In this document: positions 1-63,822 of the stretch, piece by piece
Layout of the letters: each line of letters starts with the position of its first letter
Position numbering within the stretch: the first letter of the stretch is position 1
Origin: Candidatus Limnocylindrales bacterium
GTDB lineage: Bacteria; Chloroflexota; Limnocylindria; Limnocylindrales; CSP1-4
Length of the DNA: 63,822 bases
Assembly (NCBI GenBank): GCA_035699445.1
Contig: DASSPX010000072.1
Span: 1-63,822 of the forward strand
Direction of reading: 5' to 3'
Program-made: the position numbers and the translations under genes
Notes under the pieces: model-generated
Database searches by the model: none
Told to the model about the DNA's origin: nothing
Seen by the model: only the letters and a program-made list of their open reading frames with translations

Positions 1-1
1 G

Positions 2-931
2 ATGCCGCCGTTCCTTGAGACGCTCGTCGGCCGGCTGACCCTGAACGCCGCGCTCGACATCCTGGTCACCGCGGTCTTCATCTACGCCCTGTTCAGCCTC
101 ATCCGCGGGACCCGGGCGGTCACCCTCGTCATCGGCGTCTCGATCCTGCTCGGGATCTACGGTCTCGCCGTCGCGCTCGAGCTGACGCTCTTCCGCCGGA
201 TCCTCGAGGCCGGCGCCTTCGTGGGCGTGTTCGCGCTCGTCGTGATCTTCCAGCCCGAGCTGCGGCGGGCACTCGAGCGGATCGGCCGGGTGGGCTCCTT
301 CGGCTGGCTGCTCGCGCCGACCGAGGAACGCACCGTCGAGCGCGTGGCGAGCGAGGTCGCGCGGGCGGCCGGGACGTTGTCCAGCGAGCGTCACGGCGCC
401 CTGATCGTCATCGAGCGCGAGACCGGGCTCGAGGAGATCGCCGAGTCGGGCGTCATGCTCCATGCCGACCTCACGGCCGATCTGCTGGCGACGATCTTCT
501 GGCCCCGCACCCCCCTCCACGACGGCGCGGTGATCGTCCGCGACGACCGGATCATCGCCGCCGGCGCCCTGCTGCCGCTGACCGAGATGTCCCTCCAGTC
601 CGAGCGCTACGGCACCCGGCATCGCGCCGCGCTGGGGATCACCGAGCAGACCGACGCGGTGGTCGTCGTCGTGTCCGAGGAGAACGGCCAGATGAGCGTC
701 GTCGAGCGGGCGCGGATCGTCCGCGTGCCGACGGAGGCCCAGCTCCACCGGGCGCTCAAGGCGCTGCTCGAGGCGCCGACGCGCTCCGGGCGCTTCGGCG
801 GTGGTGGCACCGGCGGCGGCATCCGGCGCCTTCGCCGGTCCCCGCTCCTGCGCCCCAGGGCCGAGGGCGGCGGCGACGACCGCGGTGCCGGTCCCGCCGA
901 CGCCGCGGCTGCGGCGCAGGCCCAGCGGTGA
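2..931 (+). CDS. dacA: Diadenylate cyclase CdaA/DacA (membrane-anchored c-di-AMP synthase)
   Basis: Three N-terminal hydrophobic segments, then DAC motifs LHDGAVI and GTRHRAA; followed by YbbR protein and glmM. Confidence 0.95.
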   Translation: MPPFLETLVGRLTLNAALDILVTAVFIYALFSLIRGTRAVTLVIGVSILLGIYGLAVALELTLFRRILEAGAFVGVFALVVIFQPELRRALERIGRVGSFGWLLAPTEERTVERVASEVARAAGTLSSERHGALIVIERETGLEEIAESGVMLHADLTADLLATIFWPRTPLHDGAVIVRDDRIIAAGALLPLTEMSLQSERYGTRHRAALGITEQTDAVVVVVSEENGQMSVVERARIVRVPTEAQLHRALKALLEAPTRSGRFGGGGTGGGIRRLRRSPLLRPRAEGGGDDRGAGPADAAAAAQAQR

Positions 932-2181
932 GGGGTCTGGCGGCGTTCCTCGTCCGGAACTGGCCGCTCAAGATCGCCGCCCTCGCGCTCGCGACGCTCC
1001 TCTACACCGGCCTGGCGCTGTCCCAGGGCGCCGACGTCTTCCGCGAGCGGATCCCGATCTTCCCGGAGAACCAGCCCGAAGACGCGGTGCTCCTCACGCC
1101 CCTCAGCGAGCTCGTCGTGACGAGCGTGAACTACGTCGCGACGCGCGACGTGGGCACCCTGAGCGCGGACGACTTCCGGGCCACCATCGACCTCTCGGGC
1201 GTGGATCCCGCGGGCGGGCCCGAGTCGGTGCCGGTGCGGGTGCGGTCGCTCGTACCGGGCATCGTCGTCAGCAGCGTCGTGCCGCAGCGGGTGCAGGTCG
1301 AGCTCGATCCCCTCGTGGAGCGGACCGTGCCGGTGATGGTGGATCTCGGTCCGCCGCCCGTGAACTCGGAGGTTGGCACGCCCACGGCCGATCCGGCCGC
1401 CGTCACGGTCGCCGGCGCCCAGAGCGTCGTGGAGCAGGTCGTCGGCGCGCGAGCGACCGTGCCCCTCGATCCCAACGGCCTCGACTTCGGCAGCGACGTG
1501 CAGCTGATCCCGGTCGATCGCGACGGTCGCGAGCTCCAGGTGGACGTGAGCCCGCAGAAGGCCCGGATCACCGTGCCCGTGACCACGCCGCTCCGGCAGC
1601 GGACGCTCCCGGTGAACCCGGTCATGACCGGCAACGTCCCGAGCGGGATCCGGATCGAGTCGATCGACGTGACGCCGTCGGTGGTCACGGTCGAGGGGGA
1701 TGCCGATGATCTCGCCACGCTGACGGCCGCCGACACGGTGCCGATCTCGCTGTCCGGCGTGTCCGAGGACCTCGACCGCGAGGTCGCGCTCGCGTTGCCC
1801 GAGCGGGTCCGACCCGTCGAGGTCGTTTCCGTCCGGGTGGTCGTCCGGCTCGAGGCCGTCACCGACACCCGCTCGTTCGGTGCCGCCATCCGCGTCGTGG
1901 GCGGCGCACCGGGCATGAGCGTCTCGACCGCCACGACGCGCGTGCTCGTGGCCCTCTTCGGGCCGGTCTCGCTGCTCGACGAGGTCGGCAACCGGCCCCT
2001 GCTCGCCACGGCGGACGCGGTCGAGCTGGGCCCCGGGCAGCACGAGGTCCGGCTGCAGGTCACGGACCTGCCGTCCGGTGTCTCCGTCGCGGACATCTCC
2101 CCACCCACGGTGATCGTCACGGTCGTCGACCTCGGCAGCCCCAGCCCGACGCCTCCAGCGGCGGCCACGCCGTCCCCCTGA
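928..2181 (+). CDS. cdaR: CdaR (YbbR-like repeat) regulator of diadenylate cyclase
   Basis: N-terminal RNWPLKIAALALA TM, repeated beta-rich YbbR units (P..V.V.G); GTGA overlap with dacA. Confidence 0.9.
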   Translation: MRGLAAFLVRNWPLKIAALALATLLYTGLALSQGADVFRERIPIFPENQPEDAVLLTPLSELVVTSVNYVATRDVGTLSADDFRATIDLSGVDPAGGPESVPVRVRSLVPGIVVSSVVPQRVQVELDPLVERTVPVMVDLGPPPVNSEVGTPTADPAAVTVAGAQSVVEQVVGARATVPLDPNGLDFGSDVQLIPVDRDGRELQVDVSPQKARITVPVTTPLRQRTLPVNPVMTGNVPSGIRIESIDVTPSVVTVEGDADDLATLTAADTVPISLSGVSEDLDREVALALPERVRPVEVVSVRVVVRLEAVTDTRSFGAAIRVVGGAPGMSVSTATTRVLVALFGPVSLLDEVGNRPLLATADAVELGPGQHEVRLQVTDLPSGVSVADISPPTVIVTVVDLGSPSPTPPAAATPSP

Positions 2182-2224
2182 CCGACCCGGGCACGCGTCA
2201 CCGCCTCGACACGAAAGGACCAGG

Positions 2225-3556
2225 ATGAGTCGTCTCTTCGGCACGGACGGGATCCGCGGGGTCGCGAACGTCGACCTCAGCCCCACGCTCGCCTACGCGC
2301 TCGGACGTGCGACGGCGCACCGCCTCGTCCGCGACGGGGCACTCGTGGTCGGCCAGGACACCCGGCGCTCGGGGGACATGTTCGTGGCGGCGATCACCGC
2401 CGGGGCGACGAGCATCGGGGCGAACGTGCACGACGTGGGCGTGGTGCCCACGCCAGCGCTCGCGTTCGTGGCCGGCCGGCCCCCGGCGGCCGCGGGGATC
2501 ATGGTCTCGGCATCGCACAACCCCGCCGAGGACAACGGGCTCAAGGTCCTCGACGGGAACGGCCTCAAGCTCGACGACGACGTCGAGGACGAGCTGGAGG
2601 CGCTCATCTGGCGCGCGGACGAGCTGCCGGGGGCCGAGCCGGGCCGGATCGGCCGCCTGGTTGATGCGCGCGACCTTCTCGCGCCGTACGTCGACCACCG
2701 CGTCGCGCTCGCGAAGCGCGTGGACGCAGCCGGGATCCGGGTCGTCCTCGATACGGCGAACGGCTCCGCGTTCGACCTCGGACCGCGGATCCTCGCCGCG
2801 ACCGGCGCCAGGGTGGAGGTGATCCACGACCTGCCCGACGGCGACAACATCAACCGCGACTGCGGCGCGACCCATCCCGAGAGCCTCGCAGCGGCCGTTC
2901 GGGCCGAGGCCGCGGACGTCGGCTTCGCGCTCGACGGCGATGCCGATCGGTGCGTCGCCGTGGACGCGTCGGGCCGGGTCGTCGACGGCGACCAGCTCCT
3001 CGGGCTGCTCGCACTCGAGCGGCTCGAGCGGGGCACGCTGCCCGGCGGCGCCCTCGTCGTGTCCGTGCTCTCGAACGGCGGGCTCGCAGGCGCCGTGGAG
3101 GCGGCCGGCGGCCGGGTCGTCCGCACACCCGTCGGCGACAAGTACATCCTCGAGGGGATGCAGGTCGCGCGTGCGGGCCTGGGCGGGGAGAAGAGCGGCC
3201 ACGTGATCGTCATGGAGCACACGACGTCCGGCGACGGGATCGTGACCGCGCTCGAGGTCCTGCGGGTGATGACGGAGGCCCGCCAGCCGCTCGCGACGCT
3301 TGCTGGGCGGATCCCGCTGCTGCCCCAGCAGCAGCGCGCGGTCCGGGTGCGCCACCGCGAGCAGTGGGAGGCCGACGCGGAGATCCGGCGGGCGATCGCC
3401 GACGCGGAGGCGCGCCTCGGCGGCGGTGGGCGGGTGCTCGTCCGGCCCTCGGGCACGGAGCCCGTGCTGCGCGTCATGGTCGAGGGCCCCGAGGCCGACG
3501 TCGTGACCGAGCTCGCCGACGGGATCGCGGCCCTCGCGGGCGAGCGCCTAAACTGA
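2225..3556 (+). CDS. glmM: Phosphoglucosamine mutase
   Basis: LFGTDGIRG, SASHNP, DGDADR, GGEKSGH, RPSGTEP motifs. Confidence 0.97.
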   Translation: MSRLFGTDGIRGVANVDLSPTLAYALGRATAHRLVRDGALVVGQDTRRSGDMFVAAITAGATSIGANVHDVGVVPTPALAFVAGRPPAAAGIMVSASHNPAEDNGLKVLDGNGLKLDDDVEDELEALIWRADELPGAEPGRIGRLVDARDLLAPYVDHRVALAKRVDAAGIRVVLDTANGSAFDLGPRILAATGARVEVIHDLPDGDNINRDCGATHPESLAAAVRAEAADVGFALDGDADRCVAVDASGRVVDGDQLLGLLALERLERGTLPGGALVVSVLSNGGLAGAVEAAGGRVVRTPVGDKYILEGMQVARAGLGGEKSGHVIVMEHTTSGDGIVTALEVLRVMTEARQPLATLAGRIPLLPQQQRAVRVRHREQWEADAEIRRAIADAEARLGGGGRVLVRPSGTEPVLRVMVEGPEADVVTELADGIAALAGERLN

Positions 3557-3666
3557 GCCCGCGGCTCCTCGGGCCAAAGGCCCGCGGAACTCGCTTCGGC
3601 CCTCGGCGGGCCGTGTCGCAGATCCCGCAGTGCCGGGCGCACGCTACGAAGAGGTGATTGGCGCGG

Positions 3667-5499
<1,833 letters not shown>

Positions 5500-5508
5500 G
5501 GCGCGCGC

Positions 5509-6072
5509 GTGGCGAGGCGAGCGCAGGACGCGGCTCCCGTGCCGCCGCCGGGCCTCGTGCCGGAGGGCACGACGGAGCTCGGCATCGACATCATCCGCGT
5601 GGAGCGGATCCGTGCGACGCTCGAGCGTCATGGCGAGCGCTTCTCGCGGCGAGTGCTCACCGAGCGCGAGCGCCGCTACGTGCGCGACCGGCCGGAGACG
5701 TTCGCCGGTCGCTGGGCTGCAAAGGAGGCCGTCTCGAAGGTGCTCGGCCTGGGCGTCCGCGGCATCGGCTGGCAGGACATCGAGATCGAGCGGCTGCCGA
5801 CCGGACAACCCGCCGTCCGGCTCCACGGGCGCGCCGCGGCGCGCGCCGACCAGCTGGGCATGGGCCGGATCGCGATCTCGATCACCCACGAGCGCGAGTT
5901 CGCGGTCGCGATTGCGTTCGGCGTCCGCACCGCGGGTGGTCGCTACCTGTTCCCGCTCGACATCGAGGAGCGGCTCGACGACCGCGAGCGCCGGATCCTC
6001 GCGCGCATGGACCGGCTCCGCTCGATGCACGAGCAGACCGTCGACGCCGCCCGCCGGGAGGACGATCGATGA
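5509..6072 (+). CDS. acpS: Holo-ACP synthase with C-terminal extension
   Basis: LGIDII, FAGRWAAKEAVSKVLG, ISITHE. Confidence 0.92.
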   Translation: MARRAQDAAPVPPPGLVPEGTTELGIDIIRVERIRATLERHGERFSRRVLTERERRYVRDRPETFAGRWAAKEAVSKVLGLGVRGIGWQDIEIERLPTGQPAVRLHGRAAARADQLGMGRIAISITHEREFAVAIAFGVRTAGGRYLFPLDIEERLDDRERRILARMDRLRSMHEQTVDAARREDDR

Positions 6073-7205
6073 CCGCCCGGCCGCTCGGGTTCGGGCGTCG
6101 CGCCGAGGACGTCACCGAGCCCCCCGGCGAGAAGCCGGTCCCGCCTGGCGCCGTGGCGATGGACGACGCGTCGATGGGCGCGCTCCTGCCCGGGCGCGAC
6201 GCACGGGGCCACAAGGGGACGTTCGGCAAGCTGCTCGTGATCGCGGGATCGCTCGACTACGCCGGCGCGGCCCTGCTTGTCTGCCGGGCGGCAGGGCGGA
6301 CGGGCGCCGGGCTCGTCACGCTCGCGGTGCCCGAGTCGCTCCAGCCGCTGTTCGCGGCCAAGGTCGTCGAGGCGACGACGATGGCGCTCCCCGAGGACGA
6401 CCTCGAGGAGGTCGACCCGGAGCCGGCGCTGGCGAAGATCCTCGACCACGAGCACGACGCGCTCGTCATCGGTCCCGGCCTCCGGCCCTCGCTCGCGACC
6501 GCGGATCTTCTCCGCCTCCTGCTCACGGTGCCCGAGGACCCCGCGCCAGTTCCCGCGGTGCTGGACGCCGAGGCGCTGCGCACGCTCGCGTCCGCGGATT
6601 CGTGGTGGACGGCCACCACGCGCCGGTGCGTGCTCACGCCGCACGGCGGGGAGTTCGCCCGCCTCCGGGCGGGGAGCGGCCACGACCCGGCGGTCGACGG
6701 CGACCTCGACCGGGACGATGCCGCGCGGGTCGCGGCCGCGCGGGCGGCGGCAACCGAGTGGGGGCAGGTGGTCGTGCTCAAGGGTGCCCGGACGGTCGTC
6801 GCACCTCCTGCCGGCGAGGCGACGATCGCGCCGTTCGAGAACCCGGCGCTCGCCTCGGGCGGGACGGGCGACGTGCTCGCGGGCACGATCGGCGCGCTGC
6901 TCGCGCAGGGGCTGGACCCGTTCGCGGCCGCACGCCTGGGCGTGTACCTCCACGGGCTCGCGGGCGAGGCCGTCCGGGAGCGCTTCGGCGACGCCGGCCT
7001 CCTCGCCTCGGACCTGCCCGAGTCGATCACGCTCGCCCGCAAGCGCCTCGCCGCGCTCAACGAGCGCTCGCGCCGTCAGTCCCGGCTCGGGTTCGGCGCG
7101 CGCGAGCCGGTCGCGCGGCAGGTGGCGAGCGCACCCGCCGCGGCTGCGCCGGACGATCCCGCCACGGCCGCGCCGGACGATCCCGCCGGGAGCAACCGGC
7201 CCTGA
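6069..7205 (+). CDS. nnrD: ADP-dependent NAD(P)H-hydrate dehydratase (no epimerase domain)
   Basis: HKGTFGKLLVIAGS, GPGL, LDAEAL, LTPHGGEF, GGTGDVLAG; ATG 6069 overlaps acpS stop, in frame with ORF 4380-7205. Confidence 0.93.
   Translation: MTARPLGFGRRAEDVTEPPGEKPVPPGAVAMDDASMGALLPGRDARGHKGTFGKLLVIAGSLDYAGAALLVCRAAGRTGAGLVTLAVPESLQPLFAAKVVEATTMALPEDDLEEVDPEPALAKILDHEHDALVIGPGLRPSLATADLLRLLLTVPEDPAPVPAVLDAEALRTLASADSWWTATTRRCVLTPHGGEFARLRAGSGHDPAVDGDLDRDDAARVAAARAAATEWGQVVVLKGARTVVAPPAGEATIAPFENPALASGGTGDVLAGTIGALLAQGLDPFAAARLGVYLHGLAGEAVRERFGDAGLLASDLPESITLARKRLAALNERSRRQSRLGFGAREPVARQVASAPAAAAPDDPATAAPDDPAGSNRP
7146..7187 (+). repeat. 18-nt direct repeat, period 24 (APDDPA x2) in the nnrD tail
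   Basis: gcgccggacgatcccgcc at 7146-7163 and 7170-7187. Confidence 0.9.
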
Positions 7206-8497
7206 CCTCCGCCGATCGCGAGGCCGCGATCGAGGCCCGCCTTGCGGCCGCCGGCCTCCCGCCGCTCCCGCGCACCGCCTGGCTCGAGGTCGACCTCGAC
7301 GCCCTCACGGCCAACCTCGCCGCGATCCGCGCCTCCCTGCCCGGAGGCGTGCGGGTCGAGCCGGTCGTCAAGGCCGACGCGTACGGCCACGGCGCGATCC
7401 CGGTCGCCGCCGCCCTCGAGGCCGCAGGCGCGGACGGCCTGTGCGTGGCGACCATCGACGAGGCGCTCGCGCTGCGCGACGCGGGCATCGAGCTGCCGGT
7501 CCTCGTCCTCTACCCCGTGCCGCCCGCGTTCGCGCTCCAGGCGGCACGCCGGCGGATCTCGATCGCCGTGGGCGACGTGGCGCTGCTCCGACGGCTCGCC
7601 GAGGCGGCCGGGACGGCGGAACCGGAGCTCGCGGTGCACCTCGAGGTCGAGACCGGCCTCGGCCGCGGCGGCGTGCTGCTCGAAGGCGTCGTCGAGGCCG
7701 CGCGCACGATCGCCGACGCCCCGGGCCTTGCTCTCGCCGGCGTGTGGAGCCACCTCCAGGACCCGGCGTCGGCAGTCCGATCCGCCGACCAGGTCCGTCG
7801 CTTCGACGCGGCCGTCGACGCCCTCCGCACGGCCGGGCACCTGCCCGCCACCCGCCACCTCGCCGCGTCCGGCGCGCTCGTCACGGGGGATGCCCCGCCG
7901 GCCGAGGCTGTCCGGCCCGGGCTGATCGTCTACGGGATCGTGCCCGACGACCTCGTCGGCGTCGCGTCTCCCCTCGCGGAGGCCGTGCGGCCGATGCTGT
8001 CGCTCCATGCCCGCCCGGTGCGCGTGGCCGAGCTGCCGGCGGGCTGGGGCATCTCCTACGGGCCGTCGTTCACCACCGCGCGCCCGAGCCGGATCGCGAC
8101 CCTGCCCCTCGGCTACGGTGACGGCTGGCCGCGCGCGCTGTCCGACCGTGCCGGGGCGCTCGTCCGCGGGATCCGCGTGCCGCTCGTCGGCCGCGTGGCG
8201 ATGGACGCGGTGATGGCCGACGTGACCGACGTGCCCGGATCCCCGGTGTCCGTCGACGCCGAGTTCGTCTTCCTGGGCGCGCAGGGGACCGGTCGGATCA
8301 CCGCCCACGAGCTCGCGTCGGCCCGCGGGACGATCGCGTGGGAGGTGGTCACCTCGCTGTCCGCCCGATTGCCCCGGGTGTACCATTCCGCCGGCGTCGT
8401 GACCGGGTTGCTCACCCTGGCCGGCAGGAGGGCCGAGTGGCACGCATCGAACTCTGGAACGGCGACATCTGCGAGCTCGAGGTCGACGCAATCGTGA
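7202..8497 (+). CDS. alr: Alanine racemase (start codon uncertain, probably CTG)
   Basis: AWLEVDLDAL, VVKADAYGHG (PLP Lys), ISYG, VGRVAMD; no in-frame ATG/GTG/TTG near the conserved N-terminus. Confidence 0.92.
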   Translation: MTSADREAAIEARLAAAGLPPLPRTAWLEVDLDALTANLAAIRASLPGGVRVEPVVKADAYGHGAIPVAAALEAAGADGLCVATIDEALALRDAGIELPVLVLYPVPPAFALQAARRRISIAVGDVALLRRLAEAAGTAEPELAVHLEVETGLGRGGVLLEGVVEAARTIADAPGLALAGVWSHLQDPASAVRSADQVRRFDAAVDALRTAGHLPATRHLAASGALVTGDAPPAEAVRPGLIVYGIVPDDLVGVASPLAEAVRPMLSLHARPVRVAELPAGWGISYGPSFTTARPSRIATLPLGYGDGWPRALSDRAGALVRGIRVPLVGRVAMDAVMADVTDVPGSPVSVDAEFVFLGAQGTGRITAHELASARGTIAWEVVTSLSARLPRVYHSAGVVTGLLTLAGRRAEWHASNSGTATSASSRSTQS

Positions 8498-8976
8498 ACG
8501 CGGCGAACGTCTCGCTGTGGATGTCCACCGGCGTCGGCGGCGCGCTCAAGCGGGCCGGCGGGGACCAGATCGAGTTCGCCGCCGTTCGCCAGGGACCCGC
8601 CGTGCTCGGCGACGCCATCGTGACCCCCGCGGGGCGGCTCGCCGCACGCGCCGTGATCCACGCCGTGACGATCGACAGCACGCGGCGCACGTCAGCCGGC
8701 GTCATCGATCGTGCGGTGCGGAGCACGATGGCCCGGGCGCGCGAGATCGGGGCGACGAGCATCGCGTTCCCCGCGCTGGGCACCGGCGTCGGCGGCTTCC
8801 CACTCGAGGAGTGCGCGCAGATCATGGTCGCGGCCGTGCGCGACGAGCTGCCCGTCTCCCCGATGATCGAACACGTGATCTTCGCGCTCCGGGGCGCGCA
8901 TGCGTACGAGGCGTTCGCGGCCGCGCTGTCCGCCGCCGCGCCGCCCGCAGGGGCGCCGGTTCGAGGGCTCGCATGA
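8437..8976 (+). CDS. Macrodomain protein (O-acetyl-ADP-ribose deacetylase/ADP-ribosylhydrolase-like)
   Basis: GDI..VDAIVNAAN, GVGGALKRAGG, VIHAV, SIAFPALGTGVGG; AGGAGG upstream of GTG 8437. Confidence 0.9.
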   Translation: MARIELWNGDICELEVDAIVNAANVSLWMSTGVGGALKRAGGDQIEFAAVRQGPAVLGDAIVTPAGRLAARAVIHAVTIDSTRRTSAGVIDRAVRSTMARAREIGATSIAFPALGTGVGGFPLEECAQIMVAAVRDELPVSPMIEHVIFALRGAHAYEAFAAALSAAAPPAGAPVRGLA

Positions 8977-9263
8977 CCTTTCTCGGTGAGCCGCTCGACG
9001 AGCGACGCGAGGCGCTCGTCGAGCTCGTCGCCCGCGAGATCCGGTTGCGCGGGCTCACGGCGCCCGCGATGCACTTCCTCCAGGCCAGCCGGCCGTACCG
9101 CCCGCTCGGCGCGCCCGCCATGCTGTTCTTCGACCCCGTGCTCCGCGAGCTGTTCGGCGGCGAGCTGCCGCCCGCGACGGAGCTCCTCGGCGACGACGCC
9201 GGCATCGAGGCCCTGATCGAGCGGCTCGAGGAGCTCGAGGATCCGGACGGCTGGGACGCCTGA
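8973..9263 (+). CDS. Small helical hypothetical protein (96 aa)
   Basis: ATG overlaps macrodomain stop; coherent sequence MTFLGEPLDERREALVELVAREIRLRGLTAPAMHFLQASRPY. Confidence 0.8.
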   Translation: MTFLGEPLDERREALVELVAREIRLRGLTAPAMHFLQASRPYRPLGAPAMLFFDPVLRELFGGELPPATELLGDDAGIEALIERLEELEDPDGWDA

Positions 9264-9273
9264 CGACACCGGC

Positions 9274-10911
9274 GTGGAGCGGGTGATCCCCGACGCCGCC
9301 GACCGGTCGCCCGGGCCCCGCGCGTTCCTCGCGGTCGACGCCGGCACCGTCACCAACGCCGTCTCGCTGATCGGTCGCGTCGAGGGACGCTGGCGCCTGC
9401 TCGGGGCGACCGCGGCCCCTGCCGGCGTCGGGGTGGACGCGCTCGCTCGGCGCGTCGTGGAGCGGCTGCGGCGCGCCGACGCCGCGATCGCCGACCACCT
9501 CGGGCTCGCTCCGGACCGTCTCGCCCGGTTGCCCCGGGTGACGAGCCGGACCGTCGTCCCGCCCGTCGCGGCGGTCGTCGGCGGATCCGGCCGGGTCGCG
9601 GCGCGCCTCGCGAGCGCCGTGACGCTCGCCGGCTGGCGACCGCGGACCGTTGCGGTCCACGATGGCGATCCCCTCGCGATCACCCGCGTCCTGCTCGACC
9701 CGGCCGTGGACACGATCGTCGCCGGTTCCGCCGACCCGCCGGCCGCCGACGAGCGCGGCCACCTCGTGGAGCTGCTCGAGCTCGTGCTCGCGGCGCTCGA
9801 GCGGCGGCCGGAACTGACGCTCGTTCTCGTCGGCGGGCTCGGGCGCCAGAGCGCCCGGGTCGAGGACCGGCTGCCGGGCCGTCCGGGTCCCACGCTCGTC
9901 GCGGCCGCGATCGTCGGCGAGGGCGTCGCCGAGCCGCTCACGGAGCTGATGCACGGCCTGCGCGGCGACGACGACGAGGGTCGTCATGCGCTCGTCACGG
10001 CCACTGCCACTCTCGCCCGCGTGCTCGGCCGCCGGCTCGAGGTCGTCGAGATCGGTGCGAACAGCGGGACGCGGATCCGGGCGGAGATCGCGCCCGACGG
10101 GTCCGTGGGGGTGGCGTCCGCGACGATCGCCGCCGCCGCGCTCGTTCCCGACGAGGTGCCCGACGGGGTCGTGGACGGTGTCGCCGGCTGGTCCACGCTC
10201 CGGCTCGACCGGCTCCGCCTGCGCGACCGGCTGCGCGAGCTTCGGGTGGCGCCGTGGGGCGAGGTGCACGGCGAGGGCGCGGAGCTCCGGCTCGCCGCCG
10301 CGCGCGCAGCCCTGACCAGGCTCGTGGAGGCCACGCCCCACCTGTCGACCGCGGTGCCCGACCTCGTGATCGCCGCCGGCGGCGTGTGGTCCGTCGCGCC
10401 CGGCTCGGCGGTCGGGCTCGCGCTCGCCGACGTTCTCCGGCGGCCCGGAGCGGCCGGCCTCGCGTACGACCACGCGCGCCTGCTCGGCCCGCTGGGCACG
10501 ATCGAGGACGAGGTGGAGCGGCACGCCGTGATCGGCGACCTCGTCGACGACCTCCTCGCGCCGCTGGGGAGCGTCGTGATGCCCGCCGAGCTGCGGGCCG
10601 GGCGGGCCGCCGGGGATCTCCTCGTCCATGCCGCCGGCGGCATGTCGGAGCTTGCGCTCGTGCCGGGCGGGCTCGAGCTCGTCGACCTGCCCCCCGGCGA
10701 GCACGCGACCGTCGAGCTCCGCTTCCGTGACCCGGTCGTGCTCGGCACCCGGGGCCGGCGCTTCGCGATCGAGCTCGGCGGCGGCCTGGGTGGGCTGCTC
10801 GTCGATCTGCGCGACGTGCCGCTCCGCCTGCCGGAGCGGCCCGATCGCCGGCGGGAGCTCCTCGCCGCCTGGCAGTCGGCGCTCTGGGCGGGCGTGGAGG
10901 ACGGCCGGTGA
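9274..10911 (+). CDS. GlmL/MutL (glutamate mutase L)-like ASKHA-fold protein
   Basis: N-terminal FLAVDAGTVTNAVSL resembles ASKHA phosphate-1 motif; DLVIAAGGVWS resembles the adenosine motif; family call by recollection, not search. Confidence 0.6.
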   Translation: MERVIPDAADRSPGPRAFLAVDAGTVTNAVSLIGRVEGRWRLLGATAAPAGVGVDALARRVVERLRRADAAIADHLGLAPDRLARLPRVTSRTVVPPVAAVVGGSGRVAARLASAVTLAGWRPRTVAVHDGDPLAITRVLLDPAVDTIVAGSADPPAADERGHLVELLELVLAALERRPELTLVLVGGLGRQSARVEDRLPGRPGPTLVAAAIVGEGVAEPLTELMHGLRGDDDEGRHALVTATATLARVLGRRLEVVEIGANSGTRIRAEIAPDGSVGVASATIAAAALVPDEVPDGVVDGVAGWSTLRLDRLRLRDRLRELRVAPWGEVHGEGAELRLAAARAALTRLVEATPHLSTAVPDLVIAAGGVWSVAPGSAVGLALADVLRRPGAAGLAYDHARLLGPLGTIEDEVERHAVIGDLVDDLLAPLGSVVMPAELRAGRAAGDLLVHAAGGMSELALVPGGLELVDLPPGEHATVELRFRDPVVLGTRGRRFAIELGGGLGGLLVDLRDVPLRLPERPDRRRELLAAWQSALWAGVEDGR

Positions 10912-11915
10912 TCGAAGGGATCGACCTCGTCGTCACCCGTGGGCTCGTCGAGACCGGCCTGCTGACGACCCTGCCGCTCCGGCCGGGTGACCGCGCCCTC
11001 GTGGCCGAGGGCGACCTCGTGGCGCCCGACGACCCGGTGATCGAGCGGCTGCGCGACCCGGTCGTCGAGGACGCGCTCGTCGCGGACGGGCCGGACGTAC
11101 GCGTCGGGGCCCGGTGGTCGGGCGAGGCCGCGGGCACGCTCCGACGACGGGTCGCGATCGCGGATGGCGAGCTCCTGGCACCGCACCCGGGCAGCGCGGG
11201 GCGATGGCGAGTCGTCACCGCCGATCAGCGCGACCTCCTGCTGTCGCCGGTGGCGGGCGCGGTCGTCGCGGTTCGCCCGGGCGTCGCCATCGAGATCGCG
11301 CTCTCGGGATCGGCGCTGCGCGGGGTGCTGGCCGCGGGGACGATCAGCCATGGCCGGCTCGAGCTCGCGACAGACCGCGGGGGCGAGGTCCGCTCCGGGT
11401 CGCTCGACGTCGGCCGCGCCGGGAGCGTCCTGGTCGTGGGCGCGCGGATCGACGCGGAGGCGCTCATCCGTGCCCGCGCGATGGGGGTCCGGGGCATCGT
11501 CGTCGCATCGCTCGCGGGCAAGGACCTGCGGGACTTCCTCGCCTCGGAGCGCCGCCAGCGCGCAGGCATCCATCCCTCGCCGCCGTTCGCGGTGCTCGTC
11601 CTCGAGGGGATCGTCCGGCGGCCCATTCCGGTGTCGACGATGCGCGTGCTGGAGGCGCTCGCGGGCCGGGAGGTCGCGATCCTCACCGAGCCGCCGGCGC
11701 TCGCGTTCGAGGGCAGCGGGCTCGACCTTCCGCGCCCGGCCCCGGATCTCGTGCGCATCCGCCACGGGGCGCACGCGGGGCGCGAGGGCCGCTTCCGCGG
11801 ACTGGCCGGACGGCGCCGCTTCGACGCGGGCGTGCACCTCGAGGCGGGCTGGGTCGCCCTTGACGACGGGACCCTCCTGGCCGTGCCCCTGAACGATCTC
11901 GAGCGGCGCCCGTAG
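10908..11915 (+). CDS. Hypothetical protein with barrel-sandwich-hybrid-like N-region and KOW-like C-terminus
   Basis: GTGA overlap with upstream gene; VAEGDLVAPDDP and LLSPVAGAVVAV patterns; C-terminal VRIRHGAHAGREG. Confidence 0.7.
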   Translation: MIEGIDLVVTRGLVETGLLTTLPLRPGDRALVAEGDLVAPDDPVIERLRDPVVEDALVADGPDVRVGARWSGEAAGTLRRRVAIADGELLAPHPGSAGRWRVVTADQRDLLLSPVAGAVVAVRPGVAIEIALSGSALRGVLAAGTISHGRLELATDRGGEVRSGSLDVGRAGSVLVVGARIDAEALIRARAMGVRGIVVASLAGKDLRDFLASERRQRAGIHPSPPFAVLVLEGIVRRPIPVSTMRVLEALAGREVAILTEPPALAFEGSGLDLPRPAPDLVRIRHGAHAGREGRFRGLAGRRRFDAGVHLEAGWVALDDGTLLAVPLNDLERRP

Positions 11916-11985
11916 GGAGCGTCGAGCGCGACGGACGCCCGGCGCCCCGGCCCGGATGCGGGGCTTCGGCTACGCTCGGGTGACC

Positions 11986-12465
11986 ATGCTCCCGACCGCT
12001 GTCCGCCCCGAGCGGACCGTCCGAACGACCGACGCCGCGGCCACGCGCGCCCTCGGGGCGCGGCTGGCGGCGATCGCGCGCCCGGGCGATCTCGTCTGCC
12101 TCGCGGGCGCGCTCGGCGCGGGGAAGACGCAGCTCGCGAAGGGCTTCGGCCTCGGACTGGGCGTCGAGGATCCGGTGACGTCGCCCACGTTCGTGCTGAT
12201 GTCCGAGTACGCCGGCCGGCTGCCGCTGTTCCACCTCGACCTCTACCGGCTCGACGATGCCGCCGATGCGCTCGCCGGGGGACTGCTCGACGAACGGCAG
12301 GGCGAGGGGGTCACGCTCGTCGAGTGGCCCGAGCGCCTGGGTCCCGCCCTGCCGGCCGCCAGGCTCGACGTCACGATCGAGGGCGAGGGTGACGCCCCGC
12401 GGACGATCCGCCTGCGCGCGACCGACGACGGCTACGCCCGTTACCTCGAGGTCGCCGAGCGATGA
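11986..12465 (+). CDS. tsaE: tRNA threonylcarbamoyladenosine biosynthesis ATPase
   Basis: GALGAGKT Walker A, VTSPTF, HLDLYRL, VEWPE; start could be 11980 or 11986. Confidence 0.95.
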   Translation: MLPTAVRPERTVRTTDAAATRALGARLAAIARPGDLVCLAGALGAGKTQLAKGFGLGLGVEDPVTSPTFVLMSEYAGRLPLFHLDLYRLDDAADALAGGLLDERQGEGVTLVEWPERLGPALPAARLDVTIEGEGDAPRTIRLRATDDGYARYLEVAER

Positions 12466-13196
12466 CCGCCGGCGGCCCGCTGCTCGTCCTCGACACGGCC
12501 ACCCGCGAGGCGGTCGTCGGGGTGGCCGAGCCCGGCGGCACGCTCGTCGCGCTCGAGCGCTGGACGGCTGGCTACCGGCACGGCGAGGAGCTTCTCGCCC
12601 GGGTCGAGGCGGCGCTTGCGGCCGCGGGCACCACGCTCGCGGGGCTGGGCGGGATCGTCGTCGGCACGGGACCCGGGGCGTTCACCGGGCTGCGTGTCGG
12701 GATCGCGACCGCCAAGGGACTCGCACACGCGGCCTCGCTGCCGATCGCGGGCGTGAGCACCGGGGAGGCACTCCTTCGGGCGGCGGCCGCCGAGGCCGGG
12801 GGCGAAGCGCCAGCCGCCGAGGCCGGGGGCGAAGCGCCAGCGGCCGACGCCGATCGTGCCGCGCTCGTGCTCCTGCTGCCGGCCGGCCCGTCCGACCGCG
12901 TCGTGTGCCGGCCCGGAACCCCGCCCGCGCTGCTCCCCGGCGGCGACGAGCCGGACCTCCGGCCCGGCGAGCTGGTCCTGGCGCTCGATCTCGACGGCCG
13001 GGCCCCGGCCGACGCGCTGCGTCGGGGTGCCGCCGCGCGCGACGGGCTTGCCCGGGCGCTCGCCGCCCTGGGCGTCGAGCGGCTGCGCGCCGGCGGCGAC
13101 GACCTCGCGCGCCTCGTTCCCGAGTACGTGACGCTCCCGCGCGGGGTCCGGTCGGACGTTCCCGAGGCGGCCGTCCACGTCGCGAGAGGCGGCTGA
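12462..13196 (+). CDS. tsaB: t6A biosynthesis protein TsaB
   Basis: LVLDTAT, GPGAFTGLRVGIATAKGLA. Confidence 0.93.
   Translation: MTAGGPLLVLDTATREAVVGVAEPGGTLVALERWTAGYRHGEELLARVEAALAAAGTTLAGLGGIVVGTGPGAFTGLRVGIATAKGLAHAASLPIAGVSTGEALLRAAAAEAGGEAPAAEAGGEAPAADADRAALVLLLPAGPSDRVVCRPGTPPALLPGGDEPDLRPGELVLALDLDGRAPADALRRGAAARDGLARALAALGVERLRAGGDDLARLVPEYVTLPRGVRSDVPEAAVHVARGG
12786..12840 (+). repeat. 27-nt tandem duplication (AAEAGGEAP x2) inside tsaB
   Basis: gccgccgaggccgggggcgaagcgcca at 12786-12812 and 12813-12839. Confidence 0.92.
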
Positions 13197-13197
13197 C

Positions 13198-13794
13198 GTG
13201 GTCGCATTGCCGGTCGCGCGCGAGGATCGGCTGCTCATCGCCCCGATGACCGTCGCCGACCTCGGGGCGGTCCAGGCGATCGAGCGCGCGAGCTTTACCG
13301 CACCCTGGCCGCCGCACGCGTACCGGAGCGAGCTGGAGACGAACCGTCTCGCGCACTACCTCGTGGGCCGGATCGGCGACGAGATCGTGGCGTACGCCGG
13401 GATGTGGGTGATGGTCGACGAGGCGCACATCACGACCTTCGCCGTCCACCCCGCGTGGCGCCGGCGACGGATCGGCGAGCGGCTGCTGCTCGCGCTCCTC
13501 GACCTCGCGCTCGACCGGCGGGCGCGCGAGGCGACGCTCGAGGTCCGCCTCTCGAACCTCGCCGCGCGCCGCCTGTACGAGAAGTACGGCTTCCGCCCGG
13601 TGGGGATCCGGCCCCGCTACTACAGCGACGACGGGGAGGACGCCCTGATCATGACCACCGAGCCGCTCGGCGAATCCGGGATGCAGCAGCGGATCGCCCG
13701 GCTGCGGGCCGCGCTCGACGCGGCGCCATCCCCCGCGACCGGGACGCATCCTCCGCGGTTGGTGCGCCCGGCCGCCCGGAGGCGGTCGTCGTGA
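13198..13794 (+). CDS. rimI: Ribosomal-protein-alanine N-acetyltransferase
   Basis: EAHITTFAVHP, LEVRLSN, LYEKYGF, R.RYY..DGEDALIM; between tsaB and tsaD. Confidence 0.93.
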   Translation: MVALPVAREDRLLIAPMTVADLGAVQAIERASFTAPWPPHAYRSELETNRLAHYLVGRIGDEIVAYAGMWVMVDEAHITTFAVHPAWRRRRIGERLLLALLDLALDRRAREATLEVRLSNLAARRLYEKYGFRPVGIRPRYYSDDGEDALIMTTEPLGESGMQQRIARLRAALDAAPSPATGTHPPRLVRPAARRRSS

Positions 13795-14855
13795 CCGGCC
13801 CGCTGCTGCTGGCCGTCGAGAGCTCCTGCGACGAGACGGGCATCGCGCTCGTCGAGGGCGGCCGACGGATCCACGCGAACGTCGTCGCGAGCCAGGTCGC
13901 GCTCCACGCGCCGACCGGCGGGATCGTCCCCGAGGTCGCCGCCCGCGCGCACCTGCGCTGGATCGTGCCGGTGCTCGACGAGGCGCTCATGACGGCCGGG
14001 GTGACGCCGCGCGACGTGGACGCGGTCGCGGTCACGTACGGCCCGGGGCTCGCGGGCTCGCTGCTCGTCGGCATCAACTTCGCGAAGTCCGTGGCCTGGG
14101 CGCACGGGAAGCCGCTCGTGGGCGTGAACCACCTCGAGGGCCACGTGTACGCGGCGTGGCTCCGGGATCCCGGCCAGGCGGACGGGCCGGCACCGAAGTT
14201 CCCGCTCGTCGCGCTTGTCGTCTCGGGCGGCCACACGTTCCTCGTGGAGATGCGCGACCACCTGACGTACCGGCTGCTCGGCCAGACGGTCGACGACGCG
14301 GCGGGCGAGGCGTTCGACAAGGTCGGCCGGCTGCTCGGCCTCCCGTACCCGGGCGGGCCGGCGATCCAGCGCGCAGCGGAGGGCGCCACCGCACGCGACC
14401 GGGTGTTCCCGCGGGCCTGGCTGGGTGACAGCTACGACTTCAGCTTCTCCGGCCTGAAGACGGCGGCGCAGCGGATCGTCGCGCAGGCGCGCCGGGACGC
14501 CCGGCTGGCCGATGACGAGCCGCTTCCGGCGACGCTCCAGGCAGAGCTGGCGTGGGGGTTCCAGGAGAGTGTCGTCGACGTCCTCGCGGCGAAGACGATC
14601 CGCGCCGCGGAGGAGACCGGGGCGGTCGGCGTGATCGTCGGTGGCGGTGTTGCCGCGAACGGGCCGCTGCGGGCCCGGATCACCGCCGAGGCGCAGGCGC
14701 GCGGGCTGGGCGTGATCGTGCCGCGTCCGGGGCTGTGCACGGACAACGGGGCGATGATCGGCGCCGCGGGCGCGCGCCGGTTCGAGGCGGGCGAGCGGGC
14801 CGACCTCGCCCTCGACGCGCGTCCCTCGCTGCCGCTCGCCCGGCCGGCGGCCTGA
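13791..14855 (+). CDS. tsaD: tRNA N6-adenosine threonylcarbamoyltransferase
   Basis: ESSCDETG, HLEGH, SGGHT, DDAAGEAFDK, CTDNGAMI. Confidence 0.97.
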   Translation: MTGPLLLAVESSCDETGIALVEGGRRIHANVVASQVALHAPTGGIVPEVAARAHLRWIVPVLDEALMTAGVTPRDVDAVAVTYGPGLAGSLLVGINFAKSVAWAHGKPLVGVNHLEGHVYAAWLRDPGQADGPAPKFPLVALVVSGGHTFLVEMRDHLTYRLLGQTVDDAAGEAFDKVGRLLGLPYPGGPAIQRAAEGATARDRVFPRAWLGDSYDFSFSGLKTAAQRIVAQARRDARLADDEPLPATLQAELAWGFQESVVDVLAAKTIRAAEETGAVGVIVGGGVAANGPLRARITAEAQARGLGVIVPRPGLCTDNGAMIGAAGARRFEAGERADLALDARPSLPLARPAA

Positions 14856-14860
14856 CCGCG

Positions 14861-15745
14861 GTGCAGCCGCGGCTCGACCCGGCGGCGGTCCGCCGCCAGC
14901 TCCGCGATGCCGGGCTGCGTGCCCGCCACGACCGGAGTCAGAACTTCCTCGCCGACGTGGACGTGCTCGAGCGGATCCTCGCCGAGGCGGCGCCCGAGCC
15001 CGGGCGGCGGGTGCTCGAGATCGGCCCGGGGCTCGGCATCCTCACCGGCGGGCTGCTCGACGCCGGTGCCGCGGTGACGGCCGTCGAGCTCGACGAGGGC
15101 CTGGTCGGCGCGGTGCGCGAGCGGTTCGCCGCGGCGATCGCCGCGGGGGAGGGGGATCCGGCCGGCCCCGGCACGCTCCGGGTGATCGCCGGCGATGCGC
15201 TCGACCACGACCTCGTGCGGCTCGTGCCGCCGCCGTACGACGTGGTCGCGAACCTGCCGTACCACATCACGAGCCCGATCCTCCACCGCCTGCTCGGCGA
15301 GGCGCCACGCGCCGAGCGGCTCGTGCTCATGGTCCAGCGCGAGGTCGCCGAGCGGATCGCCGCGCCGCCCGGGCGGATGAGCTACCTGTCGGTGTTCGTC
15401 CAGTACCACGCCCGGGTGCGCGTCGCGTTCCGGGTCCCGCGCGAGGCGTTCGAGCCGGCCCCGAAGGTCGAGTCGGCAGTGATCGTCGTCGAGCCGTACG
15501 CCGGCGACGACCGGCTCGAGGCGGCCGCCGAGGAGGGCCTCTGGCGGGTCGTGCAGGCCGGCTTCCGGGAGCGCCGCAAGATGCTCCACAACGTCCTCGC
15601 GCGGCAGCTGCCGATCCCCGGCGAGCGGGTCGACGCCGCCCTCGCCGCCGCCGGGATCGCCCCGGACCGGCGCCCCCAGACGCTCGACGTCGGCGAGTGG
15701 ATCGCGCTCGTGGATGCGCTCGGTCCGCTGCCGCCGATGCGATGA
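14861..15745 (+). CDS. rsmA: 16S rRNA adenine dimethyltransferase
   Basis: SQNFL, VLEIGPGLG, VVANLPYHITSP. Confidence 0.95.
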   Translation: MQPRLDPAAVRRQLRDAGLRARHDRSQNFLADVDVLERILAEAAPEPGRRVLEIGPGLGILTGGLLDAGAAVTAVELDEGLVGAVRERFAAAIAAGEGDPAGPGTLRVIAGDALDHDLVRLVPPPYDVVANLPYHITSPILHRLLGEAPRAERLVLMVQREVAERIAAPPGRMSYLSVFVQYHARVRVAFRVPREAFEPAPKVESAVIVVEPYAGDDRLEAAAEEGLWRVVQAGFRERRKMLHNVLARQLPIPGERVDAALAAAGIAPDRRPQTLDVGEWIALVDALGPLPPMR

Positions 15746-16740
15746 CCGACGCGCATCGCCGGCTCGGGCCGGTCGTGCGGCTGGCGCCGGCGAAGCTCAA
15801 TCTCACGCTCGCGGTCCTCGGGCGGCGCGAGGACGGGTTCCACGCGCTCCACTCGGTGATGGTTCCGCTCAGCCTGGCCGATCAGCTGTCCCTTGCGCCG
15901 GCGCCGCCGGGCGGGGTCGATTCGCTCCATCGGACCGGGCTCGACGCCGGTCCGATCGAGCACGACCTGGTCCTGCGGGCGATCCGGCATGCGCGGGAAG
16001 CGCTGCCGCGCGGGCCGTTCGGCGCTGATCCGGCGCCCCCGGTCGCCGCCCGACTGGACAAGCGCATCCCCGTCGCGGCAGGGCTCGGCGGCGGGTCCTC
16101 AGACGCCGCGGCGGCCCTCGACGCGGTCCTCGAGCTGTGGGCCGCCGACGTGGAGACGGAGCGTCGCGCGGCGATCGCGGCCGAGATCGGATCGGATGTG
16201 CCGTTCTTCCTGGCCCGGGGCCCGGCGCTCGTCGAAGGTCGCGGGGAGCGTGTCACACCGCTCGCGTGGCTGCGGCCCGGCGAGGAGGCGCCCGGCGTGC
16301 TCCTCGTGACGCCCGCGGTGCGGCTGCCCACCCCGGCGGTGTTTGCCGCGTACGCCGCCGGCCACCGGGCGGGCGGGGCCGCCCGGCTCGCGTCGGAGCA
16401 CCTCGCCGCCGAGCTCCGCGACGGACGACTGGGCACGCGGGATCTCCTTGCCCGGGCCGCGGTCCTCGCGTCGGCGAACGACCTCGCCGCCGCCGCCGAC
16501 GCGGTGGAGCCGGGCCTGCTCCCGTTCCGGCGCTCGCTCGTCCGCGTCCTCGCCCGCCCGGTCGGGCTGTCCGGGTCCGGACCGACGCACTGGGCGCTCT
16601 ATCCTTCGCTCGACGCGGCGCGCGCGGCCTCGGACGCGCTCCACGCCGCGCTGGCCGCGGGGCGGCTCGCGCTCCCGGGCGACGCCCCGCCCGCGATCCA
16701 TGCCGTCTCGATCCTGGCTGCCCATGGAGGACCGTCATGA
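15742..16740 (+). CDS. ispE: 4-diphosphocytidyl-2-C-methyl-D-erythritol kinase
   Basis: APAKLNLTLAV, RREDGFH, KRIPVAAGLGGGSSDAAA, GSDVPFF, LSGSGPT. Confidence 0.95.
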   Translation: MTDAHRRLGPVVRLAPAKLNLTLAVLGRREDGFHALHSVMVPLSLADQLSLAPAPPGGVDSLHRTGLDAGPIEHDLVLRAIRHAREALPRGPFGADPAPPVAARLDKRIPVAAGLGGGSSDAAAALDAVLELWAADVETERRAAIAAEIGSDVPFFLARGPALVEGRGERVTPLAWLRPGEEAPGVLLVTPAVRLPTPAVFAAYAAGHRAGGAARLASEHLAAELRDGRLGTRDLLARAAVLASANDLAAAADAVEPGLLPFRRSLVRVLARPVGLSGSGPTHWALYPSLDAARAASDALHAALAAGRLALPGDAPPAIHAVSILAAHGGPS

Positions 16741-17129
16741 CCCGCCGCGCGATCACCACGACCGGCGCCCCGTCGGCGATCGGGCCGTACAGCCAGGGCA
16801 TCGCGACCGACGAGCTGGTGTTCTGCTCGGGCCAGATCGGTCTCGACCCGACGACCGGCGAGGTGGTCGGCGGCGGGGTCGAGGCGGAGGCCGAGCGGGC
16901 GCTGCGCAACCTCGCCGCCGTGCTCGACGCCGCCGGGGCCGGCCTCCAGGACGTCGTGAAGACGACCGTGTTCCTCGCCGACATGGCCGACTTCCCGGCG
17001 GTCAACGCGGTCTACGCCCGCCACATGCCCGATCCGCCGCCGGCCCGCTCGACGTTCGCGGTGGCGGCGCTCCCGCGCGGTGCCCGGATCGAGATCGAGG
17101 CGATCGCCGCCCGGCCGCGGCACGGCTGA
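16737..17129 (+). CDS. ridA: RidA family enamine/imine deaminase
   Basis: APSAIGPYSQ, SGQIGLDP, VVKTTVFL, PARS, LPRGARIEIEAIA. Confidence 0.93.
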   Translation: MTRRAITTTGAPSAIGPYSQGIATDELVFCSGQIGLDPTTGEVVGGGVEAEAERALRNLAAVLDAAGAGLQDVVKTTVFLADMADFPAVNAVYARHMPDPPPARSTFAVAALPRGARIEIEAIAARPRHG

Positions 17130-17143
17130 CCCGGCGCGGGTGT

Positions 17144-17173
17144 TTGACACCGCTCTCGGGGCGCCCCTAGCAT
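17144..17173 (+). promoter_or_regulatory. Housekeeping-sigma promoter upstream of glmU
   Basis: TTGACA (17144-17149), 18 nt, TAGCAT (17168-17173). Confidence 0.75.
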
Positions 17174-17275
17174 GCCGAGCACGCTGCCCATGACGATCAC
17201 CCCTCGACGATCCGGCGCCGGCGCCGCCGCGCCCGACGTGGCGCACCCCTCGCGAGCGCCCCGGCCTCGCTCCCG

Positions 17276-18745
17276 GTGACCCCCTCAAGTCCCCAGCCGC
17301 CGCAACGGCGGACGGTGGCGGTCGTGCTCGCGGCCGGGCTGGGCACCCGGATGCGCTCGCGCGTGCCGAAGGTCCTCCACCCGCTCCTCGGGCGGCCGAT
17401 GCTGCGCTATGTCATCGACGCCGCGACCGAGGCGACCGGGTCGCCGCCGATCGTCGTGTACTCGCCGGCGACCGAGGCCGTGCGGGAGGTCTTCGCGGGC
17501 ACCGCCGAGTTCGCGCTCCAGGCGGAGCCGCGGGGCACAGGCGACGCGCTCGCCGCGGCCGTCGCACTGCTGCCGCCCGAGACCGAGGAGGTCCTCGTCG
17601 TCTCGGGCGACGTCCCGCTCGTTCGTGCGGAGCTCCTCGTGGACCTCCTCGAGGCCCGCCGGCTCGACCACGCCGCAATCGCGCTGTCCGCGGTCGACGC
17701 GATCGACCCCTCGGGACTCGGCCGGGTCGTCCGTAACGACGGCGGGGCAGTGGAGCGGGTGGTCGAGGAGAAGGACGCCTCGGACGACGAGCGGTTGATC
17801 AGCGAGGTGAACGCGGGCGTCTACGCGTTCGACGCGGGCTGGCTGCGCCGGCGGATCGGCGACGTGCGGCCCAGTCCGGCGACGGGCGAGCTGTACCTCA
17901 CGGACCTCGTCGCGTTCGCCCGCGAGGACGGCCGGATCGTCGCCGCGCTCGACGTCGAGGACGACGGGCGTCTGACCGGGATCAACGACCGGAGCCAGCT
18001 CGCGCGCGCGGAGTGGGACCTGCGGGTCGAGCTCAACGACCGCTGGATGCGCGCCGGAGTGACGATGCACGACCCGTCGACGGTCTACCTCGACCACGAC
18101 GTGGAGCTCGCACCCGATGTCACGCTCGAGCCGAACGTGGTCCTCCGCGGCGCGACCCGGGTGGGTGAGGGGAGCACGATCGGCACCGGTTCGCAGCTGT
18201 ACGACTGCGTGGTCGGCGAGCGCTGCCGGGTGTGGGCGAGCGTCGTCGAATCGTCGACGATCGACGACGATGCGACCGTGGGGCCGTTCAGCCACCTCCG
18301 CGCGGGAACGCACGTGGGGGCCGGCGCCGAGGTGGGCAACTTCGCCGAGCTGAAGAACACGCGCCTGGGCGTCGGGGTGAAGCAGCACCACGTGAGCTAC
18401 CTCGGGGACGCCGAGCTGGGCGACCGGACGAACGTCGGCGCGGGCACGATCACCGCGAACTGGGACGGCACGACGAAGCACCGCACGACGATCGGCGAGC
18501 GGGTGTTCCTCGGCGTGGACACGATGATCGTCGCCCCGCGCACGATCGGCGACGGCGCGAAGACCGGGGCCGGCGCGGTCGTCACCCGGGACGTCCCGCC
18601 CGGCAAGCTCGCCGTCGGCGTGCCCGCGCGCATCCGCGAGCCGCGGCGGCCCGATTCGTCGCCCCTGCCGGCGGGCACGGCGCCGTCGGAGGCACAGCCG
18701 GAGCCGGCACCGTCGGAGCCCGCGCCCGAGGTGACCGACGGCTAG
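17276..18745 (+). CDS. glmU: Bifunctional UDP-GlcNAc pyrophosphorylase/glucosamine-1-phosphate acetyltransferase
   Basis: LAAGLGTRMRS..PKVLH, GTGDA, GELYLTD, hexapeptide repeats, HVSYLGDA. Confidence 0.96.
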   Translation: MTPSSPQPPQRRTVAVVLAAGLGTRMRSRVPKVLHPLLGRPMLRYVIDAATEATGSPPIVVYSPATEAVREVFAGTAEFALQAEPRGTGDALAAAVALLPPETEEVLVVSGDVPLVRAELLVDLLEARRLDHAAIALSAVDAIDPSGLGRVVRNDGGAVERVVEEKDASDDERLISEVNAGVYAFDAGWLRRRIGDVRPSPATGELYLTDLVAFAREDGRIVAALDVEDDGRLTGINDRSQLARAEWDLRVELNDRWMRAGVTMHDPSTVYLDHDVELAPDVTLEPNVVLRGATRVGEGSTIGTGSQLYDCVVGERCRVWASVVESSTIDDDATVGPFSHLRAGTHVGAGAEVGNFAELKNTRLGVGVKQHHVSYLGDAELGDRTNVGAGTITANWDGTTKHRTTIGERVFLGVDTMIVAPRTIGDGAKTGAGAVVTRDVPPGKLAVGVPARIREPRRPDSSPLPAGTAPSEAQPEPAPSEPAPEVTDG

Positions 18746-20079
18746 TGCCCGCGCTCGAGCTCCTCATCATCGCGACCCTCGTCCTCCTCAACGGCGTGTT
18801 CGTCGCCGCGGAGATCGCGCTCGTCAGCATCCGCCGCACGCGCGTCGAGCAGCTGCTCGAGGAGGGCAAGCGCGGCGCCGGCCGCGTCCGGCGGCTGGTC
18901 GACGACCCCGGCCGGTTCCTCGCCGTGGTCCAGATCGGCGTCACGTTCATCGGCTTCCTCGCGTCCGCCTTCGCGGGCGTGACGCTGAGCGAGGGGCTGG
19001 GCGTCGTCCTCGCCCGGACCGGCATCGACCCCGACACGGCGCGGGCGCTCGCGCTCGTCGGCGTGACCGTCATCCTGTCGCTGGTCACGATCGTGTTCGG
19101 CGAGCTCGTGCCGAAGTCGCTCGCGCTCGCCCACCCGGAGGGGTTCGCGCTCACGCTCGGCCGGCCGATCGACCTGCTGGGGCGGATCCTGTCGCCACTC
19201 GTGCGCTTCCTCACCTGGGCCACGAACACGATCAGCCGGGCGCTCGGCGCGGACGTCTCGCGCGAGAGCCAGATCACCGCCGAGGAGCTGCGGCTGATCG
19301 TCGAGCGCGGTGGCGAGCAGGGCATCCTCGAGGCGGAGGAGGAGCAGATGATCCACGCGGTCATCGAGCTCGGCGACCGCCGCCTCCACGAGGTGATGAC
19401 CCCCCGGATCGCGATCGTGGCGCTGCCCGCGACGGCAACCTTCGAGGACGCCATCGACCGGATCGTCGAGGAGGGTCACAGCCGGATCCCCGTGTACGAG
19501 ACCACGGTCGACGAGATCGTGGGCATTCTGTACGCGAAGGACCTGTTGCCGTTCCTCAAGGCCACCGACGGCGAGCGACCGTCGCTCCGCTCGTTGCTCC
19601 GCACCCCCGTGTTCGTGCCGGAATCGATGACGATCGACGACCTCCTGCACGAGTTCCAGCGCCGGAAGGTGCACATGGCGATCGTGCTCGACGAGTACGG
19701 CGGCACGGCCGGGCTGCTCACGATCGAGGACCTCCTCGAGGAGATCGTGGGCGAGATCCAGGACGAGTACGACGTGGAGGAGGAGCTCGTCGTCAAGCTC
19801 TCGGACGACGAGGCGCGCGTGGACGGGCGGGCCGCCGTCGACGAGCTCGAGGAGCTGTTCGACCTCGTGCTCGCGCTCGAGGACGAGGACGAGTACGACA
19901 CGGTCGGCGGACTGATCTACCACCGGATCGGCGGCATCCCGTCGCCGGGCGACCAGATCGAGGTGCCGCCGCTGCGGCTGACCGTCGAATCGACCGACGG
20001 GCGGCGCGTAGGCAAGGTCCTCGTCGTCCGCGAGCGGGAGGAATCGGGCGAGGCCGCGGAGGGCGACGGGGAGCGCTGA
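18745..20079 (+). CDS. Hemolysin-family CNNM/CBS/CorC protein (Mg/Co transport-related)
   Basis: [55 protein letters not shown]. Confidence 0.92.
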
Positions 20080-20154
20080 TCCGGCGCCGCGATTCGACGC
20101 GCACCCTGGCGCGTGCCGAGACGGCCACCCTCGACGGCGGCGGTACGATGGGCC

Positions 20155-20826
20155 ATGGCCCGGCAGCGCCCCGCCGACCCCGACCGTCATTCCCGCCCGG
20201 CGGTGCCGGGCGCTCGCATCGCCCGACCCGCCGCCGCGCTCCTGCTCGCGCTCGGCGCGCTCGCAGCCGCCGGCACCGCTCCCGCGCACGCCTGCTCCGG
20301 TGCCCCCGCCGTCCTCGCCGCCGATCTCGAGGCGCACCTCGGTCCGATCGTCGTCGCGCGCGTCGTGGAGCGCAACGGCCGCCCGCCCGGGCCGCGTTCG
20401 ATCACCATCGCGGTGGAGGAATCGCTGCGCGGCGCCGGACCGGGCCTGATCACGCTCGAGCGTCCGCGCCAGGCGGCGGGCGTGTGTCACGACGCGTTCA
20501 CGGCCTGGCGAAACGCGCGCCTCCTCGTCGCGTTCGAGCTGCGCCCGCTCGCCGGCGGGGGGCCGCTCATGCCCGCGTGGACGGTCCGCCGGGACGGGAG
20601 CCTCGCCGCGATCTACGACGACCCGCCGTATGCCACGCTGGACGAGGCACGCTCGGCGCTCGCGGCCACGCAGCCCCGTGGCGCCCGCGCCGAGCTGCCG
20701 GTCGAGACGGGGCCGGTCGTGCTGACCCTGCTCGCGGGCGTCTTGGTGCTCACCGCCGCGGCGGTCGCGGGCGGCCGTTCCCGGCGCGCTCCGGGGCTCG
20801 CGGCGCGGGCCGCGGTCAGGCGGTGA
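20155..20826 (+). CDS. Exported protein with signal peptide, Cys after cleavage site and C-terminal TM
   Basis: TACGAT 5 nt before ATG; AAALLLALGALAAAGTAPAHA-CSG; C-terminal hydrophobic helix then basic tail. Confidence 0.65.
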   Translation: MARQRPADPDRHSRPAVPGARIARPAAALLLALGALAAAGTAPAHACSGAPAVLAADLEAHLGPIVVARVVERNGRPPGPRSITIAVEESLRGAGPGLITLERPRQAAGVCHDAFTAWRNARLLVAFELRPLAGGGPLMPAWTVRRDGSLAAIYDDPPYATLDEARSALAATQPRGARAELPVETGPVVLTLLAGVLVLTAAAVAGGRSRRAPGLAARAAVRR

Positions 20827-21841
20827 TCACCGAGCGGATGATTCCCTCGAGCTGCGCCCGGGCGTCGTCGGCGATCACCTGGACGTGGTCGAGCTCCGCG
20901 AGCGCCTCGTCCCGGTAGCGGCGCGCCTGCTCGCGGGTGTACTCGCGGGCACCGGTGCGCTCGAGGATCGCGACCACGCCGGCGATCTCGTCCGGTGACA
21001 GCCCGTCACGGGCGACGAGCTCGGCGAGCCGCGCGCGGTCGGCGGGCTCGGCGTGCTCGAGGGCGAACAGGACCGGGAGCGTCTTCTTCCGCCGGGCGAG
21101 GTCCGTGGGCACCTTGCCCGTGGCCTGCTCCTCGCCCCAGATGCCGAGCAGGTCGTCGTTGAGCTGGAACGCGATCCCCAGCGCCCAGCCGAACCGGCGG
21201 TACGCCCCGATGACCTCGTCGTCGTCGGTCGCGAGCAGGGCGCCCGCCTCGATCGACGCGGCGATGAGCGCGGCCGTCTTGCGGCCGATCATGTCGAAGT
21301 ACAGCTCGACGCTCATCGGCTCGTCCTGGGCGGACGTCGCGATGTCGATGTACTGGCCCTCGCACAGCAGGACGCACGTCTCGTCGTACAGGCGCATGAG
21401 CCGGAGCACGGTCGCGTCCGGGAAGCCGAGGTCCGAGAGGCGGTGGAGCGCGATACGCGACAGGCTGAAGATCAGGTCGCCGGTGTTGATCGCCTGGGCC
21501 ACACCGTGGAGCGTCCACAGCGTCGGCCGATGCCGGCGCTCGACGTCGCCGTCCTCGATGTCGTCGTGGACGAGGCTGAAGTTGTGCCCCAGCTCGACCG
21601 CGGCGGCGCCCGGCAGCGCACGCCGGTGATCGCCCGCGATCGAGGCGTACGCCAGCAGGCCGAGGAGCGGCCGCATCCGCTTCCCGCGCGGCCCGTCGGA
21701 TCCGTCGAGCCCGAGGTGGTAGCGGATCATCTCGTACACGCCCGCGGTCGGCCCGCTGCGCTCGCCGACGACGCGGAGGATCTCCGCTTCGGTGTCGGCG
21801 AGGAGGATGGCGAGGTCGAGATCGGGCGACACGGCGGTCAC
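20816..21841 (-). CDS. Polyprenyl diphosphate (GGPP-type) synthase
   Basis: GKRMRP, SLVHDDIEDGD.ERR, KTAAL, FQLNDDLLG; GTG 21841 is 6 nt after TACACT. Confidence 0.93.
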   Translation of the reverse strand: MTAVSPDLDLAILLADTEAEILRVVGERSGPTAGVYEMIRYHLGLDGSDGPRGKRMRPLLGLLAYASIAGDHRRALPGAAAVELGHNFSLVHDDIEDGDVERRHRPTLWTLHGVAQAINTGDLIFSLSRIALHRLSDLGFPDATVLRLMRLYDETCVLLCEGQYIDIATSAQDEPMSVELYFDMIGRKTAALIAASIEAGALLATDDDEVIGAYRRFGWALGIAFQLNDDLLGIWGEEQATGKVPTDLARRKKTLPVLFALEHAEPADRARLAELVARDGLSPDEIAGVVAILERTGAREYTREQARRYRDEALAELDHVQVIADDARAQLEGIIRSVITA

Positions 21842-22127
21842 GGTCCGAGTGTAGACCGCCGCGGACAAACTTGCGAGCTTCCGGTAGCGGGTTGAGTCAC
21901 GCGGGCGACGGGCTCAGGTCGCGGCGCCGGATGCTCCCCGGCATCACCAGCACGGTGAGCGCGCCTGGATCGCCCCGCAAATGGGCGGATCCTGCGCAAT
22001 CCATGCACGCTGGAGCCCGGCATGAGTCCGAGCCGGCATCGCACGCGGTGACGTTGCGCCGTCGCCGTCGCCGGCGCCGGGACCAGGCCGCGGCGCCGGC
22101 GCCGACCGGTCGCGTGCTACCGTCGCG

Positions 22128-22898
22128 ATGCCGATGCCCGTACCCCGCCGTTACGTCACCGACGCGATCGTCCTGTCCCGCTTCGATCTCGGCGAGGCCG
22201 ACCGGGTGCTCACGCTCGTCACCCCCGGTCACGGCAAGCTCAAGGCGATCGCGAAGGGGATCCGGCGCCCGACGTCGCGCCTGGGCGGTTCGCTCGAGCC
22301 GTTCGCGGAGCTGCACGTGGCCCTCGCGCACGGTCGGACGTTCGACGTCGTGACCGAGGTGCGGGTCGGCCACGCGTGGCTCCGGCTGCGCGATTCGCTG
22401 CCCGGAGCGGCCACCGCGTGGTACCTCGCGGAGCTTGCGGACCGGTCGCTCGAGGAGCGCGGCGACGCGGAATCGATCTACGGCCTGCTGCGCCGCGCGT
22501 ACGAGCTGCTCGACGGCGGGATGCCCGCCGATCGGGTGGCGCGCTGGTACGAGATGCGCCTCGCGGACGAGCTCGGCATGCGGCCGGAGGTGGACCGCTG
22601 CGTGGAGTGCGACCGGACGCTCGAGGCGACGGGGAGCTTCCGCTGGGTGCCCGCGCTCGGCGGTGTGCTGTGCGAGCGGTGCCCATCGCCGCCGGCGTCG
22701 CGCTCGCCGCTCTCGCTCGAGGCGCTCAAGCTGCTCAAGGCGTACCAGCGACTCGATGCCGAGGCGCTCGCGACGCTCCGCCTGCCGGCAGACGTCGAGC
22801 GCGAGGTGGAGACGGCGATGCGCGACTTCCTGCGCCACGTGCTCGAGCGTGACGCCCGCTCGCTCGCCTTCCTCGACGAGGTCCGGGCGCCCGTCTGA
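22128..22898 (+). CDS. recO: DNA repair protein RecO
   Basis: GEADRVLTL.T..HGKLKAIAKG, CVEC..C..C zinc finger; start 22128 or 22134. Confidence 0.95.
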   Translation: MPMPVPRRYVTDAIVLSRFDLGEADRVLTLVTPGHGKLKAIAKGIRRPTSRLGGSLEPFAELHVALAHGRTFDVVTEVRVGHAWLRLRDSLPGAATAWYLAELADRSLEERGDAESIYGLLRRAYELLDGGMPADRVARWYEMRLADELGMRPEVDRCVECDRTLEATGSFRWVPALGGVLCERCPSPPASRSPLSLEALKLLKAYQRLDAEALATLRLPADVEREVETAMRDFLRHVLERDARSLAFLDEVRAPV

Positions 22899-22929
22899 GC
22901 CCCGACCGGTCAACCGCAGGAGAAGCCCG

Positions 22930-23349
22930 ATGCTGATCGACCCCGCGTCCGAGCGCGGTGCCCACGCCCTGGAGCGACTGGAGCGCGACCGGATCGCCTG
23001 GCTCACCTCCGTCACCCCGGACGGCCAGCCGCAGACGCTGCCCGTGTGGTTCCTGTGGGAGGACGGAGAGCTCCTCATCTACTCGTTCAAGCGCGCGGTG
23101 CGCAACCGGAACATCGCCCACAACCCGCGGGTGTCGTTTCACCTCGCCGATGACGGCAAGGGCGACGACCTCGTGATCCTCGAGGGCGAGGCGCGGATCG
23201 ATGCCTCGGCGCCGGCCGGCAAGGACAACCCGCCGTACCTGGCGAAGTACGGCGACTGGCTCGCAGAGTACGGCTGGACGCCCGAGTATTTCAGCGAGGA
23301 ATACCCGGTCCAGATCCGGCTCCGCCCGACGAAGATCCGCGGCCTCTGA
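22930..23349 (+). CDS. PPOX-class (probably F420-dependent) oxidoreductase
   Basis: AWLTSVTPDGQPQTLPVWF, RNIAHNPRVSFHL, YLAKY; split-barrel flavin/F420 pattern. Confidence 0.8.
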   Translation: MLIDPASERGAHALERLERDRIAWLTSVTPDGQPQTLPVWFLWEDGELLIYSFKRAVRNRNIAHNPRVSFHLADDGKGDDLVILEGEARIDASAPAGKDNPPYLAKYGDWLAEYGWTPEYFSEEYPVQIRLRPTKIRGL

Positions 23350-23351
23350 CG

Positions 23352-24554
23352 GTGGATCGCACGGTCCTCCGTGCCGGGCTGCTCGCCGGGGGCGCGGCCG
23401 CGGCGGCGGCGACGGTCGGCCCCGTGCTCGACGCCGCCGTGGGCCGGATCGAGGGACACCTCTGCCGGGTCCACCGATCGGGTCCGTACCCCGCCTCCGA
23501 GCGCGCCCGGGCCCTCCACGCGACGATCCCGGTGACGGACCTCCACGCTGATTCGCTCCTGTTCGGCCGCGACCTCGCGGTCCGCGGGTCGCGGGCGCAC
23601 GCCGACGTCCCGCGGCTGCTCGAGGGCGGCGTCGCGCTCCAGGTGCTCGCGGCGGCGACGCGGATCTCGCGCCACGTCAAGCTGACCGGCAACGACGATC
23701 GGGGCGACGACGTCCGCTGGCTCGCGATCGCCCAGCGCTGGCCGGTGCGGACGTGGTCCAGCCTCCTCGAGCGCGCGCGGCACCTGGCGGCCCGGGCACG
23801 CGACCTCGAGCGGCGCTCCGATGGTCGCTTCCGGGTGATCGCGACCCGCGACGACCTCGACCGCCTGCTCGCCGAGCGGGCCGCGGGCGCGAGGGTCGTG
23901 GGCGGGCTGCTCGCGATCGAGGGCGCGCAGGCGCTCGAGGGCGACCCGGAGCACGTCGGCGTCGCGTTCGAGGCCGGGTACCGGATGATCTCGCCGGCAC
24001 ACTTCTTCGACACTGCGTTCGGTGGCTCGGCGCACGGGGCGCGACGCGGCGGCCTCACGCCGCTCGGGCGCGACATGGTCGCCCGCATGGAGGCGCTCGG
24101 GATGGTCGTGGACGTGGCGCACGCGTCGGAGGCCACGATCGACGACGTGCTCGCCGTGGCGACGCGACCGGTGGTCGCCTCGCACACCGGCGTGCGCGGG
24201 ACGTTCGATTCGCCGCGCAACCTGTCCGATGCGCAGCTGCGCGGGCTCGCCGCGACCGGGGGCGTGGTCGGGATCGGGTTCTGGGACGCCGCGACGGGCG
24301 GGAGCGACGCGGCCGCGATCGTGCGGGCGATCGGCCACGCGGTCGACGTGGCCGGCCCGGATCACGTCGCGCTCGGCTCGGACTTCGACGGCGCAGTGCC
24401 GACGCCGTTCGACGCGACCGGCCTGCCGATGCTCACCGACGCGCTGCTCTCGGCGGGGTTCGCGGAGCCGGTCGTGCGGGGCGTGATGGGCGAGAACGCG
24501 ATCCGGGTGCTCCGGGCGGTGCTGCCGCCGGGGAGGGCCGTGCCCCTCTGCTAG
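23352..24554 (+). CDS. Membrane dipeptidase (peptidase M19)
   Basis: DLHAD, LAIEG, VDVAHAS, SHTG, PRNLSD, GSDFDG. Confidence 0.9.
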
Positions 24555-24557
24555 CAT
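24549..24557 (+). promoter_or_regulatory. Extended -10 promoter for glyQS
   Basis: TGcTAGCAT. Confidence 0.55.
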
Positions 24558-24619
24558 CGCGGCTCTTCCTCCTCCCGCGACCGTCCCTTCCACGGCCGGC
24601 CGCCCTTCGGAGCACCCCT

Positions 24620-26023
24620 GTGACCACCTCCGTCCCCGACGACGTCCAGCCGGCGGTCGCCGCCCTCGACACGATCGTCTCGCTGGGCAAGCGCCGCGGC
24701 TTCTTCTTCCCCTCGAGCGGGATCTACGGCGGCATCAATGCGGTCTGGGACTACGGCCCGCTGGGCGTCGAGCTCAAGAACAACGTCAAGCGCGCCTGGT
24801 GGCGGGCGATGGTCCAGGAGCGCGACGACATCGTGGGTCTCGACGCGGGGATCCTCATGCACCCGCAGGTATGGGTGACGTCGGGCCACGTCGCGTCGTT
24901 CAGCGACCCGCTCGTCGAGTGCGCCACGTGCCACCGCCGGTTCCGGCTCGACGAGCTGCCGGGCGCCGAGGACCTGACCGCGACCGAGCTGCGTGACGAG
25001 GGGATCGTCGAGCGGCTCGGGCTCGTGTGCCCGGTGGACGGTGGCCCGCTGTCGCCGCCCCGCCGGTTCAACCTGATGTTCACGTCGCACATGGGGCCGG
25101 TCGAGGACGAGGGCTCGATCGTGTACTTCCGGCCGGAGACCGCCCAGGGCTCGTACGTGAACTTCAGGAACGTCCAGCAGAGCTCCCGGAAGAAGATCCC
25201 GTTCGGGATCGCGCAGATCGGCAAGTCGTTCCGGAACGAGATCTCGCCCGGCAACTCGCTGTTCCGGACGCGCGAGTTCGAGCAGATGGAGATGCAGTAC
25301 TTCGTCCGCCCGGGCGAGCCGGCGTCGGCGGCGTTCGACGAGTGGCTGCCGCGGCGGCGCGCGTGGTACGAGGCGTACGGCGTCTCGCCCGAGCGGCTGC
25401 GAACGCGCGAGCACGCGCCGGACGAGCTGGCGCACTACGCGAAGAAGGCGGTCGACGTCGAGTACCGCTTCCCGTTCGGCTGGAAGGAGCTCGAGGGGAT
25501 CCACAACCGGGGTGACTTCGACCTCGGCTCGCACGCGAAGGCATCGGGCGAGAACCTCGAGTACTTCGACCCCGCGACCGAGGAGCACTTCATCCCCTGG
25601 ATCGTCGAGACCGCGGCCGGCGCGGACCGGGCGGCGTTCACGTTCCTCATCGACGCCTACCGGGAGGAGGAGGTGCGCGGCGAGAAGCGGGTCGTGCTCG
25701 GGCTGCACCCGGAGCTCGCTCCGTACAAGGTGGCCGTGCTGCCGCTGCTCAAGAAGCGTGCCGACGTGGTGGAGATCGCCCGCCGGCTGCGCGACGACCT
25801 CGCCCGCGACACGATGGCCGTGTACGACGACACGGCCGCGATCGGCAAGCTCTACCGGCGCCAGGACGAGATCGGCACGCCGTGGTGCGTGACCGTGGAC
25901 GTCGAATCGACCGAGGACGGGGCGGTCACGGTTCGCGACCGCGACGCGATGACGCAGGAGCGGGTGCCGATCGAGGGCGTGAAGCGGCTCATCCTCGACC
26001 GGCTGGCGGCGGCGCGGCCGTAG
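24620..26023 (+). CDS. glyQS: Glycine--tRNA ligase, alpha2 type
   Basis: [60 protein letters not shown]. Confidence 0.97.
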
Positions 26024-26065
26024 CTCGGGGCTCGGCCCGCCGGATGCGACGGGCGGTGGCCGGGA

Positions 26066-27592
26066 TCAGGCGGCTGTTGCCTCCGGCGCCGGCGGGTAGA
26101 CCCCCCGCAGGTAGGCGTCGATCGCCGCGGCCGCGCGCTTGCCGTCGCCCATCGCAAGGATGACCGTAGCGGCGCCGCGCACGATGTCACCGCCCGCGAA
26201 CACCCCGGGCAGGTTCGTCATGCCGTGCTCGTCGGTGGTGATGTAGCCCCACGCATTGACCGTGAGGTCCGACGCGCTCGCGGTCAGCAGCGGGTTCGAG
26301 CGCGTCCCGATCGCGACGACGACGATGTCGCACGGGATCGTGAACTCCGAGCCTGGCACTTCCACTGGCCGTCGCCGTCCCGATTCGTCCGGCTCGCCCA
26401 GCGCCATCCGGAGGCACCGCAGGCCCGTCACCCAGCGCTCGTCGTTCCCGACCACCTCGACCGGCGCGACCTGGAGCTCGAACCGGATGCCTTCCTGCTC
26501 GGCGTGGTGGACCTCCTCCACGCGTGCGGGGAGCTCGTCGCGGCCACGCCGGTAGACGATCGTGGCTTCGCTCGCGCCCAGCCGGCGCGCAGTCCGCACC
26601 GCGTCCATCGCGACGTTGCCGCCGCCGACGACCACGACCCGCTGGCCGTGGAGGATCGGCGTCTCGGCGTCGGGCTGGTAGGCGCCCATGAGGTTGATGC
26701 GCGTGAGGTACTCGTTCGCCGAGTACACGCCCTTGAGGTTCTCGCCGGGCACGTTCATGAACACCGGCAGGCCCGCGCCGACGGCGAGGAACACGGCGTC
26801 GAACCGCTCCCGCAGCTCGGCGAGCGTCCAGGTCCGGCCGATGATCGCGTTTGCCTCGAATTCGACGCCCGCCGCGCGCAGCCGGTCGACCTCGGCCTGG
26901 ACGATGTCCTTCGGCAGCCGGAACTCGGGGATGCCGTACACGAGCACGCCGCCCGGGGCGTGGAACGCCTCGAACACGGTGACCTGGTGCCCGGCCTTCG
27001 CCAGCTCGCTCGCCGCCGTGAGCCCGGCGGGGCCCGACCCGACCACCGCGACTCGCTTCTCGCTGACCGGCCGCGGCTCGCCGTTCCTCGCCTCGGGGTG
27101 GGCCATCGCCCAGTCCGCGACGTAGCGCTCGAGCCAGCCGATCGCCACCGAGTCACCCTTCTTCCCGCGCAGGCACAGCCCCTCGCACTGCTTTTCCTGC
27201 GGACAGACGCGCCCGGTCACGCAGGGGAGGGCGTTGTCGTCAAGGAGCGAGTCGGCCGCGCCGGCAAGATCGCCGTCCCGCAGCCGGGCGATGAACCGCG
27301 GGATGTTCACACGCACCGGGCAGCCGTCGATGCACTTCGGGTTCTTGCACTGCAGACAGCGCTCGGCCTCGATGAACGCGAGCTGCTCGGTGAGCCCGAG
27401 ATTGACCTCGGTGAAGCTCGTGGCACGAACGGCGGCGTCCTGCTCGGGCATCGACACCCGCTCGATGAGCATCCGCTCCTTCGGGCTGACGGCCGGATGC
27501 TCGCCACGCGCGATGCGCCGGATGAGGTCGCGGACGGTCTCGGGATCGGGTGGTGTGGCCGGGGCAGGGGTGCGCTTCACGGTGTCGGTCAT
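26066..27592 (-). CDS. sudA: SudA/NfnB (GltD-like) large subunit of NADPH:ferredoxin oxidoreductase
   Basis: RCLQCKNPKCIDGCPV, GRVCPQE.QCE, GSGPAG, GVLVYGIPEFRLPK, GGGNVAMD, GGDIVRGAATVILA; ATGA overlap with sudB. Confidence 0.9.
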   Translation of the reverse strand: MTDTVKRTPAPATPPDPETVRDLIRRIARGEHPAVSPKERMLIERVSMPEQDAAVRATSFTEVNLGLTEQLAFIEAERCLQCKNPKCIDGCPVRVNIPRFIARLRDGDLAGAADSLLDDNALPCVTGRVCPQEKQCEGLCLRGKKGDSVAIGWLERYVADWAMAHPEARNGEPRPVSEKRVAVVGSGPAGLTAASELAKAGHQVTVFEAFHAPGGVLVYGIPEFRLPKDIVQAEVDRLRAAGVEFEANAIIGRTWTLAELRERFDAVFLAVGAGLPVFMNVPGENLKGVYSANEYLTRINLMGAYQPDAETPILHGQRVVVVGGGNVAMDAVRTARRLGASEATIVYRRGRDELPARVEEVHHAEQEGIRFELQVAPVEVVGNDERWVTGLRCLRMALGEPDESGRRRPVEVPGSEFTIPCDIVVVAIGTRSNPLLTASASDLTVNAWGYITTDEHGMTNLPGVFAGGDIVRGAATVILAMGDGKRAAAAIDAYLRGVYPPAPEATAA

Positions 27593-28455
27593 CGCGCGGC
27601 GACCTCGGGGACGCGCCCGGCGGCGAGCGCGGGGATGCGACACGCCTCGCGACGCTCCATGGCCGCCTGCTCGAATGCGCGGTACGTCGTCAGGCGGTCC
27701 ATGAGCAGGGCGAAGTCGACCGCGTGGCCGTCGAACTCGGGGCCGTCGACGCAGGCGTAGCGGGTCTCGTCGCCGACGCTGACCCGGCAGCCGCCGCACA
27801 TCCCGGTGCCGTCGACCATGATCGCGTTGAGCGAGACCTGGGTCGGGACGCCGTAGCCGCGGGTCAGCTCGCTGACCGCGCGCATCATCGGCACCGGGCC
27901 GACCGCGTAGACGGCGTCGATGCCGCCCGCCTCCAGGAGGTCGCGAAGCGCCTCCGTGACGAAGCCCGGCCGGCCGTAGCTGCCGTCGTCGGTGCAGCTG
28001 ACGACCGTGCCCGCGCGGGCGAGGTCGTCCTCGAGGATCACCCACTCGCGGGATCGCCCGCCGATGACGCTCGTGACGGCGACGCCGCGGCGGGCGAGCT
28101 CCTGGGCGATCGGCAGGATGACCGCGGTGCCGACGCCCCCGCCGACGCACACCGCGCGTCCGGCCTCGAGCAGCTCGGTCGGTCGGCCGAGGGGCCCCGC
28201 GACGTCCGAGATCGCCTCCCCGACGTCGAGCTCGCACAGGTCGGTCGTGCTCTTGCCGACCGACTGGATGACGAGCGAGATCGTCCCGGCGCGGGGATCC
28301 GCGTCGGCGATCGTGAGCGGGATCCGCTCCGCGCCCGGTCCCAGCCGCACGATGACGAACTGGCCGGGCCTGCGGACCGCCGCGATCCGGGGAGCCTCGA
28401 GGTCGAGGCGGGTCACGTTCGGGGAGAGCTGGGTGCGCGCGACGATCGGATGCAT
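27589..28455 (-). CDS. sudB: SudB/NfnA small subunit (FAD/NAD-binding, 2Fe-2S)
   Basis: RPGQFVIV, ERIPLTIAD, GPLG, IMVDGTGMCGGCRV, ACVDGPEFD. Confidence 0.92.
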   Translation of the reverse strand: MHPIVARTQLSPNVTRLDLEAPRIAAVRRPGQFVIVRLGPGAERIPLTIADADPRAGTISLVIQSVGKSTTDLCELDVGEAISDVAGPLGRPTELLEAGRAVCVGGGVGTAVILPIAQELARRGVAVTSVIGGRSREWVILEDDLARAGTVVSCTDDGSYGRPGFVTEALRDLLEAGGIDAVYAVGPVPMMRAVSELTRGYGVPTQVSLNAIMVDGTGMCGGCRVSVGDETRYACVDGPEFDGHAVDFALLMDRLTTYRAFEQAAMERREACRIPALAAGRVPEVAAR

Positions 28456-28589
28456 GGCCCTCGGACGGTGCGAGTTCTCCGCACCGGATCGTGCGATGGA
28501 GCGGGGTGGGCGGCCACCCGTCCTCCGGCCCTCGCGGGGCGTGCCGAACGTCACGAGGTTGGAGGACTCGCGCCGGGGGCGCGCGGTTT

Positions 28590-28728
28590 GCTGGCTGAGC
28601 CGCCGGGCGTTCCACCGGCTGACTGGCCCGCCGTCTGGCGCGTGTGGCGTGCCAAACGGCGACGGAGACGGCCGATTCGCGCCTTGAGGTGGGCCCGCGG
28701 AAGGCTTCCGTCATCAGGGTGAGCCGCC
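28590..28728. ncRNA. Candidate structured element, copy A (unassigned family)
   Basis: Aligns without gaps (52/71 nt) to 62127-62197 and shares three predicted helices with copy B. Confidence 0.5.
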
Positions 28729-28783
28729 AGCGGTGCCATGGACGGCCGGGCGCGGTGCGGACGTTCGCCCGCGCCCGGGAGCG

Positions 28784-29620
28784 CTAGGCGCGGTCCGCCG
28801 TGTCGCCAGCGCCGACCCCCGCCTCGGCGACCTGCTTCCCCTTCGGCCAGTAGAGCTCCTTCTTCACGTGGAACTCCGGGAAGCCGCGGTCCATGAGGAT
28901 CCGCTCGACGTTGAGGATCATCTCCGGGTTGCCGCAGATGTACACCACCGTCTGCTCCGGATCGAGGCGGAGGTGCCGCACGACGTCGCCCACGTTCGCC
29001 TCCACCCGCCCGGTCCGGCCGGTCCAGCCCGCGTTGCGCGGGTCGCTCGGGCGCGAGACCGTCGGCACGTAGGTCACAGGGTAGGTCCCGTCGCGCTCCC
29101 AGCCCTCGAGGAGCTCGCGATAGCCAAGCTCGTGCTCGTACGACACGCCGTTGAGCATCACGGTGCGGCGCGGCCGGCCGTCGCGCATCGTCTGGCGGAT
29201 CATCGAGATGAACGGCGCGATGCCCGTCCCCGTGGACACGTACAGGTGCGTCCGGTCGTCGTCTGGCTCGAGCATGAACCGGCCCTTGGGCCCGATCATC
29301 CGCATCCGGTGGCCCACCGGCAGCCGCCATAGCGCGGTCGTGAACCGGATCACCGGCACGAGGCGCACGTACAGCTCGTAGCCCTCCTCGCCTGCCACGG
29401 CGGGCGCCGACGCGACGGAGTACGGCCGCTGGAGCATCCGGTCGTCGACGACCACCCCGGTCGTCATGTACTGGCCCGGCTCGAACGGCGTCGGGTCGCC
29501 GTCGAACTTCACCCAGAAGTAGGCCAGGTCGTCCGTCTGGTCGACGCGCCGGACCAGGGTCGCGTTGTACTGGGGAGCATCCGCGGCGATCTGCCGGCGG
29601 TCCTCGTCGTGATGGGGCAT
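28784..29620 (-). CDS. fpr: Ferredoxin/flavodoxin--NADP+ reductase
   Basis: PGQY, RPYSVAS, STGTGIAPF, VYICGNPEMI; ATG 7 nt after TACACT. Confidence 0.9.
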   Translation of the reverse strand: MPHHDEDRRQIAADAPQYNATLVRRVDQTDDLAYFWVKFDGDPTPFEPGQYMTTGVVVDDRMLQRPYSVASAPAVAGEEGYELYVRLVPVIRFTTALWRLPVGHRMRMIGPKGRFMLEPDDDRTHLYVSTGTGIAPFISMIRQTMRDGRPRRTVMLNGVSYEHELGYRELLEGWERDGTYPVTYVPTVSRPSDPRNAGWTGRTGRVEANVGDVVRHLRLDPEQTVVYICGNPEMILNVERILMDRGFPEFHVKKELYWPKGKQVAEAGVGAGDTADRA

Positions 29621-29766
29621 CGCCGCCAGTGTAGCCGCGACGCCGGGCCGGCCGACCGGGACGACGGGGAGCGTTCGGGTTGCGGCCCGGTCGCATGACC
29701 GCACCGCGGACCGGCCCCGGTCGCATCGCGACCCAGTCGCAACCCGGGGCCGGAAGAGCCGGCGGG

Positions 29767-29772
29767 TACAAT
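29767..29772 (+). promoter_or_regulatory. -10 element for ppdK
   Basis: TACAAT in GC-rich intergenic DNA; SD AGGAG upstream of ATG 29836. Confidence 0.6.
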
Positions 29773-29835
29773 CGGCACGATCCCCGAACGTCCGAGCGGG
29801 CCCGTGCCCGCCCTTCGACCCGCAGGAGCCGCCCA

Positions 29836-32634
<2,799 letters not shown>

Positions 32635-32647
32635 CCGCTCGCCCGAG

Positions 32648-33673
32648 TTACGCCCAGGGGAGCACCACCACCTTCAGCCCGCGCCGGTCCGCGAGCGCAT
32701 CGAACGCCTCGGCCGCTTCGGCCAGCGGATAGCGATGGGTGACGAGGTGCCGCAGGATGACCGTGCCGCCGGCCACCAGCGCGACGGCACGCTCGAGGTC
32801 GCCGGCCTCCATTCGTCGGGACAGCAGGAGCGCGAGCTCCTTGCGCCGTGCGGCGGACGCCGGGAACGACGTCCGGTCCCCCTCGGGGATGCCGACCAGC
32901 ACGATCCGTCCTCCGGGCCGCGTGGCGCGGATTGCCTGCTCGAGCCCGGCGTCAGTGCCAGAGCACTCGAAGGCGACGTCAACCTGCACGCTCGCGACCG
33001 TGCCGGGGCCGTGACCGCCGATCGCCTCGATCGGCTTCGCGCCCATCGTCCGGGCCGCGGCAAGGCGGTGGGGGAGCGGGTCGCTGGCGATGATGTCGAC
33101 GACGCCCTGCGCACGCAGGACCGCGACCACGGCGAGGCCGATTGGCCCGACCCCATGGACGCCGGCGCTCGTGGCAGCACGCGCACCGGCGAGGTCGACG
33201 GCATGGAGCGCGACGCCGAGCGGCTCGAGCAGCGTCGCCTCCTCGTCCCCGATCCCGTCGGGAATGGGATGGCAGCGGGCCGACGGCCAGGCCAGCCACT
33301 CCCGCAGGCCACCGTCGGTCGGAGGGAACCCCGCGAACCGGATCAGCGGGCAGAGCCGGCCCCGCCCTGCAAGGCACAGCTCGCACCGACCACAGGGATC
33401 GGCCGGGTCGACGGCGACCCGCTCGCCGGCGCGGGCGCCGCCCTCGATGACCCCGATGAGCTCGTGTCCGGGGACGAACGCGCCCGCGAGCACGCTCTCG
33501 CCGATCGACCCCTCCTCGAACCAGTGGCGATCGGACCCGCACAGCCCGACCGCCGTCACGCGGACGAGGACCTCTCCGCGTCCGGGATCCGGGACGGGCG
33601 GTCGCTCGTGGTGAAGACGAAGGTCGCGCCGCCCGTGGAGGCGGACGACCCGGGCGAGTTCCGGCGGGTGCAC
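32648..33673 (-). CDS. Zn-dependent polyol (sorbitol/arabinitol-type) dehydrogenase
   Basis: GLCGSD, GHE, CGRCELC..GR.RLC, LLEPLG, GVGPIG; start uncertain (GTG 33673). Confidence 0.85.
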   Translation of the reverse strand: MHPPELARVVRLHGRRDLRLHHERPPVPDPGRGEVLVRVTAVGLCGSDRHWFEEGSIGESVLAGAFVPGHELIGVIEGGARAGERVAVDPADPCGRCELCLAGRGRLCPLIRFAGFPPTDGGLREWLAWPSARCHPIPDGIGDEEATLLEPLGVALHAVDLAGARAATSAGVHGVGPIGLAVVAVLRAQGVVDIIASDPLPHRLAAARTMGAKPIEAIGGHGPGTVASVQVDVAFECSGTDAGLEQAIRATRPGGRIVLVGIPEGDRTSFPASAARRKELALLLSRRMEAGDLERAVALVAGGTVILRHLVTHRYPLAEAAEAFDALADRRGLKVVVLPWA

Positions 33674-33704
33674 CAGCCCGACCGTGCGGTTCGGCGTTGC
33701 CGGA

Positions 33705-34991
33705 TCAGGCCTCCCTGGCCTTGCTCGCAACGTCGACGTAGACGAACACGAGGAGCACGAGCGCCTTGATCACGAACTGGTAGTCGATCGGGATCGACAT
33801 GATCCCCATGCCGATGTTCAGCAGGCCGAAGAAGAGCGCCCCGATGACGGTCCCGGCAACCGTCCCGATCCCGCCGTACGCGGACGCTCCACCGACGAAG
33901 GTGGCCGCGATGACGTCGAGCTCGAACCCGTAGCCGGCCTTCGGTGTGGCGGAGTTGAAGCGAGCCGCGATGATGATCCCGCCGAGGGCCGCGAGCACAC
34001 CCATGTTCGCGAACGTCAGGAACACCATCCGCTTGCTGTTCACGCCCGACAGCATCGCCGCCTTGGCGTTCCCGCCGACCGCATAGATCCGTCGACCGAT
34101 CACGGTCCGCAGCGTGAGGAACATGTAGCCGCCGATGAGCAGGAACGCGAGGAGGGCGACGACGGGCAGGCCCTTGTAGCCGGCAAGTCGATAGGCGATG
34201 AACATCACGCCGAGGACGAGCAGGAAATTCCGGACGACGAACTGCCGGCGAGGCGTCACGGTGAAGCCGTATGCCAGCTGCTGCACCCGCGAGCGATACG
34301 CGAGGAGCACGAGGACGGCCGACAGGGCGACCCCCAGGAGGAGCGTCGTGAGCTGGAGCGGCCCGCCGCCCAGCGGCAGCACGATCGGGCCCAGGGCGAT
34401 GTCGGTCGCGCCGAATGGATCGGGGACGGCCCCGATCACTTCGGGGATGAAGCCCGAGGAGATCGCGCGGAAGCTCTCCGGGAACGGCCCGACGGGTTGC
34501 CCGCCCAGCATCCAGAGCGTGGCCCCGCGGAACAGGAGCATGCCGGCGAGCGTGACGATGAACGAGGGCACCCCGAGATACGCCACCCAGAAGCCCTGCC
34601 ACACCCCGATGAGACCGCCCGCGGCCAGCGTGAGCGCGATCGCGAGGATCGGGTCGAGACCCGCCGAGACCATGAGCACGGCGACGATCGCCCCGAGGAA
34701 GCCCGCGACCGAGCCGACCGAGAGGTCGATGTGGCCGATCACGATGACGAGCAGCATCCCGAGCGCCATGACGAGGATGTAGCCGTTCTGGAGGAAGAGG
34801 TTCGTGACGTTGAGCGGCTTGAGCATCACGCCGGCCGTCGTGAGCTGGAAGAAGGCGACGGCGATCAGCAGCGCCAGCAGCATCCCGGACTGACGGGCGT
34901 TGCCGACCAGTCGGAGGAGCGCGCTGGCGGGGGCCCGTCCGGACCCCTGCGCTGTCCGGATGGGTGCGGCGGTTTCGCTCTGCGCGTTCAC
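33705..34991 (-). CDS. gguB: Monosaccharide ABC permease (GguB/MmsB family)
   Basis: [45 protein letters not shown]. Confidence 0.9.
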
Positions 34992-36541
34992 AGAATCACT
35001 TCCTCGGCTCCGGCGCGGGCCAGACTCATGATCGCCCGCATGATCGCCTCCTGGGACGCCTCCGCGGCCGTCATCTCGGCGGCGATCCTCCCCGCCGCCA
35101 TGACGTAGATCCGATCGGAGACCCCCAGGACCTCGGGCAGCTCGGACGAGATGATGATGATCGCCTTCCCCTCTGCGGCCAGACGATTGATGATCGTGTA
35201 GATCTCGTACTTGGCACCGACGTCGATTCCACGCGTCGGCTCATCGAGGATGAGCACGTCCGGGTTCGCGAACAGCCACTTCGAGAGGACGACCTTCTGC
35301 TGGTTGCCGCCGGACAGGTTCACCGCGAGCTGCTTCACGCTCGGCGTCTTGATGCCGAGGCTGTCACGGAACTCGTTGGCGACCTTGATCTCCTTGGGCG
35401 GGATGAGCACCCCCGAGTTCGAGACACCCTCGAGGTGGGCGAGCGTGATGTTCGTCTTCACGTCGTTCATCAGCACGAGGCCGTAGGTCTTGCGGTCCTC
35501 GGTGACATACGCGATCCCGTGCGCCACCGCCCTGGGGATGGTGCTGACGTCGATCTCGCGGCCGTTCTTCAGGACCTGGCCCGAGACGAATCGCCCCCAG
35601 GAGCGTCCGAAGACGCTCATCGCAAATTCGGTCCGGCCGGCACCCATGAGCCCCGCGATGCCCACCACCTCGCCCGCCCGGACGTTGAGGGTGACGTCGT
35701 TGATGACCATCCGGTCCTCGTAGATCGGGTGCGCGACCCGCCAGTTCCGCACCTCGAAGGCGACCTCGCCGACGTCGACCTGACGAGGCGGAAATCGGTG
35801 CGTGAGGTCGCGACCGACCATCCCCTGGATGATCCGGTCCTCGCTCACGTGGCCGCCTCGAGCGTCGAGCGATTCGATCACGGCACCGTCCCGCAGGACG
35901 GTGATCGTGTCGGCGATGGCCTCGACCTCCTTGAGCTTGTGCGAGATGAGCACGCACGCGATGCCGTTGGAGCGGAACTCGCGCAGGAGGCCGAGGAGCT
36001 TCTGGCTGTCGTTCTCGTTCAGGCTGGACGTGGGCTCGTCGAGGATGAGCAGTTCGACGTTCTTCGTCAGCGCCTTGGCGATCTCGACCAGCTGCTGCTT
36101 GCCGACGCCGAGCCGACGCACGGGCGTGTCGGGGGTCTCATCGAGACCCACCTTGCGGAGCAGCTCGATCGCGCGGTGGTGCGAGGCGCTCCAGCTGATG
36201 ACACCGCGCGCAGCCTGCTCGTTGCCGAGGAAGATGTTCTCGGTGATGGAGAGCTGAGGAACCAGGGCGAGCTCCTGGTGAATGATCACGATCCCGCGCT
36301 GCTCGCTGTCCGGGACGCCGTGGAACCGGCACTCCTCGCCCTTGAAGAAGAACTGCCCCTCGTAGCTGCCGTACGGGTAGACGCCGCTCACGACCTTCAT
36401 CAGGGTCGATTTGCCGGCCCCGTTCTCGCCGACGAGCGCGTGGATCTCGCCGGGCCGGACCGAGAAGCTGACGTTGTTGAGCGCCCGCACGCCGGGGAAG
36501 ACCTTCGTGATGCCGCGCATCTCGAGGAGGGCATCGCTCAC
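34988..36541 (-). CDS. gguA: Monosaccharide ABC ATPase (GguA/MmsA family)
   Basis: [46 protein letters not shown]. Confidence 0.93.
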
Positions 36542-36586
36542 GGCTGCCGTGGTCCTTCCCCTGGTCAGGCAGTTCGATGAGAAGAC

Positions 36587-36633
36587 GGAGCGCGAGTGTA
36601 ACGTGGAGGAGAGACGCCGTACACCCGCGCTCC
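36587..36633 (-). other. Intercistronic stem-loop after the binding-protein gene
   Basis: ggagcgcgagtgta (36587-36600) / tacacccgcgctcc (36620-36633), 14 bp with one G-U on the minus-strand transcript. Confidence 0.7.
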
Positions 36634-36649
36634 GGTGGCTTGGGCCGGG

Positions 36650-37780
36650 CTAGATGCCGACTTCCTCGGCCGTGTAGTACCCGGTGTCGACGAGGGCCTC
36701 CTTGACGTTGTCCTTGGTCACGGAGACGACGGGCAGCAGGTACGACGGCACGACCTTCACGCCGTTTTCGTACGTCTCCGTGTCGTTGACCTCGACCGTC
36801 TCGCCCTTCAGGAACTGGTCGACCATCTTGGCCACCTGGGCCGCGAGCAGGCGCGTGTCCTTGAACACCGTCGACGTCTGCTCGCCCGCGAGGATCGACT
36901 TGACCGACGGAAGCTCCGCGTCCTGGCCGGTGACGACGGGCGCCGGCTTGTCGGGCGTGTAGTAGCCCACCTGCTTGAGCGATGCGATGACGCCGCGGCT
37001 GATCCCGTCATAGGGGGACAGGACCGCGTCGAGACGCTTGTCCGCGTAGTGGGTGGCCAGGATCGTGTCAAGACGTGCCTGCGCCGCGGCGCCGTCCCAG
37101 CGCAGCGTCCCGACCTCGTTCGGGAACTCGGTCTGTCCGCTCTGGACGACGAGCACACCGCTGTCGATGTACGGCTGCAGGATCGACATCGCCCCCCGGA
37201 AGAAGAACCCGGCGTTGTTGTCGTCCGGTGATCCGGCGAACAGCTCGATGTTGAACGGACCGGTCTGGTTCTCCAGGTCGAGCGACTCCACGATCGAGCC
37301 GGCCTGGGCGACGCCGACGTCGAAGTTGTCGAACGCCGCGTAGTAGTCCACGTTCGGGCTGTTTCGAATCAGGCGGTCGTAGGCGAAGACCTTGATGCCG
37401 GCGTCGGCGGCCTTCTGGAGCGTATCGGTGAGGGTCGTGCCGTCGATCGCGGCGATGACGAGCACCTTCGCGCCCTTGGTGATCATGTTCTCGACCTGGG
37501 AGACCTGGGTCGGGATGTCGTCTTCCGCGAACTGCAGGTCGGTCTCGTAGCCCAGCTCGGTGAGCGACTTCACGAGGTTGTCGCCGTCGGAGATCCACCG
37601 AGCGGAGGACTTCGTCGGCATCGCGATCCCGACCAGGCCGCCGCCACCTGTTGCGGCCGTCTCCGCGGGTTGGGACTGTCCCGGCTCTGCGGTGCCCTGA
37701 CCGGGCGAGGCACCACCGCCGCTGCACGCAGCGACGACGAGGGCTGCGGCCACGACGGCCGCCGACAACAGCTTCTTCAT
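36650..37780 (-). CDS. chvE: Monosaccharide-binding lipoprotein (ChvE/SbpA family)
   Basis: Lipobox VVAAC; [46 protein letters not shown]. Confidence 0.9.
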
Positions 37781-37870
37781 CGGTGCGCTGGCTCCTCCGC
37801 GTGGCGGGCCCCAACGGCCCTGCTTCTCATGTCCGGCACCCTGGTGACCCGCAGGACACGTTCGAGGACA

Positions 37871-37898
37871 CCGTTATCGTTCCCGTGAACGATAACGG
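37871..37898. promoter_or_regulatory. LacI-type operator pair (inverted repeat)
   Basis: ccgttatcgttc-ccgt-gaacgataacgg, perfect 12-bp arms; 15-mer ccgttatcgttcccg recurs at 41966-41980. Confidence 0.8.
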
Positions 37899-37900
37899 CG

Positions 37901-37929
37901 ATCCTAGGGCCGCGGTACAGGCGCGTCAA
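37901..37929 (-). promoter_or_regulatory. Promoter of chvE-gguAB operon
   Basis: Minus strand TTGACG, 17 nt, TAGGAT, immediately upstream of the operator. Confidence 0.8.
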
Positions 37930-37992
37930 GTCCCCGACGTCCCCGAACCGGGCCCCGACGACCTCGCTGAGGGTTCACGGCACCCGGCCCGC

Positions 37993-39495
37993 TCAGAGGC
38001 CGGTTGCGAGATGCCAGTAGAGATCGCTCCACCGCAGCTGGTCCCGCAGCGCATCCAACCGCGTGTCGGCGTCGATCGCGAGGAACTCCACACCACACAT
38101 GGCCGCAAAGTCGCGCAGCTGGTCCATGGTGACCGCGTACGCGAGGCTCGTGTGGTGCGAGCCCCCCGCGTGGATCCACGCCGCGGCGCTCGTGCGCAGG
38201 TCCGGGCGCGGACGCCACACGGCACGGGCGACCGGCAGCCGCGGCAGTGGCTCCGGGGGATCGATCACGTCGACGGCGGCCGCGACGATCCGGAAGCGCG
38301 AGCCCATGTCGGTGATGCACGTCGCGACGGCCGCGCCCGGGCGGGCGTTGAACACGAGACGCACCGGGTCTGCCTTGCCGCCGATCGCAAGCGGGTGGAT
38401 CTCCAGCCGTGGACGCTTCGCGGCGATGGACGGGCAGACCTCGAGCATGTGGGCACCGAGGACCAGATCGTCTCCCGCCAGGTGGTAGGTGTAGTCCTCC
38501 ATGAACGACGCGCCGCCCTCGAGGCCCGCCGACATCAGCTTCGTCGCTCGGACCATCGCCGCCGTCTTCCAGTCGCCCTCGCCGCCGAAGCCGTAGCCGT
38601 CGGCCATCAGGCGCTGGACCGCCAGGCCGGGCAGCTGTCGGAGCCCGTGCAGGTCCTCGAACGTATCGGTGAACGCGACGAACGGGCCGCTGGCGAGAAA
38701 CCGGCGGAGCCCGAGCTCGATCCGCGCGGCATCCCGGAGGCTCTCCGCCCTGTCGCCCCCGGGCCGGAGCTCGGGCACGACGTCGTAGCTGCCCAGGTAC
38801 TCCTCGATCAGTCGATCGACGTCGCCGTCAGAGGCGTCATCGACGAGCCGCGCGAGATCGCCGACGCCCCACGTGTTGACGCTGAATCCGAGTCGGCGCT
38901 GGGCCTCGACCTTGTCGCCCTCCGTGACCGCGACCCCGCGCATGTTGTCTCCGAACCGGGCGATGCGGCCGGTTGCCCAGTCCTGCCGGGCCGACGCGAC
39001 ACGCGTCCACGCGCCGATCTCGCGCTGCACGCGTTCGTCCTGCCAGTGGCCCACGACGACCTTCCGCTCGAGCCGCAGGCGGGCGGTCAGGAACCCGAAC
39101 TCCCGGTCGCCGTGCGCGGCCTGGTTCAGGTTCATGAAGTCCATGTCGATCTCGGCCCACGGGATCTCGCGGTTGTACTGCGTGTGAAGGTGCAGGAACG
39201 GCTTCCGGAGCGCCTGCAGGCCTGCGATCCACATCTTTGCGGGCGAGAACGTGTGCATCCAGGTGACGAGGCCGATGCATTGCGGCGCGCTGTTCGCCTC
39301 GTCAGCAAGCCGCAGGATCCCGTCCGGTTCCGTGAGCAGCGGCCTGGACACGACCCGCACGGGGATGTGGGGCGACTCGCCGAGAGCCGCCGCGATGCCG
39401 CGGGCGTGTTCCTCGACGGTCCGCAGGGCATCGGGCCCGTAGAGATGCTGGCTGCCGGTGACGAACCACACCTCGTACGCGCTGAGGTCGATCAC
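37993..39495 (-). CDS. araA: L-arabinose isomerase
   Basis: [57 protein letters not shown]; SD AGGAG before GTG 39495. Confidence 0.97.
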
Positions 39496-39541
39496 GGGCG
39501 ACTCCTGTCCCCGACCGCCGTCGCGGCCGGCTGGGCGTGGC

Positions 39542-40186
39542 CTACTGGCCGTAGACGGTGGTGTAGCGGGTATGAAGCTGGTCCACGACGTCCTGTGGGA
39601 GGACATCGGGCTGGCCGAGCTGCAGCGCCAGCCAGACCGTCGCCGCCACGTCCTCGGTCATGACCGCTGCCTTCACGGCGGCCACTGCGCTCGGCCCGAT
39701 CGTGAACACGCCGTGGCTCCTCAGCAGGATGGCGGGCGAGCGCCCGATCGCCTCGACCACGAGGCGGCCGATGCCCTCGTCACCGATCGCGGCGAACCCC
39801 GCGCACGGGATCTCACCCCCGAACTCGTCGGCCTGTGCGGTCAGGTAGACGGGGATCGAGCGGCCGACCGCGGCGAACGCCGTCGCGTGGCGGGAGTGGG
39901 TGTGGACGACGCCGTTGACGTCCGGGCGGTGACGGTAGATGTACAGGTGGCTCGCCGTGTCCGAGCTTGGCTTGTGCGTTCCCTCGACGACGACCCCGTC
40001 GAGGTCGAGCACGACCATCGACGCTGCGTCGAGATCGTCATACCGCACGCCGGACGGCTTGATCGCGACCAGCCCGGTCGCGGGATCACGCGCGCTCACG
40101 TTGCCGCCGGTCCACGTGACGAGCCCGTTCGCCGGCAGCTCGCGGTGGAGGCGGACGAGTTCCTCCCGCAGGGCTCGCAGCTTCAT
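39542..40186 (-). CDS. araD: L-ribulose-5-phosphate 4-epimerase
   Basis: [30 protein letters not shown]. Confidence 0.93.
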
Positions 40187-41886
40187 GCGACGGCCTCCGT
40201 GCCGCCCGGCGGGGCGGCAGCGCGTGCATCGGCGCGCAGTCGCCGCAGCGTCTTCATGACGTCGTTGCCGCCGCGGCCGAAGTAGTCGTGCAGCCGGACA
40301 TACTCCCGGTACAGAACGTCGTAGACCTCCGTGTTCTCCGGGATGGGCGTATACGCCTGGGGAGACAGGTGCGCCATCGCCCTGCTGGCCTCCTCGATCG
40401 TCGCCCAGCCGCCAGCGGACGGGCCGGCGGCGACCGCGCCGAACATCGCGGAACCGAGCGCAGGCGTCTGTTCCGATCCCGCCAGCCTGAACGTCCTGCC
40501 CGTGACGTCGGCATAGATCTGCATGATCAGCGGGCTCTTCTGCGTCAGGCCGCCAGCGGCGATCACCTCGTGGACGGGCACGCCGTGGCTCTCGAAGGCT
40601 TCGATGATCACGCGGGTCCCGAAGGCCGTCGCCTCGATGAGCGCCCGGTAGATCTCGGGCGCGGTCGTGGCCAGACTGGCCCCGAGCAGCAGCCCGCCAA
40701 GGTCCGCGTCGACGAGCACGCTCCGGTTGCCGTTCCACCAGTCGAGCGCGAGCAGGCCGGACTCCCCGGGCCGGAGTCGTCCCGCGTGCTCCTGCAGGAG
40801 GGCGTGGATGTCCATCCCGCGGTCGCGCGCTTCGCTGGCGTAGCGTTCCGGCACGGCGTGCTCGACGAACCACGCGAAGTGGTCGCCCACGCAGCTCTGG
40901 CCCGCCTCGTAGCCGAAGAAGCCGGGCAGGATCCCGTCCTCGACGTAGCCACAGATGCCCGGGACGACGCGCTCCTCGCGGGATAGCACCATGTGACACG
41001 TGCTCGTGCCCATGATCGCCACCATCCGGCCGGGCTCGACGACGGTCGCCGCCGGGACGGCGACGTGCGCGTCCACATTGGCGACCGCGACCGCGGTGCC
41101 AGGCAGCAGCCCGGTCCACGCGGCGGCCTCCTGGGTCAGCCCGCCGGCTCGCTGGCCCATCGTCGAGATGTCCCGACGCATCTTCGCGTCGACAATGTCC
41201 GCCAGCTTCGGGTCGAGGGCCTCGAAGTACGCGCGATCGGGAAACCCATCGCGCTTCGACCACAGCGCCTTGTAGCCGGCGGTCGTGGCATTGCGCGTCT
41301 CGATGCCGGTCAGCCGCCAGACGATCCAGTCGGCGGCTTCGATGAGACGGTCGGCGGCCTGGTACACCTCCGGCGCCTCATCGAGGATCTGCAGGGCCTT
41401 GCTGAAGAACCACTCGGAGCTGATCCGGCCGCCATACCTCGGCAGCCACGGCTGGCGAAGCGCGGCCGCCGTCTCGTTGATCCGGTCGGCCTCCGGCTGC
41501 GCGGCGTGGTGTTTCCAGAGCTTGACCCAGGCGTGCGGGTTCGCCCGAAATTCGGGCAGCGTCGCGAGCGGCGTGCCGTCGGCCTTCGTCGGGAGCATCG
41601 TGCACGCCGTGAAGTCGATCCCGAGCCCGATGACCTGCGCTGGGTCGACCCCGGCTTCGCGGAGCACGGCGGGAACCGTCGTCCGTAGCACCTCGAGGTA
41701 GTCGTCGGGATCCTGGAGCGCCCAGTCGGGGTCGAGCGGCACGTCGCGATCGGGGAGCGGGAGGCGCTCATCGATCACGCCATGGCGGTAGGCGTGGACG
41801 GCTGTGGCGAGTTGGCGGCCATCCGCCACGTCGACGAGCAGCGCGCGCCCGGACTCGGAGCCGAAGTCAACGCCGATTGCGTACGT
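40183..41886 (-). CDS. araB: Ribulokinase (start probably the non-canonical ACG at 41886)
   Basis: YAIGVDFGSESGRA, WALQDP.DY, GIDFTACT, KLWKHHAAQ, MGTSTCH, LDWWNGNRS. Confidence 0.93.
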   Translation of the reverse strand, partial: TYAIGVDFGSESGRALLVDVADGRQLATAVHAYRHGVIDERLPLPDRDVPLDPDWALQDPDDYLEVLRTTVPAVLREAGVDPAQVIGLGIDFTACTMLPTKADGTPLATLPEFRANPHAWVKLWKHHAAQPEADRINETAAALRQPWLPRYGGRISSEWFFSKALQILDEAPEVYQAADRLIEAADWIVWRLTGIETRNATTAGYKALWSKRDGFPDRAYFEALDPKLADIVDAKMRRDISTMGQRAGGLTQEAAAWTGLLPGTAVAVANVDAHVAVPAATVVEPGRMVAIMGTSTCHMVLSREERVVPGICGYVEDGILPGFFGYEAGQSCVGDHFAWFVEHAVPERYASEARDRGMDIHALLQEHAGRLRPGESGLLALDWWNGNRSVLVDADLGGLLLGASLATTAPEIYRALIEATAFGTRVIIEAFESHGVPVHEVIAAGGLTQKSPLIMQIYADVTGRTFRLAGSEQTPALGSAMFGAVAAGPSAGGWATIEEASRAMAHLSPQAYTPIPENTEVYDVLYREYVRLHDYFGRGGNDVMKTLRRLRADARAAAPPGGTEAVA

Positions 41887-41965
41887 GGTACGGTCCTCCG
41901 GAGGCCGTCGTCCTGGGGGTGGTGTGCTGCGCCAGCGGCACGTTCGGGCGCGTGGGGGTGGACGA

Positions 41966-42017
41966 CCGTTATCGTTCCCGCTAACGTTCACACTACCACA
42001 CCACCGCAACCGTGCAA
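41966..42017 (-). promoter_or_regulatory. araBDA promoter with tandem LacI-type operators
   Basis: Minus strand TTGCAC, 16 nt, TAGTGT (extended TG), then GTGAACGTTAGC-GGGAACGATAAC. Confidence 0.7.
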
Positions 42018-43121
42018 CGCGGTGAGACGACGGCCGAGGTCCCCGTGCCAGCTCACGCCAGGGTCACCATCAAGGAGATCGCCCGGATGACGGGGGTCTC
42101 CACCCAGACCGTGTCCCGCGTGATCAACAAGCGGCCGGACGTCGCGCCCGCGACCCGAGCCGCCGTGGAGGCGGCGATCGCCGAGGTCGGGTTCCACCCC
42201 AGCGCGGTCGCACGAAGCCTCGTCCAGCGGCGCTCGAACATGATCGGCGTGCTCGCGGCAGGTCTGCGCTACTTCGGGGTCGCCCAGACCCTCAACGGGA
42301 TTTCCGAGCAGGTCGAGTCGGCCGGGTACTCAATCATCCTCAAGGAGCTGGCCGCCTTCGAGGTGCCGGACATCGTTCCGGTCATCGAGTCGCTTGTCGC
42401 CCATCGCGTCGAAGGGATCATCTTCGCGTCACCGCAGCTCGAGTTGAACGTCCGACATGCGCAGGAGCAGTTGCCGCCGTCCTGTCCCCCGATCGTCTTC
42501 CTGAAGGCCGAACCGTCGTCCGACTTCACGACGATCGGCATCGACAACCGCGACGGTGGCCGGCAGGCGACCGAACACCTCATCCGGCTGGGACGACGCC
42601 GGATCGGGCACCTCGCCGGGCCGCTCGAGTGGATGGAGGCCCGCGATCGGCGGGACGGCTGGATCGAGGCGCTGGAGGTCGCCGGGCTCGCGCGCGGCCC
42701 GCTCGCGTGCGGCAACTGGTCGTCGGAGAGCGGGGTGCGCGCATTCGCCGAGATCCTGGAGGTGGACCCGACGATCGACGGTCTGTTCGTCGCGAACGAT
42801 CAGATGGCGCTGGGGGCGCTCCACGTCGCGTTCCGGCGTGGCATCCGGATCCCGGACGATCTGGCCGTCGTCGGCTTCGACGGGCTTCCGGAGGCTGCCG
42901 AGTTCAACCCGTCACTGACCACGATCCGCCAGCCGCTTCGAGAGCTGGGCAAGCTGGCGGTCGACGAGCTGATCGCGCGGATCGAGGAGCGACCCGGTCG
43001 CGGCGCCGGCTCGGCGCTGACCCTCCCCACCGAGCTGATCGTACGTGACAGCGCTCCATGGCCGATGCAGCCGGGGTCGACGCCGGTGCTCGCGACCGGC
43101 AGCGGTACCCCGGCGCCGTAG
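42012..43121 (+). CDS. LacI-family transcriptional regulator (probable arabinose repressor)
   Basis: TIKEIARMTGVSTQTVSRVIN HTH, ANDQMALG, IPDDLAVVGFD, PSLTTIRQP; divergent from araB. Confidence 0.93.
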   Translation: MQRGETTAEVPVPAHARVTIKEIARMTGVSTQTVSRVINKRPDVAPATRAAVEAAIAEVGFHPSAVARSLVQRRSNMIGVLAAGLRYFGVAQTLNGISEQVESAGYSIILKELAAFEVPDIVPVIESLVAHRVEGIIFASPQLELNVRHAQEQLPPSCPPIVFLKAEPSSDFTTIGIDNRDGGRQATEHLIRLGRRRIGHLAGPLEWMEARDRRDGWIEALEVAGLARGPLACGNWSSESGVRAFAEILEVDPTIDGLFVANDQMALGALHVAFRRGIRIPDDLAVVGFDGLPEAAEFNPSLTTIRQPLRELGKLAVDELIARIEERPGRGAGSALTLPTELIVRDSAPWPMQPGSTPVLATGSGTPAP

Positions 43122-43170
43122 CCCCACGGAGCACGCATCGCGGGGGCCGCGATCGATACGATGGGTGCGC

Positions 43171-44496
43171 ATGGCGTCCCCGCATCGCGTCCTGATCGTC
43201 GGCGGGGGGTTCGCCGGCCTGTACGCGGCGAAGGAGCTGGGCAGGGACGCGCGGATCGACGTCACGCTCGTCGACCGGCGGAACTTCCATCTGTTCCAGC
43301 CGCTCCTGTACCAGGTCGCGACGGGTGCGCTGTCGCCGGGCGAGATCGCGCAGCCACTCCGATCGGTGCTCCGCCGGCAGCGGAACACCACGGTGCTCCT
43401 CGCGGAGGCGACCGGGCTGGACCCGGAGCACCGGGTGGTCTCGTTCTCCGACGGCGGGCCGATCGAGTACGACACGCTCATCGTCGCGACCGGGTCGCGC
43501 CACCAGTACTTCGGCAACGACGCCTGGGCGCCGTTCGCGCCCGGGCTGAAGTCGATCGACGACGCGACCGAGATTCGCCGCCGGATCCTCATCGCATTCG
43601 AGGCGGCGGAGCGGGAGGGCAACCCCGAGCGCCGTCGCGAGTGGATGACGTTCGTCGTCGTCGGCGGCGGGCCGACCGGCGTGGAGCTCGCCGGCGCGCT
43701 GGCCGAGATCGCCGAGGACACGCTGCGGCACGACTACCGGTCGATCTATCCGCCCGATGCCGACATCGTCCTCGTGGAGGCGCTGGATCGCGTGCTGCCG
43801 TCCTATCCCGAGGGCTCGTCCGCGTCCGCGCGACGCCAGCTCGAGCGCCTGCGGGTCCACGTCCGGACGGGGACGCGCGTCGTCCACGTGGACGACCGCC
43901 GCGTGCGGGTGCAGGCTCCGGACGGCACCGAGGAGACGATCCCGACGCGCACCGTGCTCTGGGCGGCCGGCGTCCTCGCGTCGTCGTTCGTGCGCACCGT
44001 GGCCGCAGCGACCGGTGCCGAGACCGACGGCGCGGGGCGGATCCGCGTGACGCCGCAGCTGACGATCCCCGGGCGGCCGGAGATCTTCGTCGTCGGCGAC
44101 GCCGCAGTGATGCCCTGGCCTGGTCATCCACAGGTGCCAGGTGTGGCGCAGGGCGCGATCCAGTCCGGCCGGTTCGCCGCCCGGACGGTCCGGCGACGCC
44201 TGGCCGGCGAGGCGACGGGTGCGTTCCGCTACCGGGACCGGGGTGACGTGGCGGTGATCGGGCGACTGCGCGGCGTGACGAACATCGGTTGGCTCGGGCC
44301 GTTCGGCCGGCAGAGCGGGTTCATCGCCTGGCTGCTGTGGCTGGGGATCCACATCGCGTACCTCATCGGGTTCGCGAACCGGATCGTCGTCGTCACCCGC
44401 TGGGCGTACAGCTTCGTCACCCGCGGCCGCTCGACGCGGCTGATCACCGGGTCGCCGCTCCTGCCGCCGATCGAGCACCCGGAGCCGCCGGCGTAG
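43171..44496 (+). CDS. ndh: Type II NADH dehydrogenase
   Basis: VGGGFAGL, HLFQPLLYQVATG, VVGGGPTGVELAG, VPGVAQGAIQ; TACGAT 8 nt before ATG. Confidence 0.93.
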   Translation: MASPHRVLIVGGGFAGLYAAKELGRDARIDVTLVDRRNFHLFQPLLYQVATGALSPGEIAQPLRSVLRRQRNTTVLLAEATGLDPEHRVVSFSDGGPIEYDTLIVATGSRHQYFGNDAWAPFAPGLKSIDDATEIRRRILIAFEAAEREGNPERRREWMTFVVVGGGPTGVELAGALAEIAEDTLRHDYRSIYPPDADIVLVEALDRVLPSYPEGSSASARRQLERLRVHVRTGTRVVHVDDRRVRVQAPDGTEETIPTRTVLWAAGVLASSFVRTVAAATGAETDGAGRIRVTPQLTIPGRPEIFVVGDAAVMPWPGHPQVPGVAQGAIQSGRFAARTVRRRLAGEATGAFRYRDRGDVAVIGRLRGVTNIGWLGPFGRQSGFIAWLLWLGIHIAYLIGFANRIVVVTRWAYSFVTRGRSTRLITGSPLLPPIEHPEPPA

Positions 44497-44627
44497 CGTC
44501 CGCCCCCCGGCCGGACCTCCGGGCCGGGTTCGCGCGTTGTGCCCCAACTCGAATCCGGGCGGCGGGAGCAATCCACCGGCTGCTTCCGCCGAGCGCCACC
44601 GTGGTTCGAGTTAGCCGGTGAAGCCGT

Positions 44628-45749
44628 TCAGCGCGGGTCGTGCTCGTGGACGACGACCTGGCGCAGCACCTCGCCCCGCCGGAGCGTGTCGAACGCGTCC
44701 TCGAGGTCCTCGAGCGGCAGGCGGCGGTCGATGAGCCGGTCGACCGGCAGCCGCCCGTCGAGGTAGAGGCGGCCGTAGCGCGGAAAGTCCGTCGCGGCCA
44801 CCGCGAAGCCGTAGTTCGAACCGAGCAGGCGCCGGGAGCCGTCGACGAACGGGAACACGTCAAACGACGCGCGCTGCCCGAACGGCGTGAGCCCGACGAG
44901 CGTGACCGTCCCGCCCGGTGGCGCCGCCTCGATCGCAAGCTCGACGGTCGGCACCCGCCCGATCGCCTCGAGCACGTGGTCCGGGCCGCCGTCGGTCGCG
45001 TCGCGGATCGCGGCCACGGTGACGGCCGGGTCGTCGCCCGCCACGACGCCCGCGGTGGCCCCGAACGACCGGGCTCGCTCCACCTTCGCCGCCACGCGAT
45101 CGACGGCCACGACGCTCACGGCACCCGCCAGCGCCGCGCCCATCACGCACGACATCCCGACGCCACCGAGCCCGATGACGACGACGCTCTCGCCCGGCCG
45201 GACCGCCGCCGTCTTCGTCACCGCACCGACGCCGGTCGACACGCAGCAACCGATCAGCGCGGCGACCTCCGCAGGGACGCCCTCGGGCATCGGGATCGCG
45301 GCGTCCACGGGCACGACGCTCCACGAGGCGAACGTCGCGATCCCGCAGTAGGGGAGGACCGGCGACCCGTCGGCACGGGCGAACCGCGAGGTGCCGTCCG
45401 GCATCGCGTGGCGGAGCGAGGACGACCCGGTGCACAGCCATTGCCGGCCCGCCTGGCACGCCCGGCAGCGGAGGCACGGCACGTACCACGAAAGGGCGAC
45501 GGTGCGCCCCGTGAGCGCCGGGTCCACGCCCTCGCCGACCGCCTCCACGACGCCGGCCCCCTCGTGCCCGAGCGCGATCGACCCCGGGCGCGGCCAGTCG
45601 CCGTCGCGCACGTGGAGGTCGGAGTGGCACACGCCGGCGGCGAGCATCCGGACGAGCACCTCACCCGCCCGGGGCGGGGCGACGCCGAGCGCCTCGATCC
45701 GTGCCGCCTCGCCGGTGCGCTCGACGACGGCCGCCCGCGCGACCGTCAC
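44628..45749 (-). CDS. Zn-dependent alcohol dehydrogenase (class III-like)
   Basis: GVCHSD, GHEGAG, C..C..C...C, IGCCVSTGVGAV, GLGGVG; GTGA overlap with VOC gene. Confidence 0.9.
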   Translation of the reverse strand: MTVARAAVVERTGEAARIEALGVAPPRAGEVLVRMLAAGVCHSDLHVRDGDWPRPGSIALGHEGAGVVEAVGEGVDPALTGRTVALSWYVPCLRCRACQAGRQWLCTGSSSLRHAMPDGTSRFARADGSPVLPYCGIATFASWSVVPVDAAIPMPEGVPAEVAALIGCCVSTGVGAVTKTAAVRPGESVVVIGLGGVGMSCVMGAALAGAVSVVAVDRVAAKVERARSFGATAGVVAGDDPAVTVAAIRDATDGGPDHVLEAIGRVPTVELAIEAAPPGGTVTLVGLTPFGQRASFDVFPFVDGSRRLLGSNYGFAVAATDFPRYGRLYLDGRLPVDRLIDRRLPLEDLEDAFDTLRRGEVLRQVVVHEHDPR

Positions 45750-46144
45750 GCCGCCGTTTCCGCGGAATCCGCGAGCGGCATCTCCGCCATGAGCGCGAGC
45801 TGGTTGCCGTCCGGGTCCCTGAAGAACGCCATCCACAGCTCGTAGCTCGCGTCCCGGTGGACCACGTGCGGCTCGTCATCGAACGTGACGCCGCGGGACT
45901 CGAGGGTGGCAACCGCCGCACCCACGTCCTCGACCCGGTAGTAGATCGTCGGACGCCCGGCGAACGACGGGTCCTCCGGAACCGCGAGATACAGCCGGAC
46001 GCCGCCGCAGTCAAAGAACGCCATCCCCGGGAACCGGAACAGGAAGCGCATCCCGAGGACGTCCCGGTAGAAGGTCACGGCCCGATCGACGTCCCGGATC
46101 GGCACGAGGATCTGCCCGATCCGGTCGAGATGGAAGCGGTCCAC
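45746..46144 (-). CDS. VOC/glyoxalase family protein
   Basis: GQI..PV.DVDRAV.FYRDVLG, AFF.CGGVRL, FFRDPDGNQL. Confidence 0.88.
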   Translation of the reverse strand: MDRFHLDRIGQILVPIRDVDRAVTFYRDVLGMRFLFRFPGMAFFDCGGVRLYLAVPEDPSFAGRPTIYYRVEDVGAAVATLESRGVTFDDEPHVVHRDASYELWMAFFRDPDGNQLALMAEMPLADSAETAA

Positions 46145-46177
46145 GCTGGCGGCCCTCGCTGTCCGCCGGCCCGACGA

Positions 46178-46606
46178 TCAGCCGGCGACCACCCGCACGA
46201 TACCCGTCATCCCGTACCCCTCGTGACCGGGAAGGTGGCAGACGAACCGGTACTCCCCGGGTGCGGCGAACCGGACGGTGGTCGTCCGGGTCGAGAGGGC
46301 CGGCAGGGTCACCTCGGTGGGGCGCGTGTCGTGCACCGGCTCCGACCCGCTGCGATGGCGCGCGTGGAGCGCCTCGTCGCCCACGATCCACTCGTGGTCG
46401 ATCGGATCGTCGTTCACGATCGTGATCGTCACCGGCACCCCCGCGGGCACGATCAGCTCGTCGGGCGCGAACTGCGAGTGACGGATCCGGACCTGCGCCG
46501 CCGTCACCGGGCGAGACGGGTCCGCGGCGACGGCGAGCGTGCCCGCGGCGACGAGGAGCGCGGCCGAGGTCACGCCCAGGATCGCCGCCGCCGGGTGGAG
46601 CTGCAT
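46178..46606 (-). CDS. Exported cupredoxin (blue copper) protein
   Basis: Signal/TM; type-1 Cu ligands DHEW and CHLPGH...GM. Confidence 0.88.
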   Translation of the reverse strand: MQLHPAAAILGVTSAALLVAAGTLAVAADPSRPVTAAQVRIRHSQFAPDELIVPAGVPVTITIVNDDPIDHEWIVGDEALHARHRSGSEPVHDTRPTEVTLPALSTRTTTVRFAAPGEYRFVCHLPGHEGYGMTGIVRVVAG

Positions 46607-46622
46607 CGAGCGTCCCGCCGAC

Positions 46623-47678
46623 TCAGGCGGCCGGACGGACTGGACGGTGCGCGGTCAGCCCGAGCACCATCGCCAGGCCCGCGCCGACCATCCCGATCGC
46701 CGCCAGGACCCGGGCGACGTCGATCGGCTGGAGTCCGGGCTCGGGCTCCGGCCGGGCACCGAACCCGAGGCCGACGTCCACCGGGTCGGGCGCCGTGACC
46801 CCGTCGGGCGAGATCGCGAGGTCGAACGTGAGCGTGGACGCCTTCGCGTCGATCGCGAGCTTCGTCAGCCACGCGTCGGCCGGGACCCAGTCCATGTCGC
46901 GGTCGGAGCGGAGATCGTCGAGCAGCGAGGTCGTGGCGGGCGCGGAGTGCGCGAGCGTGAACCCGTTGGGGAGGATCGGCGCCGGCAGGAGGCGCGGCTT
47001 CTCGTCGGTGAGGAGGTAGACGTCCGCCTGGATCGTCTCGCCCGCCTGCTTGCCGAGGCCCAGGATTCGCAGCGGCACCCACGGCGCGTCGGTCGGGATC
47101 GTGAGGTGGACCGGTGTCCCGTCGCCGACCGCCTGACCGCGCTCGGCGGCGGCATCGGCGTCGAACGCGGCGGCCATGAAGATCGGGCTGCGCTGGGCGT
47201 AGAAGTCGAGCACCTCGGGGGCGTCCGGCGGGAGCCGGAACCCCTGCTCGGTCGCCCAGCGTGCCACCTCGTCGCCGCCACCGCGCAGGATCGTGATGTC
47301 GAGCGCGTCGATCCGGACCTCCTGGAGGACCTCCGCGTCGGCCGCGCCGGCGGCTGCGAACAGGCCGATCCGGAAGGCCTCCTCGGCCGGTGGATCGGTC
47401 TCGAGGATCAGGCGCTGGAGCGTCCAGTCGCCGCCCTTGACGACACTCGTCGGGATCCCCGGCAGCGGCGTCAGCGAGCCGAAGGCACCGCCCCCGCCCG
47501 CGAACTCGAACGCGGTGACGTAGTGCTCGACGCCGTCCGCGTAGCCTGCGAACGTGGTGGTCCGGAGGAGGTTCACCGCCCCGTTCGGGCCGATGAGGCC
47601 GCCGCAGGCGAGCGCCGGCGCGGCGGTGACGAGGAGGACGACGGTCGCCGTGAGCGCCGCCGCGAGCCGGGAACGCAT
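46623..47678 (-). CDS. DUF2330-like exported protein with C-terminal TM
   Basis: Signal peptide ending ALA-CGG; FGSLTPLP, WATEQGF, PWVPLRIL; family call by recollection. Confidence 0.7.
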   Translation of the reverse strand: MRSRLAAALTATVVLLVTAAPALACGGLIGPNGAVNLLRTTTFAGYADGVEHYVTAFEFAGGGGAFGSLTPLPGIPTSVVKGGDWTLQRLILETDPPAEEAFRIGLFAAAGAADAEVLQEVRIDALDITILRGGGDEVARWATEQGFRLPPDAPEVLDFYAQRSPIFMAAAFDADAAAERGQAVGDGTPVHLTIPTDAPWVPLRILGLGKQAGETIQADVYLLTDEKPRLLPAPILPNGFTLAHSAPATTSLLDDLRSDRDMDWVPADAWLTKLAIDAKASTLTFDLAISPDGVTAPDPVDVGLGFGARPEPEPGLQPIDVARVLAAIGMVGAGLAMVLGLTAHRPVRPAA

Positions 47679-47744
47679 CGTGTCGTTCCTCCCGCGATCC
47701 GGTCAACCCGTTCCACCCACCGGGCCGGGCGCCGGATGGCGCGT

Positions 47745-47772
47745 GAGACGTGGTCCCTCACGGTGTGGTTCC
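47745..47772 (-). promoter_or_regulatory. ECF-sigma-type promoter
   Basis: Minus strand GGAACC, 16 nt, CGTCTC; SD GGGAGGA before ATG 47678. Confidence 0.55.
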
Positions 47773-47781
47773 CGCGGCCCG

Positions 47782-50688
47782 TCAGCCCGTGTTCTGGAGC
47801 CCCGCCGCGACCCCGTTGATCGTCGCGCCAACGATCCGCCGCAGCCGCTCCACCTCCGGCCCGGCCGGGGCCGCCCGCAGCCGGGCAAGGAGCTCGACCT
47901 GGAGCGCGGACAGCGCGTCCACGTACGGGTTGCGCAGGTCGATCGAGCGGGCGAGGACCGGATGGCCGCCGAGCAGCCGGTCACGGCCGGTGACCTGGAG
48001 CAGGAGTCGCGTCGAGCGCTCGTACTCCGCCTCGATCGCGGCCCGGATCGCGGACGACTGCGGGCCGGGCACGAGGTCGGCATAGCGGCGGAACGTCGCC
48101 AGGTCGGCCTTGGCGAGCGACAGCTCGGCGTTGTCGAGCACGGAGGCGAAGAACGGCCAGCGACGGTAGAGGCCGGCGAGGCGCTCGAGGGCACGCCGAC
48201 CGCCGCGTTCCATGTAGGCCTCGAGCGCCGTCCCGAGGCCGTACCAGCCGGGCAGGTTCGCGCGGCTCTGGGACCAGGCGAATACCCACGGGATCGCGCG
48301 GAGTGCGCCGAGGTCGGGGATCGAAGGGACGTCGGCGCCGCCCGGCCGCCGTGCCGGGCGCGAGCCGAGCGTCATCCCCGCGATCTCGACGATCGGCGTC
48401 GCGTGCTCGAAGAAGGTGAGGAAGTCCGGGCGGTCCACGAGCGCCCGGTACGCCGAGCGCGACACGGCGGCGAGCTCCGCGAGCACGGCCCCGCCGTCGG
48501 CCACCGCGCGGGCGAGCTCCTCATCGTGCTCGGGGGTCGAGGCGACGAGCGTCGCCGCCGTCACCTGCTCCAGGTGGCGCCGGGCGATCGCGGGGTTCGC
48601 GTACTGGGTGGCGATGACCTCGCCCTGCTCCGTGAACCGGATCCGGCCGTCCACCGACCCGGGGGCCTGGGCGAGGATCGCACGGTTCGCCGGCCCGCCG
48701 CCGCGGCCGATCGCTCCGCCCCGGCCGTGGAACAGCGTGAGCGTGACGCCGTGGCGCCGCGCCGACCGCACGAGCGCCTCCTGCGCACGGTGGAGCAGCC
48801 AGTTTGCGGCGAGGAACCCGGATTCCTTCGACGAGTCCGAGTAGCCGAGCATCACCTCCTGGACGTCGCCACGGTTGCGGAGGTGGGCCCGATAGCCATC
48901 GTCCGCGAGGAGCGCGTCGAACAGCGCGTTCGCGCCCTCCAGGGCCTCCGCGGACTCGAGCAGCGGCACGACGTCGAGCTCGGGGATCGCGGGCGGCAGG
49001 TCGGCGAACGCGGCAGCCGCGGCGATCGCGGCCGGATCGGCCGCCGTGCGGAACAGCGTCGGGTCGCCCGCGGCGCGGGCGAGCTCGAGCACGGCGAGGA
49101 CGTCGTCGAGGGAGGTGGTGAACGAGATCACGTACCGCCGGCAGGCGTCCGGACCGTAGGTCGCCTGCAGCCGGGCGGCCGCCCGGAACGAGGCGATCAC
49201 CTCGGCGAGCGTCACGCCCGGCGTCACCTCGATGGCCGGGGACGCGCCGGTCTGCAGAGCCTCCCGCGCCGCGCGATGGACCGCCGCATGCTGCCGGATC
49301 TCGAGCGACGCGAGGTGGAACCCGAATGTCCGGACCTGCCACCGGAAGTCCGCGACCTCGCCCCAGGCGACGCGCGCAAGCCCGTCTGCCGCCAGCGCGC
49401 GCTGGAGGACGTCCAGCTCACGGTCGAGCGTGCCGGCGTCGACGTAGCGGCCGGTGCGCGGCGCCGTCTCGCCGGTGAGCGCCAGCCGGGTACGGCGCAG
49501 CCGCTCGACGATCGCGCCGAACCGCTGCCGGTACGGCTCGTCCGGGAAGCGCCGGGTGAGCTGGCGCATCGTCTCGGGCAGCTCCTCCGCGTCCCGGTGG
49601 AGGGCGCTCGCGAGCGCGCGGTCGATGCGCTCCGAAGCGACCCGGGCGGCGACGGTCTGCATCAGCCGGCTGGCGACCGCCTCGTGGCCATGGAGCACGT
49701 GGTCGGCATGGATGCGCATCGCGACGAGCGTCGTCTCCGCGGTGACCCGGGGATTGCCATCCCGATCGCCGCCGATCCACGAGCCGTACCGCAGGTAGGC
49801 GGGGACGCGCGGGGGGCGGGTGCCGGAGCGGCCGGTGTCGGCGGCGAGGGCGGTGGTCTCGCCGGCCCCGGCGGCGTCGGCCTCGGCCGCCGCGCTCACG
49901 AGGTCGAGCGCGGCGTCGACCGCCCGGTAGACCCGCGGCACCGTCGTGAACAGCGTCTGGTCGAAGAACACGAGCGCGGTCCGGACCTCGTCGAGCGGCG
50001 TCGGCGCGATCGAGCGCAGCTCGGCGGTGCGCCAGAGCGTCGTGATCTCCTCCCGGATCCGGCGGCGCGCGTCGGCGTCCTCGTCCGGCGTCACCTCCGC
50101 GTCGTCGAGCCGCTCCAGCTGGCGCTCGAGACGGCGGAGTGCGACGAGGAGCGTGCGGCGGCGCGCCTCGGTCGGGTGCGCGGTCAGGACGGGCGAGACC
50201 TCGAGACGCTCGACCAGGGTCGCGACCTCGCCGGTGCTTCGGCCGCGTGCCACGCGCACGACCGCCTCGGCGACGGAATCGTCGAGGATGCCGCCCGGCG
50301 CGTGGCGAGCCCGGCGCCGGAGCGTCCGGACGCGCTGCCGCTCCTCGGCCAGGTTGACGAGCTGGAAGTACAGGCCGAACGCCCGGGCCAGCCCTTCCGC
50401 CTCGTCGAGGCCGATCCCCGCGATCTCCGCCGCGAGGCGCTCCCGTTCCTGCTCCCGCTCCTCGATCGACTCCAGCCCGCCCCGCCGGATCGCGATCGCG
50501 TGCCGGCGGACTCGCTCGACGAGCGCAAACAGCTCGGGGCCGGCCTGCTCAGCGATCACCTGGCCGAGCAGCGCGCCGAGGAGCCGGACCTCCCGGGCGA
50601 TCGGGTCGCGTGCTCCCGCGATGCCCGGACCGCGCGGCTCGGCGGCCACGGCCGGGAAGCGGGCGGGACGGCGGGCGCGGGCGGACAT
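47782..50688 (-). CDS. ppc: Phosphoenolpyruvate carboxylase
   Basis: VLTAHPTE, WIGGDRDGNP, VMLGYSDSSKE, FHGRGG.IGRGG, LRAIPWVFAWSQ. Confidence 0.98.
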   Translation of the reverse strand: MSARARRPARFPAVAAEPRGPGIAGARDPIAREVRLLGALLGQVIAEQAGPELFALVERVRRHAIAIRRGGLESIEEREQERERLAAEIAGIGLDEAEGLARAFGLYFQLVNLAEERQRVRTLRRRARHAPGGILDDSVAEAVVRVARGRSTGEVATLVERLEVSPVLTAHPTEARRRTLLVALRRLERQLERLDDAEVTPDEDADARRRIREEITTLWRTAELRSIAPTPLDEVRTALVFFDQTLFTTVPRVYRAVDAALDLVSAAAEADAAGAGETTALAADTGRSGTRPPRVPAYLRYGSWIGGDRDGNPRVTAETTLVAMRIHADHVLHGHEAVASRLMQTVAARVASERIDRALASALHRDAEELPETMRQLTRRFPDEPYRQRFGAIVERLRRTRLALTGETAPRTGRYVDAGTLDRELDVLQRALAADGLARVAWGEVADFRWQVRTFGFHLASLEIRQHAAVHRAAREALQTGASPAIEVTPGVTLAEVIASFRAAARLQATYGPDACRRYVISFTTSLDDVLAVLELARAAGDPTLFRTAADPAAIAAAAAFADLPPAIPELDVVPLLESAEALEGANALFDALLADDGYRAHLRNRGDVQEVMLGYSDSSKESGFLAANWLLHRAQEALVRSARRHGVTLTLFHGRGGAIGRGGGPANRAILAQAPGSVDGRIRFTEQGEVIATQYANPAIARRHLEQVTAATLVASTPEHDEELARAVADGGAVLAELAAVSRSAYRALVDRPDFLTFFEHATPIVEIAGMTLGSRPARRPGGADVPSIPDLGALRAIPWVFAWSQSRANLPGWYGLGTALEAYMERGGRRALERLAGLYRRWPFFASVLDNAELSLAKADLATFRRYADLVPGPQSSAIRAAIEAEYERSTRLLLQVTGRDRLLGGHPVLARSIDLRNPYVDALSALQVELLARLRAAPAGPEVERLRRIVGATINGVAAGLQNTG

Positions 50689-50710
50689 GCGCGCATGATC
50701 ACCGGCTCGT

Positions 50711-50739
50711 GGCCGTCGCGACCACCCTCCGCGACGGCC
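50711..50739. other. Perfect 10-bp inverted repeat in the ppc leader
   Basis: ggccgtcgcg-accaccctc-cgcgacggcc. Confidence 0.7.
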
Positions 50740-50865
50740 CGTGGAGGTCTGTTCCGGGCTCGCCGAGCACCGAATGGTTGCGGCGAGGCCCTCCCGCTAC
50801 CCCACCGGCACTGGGCCGCAACCCCGGCCGGACACGTCGCAACCTAGCCTTGTACCGTGCTCGCG

Positions 50866-52185
50866 ATGGCTTCCGTGCCCGCTCGTCCAGAAGCTCCGAC
50901 TTCGGCTCCCTCGCCGATCGCCGGCCCGCCCGTGTCCGGGTCCGATGACGCCGGCTCGCTCGAGCAGCTCCGCTTCCTCCACGAGATCCTGCGCCTCGCG
51001 ACCACGGCGCAGACGTGGGACGAGCTCCTCGAGACTGTCGTCGACAGCACGCGCGACGCGCTCCGGGCGGACGTGAGCTCGCTCTACCTTCTCGATCGCG
51101 ACGGGACGATGCTGACACTCGCCGCGACCAACGGGCTCGACCGCCACCAGATCGGCCGTGCGCGGGTGCCGTTCGGAGAGGGGATCACCGGCCGGGTCGC
51201 CGCGACGCGGACGCCGCTGGTCATCACGGACATCAAGGACGACCCCCGATTCCTGTGGGTCCGGGGGCTGGACCAGCGGCGGTTCGTGACCTCGATGCTG
51301 TCGGTGCCGCTCGACTGGCACGACACGGTGGTCGGCGTCCTCAACGTCCAGACCGAGCAGCGCCGCGAGTTCACCGAGGGCGATGTCGCCCAGCTGTCGG
51401 CGATCGCCGACATCCTCGCCGGCATCGTCGAGAAGGGGCGGCTCCAGCAGGAGGCCGAGGCGCAGGTCCGCCAGCTCCAGGCCCTCGACCAGGCCCGGAC
51501 CGAGCTGATCGCGCTCGTCACCCACGAGCTGCGCACGCCGCTCGCGGTCGTCCGGGCGTACGCCGACCTGCTCGCGGAGGAGCCCGAGCTCGTCGGCCGC
51601 GAATCACGCGACCCGGCGCGACGGGCGCAGCGCGACGAGTGGCATCGGGCCGCGATCGAGCAGGTCGAGCGGCTCGACCGCCTCGTCGATTCGATCCTCG
51701 CGAGCGTGCGCGTCGAGCCCGAGCATCCCGCCGAGCTGGCGACCGTGGACATCGCGGGGACCATCCGCGAGCTCGTCCAGCACCTCGAGCCGATGCTCCA
51801 CCGGCATCCACTCGAGTTCGCCTCGACGATCCGGCTCCATGCGCTGGCCGATCCGGCCCGGCTGCGCCGGATCCTCGAGCACCTCGTCGAGAACGCCGTG
51901 AAGTACGCCCCGCCGGGGACGGGAATCGTGCTCGACTGGGCGCTCGTCGAGGGGGTCGTCCGGATCGGCGTGACCGACGCCGGGCCGGGCATCCCGGAGG
52001 AGTGGCGCGAGCGGATCTTCGAGCCCTACGCGCGGCGGGACACGCTCACCGCGCGCGGCTCCGGGATCGGGCTCTACGCCGCGAAGCGACTCGCGCAGTC
52101 CATGGGCGCACGGCTGTGGTGCGAGCCCGGCGCCACCGGTGGGGCCCGGTTCGTGCTCGCGCTGCCGGCCGTCGTCGCCGTCTGA
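50866..52185 (+). CDS. Cytoplasmic GAF-domain sensor histidine kinase
   Basis: GAF (GEGITGRVA, SMLSVPL, VGVLNVQ), H-box THELRTPL, NAVKY, DAGPGIP, GSGIGLY; TACCGT 7 nt before ATG. Confidence 0.92.
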   Translation: MASVPARPEAPTSAPSPIAGPPVSGSDDAGSLEQLRFLHEILRLATTAQTWDELLETVVDSTRDALRADVSSLYLLDRDGTMLTLAATNGLDRHQIGRARVPFGEGITGRVAATRTPLVITDIKDDPRFLWVRGLDQRRFVTSMLSVPLDWHDTVVGVLNVQTEQRREFTEGDVAQLSAIADILAGIVEKGRLQQEAEAQVRQLQALDQARTELIALVTHELRTPLAVVRAYADLLAEEPELVGRESRDPARRAQRDEWHRAAIEQVERLDRLVDSILASVRVEPEHPAELATVDIAGTIRELVQHLEPMLHRHPLEFASTIRLHALADPARLRRILEHLVENAVKYAPPGTGIVLDWALVEGVVRIGVTDAGPGIPEEWRERIFEPYARRDTLTARGSGIGLYAAKRLAQSMGARLWCEPGATGGARFVLALPAVVAV

Positions 52186-52196
52186 GGGGAGCCAGC

Positions 52197-52925
52197 ATGC
52201 CGACCCGTCCACTCCGCATCCTCGTCGTCGACGACGACCCCGCGATGGTGGGGGCGATCACCGCGCTCGTCGGGACCGAAGGCCACCAGGTGATCACCGC
52301 GTACGACGGCCTGACCGCCGTGAAGCGCTTCCGCGAGGAGCGCCCGGATCTCGTGCTCCTCGACCTCGCGATGCCCGGACCGGACGGGTTCACCGTCATC
52401 GGCCAGCTGCGGGCCGCCGGCAACGCCCCGGTCGTCGTCGTGTCGGGCGAGAGCGCCGAGGCGGCGAAGGTCCGTGCGCTGGGCATCGGCGCCGACGACT
52501 ACCTCGTGAAGCCGTTCGGGAAGCAGGAGCTGCTGGCGCGGATCGCCGCGGTGATGCGACGGGTGGACGCGGGGTCGTTCGGGTATGGGTCCGCGGTGGA
52601 CACCGGCGCCCCGACCGGGACCCTGACCGCGGGCGAGCTGACCCTCGAGCCCGGGCGCCACGAGGCCCGCGTGGGGGAGCACCAGCTGACGCTCACGCCC
52701 ACGGAGTTCCGGCTGCTCGAGGCCCTGGTCCGGGCGAACGGGGATCTCGTCGCGCATCACCGGCTCGCCCGGGCGGGCTGGCCGGCGGAGCCGGATCCCG
52801 ACCTGCTGTGGCTGAAGCCGCATCTCGCCCGCCTGCGGGGGAAGCTCGAGGCGGTCGGCGGGCCCTCCATCGTGGCGGTGCGCTCGGTGGGCTACCGGAT
52901 CCAGGTGGGCGAGCCGGTCGCCTGA
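52197..52925 (+). CDS. OmpR/KdpE-family response regulator
   Basis: LVVDDD, LLDLAMPG, GADDYLVKPF, LTPTEFRLL, VRSVGYR. Confidence 0.93.
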   Translation: MPTRPLRILVVDDDPAMVGAITALVGTEGHQVITAYDGLTAVKRFREERPDLVLLDLAMPGPDGFTVIGQLRAAGNAPVVVVSGESAEAAKVRALGIGADDYLVKPFGKQELLARIAAVMRRVDAGSFGYGSAVDTGAPTGTLTAGELTLEPGRHEARVGEHQLTLTPTEFRLLEALVRANGDLVAHHRLARAGWPAEPDPDLLWLKPHLARLRGKLEAVGGPSIVAVRSVGYRIQVGEPVA

Positions 52926-53098
52926 GGGGACGGGCGGGGCGGCACGTGGCACGACCCGGTCGGTATTCCCAGCGGGCATCAACCGTGGGCAGAGCGCGCA
53001 TGGACCGGTCCTGAATCGGTCGACCTGGGCGCCGATCCACGAGCGCTCCCTGCGGATCTGATGCCCGGCGAGCATCGCGGGCGCGCGAGGCGCGGCCC

Positions 53099-53749
53099 TC
53101 ACCCCGGCGGGACCACCTCCACGAGCACCGATCCCGTCACGTTCGCGAGCGTCGTCGGCCCGACCTGGCAGCGCCAGTCCGGAACGGACGCCACCGTCGT
53201 GTGGCCGTGGAGCCACAACGGGGGCTGCAACCGCCCGAGCAGCCACCGGTACGCGTCCTCGCCGTGATGGTACCGATCGGGCCCGTCGCCGGCCCCGCGC
53301 GGTGGAACGTGGCTCGTCACCAGGACGGGCCGCGGCCGCAGCAGCATCCGCGGCCCGACGCGCAGGAGCTGCCACCACGCCCCCCGGTCGTTCCGCCGTG
53401 CGCCCTCGTGCGCCCACGACAACCCCAGGATCGGCAGGGGGAAGCGCTTCTCGACCCGTCCGTCGAGCGCAGCCGGGAGGTGCCGGTACGCCTCCGCCCG
53501 GGGTCGGTCGTGGTTGCCGAGCACGTACACGAGGGGGGCATGGAATGCGTCGCCCAGGAACGCGAGCCAGTCCGGATCCAGGTCGCCGGCGCCGATCACG
53601 CCGTCGAGCGCCCCGAGCCGCTCACGATTGCGCGCGTGCTCGAGCGTGGGATCGGTCTCGTCCGACACCGCCAGCAGGCGGATCGGCCGTCCTCCGCGCC
53701 GCTGGAACGGCCGCGCCTCCGGCCACTCGACGCGCAGGGTCCGGGTCAT
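53099..53749 (-). CDS. Calcineurin-like metallophosphoesterase
   Basis: AVSDE, GAGDL, VLGNHD, TSHVPP, LHGHT; ATGA overlap with upstream ParB-like gene. Confidence 0.88.
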   Translation of the reverse strand: MTRTLRVEWPEARPFQRRGGRPIRLLAVSDETDPTLEHARNRERLGALDGVIGAGDLDPDWLAFLGDAFHAPLVYVLGNHDRPRAEAYRHLPAALDGRVEKRFPLPILGLSWAHEGARRNDRGAWWQLLRVGPRMLLRPRPVLVTSHVPPRGAGDGPDRYHHGEDAYRWLLGRLQPPLWLHGHTTVASVPDWRCQVGPTTLANVTGSVLVEVVPPG

Positions 53750-54528
53750 GTCCCATGGACGTCGGGCGCGCTCACTGCCCCCGACTCGCCGGCACGCAGG
53801 CGCGCCTGCTCCTCGACGGCCTCCTCGAGGTCCTCCGCGGTCACGACCTCGCCGGTCGTCGGTGTGAACCGGCCCTCCCCGGCCGCCCGCAGGTCCCGTC
53901 CAGCCTCGAGCATGGGCGCGAGCGACGCGGGCGCCTCCGTGGAGTGGGCCCCCGCCCCGCGCAGCTCGGTCACCGTCGCGTCGATCTCGACCTGCCCGTT
54001 GTAGAGCGCGGCGGCCACCCGATTGTGACCGTCCTCCACCCAGTAGCGACCGTCGTAGCGCAGCACGTCGATCGGCGGCAGGATCGCCAGCCGGCGCATC
54101 GCGCGCTGGATGGCCTGGAAGCGGTACGCCCAGTTCGAGCTGCGGAAGGCCGGTAGGGGGAGGAAGTCGCTGCCGCGCTGCGCGACCCCGGCCACGGCCG
54201 TCCCGGCGATCTCGTCGAGCGGGACCGAGCGGAGGCCCAGCTCGCGGCGGGCGAGGTTCCGGGCTTCCGGGTGCAGCTCGAACAGGTTCGGGAGCGGCAC
54301 CCGGTTGCGGCGGCGCAGGCGTGCATGGCGCCGCGCTTCCCGGGCGCTCCAGCGCCGACGCGCACCCGCAAGGACTCCGTCCACGACGTCCGCCACTCGA
54401 CCGGCAACGGTCGCGACCAGCACCCCGGCGCGCCAAGCGAGGCCGCCGGCCGTGCGCGCCAGACCCTGTGCCGTGCCGATCCCGGCAGCCGCGACGATCC
54501 GGATCCGGGACGTGGGGGATTGCTCCAT
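53746..54528 (-). CDS. ParB/Srx-like N-terminal-domain protein
   Basis: VPLDEIAGT, LPPIDV, YWVEDGHNRVAAA, IDATVTE; no HTH seen. Confidence 0.8.
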   Translation of the reverse strand: MEQSPTSRIRIVAAAGIGTAQGLARTAGGLAWRAGVLVATVAGRVADVVDGVLAGARRRWSAREARRHARLRRRNRVPLPNLFELHPEARNLARRELGLRSVPLDEIAGTAVAGVAQRGSDFLPLPAFRSSNWAYRFQAIQRAMRRLAILPPIDVLRYDGRYWVEDGHNRVAAALYNGQVEIDATVTELRGAGAHSTEAPASLAPMLEAGRDLRAAGEGRFTPTTGEVVTAEDLEEAVEEQARLRAGESGAVSAPDVHGT

Positions 54529-54741
54529 GTCTGTGACCCAAACCTAGCACCGGGGCGCACGCGCGCGGCTGGCAGCCGATATCGGGCCGAACCGGCAGGC
54601 AACCAACCTGCAACGGAACTTCAACTCGGCGCGAGGCCGCTGACGGTGCGTTCGTGCGAACGATGCGCGTATCCCTCGACCCAGGCCCCCGGTCCCCCGG
54701 ATGGCGTTCGTTCGACTTGTGCGAGCGAAGTGGAGGAGAGC

Positions 54742-56052
54742 ATGCGACGTACCCTGCTGGCCCTGTGGGTCACCGCTTCCCTTGTCATCGCGGCGTGCGC
54801 CGGCGGTGACGGCGCCACCACGGCGCCCGAATCGGAGCCGGCCGGATCCCCGGGGACGTCGCCCGCGGCCTCGCCCGGCGAGACCGCCGGCGGTGGTGGC
54901 GGGTTCGACCCGGCGTCGATCACCGGGACGGCAACCCTCGGCCAGTGGGAGTCCTCGCCCTCGGAGCGCGATGCGCTCACGAGCGCGCTCGAGGAGTTCG
55001 CGGCGGCCTACCCGAACGTGACCGTGGAGCAGGAGACGGTCGCGGGTGACTACCGGGCGCAGATGATCACGCGCTTCGGCGCCGGCAACCCGCCCGACCT
55101 GTTCTACGTGAACGCGGAGTACGCAAAGGACTGGATCGACGAGGGCTTCCTCCTGCCGCTCGACGACTACATCGCCCAGCAGGGCTTCGACACGAGCGCG
55201 TACTTCGAGGACTACCTGAACATCTTCAAGGGCGACGACGGCAAGATCTACGGCCTGCCGAAGGACGGCAACACGATCGCGATGGCCTACAACACCGATC
55301 TCGTCCAGACGCCGCCCGCGACGATCGACGAGCTCGTCAGCCTGGCTGAGAGCCTGAAGGGCCAGGGCAACCTGAAGGCACCGCTGTGTCTCAATCCGGG
55401 TCTCGATCGCGGGCTCGCGTTCCTGTACGCGCAGGGCGGCTCGCTCCTGAGCGAGGACAACAGCGCGAGCCAGATCACGACCCCCGAATCGACCGCCGCC
55501 ATCCAGTGGTACATGGACCTGTTCAAGAACGGGCTGGGGATGACCGCCGCGGACATGGGCGACGGCTGGTGCGGCGAGGCCCTCGGCAAGGGCGACGCCG
55601 CGATCGTGTTCGAGGGCGGCTGGCTGGTCGGGTTCATGAAGGACTCGTTCCCGGACACGCCCTATGCGCTCGCGGAGATGCCGGTCGGCAGCAGCGGCGA
55701 GAAGGTCACGATCAGCTACACCGCGGCCTACGGGATCGGGGTCGACAGCGCGAACCCCGACCCCGCCTGGGTCGTCGCGCAGTACCTCGCCGGACCGGAA
55801 GGGATGGCGGCGTGGACCGGTGGCGGCATCGCCGTCCCGTCGCGCTCGGACGTGCCCGTCCCGGAGGGCTTCGACGCGATCGTCGCGGGGGCCGAGTATT
55901 CGCGCCCGGGCTCCGGGTTCATCCGCGGCTACAACGACGTCCAGAAGGCGTTCCAGGACGCGTTCACGCTCGAGATCCAGAACCAGTCGTTCTCGGCCGA
56001 CCCGGTGGTCGCCGCGACCGACGCCGCGATCCAGTCGGCGCTCTCGAGGTAG
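54742..56052 (+). CDS. Carbohydrate ABC substrate-binding lipoprotein (CUT1)
   Basis: SD GGAGGAG; lipobox VIAAC; PDLFYV, YGLPKD, YNTDL, EGGW. Confidence 0.9.
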   Translation: MRRTLLALWVTASLVIAACAGGDGATTAPESEPAGSPGTSPAASPGETAGGGGGFDPASITGTATLGQWESSPSERDALTSALEEFAAAYPNVTVEQETVAGDYRAQMITRFGAGNPPDLFYVNAEYAKDWIDEGFLLPLDDYIAQQGFDTSAYFEDYLNIFKGDDGKIYGLPKDGNTIAMAYNTDLVQTPPATIDELVSLAESLKGQGNLKAPLCLNPGLDRGLAFLYAQGGSLLSEDNSASQITTPESTAAIQWYMDLFKNGLGMTAADMGDGWCGEALGKGDAAIVFEGGWLVGFMKDSFPDTPYALAEMPVGSSGEKVTISYTAAYGIGVDSANPDPAWVVAQYLAGPEGMAAWTGGGIAVPSRSDVPVPEGFDAIVAGAEYSRPGSGFIRGYNDVQKAFQDAFTLEIQNQSFSADPVVAATDAAIQSALSR

Positions 56053-56073
56053 CCGACCGCCACGGAGACCCGC

Positions 56074-56099
56074 GCGGCCCGGTCGCCTGACCGGGCCGC
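56074..56099 (+). other. Intercistronic stem-loop after the SBP gene
   Basis: gcggcccggtc-gcct-gaccgggccgc, perfect 11 bp. Confidence 0.75.
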
Positions 56100-56108
56100 A
56101 CAGTCCGG

Positions 56109-57068
56109 ATGACCCGGGGAGGGACGATGGCCGCAGCGCGACGGGTCCAGCCGCCGCCGCGGATCGGGGCGCGCCAGGAGGCGATCGCGGGCTACGCGCT
56201 CATCGCGATCCCGATGGCGCTGTTCCTCGTGCTGAACATCGGATCGTTCCTGTTCGCGGGCTACATCTCGGTCTTCGACTGGCACATCCGGCGCGGTCCG
56301 GAGGAGTTTCTCGGGATCGCGAACTTCCAGCGCGCCCTCGGCGATCCGCAGTTCCAGACGGCGATCCGCAACAGCGTCTACTACACCGTGATCTGGGTGC
56401 CGCTGACGATGGCCGTCGGCCTGTTCCTCGCCGTGGTCGTGAACCAGAAGATCCGGGGCCAGACGTTCTTCCGGGCGGCCTTCTACTTCCCCGCGATCGC
56501 CAGCTCGGCCGCGATCACCACGGTGTGGATCTTCCTCATGGCCCCCGACGGCCTGTTCAACGAGGTCCGCACCGCCGCCGGCCTGAACCCGTTGTTCCAG
56601 GCGCTGGGCTACGGGCCGAACCACAACTGGATCGGCGACCACCGGACGGCCATGAACACCGTCATCGCGCTCAACGTGTGGACCACGTCGGGGACGTTCA
56701 TGCTGTTCTACCTCGCTTCGCTCCAGTCGATCAGCAAGGAGGTCTACGAGGCAGCCGCGATCGACGGCGCCGACCAGTGGCAGGCGTTCTGGCGGATCAC
56801 GTTCCCGCTGCTGCGACCGGGCCACTTCTTCGTCGCGACGGTCGGCCTGATCGGCGGCCTGCAGCTGTTCGACCAGGCGGTGTTCGCCGGCGGACCGAAC
56901 GGGGATCCGGCCAACGCCCTCATGACCGTCGTCCTGTACCTGTACAACGCGATGTTCATCCAGATCGATCCCGGCTACGCCGCGGCGATCGGGATCGTCC
57001 TGTTCGTGCTGATCATGAGCGGCACGCTCATCCAGCGGCGCCTGTTCGGCGAGTCCCCGGCGTGGTGA
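56109..57068 (+). CDS. Carbohydrate ABC permease
   Basis: EAA loop YEAAAIDGA, TFPLLRP; start 56109 or 56127. Confidence 0.92.
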   Translation: MTRGGTMAAARRVQPPPRIGARQEAIAGYALIAIPMALFLVLNIGSFLFAGYISVFDWHIRRGPEEFLGIANFQRALGDPQFQTAIRNSVYYTVIWVPLTMAVGLFLAVVVNQKIRGQTFFRAAFYFPAIASSAAITTVWIFLMAPDGLFNEVRTAAGLNPLFQALGYGPNHNWIGDHRTAMNTVIALNVWTTSGTFMLFYLASLQSISKEVYEAAAIDGADQWQAFWRITFPLLRPGHFFVATVGLIGGLQLFDQAVFAGGPNGDPANALMTVVLYLYNAMFIQIDPGYAAAIGIVLFVLIMSGTLIQRRLFGESPAW

Positions 57069-57072
57069 CGCC

Positions 57073-57972
57073 GTGACGGTCGGGACGACGGCCACGCCCC
57101 GTGTGGACACGCCGGCCGAGGTCGCGCCGGTCGGCGACCGTGGCCGCGTGTGGCGCCGGCGCCTCGCCTACGTGGTCCTCATCGCGTACGCGCTGCTGAT
57201 GATGGTCCCGTTCGCGTGGACCCTGATCACGTCGTTCAAGACGCTGCCGGATTCCTTCCGCCCGACGATCATTCCCGATCCGTTCACGCTGCAGGCGTGG
57301 GAGTACGCGTTCAACACCCTCGAGCCGTCGATCGTGCGCCTGCTCGCGAACACGCTCGGGCTGGCGGCCGCGGTCACGGTGAGCAACCTGCTCCTCGGGA
57401 GCTTCGCGGGCTACGCCTTCGCCCGCCTTCGATTCCCCGGCCGCGAGCTCCTGTTCATCGTCGTGCTCGCCACGCTGATGATCCCCGACCAGCTCCGCCT
57501 CGTGCCGATCTACGTCCTGTTCAGCCAGGCGGGACTCACCCAGGGCGTGCTGCAGTACGTCGCCGTCTGGCTCCTGCTCGCCATCTCCGCGACGAGCATC
57601 TTCCTGCTCCGCCAGTACTTCCTCACGATCCCGCGCGACCTCGAGGAGGCGGCCCGGATCGACGGGGCCGGGTTCTTCACGACATTCTGGCGGGTGATGC
57701 TGCCGCTGGCATCACCGGCGCTCGCCGCCGTCGCGGTCCTGCAGTTCCAGGGGACGTGGAACGCGTTCTTCTGGCCGGTGGTGTTCCTTCGCGACGACAA
57801 CGCGACGCTTCCATTGAGCCTGTACCTGTTCCGCCAGTCGGGCGGCTTCGGGACGAACTGGCCACCGCTCATGGCGGTCGTCGTGCTGGCGACCGTCCCC
57901 ATCCTCGTCCTGTACGTCTTCTTCCAGCGATACTTCGTCGAGGGGGTCGCTGCGTCGGGAGTCAAGGGCTGA
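57073..57972 (+). CDS. Carbohydrate ABC permease
   Basis: LEEAARIDGA, WNAFFWP, QRYFVEG. Confidence 0.92.
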   Translation: MTVGTTATPRVDTPAEVAPVGDRGRVWRRRLAYVVLIAYALLMMVPFAWTLITSFKTLPDSFRPTIIPDPFTLQAWEYAFNTLEPSIVRLLANTLGLAAAVTVSNLLLGSFAGYAFARLRFPGRELLFIVVLATLMIPDQLRLVPIYVLFSQAGLTQGVLQYVAVWLLLAISATSIFLLRQYFLTIPRDLEEAARIDGAGFFTTFWRVMLPLASPALAAVAVLQFQGTWNAFFWPVVFLRDDNATLPLSLYLFRQSGGFGTNWPPLMAVVVLATVPILVLYVFFQRYFVEGVAASGVKG

Positions 57973-57973
57973 G

Positions 57974-58702
57974 GTGACCGCGATCGCCGCGATCGAGCTG
58001 CCGAACGCGCCCACGCTGCGGGGTGCGATCCGCGCGGGCGCGAGCGACCTGTTCTACCACTCGATCCGGGTCGTGCCGGCGAATGTCGTCGTCGGCATCG
58101 GCCTCATCGTCGCCGCCCTCGCCTGGGTCCGCGTTGGCCCTCTGCCCGCGCTCCTCGTGGTCGCCCTGCTGGGGGTGCCGCTGTCCGGCCTCGCGCAGCT
58201 GGGCGCAAACGCGACCCGCGGGCGCGACGTGAACCTGTCGGATGTCCTCGATCCGGTCCGCGGCCGGCCGGTGGCCGTGCTCGCGGCAGGTGCGGGGTTC
58301 ACGCTGGCGGCCTTCGTCCTCGCCGTCAACGTCGCCTCGGGGGTGCTCACCGGGAACGTCGTCGCGTTCGCGCTCGGCACGCTGGCCGGCTGGGGACTGC
58401 TCGGGCTGTTCGCCGTGGGATATGCGTTCTGGCCGCTGCTCGTGGATCCGGAGCGTGCGGGGCGGCCCGCCCTCGAGGCGCTCCGGCTCGCCGGCCTGCT
58501 CCTGCTCGCCCATCCCGTGCGCATGGTGGTGCTGGCCCTGCTGCTGACGGGCGTCCTCCTCGTGAGCACGATCCTGTTCGCATCGCTGCTCACGGTGAGC
58601 GTCGGGTTCGTGCTCCTCGTCGCGGCGCGGTTCGTCCTGCCCGCGGCGGATCGTCTGGAGGCGGCCCTCGGACGAATGCCGACGGACGTGAACGTCTCCT
58701 GA
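57974..58702 (+). CDS. Integral membrane protein (YesL/DUF624-like accessory of sugar ABC operons)
   Basis: Several TM helices, directly after second permease; family call by context. Confidence 0.6.
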   Translation: MTAIAAIELPNAPTLRGAIRAGASDLFYHSIRVVPANVVVGIGLIVAALAWVRVGPLPALLVVALLGVPLSGLAQLGANATRGRDVNLSDVLDPVRGRPVAVLAAGAGFTLAAFVLAVNVASGVLTGNVVAFALGTLAGWGLLGLFAVGYAFWPLLVDPERAGRPALEALRLAGLLLLAHPVRMVVLALLLTGVLLVSTILFASLLTVSVGFVLLVAARFVLPAADRLEAALGRMPTDVNVS

Positions 58703-58759
58703 CGGGCAGGCGACCGGCCGCTCCCGGCACGAACCGTCCGCGCGGGCCACCATCGATTC

Positions 58760-60259
58760 ATGCCCGAGCTTCTGATCGCCGGCCTGATCCCCGATCTCGC
58801 GGCGCCGGACTACCGGCTCGCGCGGTTCCTGCTCGAGCGCGGCCTGGCGGTGATCTACCTCATCGGCTTCGTCGTCGCGTTCCGGCAGTTCCCCGCGCTC
58901 GCGGGCGAGCGCGGCCTGACGCCGGCGACCCGGATCGTCGAGCGCGTGCCGTTCCGGCGGGCCCCGAGCCTGTTCCACCTCGTCGGATATTCCGATGCGA
59001 CGCTGCGCGCGGTGGCCGCCGTCGGGGCTGTCGTCGCCGTGCTGTGCCTGGTCGGGATCCCGCAGCAGCTCCCGTTGCCCGTCACGATGGCGACCTGGTT
59101 CGTGCTCTGGGCGCTCTACCAGTCGATCGTGAACGTGGGCGGCGCGTGGTACGGCTTCGGCTGGGAATCGCTCCTGCTCGAGGCGGGCTTCCTCGCGGTG
59201 TTCCTCGGCAACCACGAGACCGACCCGCCGTGGCTGCTCATCCTCGCGTTCCGCTGGCTCGCGTTCCGGGTGGAGTTCGGCGCCGGACTGATCAAGCTCC
59301 GCGGCGACGCGTGCTGGCGCCGGCTGACGTGCATGGAGTACCACCACGAGACGCAGCCGCTGCCGAACCCGGTCTCGTGGTTCGCCCATCGGGCGCCGCG
59401 CTGGTATCACCGGCTCGAGGCGGCGGGCAACTTCGCGGCGCAGCTCCTCCTGCCGTTCGGGCTGTTCCTGCCGCAGCCGTTCGCGTCGGTTGCAGCGGTG
59501 CTGATGATCGCGACCCAGCTCTACCTCGTGGTCACGGGCAACTACGCGTGGCTGAACTGGATCACGATCGTCATCCTCGTGGCGGCCATCGCCGACCCCG
59601 TGGCCGCAGCCGTCCTGCCGCCGGACGTGCTCGCCGCGCTCGCGGGCGTCGGCGCGCCCGCGCTCGGGCTGCCCGCCTGGTTCGCGATGGTCACGCTCCT
59701 GCTCGCCGTGCTCGTGGCGTACCTGTCGTGGTGGCCGGTGCGGAACATGGCCAGCCCGCGCCAGGCGATGAACGCCTCGTTCAACCCGTTCCACCTCGTG
59801 AACACGTACGGGGCGTTCGGGAGCGTGACCCGGGAGCGGTACGAGCTGGTCGTCGAGGGCACGCTGGCCGACCGTCCGGACGACGACGCCGAGTGGCGCG
59901 AGTACCGCTTCAAGGCGAAGCCGGGCGATCCCCGGCGGATGCCCCCGCAGGTGGCGCCGTACCACCTCCGGCTCGACTGGCTGCTGTGGTTCATCCCGCT
60001 CTCGCCCTCGTACGCGGGCAACTGGTTCGCGCCGTTCCTGGCTCGACTGCTGGCGGGCGACCGGGCGATCCTTCGCCTCATGGGCCCGAACCCGTTCCCC
60101 GACCAGCCGCCGCGCTGGATCCGCGTCCGGCTGTTCCGCTACGAGTTCACGACGTGGGCCGAGCTGCGCGCGACCGGGGCCTGGTGGCGGCGGCGCCCGG
60201 CGGGTACGTTCGTGCCGCCGATCGCGCTCGACGACGTCGTCGGGGTCGACGAGCTGTGA
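58760..60259 (+). CDS. Lipase maturation factor (LMF) family membrane protein
   Basis: WYGFGWESLLLEAGFL, GAGLIKLRGD.CW, YHHETQPLPNP, YGAFGS, RLDWLLWF. Confidence 0.9.
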   Translation: MPELLIAGLIPDLAAPDYRLARFLLERGLAVIYLIGFVVAFRQFPALAGERGLTPATRIVERVPFRRAPSLFHLVGYSDATLRAVAAVGAVVAVLCLVGIPQQLPLPVTMATWFVLWALYQSIVNVGGAWYGFGWESLLLEAGFLAVFLGNHETDPPWLLILAFRWLAFRVEFGAGLIKLRGDACWRRLTCMEYHHETQPLPNPVSWFAHRAPRWYHRLEAAGNFAAQLLLPFGLFLPQPFASVAAVLMIATQLYLVVTGNYAWLNWITIVILVAAIADPVAAAVLPPDVLAALAGVGAPALGLPAWFAMVTLLLAVLVAYLSWWPVRNMASPRQAMNASFNPFHLVNTYGAFGSVTRERYELVVEGTLADRPDDDAEWREYRFKAKPGDPRRMPPQVAPYHLRLDWLLWFIPLSPSYAGNWFAPFLARLLAGDRAILRLMGPNPFPDQPPRWIRVRLFRYEFTTWAELRATGAWWRRRPAGTFVPPIALDDVVGVDEL

Positions 60260-61686
60260 GCCGGGTCGATGCGATCGTCGTGGGGGCGGGCCCGAACGGC
60301 CTGGCAGCGGCGATCGAGCTGGCGCGGGCGGGCCGGTCGGTCCACGTGATCGAGGGCGCGCCGACGGTCGGCGGCGGCGTCCGATCCGCCGAGCTCATGG
60401 TCCCCGGCGTCATCCACGACGTGTGCAGCGCGATCTACCCGTTCGGGCGCACGTCGCCGTTCTTCGCCGGGGTGGGCGAGGCCCTCGCTGGCCACGGGCT
60501 GCGCTGGATCGAGCCGCCGGCCGCGATCGCCCACCCCCTCGACGACGGGCCCGCCGTCATGCTCGCCCGGGATGTCGCGGTGACGGCGGCCGGGCTGGGC
60601 CCGGATGCGCGCGCCTACGAGGCGCTCCTGGGGCCGATCGTGCGCGCCTGGGGTGCGCTCTCACCGCATCTGCTGGCGCCGTTCCACGTCCCGCTCGCCC
60701 CGCTCGATGCGCTCCGGCTCGCGCGGTTCGGCTGGCCGGCGATCCAGTCGGCGGCCGCGGTCGCGCGTCGCTTCCGGGGCGATCGGGCTCGCGCGCTGTT
60801 CGCCGGGGCGGCTGCGCACTCGCAGATCGGGCTGACCGAGCCGACGAGCGCGGCGGCGGGGCTGGTGATGCTGGCCTCCGCGCATCACGATGGATGGCCG
60901 CTCCCGGCCGGCGGCGCGAGCCGGATCCCGGAGGCGATGGCCGACGAGCTCCGGGCCCTGGGCGGGACGATCGAGACGGGACGGATGGTCCGGCGGGTCG
61001 AGGAGCTGCCGGCGCACCGGGTGGCGCTGCTCGACCTCACGCCGCGCCAGGTGCTCGAGGTGGCGCCCGATCGCTTCCGCGGCCGCTACCGGCGTGCGCT
61101 CGAGCGCTTCCGCTACGGCCCGGGGGCATTCAAGGTGGATCTCGTCCTCGACGGGCCGATCCCGTGGCGCGATCCCGACGTGGGGCGGGCGGGAACCGTG
61201 CACGTCGGCGGGACGTTCGAGGAGATCGCGCGCGCCGAGGGCGTCGTGGCGGCGGGACGGATCCCGGAACGGCCGTTCGTGCTCGTCGCCCAGTCGTCGC
61301 TGTTCGATCCGTCACGGGCGCCGGAGGGCCACCACACGGTGTGGGCGTACTGCCATGTGCCGAACGGATCTCCGGTCGACATGACCGAGCCGATCCTGCG
61401 CCAGGTGGAGCGGTTCGCGCCGGGGTTCCGGGACCGGATCGTGGCCAGCCGGTCGAACGGACCCGCGGACCTCGAGGCGTACAACCCGAACGACGTCGGG
61501 GGCGACATCGCGGGCGGGCGGATGGACCTGGGTCAGCTGTTCACGCGGCCGGCGGCGCGGCTCGACCCGTACTCCACGCCCGACCCGTCACTGTTCCTGT
61601 GCTCGGCGTCGACGCCGCCGGGCGGCGGGGTGCACGGGATGTGCGGCTGGCACGCCGCGCGTTCGGCGCTGCGACGCCTCCGGTAG
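60256..61686 (+). CDS. Phytoene-dehydrogenase-like FAD oxidoreductase
   Basis: VVGAGPNGLAAA, HDVCSA, GGDIAGG, CSASTPPGGGVHGMCG. Confidence 0.9.
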   Translation: MSRVDAIVVGAGPNGLAAAIELARAGRSVHVIEGAPTVGGGVRSAELMVPGVIHDVCSAIYPFGRTSPFFAGVGEALAGHGLRWIEPPAAIAHPLDDGPAVMLARDVAVTAAGLGPDARAYEALLGPIVRAWGALSPHLLAPFHVPLAPLDALRLARFGWPAIQSAAAVARRFRGDRARALFAGAAAHSQIGLTEPTSAAAGLVMLASAHHDGWPLPAGGASRIPEAMADELRALGGTIETGRMVRRVEELPAHRVALLDLTPRQVLEVAPDRFRGRYRRALERFRYGPGAFKVDLVLDGPIPWRDPDVGRAGTVHVGGTFEEIARAEGVVAAGRIPERPFVLVAQSSLFDPSRAPEGHHTVWAYCHVPNGSPVDMTEPILRQVERFAPGFRDRIVASRSNGPADLEAYNPNDVGGDIAGGRMDLGQLFTRPAARLDPYSTPDPSLFLCSASTPPGGGVHGMCGWHAARSALRRLR

Positions 61687-61712
61687 GGAGAGCGGCGGAA
61701 GGGCGCGAGCCC

Positions 61713-61946
61713 TCAGGCGAGAACGGCGATCGCCGCGACGCCCGAGACGTCGTGCGCGAGGTCCACGCACTCGACCCGGCAGCCGCGCGCGTCGCGGCCG
61801 GCGATCGGGCTGAAGTGGAACCACGCCTGCGCGCCCTCGGGGCCGACGGCCTGGAGCCGACAGCCGCACGCGGCGCAGGTGACGGGCGCGTCCCGGCCGT
61901 CACGGACGGCGAGCGGCGAGCGGAGGGTCTCGGTCTGGTGAAGCAT
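61713..61946 (-). CDS. Small Cys/His-rich hypothetical protein (77 aa)
   Basis: SD GAGGA before ATG 61946; CAACGC...H...C.VEC...H. Confidence 0.65.
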   Translation of the reverse strand: MLHQTETLRSPLAVRDGRDAPVTCAACGCRLQAVGPEGAQAWFHFSPIAGRDARGCRVECVDLAHDVSGVAAIAVLA

Positions 61947-62119
61947 CTCGATCCTCGCCTGCTCGAAGGGGGAGGGTGGGGTGCGCCCGACCCATCGGGA
62001 ACATGCACACGAGGCGGGGGCCTGCGCCCTCGCTGAGCGAACCGTACGGACGGGGTGGTCCGGGAACGGCGCCGGAACGGGAACCGATCGGTTGCGAGGG
62101 GGTTGCGGCGCGACCACAG

Positions 62120-62257
62120 CTCGCTTGCGCCGCCCGGCGTTCCACCTGACGACTGGCCTGCCGATTGCGCCGCCGGGCGTGCCATCTGATGACGGAGCGG
62201 GTCCTGGAGGGCCCGGACGCCGTCTCCCGCGGCGGTTCCGCCGTCAGGTGAGACGTC
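62120..62257. ncRNA. Candidate structured element, copy B (unassigned family)
   Basis: Second copy of 28590-28728; 9-bp perfect long-range helix 62143-62151/62242-62250. Confidence 0.5.
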
Positions 62258-62345
62258 AGCCGTGCGACGCGCGGCCGTGCCACGGGCGGCCGTGCCACGC
62301 GCGGCCGGACCCCGCGGCCGGACCCCGCGGCCGGGCGCCGCGGCC
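62258..62345. repeat. Compound minisatellite downstream of gltB
   Basis: 15-nt unit ggccgtgccacgSgc (two copies plus one degenerate, 62258-62302) then 13-nt unit ggccggaccccgc (62303-62315, 62316-62328, degenerate 62329-62341). Confidence 0.85.
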
Positions 62346-62352
62346 CTGGGTC

Positions 62353-63822
62353 TCAGGAGGCCTTCGCCGCCGGCTCGACCACGACCGGACGGCGGATCCC
62401 CACGGGACGGGCATCCTGGACCGCTGCCGAGCCGGCCACCACCGCCGCGACGTCCGGGATCGGCTCCACGAGCCACGTGTCCTCCTCCGGGGCCGCCCGC
62501 TCGGCGAGCAGCCGCGCCGCCAGCGCCGAGCCCGCCTCGGCGTGCGCCGTCACGAGGCGCCGGAACTCGGACGCCAGCGCTGCGCCGTCGGCGCGGATCG
62601 CCACGGCATCCGAGAGCCGCACCGCCCGCACGCTCGACCCGTTGAGCGCGGCGAGGTGCCGGGCGCTCGGATCCCAGAGGTACGCCCGCCCGCCGGTCAT
62701 CCCGGCGCCGAAGTTCGGACCGACCGGCCCGAGCACGACCACCGCGCCGCCGGTCATGTACTCGCACGCATGCGGCCCGACGCCCTCGACCACGGCCTCG
62801 GCGCCCGAGTTGCGGACCCCGAACCGCATCCCGCCGCGCCCCAGGACGTGGAGCCGTCCGCCCGTCGCGCCGTACAGGCAGGTGTTGCCCACGAGCGCGA
62901 GACCCCCGGTCGCCGCGGCCGCCGTCGCCGGATGCGGCCGCACGATGATCGTCCCGCCCGACAGGCCCTTCCCGACGTAGTCGTTCGCGGTCCCGTCGAG
63001 CGTCAGCTGGACGCGATCGGTGGCGAACGCCCCGAACGACTGCCCGGCCGCCCCGCGAAGCTCGAGCCGCACGGGACCGTGCAGCTCCCCCCGCTCCACG
63101 GCACCGGCGAGCCCGGCACCGAACGACCGCTCGGCGGTCGTCAGCTTCAGCCCCGACGCCGCCAGGGCGCCCTGCCCGCCGAGCGCGGCGACGAGCCGGT
63201 GCTCGAGCGGCGAGGCGAGGCCGCGGTCCACCGTCCGGCCCGCGCGCTCGGGGTGCTCGCGCCGCTCGGGCGACGCGGCCCACGCCGGCGCCCCGGCGAG
63301 CGCGCGCAGGTCCACCGTCGAGTGGCGACGCTCGCGCAGGTACCGCCGGCCCTCGCCCACGAGCTCGCCGACGCTCCGGGCGCCGACCGCGGCCAGCTCG
63401 ATTCGCAGGTCCTCGGCGAGCTGGAGGAAGTAGCGGGCGACCATCTCCGGCGTCCCGGTGAACTTCGCCCGCAGGTCCTCGCGCTGGGTCGCGATGCCCG
63501 TGGGACACGTGTCCAGGTGGCACTGGCGCGCCATGTCGCAACCCACGGCCACCAGCGCGCCCGTCCCGAACGCGAACTCCTCGGCGCCCAGGAGCGCCGC
63601 GATCAGCAGGTCGCGGCCCGTCTGGAGCCCGCCGTCGGTGCGCAGCGCCACGCGATCGCGGAGGTCGTTGCGGAGCAGCGACTGGTGGACCTCGGCGAGC
63701 CCCAGCTCCCACGGCGCCCCGACGTGCTTGATCGAGCTGAGCGGCGACGCGCCCGTGCCCCCGCTGTGCCCGCTCAGGTGGACGTAGTCGGCGCCCGCCT
63801 TCGCGACCCCTGCCGCGATCGT
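62353..63822 (-). CDS. gltB: Glutamate synthase large subunit, 3' part (5' end outside window)
   Basis: SGHSGGTGASP, DGGLQTGRD, C..ARQCHLDTCPTGIATQ (3Fe-4S), GAAGQSFGAF, ANDYVGKGLSGG, RNSGA.AVVEG, CEYMTGG. Confidence 0.96.
   Translation of the reverse strand, partial: TIAAGVAKAGADYVHLSGHSGGTGASPLSSIKHVGAPWELGLAEVHQSLLRNDLRDRVALRTDGGLQTGRDLLIAALLGAEEFAFGTGALVAVGCDMARQCHLDTCPTGIATQREDLRAKFTGTPEMVARYFLQLAEDLRIELAAVGARSVGELVGEGRRYLRERRHSTVDLRALAGAPAWAASPERREHPERAGRTVDRGLASPLEHRLVAALGGQGALAASGLKLTTAERSFGAGLAGAVERGELHGPVRLELRGAAGQSFGAFATDRVQLTLDGTANDYVGKGLSGGTIIVRPHPATAAAATGGLALVGNTCLYGATGGRLHVLGRGGMRFGVRNSGAEAVVEGVGPHACEYMTGGAVVVLGPVGPNFGAGMTGGRAYLWDPSARHLAALNGSSVRAVRLSDAVAIRADGAALASEFRRLVTAHAEAGSALAARLLAERAAPEEDTWLVEPIPDVAAVVAGSAAVQDARPVGIRRPVVVEPAAKAS

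Follow-up and report, generated by a model that had tools for sequence, protein, structure and literature searches.

The two related intergenic elements on contig C72 of this Candidatus Limnocylindrales genome, one between an fpr-like and a sudB-like gene (copy A) and one next to gltB (copy B), belong, with a probability that we put at about 0.85, to a lineage-specific family of dispersed, intergenic and imperfectly palindromic DNA repeats, of the class that comprises REP/BIME, ERIC, Correia and MITE-like elements. Throughout, "the window" denotes the whole stretch of contig C72 that was analyzed (63,822 nucleotides), and "the genome" the MAG to which it belongs—an assembly of 2.84 Mb in 179 contigs, with 72.8% G+C and a completeness of 80%. 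The evidence for this assignment lies in the number and placement of the copies, the way in which they pair, their gain and loss among close relatives and the uneven rates at which their modules change.

Two elements in the window and their family in the genome

Positions 28597-28667 align without gaps to 62127-62197 with 52 of 71 nucleotides identical—precisely the figure reported in the initial annotation of this DNA—and the correspondence of the 3' blocks (28694-28723 and 62226-62252), also proposed there, held as well. When the two intergenic regions were aligned locally, the score was 77, as compared with 27.2 ± 4.2 (maximum 47) for 300 dinucleotide shuffles, a difference of about 12 standard deviations. 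The true unit of copy A exceeds the segment 28590-28728 that had been delimited at the outset: its core spans 28596-28738 and, together with weakly conserved flanks, the element occupies 28582-28752 (Table 1). The genes named as neighbors, i.e., fpr, sudB and gltB, carry Pfam domains that agree with those names, and both copies are located between genes of the same strand. In the window, gltB is followed by an ORF of 77 amino acids, not by gltD.

Table 1. Positions of the two repeat copies, their modules and the adjacent features in the window.
Feature	Position	Strand	Sequence or pattern	Evidence and remarks
Copy A, left flank	28582-28595		family pattern CCsG..CGCG..	weakly conserved; 23-copy flank comparison, pairwise identity 0.37, near background
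Copy A, terminal U box 1	28596-28614		TGAGCCGCCGGGCGTTCCA	19-nt unit, found in either orientation in the family
Copy A, inner inverted repeat, 5' half	28615-28623		CCGGCTGAC	family consensus CCTGAyGAC; helix 2 pairs in 87% of cells
Copy A, middle module	28624-28660		third U-like box TGGCGCGTGTGGCGTGCCA, then AACGGC	family pairwise identity 0.63
Copy A, inner stem, 5' strand	28661-28667		GACGGAG	89% identity across copies; pairs with CTCCGTC in 91% of cells
Copy A, center	28668-28705		38 nt	sequence unconstrained, length nearly fixed
Copy A, inner stem 3' strand and inner inverted repeat 3' half	28706-28719		TTCCGTCATCAGGG	
Copy A, terminal U box 3	28720-28738		TGAGCCGCCAGCGGTGCCA	same orientation as U box 1 (direct, not inverted); highest identity of all parts in the comparison of orthologous copies (0.85)
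Copy A, right flank	28739-28752		family pattern AAnnGCGnCGGrG	weakly conserved; identity 0.57
Copy B, core	62126-62267			nhmmer 84 bits; covariance model 119 bits
Copy B, U box 1	62126-62144			
Copy B, inner stem, 5' strand	62191-62197		GACGGAG	
Copy B, center	62198-62235			
Copy B, 3' block after the center	62236-62248		TTCCGCCGTCAGG	
Copy B, U box 3	62249-62267			
Tandem arrays	62259-62345		period 15, GCCGTGCCACGCGCG, ~3-5 copies; period 13, CGCGGCCGGACCC, 3.5 copies	TRF; right end of copy B, just past the gltB stop codon
SudA/GltD-like gene	26069-27592			after the sudB-like gene, near copy A; no other GltD-like gene was seen in the window
sudB-like gene	27589-28455	-		Pfam DHODB_Fe-S_bind; start codon 140 nt beyond copy A
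fpr-like ferredoxin/flavodoxin-NADP reductase gene	28784-29620	-		Pfam FAD_binding_6 and NAD_binding_1; stop codon 45 nt from copy A
77-aa Cys-containing ORF	61713-61946	-		high GC3; no Pfam match; other neighbor of copy B
gltB, 3' part (GltB C-terminus)	62353-63822	-		Pfam Glu_synthase and GXGXG; stop codon 85 nt from copy B

The element had been described as present twice, whereas BLAST and iterated nhmmer searches of the whole assembly converged on 47 matches, which correspond to 23 full loci detected on both strands plus a single partial one. When a covariance model was derived from the 23 copies, every one of them scored 86-150 bits. These full copies, at least 23 in number, are spread over 19 contigs; for six of them the nearest contig end is no more than 900 nt away, and one copy is divided between the ends of two contigs (C97 and C67), so the true copy number is probably higher than that counted. 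All 24 loci are intergenic. According to gene contexts that rest on GC3-based heuristic gene calls, approximately ten loci are convergent, six or seven divergent and four to six tandem. The convergent copies are often found 0-90 nt past a stop codon—in one case the element itself provides the stop codon—and further copies are present in divergent promoter regions. The neighboring genes are unrelated to each other, and they include those for a rhodanese, GNAT acetyltransferases, a glycosyltransferase, an XRE-type HTH gene and a Calx-beta protein.

This distribution bears directly on the reading that the initial annotation had preferred, i.e., a cis-regulatory RNA, next to which it had named an sRNA family and, as a fallback option, a structured intergenic repeat. 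The same annotation had specified beforehand that many dispersed copies with random neighbors would make the element REP/MITE-like, and at least 23 such copies are what the genome contains; it is thus the fallback that the dispersal over 19 contigs bears out. A riboswitch-like RNA controlling genes for ferredoxin- or NAD(P)H-linked enzymes (fpr, sudBA and gltB) would be in keeping with the location of both window copies between same-strand redox or glutamate-synthase genes. However, the 21 other copies flank unrelated genes, with about ten placed between convergent stop codons, and the consistent sense-strand 5' UTR site at functionally related genes that characterizes a riboswitch was not observed over the 24 loci.

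Two loci contain neighboring copies. At C12:3426-4549, two inverted copies separated by 840 nt flank a gene of ~220 amino acids with an XRE-type HTH N-terminus; the pair is composite-like in layout, with no evidence of moving as a unit. At C31:55383-57578, two direct copies with a spacing of 2054 bp bracket the gene of a Calx-beta-repeat secreted protein. The centers of the latter pair are 87% identical and, because this is the only pair with related centers, their relationship suggests a recent local duplication.

Modular anatomy of the repeat

The core of the repeat measures ~142 bp (~170 bp with the weak flanks) and forms an imperfect palindrome. Its modules follow one another in this order: a weak left flank (CCsG..CGCG..); U box 1, a unit of 19 nt (TGGmACGsCyGGCGGCkCA or its reverse complement); the 5' half of an inner repeat (CCTGAyGAC); a middle module consisting of a third U-like box and AACGrC; the 5' strand of a stem (GACGGAG); a center of 37-38 nt; the 3' strand of the stem together with the 3' half of the inner repeat (CTCCGTCrTCAGG); U box 3, with the same pattern as U box 1; and a weak right flank (AAnnGCGnCGGrG). 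The sequences CACCTGAyGAC and GTCrTCAGGTG constitute a true inverted pair of 11 bp. The terminal 19-nt U boxes are in direct orientation and give rise to two arm isomers, with both boxes forward in ~12 copies and both reversed in ~8; these outermost boxes pair only partly, and the element ends in TG...CA. Each copy comprises three U-type boxes joined by conserved linkers—the mosaic of units by which REP/BIME elements are recognized.

Pairwise identity across copies amounts to 0.73-0.76 in the arms and 0.89 in GACGGAG, and it drops to the background level (0.41) in the center, the length of which is nevertheless 37-38 nt in 23 of 23 copies. Several explanations for the center were tried and rejected: a conserved hairpin, on account of a mean fold z of -0.25; a segment copied from elsewhere in the manner of a spacer, as the copy centers have no match elsewhere in the genome; and an integron attC or CRISPR-like arrangement, since the copies are singly dispersed among housekeeping genes and the center is flanked by inverted, not direct, motifs.

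Pairing without covariation

No Rfam family matched at the gathering threshold over the whole window, nor at E<=10 over positions 28300-28900. Three helices had been proposed as common to copies A and B, and they can indeed be drawn and do pair across the family. In the 23-copy alignment, 85.5% of cells pair overall, as against 28-49% when the registers are slid by 1-3 columns, with values of 87-97% for the outer helix and 91% for GACGGAG/CTCCGTC. The middle helix (UGGCCCGCC/GGCGUGCCA), in contrast, pairs in only 73% of cells, and the covariation expected of an RNA among its homologs did not appear: helix covariation over the 23 copies was 0.092, compared to a mean of 0.101 in shuffled alignments, and 442 of 500 shuffles scored at least as high. 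RNAalifold and a hand-drawn version of the three helices likewise yielded pairing but no covariation. The mutual information between alignment columns was rejected as a sign of base pairing, because columns 22 and 153 covary as identity (GG/CC), not as complements, and reflect two subfamilies.

The suggestion that G-U pairs favor the plus strand was not sustained: relative to shuffles, the whole element folds somewhat better in either orientation, the mean z of the two strands being -2.1 and -1.8; every full copy, moreover, matches on both strands, with no strand preference. Because covariation does not rise above that of the shuffles and the fold is equal on both strands, the pairing is that of a conserved DNA palindrome, and neither result speaks for an RNA structure kept by compensation within the family.

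Gain and loss in close relatives

At a locus on contig C2, comparison with syntenic contigs—among which the rhodanese is 94-100% identical—revealed presence/absence polymorphism at two sites, a feature by which MITEs are recognized between close relatives. Site 1, located after the rhodanese gene, is filled in the genome under study, L225 and L226, and empty in L223, L224, L228 and L229; L223 and L224 encode a rhodanese protein identical to that of the filled L225. The flanks of this site are too rearranged to define a filled/empty junction. Site 2 is filled in the genome under study (C2:12583-12755) and L224, truncated in L223 and empty in L226, L228 and L229. In the empty site of L226, two convergent genes overlap at CTAG, which contains their stop codons, and the filled site corresponds to an insertion of ~186 nt from which the upstream gene obtains its last 4-5 codons and its TGA. 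No target-site duplication was visible at the junctions of this single clean comparison, in which the filled sites (own genome and L224) were set against the empty one (L226) and the insertion is old enough for erosion to be possible.

Decay of copies was captured as well. Comparing the sister samples L223 (16541-16631) and L224 (16541-16682), a deletion of ~85 nt with GCGCGGC microhomology removes the right arm in L223, and this is a direct example of copy decay. The right ends are also prone to slippage, as seen in four successive units of CTCAAGCGCG at the right end of the L224 element (L224:16660-16720) and in the arrays adjoining copy B (Table 1).

Taken together, the dispersed copies, the lack of covariation and the presence/absence polymorphism do not support a riboswitch-like reading. 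The helices can be drawn, as such a reading would have it, but unrelated neighbors, equal representation of both strands and the empty Rfam searches speak against it, the element is polymorphic among near-identical strains, and it is absent from the sudB loci of other genera. We therefore regard gene-specific control by an RNA of this kind as extremely improbable.

Distribution among relatives and search for a mobilizing partner

When the covariance model was run against 150 other genomes of the same family (49 genera), no strong match was obtained: among the 18-91 candidates scored per genome, the highest match outside the genome under study reached 57 bits, and each genome contributed one or two weak matches. 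These weak matches are cognate elements with the same architecture and a diverged sequence. Two such cognate families were found in G011 (at least six copies) and G117 (four copies), in which GAAGGAG/CTCCTTC takes the place of GACGGAG/CTCCGTC, such that both strands have changed and the stem has been kept; the loop length varies among the cognate elements of other genera. In the metagenome collection, a strict pattern gave no matches, and none of the at least 120 matches listed for a looser pattern was a family member by nhmmer. A full-text literature search returned no description of such repeats in Limnocylindria.

The search for a Y1/RAYT transposase (PF01797, Y1_Tnp) produced no matches in the genome (80% complete) or in eight relatives with cognate elements, and the same search was positive in 6 of 14 control genomes. 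No IS-sized segment bounded by arms of the element was found in the genome either; a PWM scan detected only one arm outside the known copies, at a contig end where it overlaps the C97 copy, in a MAG that is incomplete and in which ISs, as is often the case, may be unassembled.

Rates of change at the fpr-sudB site

The site of copy A is filled in three relatives (L220-L222), with SudB 92-96% identical, giving four orthologous copies. Identity among them is 0.85 for the U3 arm, 0.74 for the left module and 0.50 for the center, where one copy has an 11-nt insertion; at the same four loci, neighboring intergenic DNA is 0.47-0.58 identical, with many indels, and the 4-fold sites of sudB and fpr are 0.64-0.78 identical. 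Judged on these four orthologous copies, the rate of change in the arms is 2-4 times lower than that of synonymous sites, and the center is about neutral. Near-identical arms with unrelated centers are thus no longer paradoxical. The conservation of the arms above the synonymous level points to function or gene conversion, since pure selfish decay does not predict it.

Arm conservation, the length constraint on the center and the two-sided change of the stem make host-level function or concerted evolution possible. One such possibility, which is compatible with a dispersed repeat family, is a host-domesticated module, in which the U boxes and hairpin are bound by a protein, or act in RNA as a terminator or 3'-end stabilizer, and are kept by purifying selection. 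Arms that stand at 0.74-0.85 while 4-fold sites and neighboring intergenic DNA fall lower are in line with this proposal, as are a center constrained in length and not in sequence, the paired substitution of the stem between genera and the many copies situated 0-90 nt past stop codons. Yet the copies are dispensable, given the empty and truncated alleles in close relatives, and they also occur in divergent promoter regions; a promoter and terminator scan of copy A found none, with no U-tract or terminator-like signal, and gene conversion among copies could mimic constraint. We hold domestication to be a tentative possibility.

A second conserved stretch lies near copy A. Positions 28456-28555 (minus strand), which adjoin the sudB ATG (28455) on its upstream side, are 87-94% identical between the window and three related contigs, and the intergenic DNA around them is only 47-58% identical in the same four sequences. 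This stretch holds hairpins, e.g., CGCAC-GATCCG-GTGCG, plus a GAGGG Shine-Dalgarno; it showed no covariation among the four sequences and no match in Rfam. It is this stretch, and not the repeat, that constitutes a candidate promoter or leader of sudBA, and the location of the conserved part upstream of sudB outside the repeat is a further point against a riboswitch in copy A.

Relationship to known repeat classes

With the REP/BIME elements of Enterobacteria and Pseudomonas (GTAG REPs) and with the CGTC REPs, the family shares an extragenic location, tens of copies or more, a frequent position just downstream of genes, a short unit that occurs in both orientations and is joined by linker motifs as a mosaic, and a lineage-specific sequence. 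It differs in that its 19-nt unit is no simple stem-loop with a terminal GTAG or CGTC tag, in the repetition of the whole 142-bp composite, in a modest copy number and in the negative search for a RAYT in nine genomes. REP units are defined as stem-loops of 20-40 bp with an 8-9-bp stem, a 4-5-nt loop and one end tagged by GTAG or CGTC (PMC3733652), whereas the U box contains no more than a CGCCnGGCG-like core, and CGTC is found inside the long stem (CTCCGTCGTC) instead of forming a terminal tag. In the strict sense, the family accordingly does not qualify as REP, given the shape of its unit, the missing terminal tag and the negative RAYT search. A REP/BIME system made and moved by a RAYT would explain an extragenic palindromic mosaic with alternating unit orientation and species-specific sequence, and the CGTC motif in the conserved stem recalls the CGTC-tagged REPs, which, like this family, are without a dedicated transposase (Di Nocera et al. 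2013, PMC3733652). Nonetheless, the units are not hairpins with a terminal tag, and the nine genomes gave no PF01797 match in a search that was positive in 6 of 14 controls, such that we consider a RAYT-driven system highly unlikely.

ERIC/IRU (127-bp, Enterobacteria) and Correia/NEMIS (Neisseria) elements resemble the present family as imperfect palindromes of 100-170 bp in intergenic or intercistronic positions, which, when co-transcribed, can adopt long hairpin folds, and which are present in some strains and not in others. Correia elements have true TIRs of 26 bp and a TA duplication. The family described here, in contrast, has no sequence similarity to either group; its outer boxes are direct, no duplication was seen and its 38-nt center is unconstrained. 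Similarly, BOX elements of Streptococcus pneumoniae (boxA-boxB-boxC) are modular, intergenic and lineage-restricted, with conserved ends and a variable middle, but the number of boxB modules varies in BOX, whereas the module number is fixed here and only the sequence of the center varies. The likeness to riboswitches and cis-regulatory leaders in Rfam is limited to a GC-rich, foldable segment of ~140 nt between genes; unlike them, the family matches nothing in Rfam and shows no covariation, its position and orientation are not fixed with respect to any gene family, and its conservation stops at a single genus-level lineage.

A classical MITE, i.e., an internally deleted IS derivative mobilized in trans by a DDE transposase via terminal inverted repeats, would suit the size of 142-170 bp, the TG...CA termini, the inner 11-bp inverted repeat, the presence/absence polymorphism and the confinement to intergenic DNA. 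The outer 19-nt U boxes are direct, however, not inverted, and neither a target-site duplication nor a parent IS or larger element bounded by the arms was visible—leaving strict MITE membership unproven. Furthermore, diverged cognate families that share their architecture in other genera are more typical of REP-like systems co-evolving with a recognizer. A MITE in the classical sense is therefore unlikely. The family is a new, lineage-specific member of the known dispersed palindromic intergenic repeats, a real but ordinary kind of feature.

Proposed mode of propagation and significance

The repeat is most likely non-autonomous DNA propagated through a putative trans-acting recognizer, a reading that we favor because of the gain and loss of copies, their intergenic confinement and the recognition-like character of the U boxes and stem. 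In this model, the element spreads, or has spread, as non-autonomous DNA, and a putative trans-acting protein other than a RAYT would recognize the U boxes and the GACGGAG/CTCCGTC hairpin. Module constraint, or gene conversion among copies, would account for modules that are conserved 2-4 times better than synonymous sites beside a drifting center. A copy inside a transcript, as could be the case for A and B between same-strand genes, would fold, in a 3' UTR or between cistrons, into a long GC-rich hairpin; read-through or the stability of the mRNA may be influenced by it as a by-product of its position, and not through gene-specific sensing. Counted against non-autonomous propagation are the lack of a target-site duplication at the one clean site, of an autonomous partner and of a Y1/RAYT, the retention of the fpr-sudB copy in four lineages and the near-invariant length of a center whose sequence is saturated.

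The two-sided change of the stem, arms that are slow by a factor of 2-4 relative to synonymous sites and a length-constrained, sequence-free center are also the grounds for a broader and rather doubtful proposal, according to which the repeats would represent a Limnocylindrales-wide class of protein-recognized DNA or RNA modules. A recognizer distinct from both RAYTs and the known MITE transposases would spread or maintain them, and the host would use them, e.g., in defining 3' ends or organizing DNA.

Candidatus Limnocylindrales is an abundant, uncultured lineage of soil and freshwater Chloroflexota, for which a dispersed palindromic repeat family is now documented. For annotation, this means that an interpretation as regulatory RNA should be avoided for ~24 intergenic regions of the MAG and for those of related contigs; the repeats also account for several assembly breaks, given the six copies located no more than 900 nt from a contig end. 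Finally, since the family combines the absence of a RAYT with a sequence-free center of near-fixed length and arms that are better conserved than synonymous sites, it offers a modest but usable case for the persistence of transposase-less REP-like repeats.
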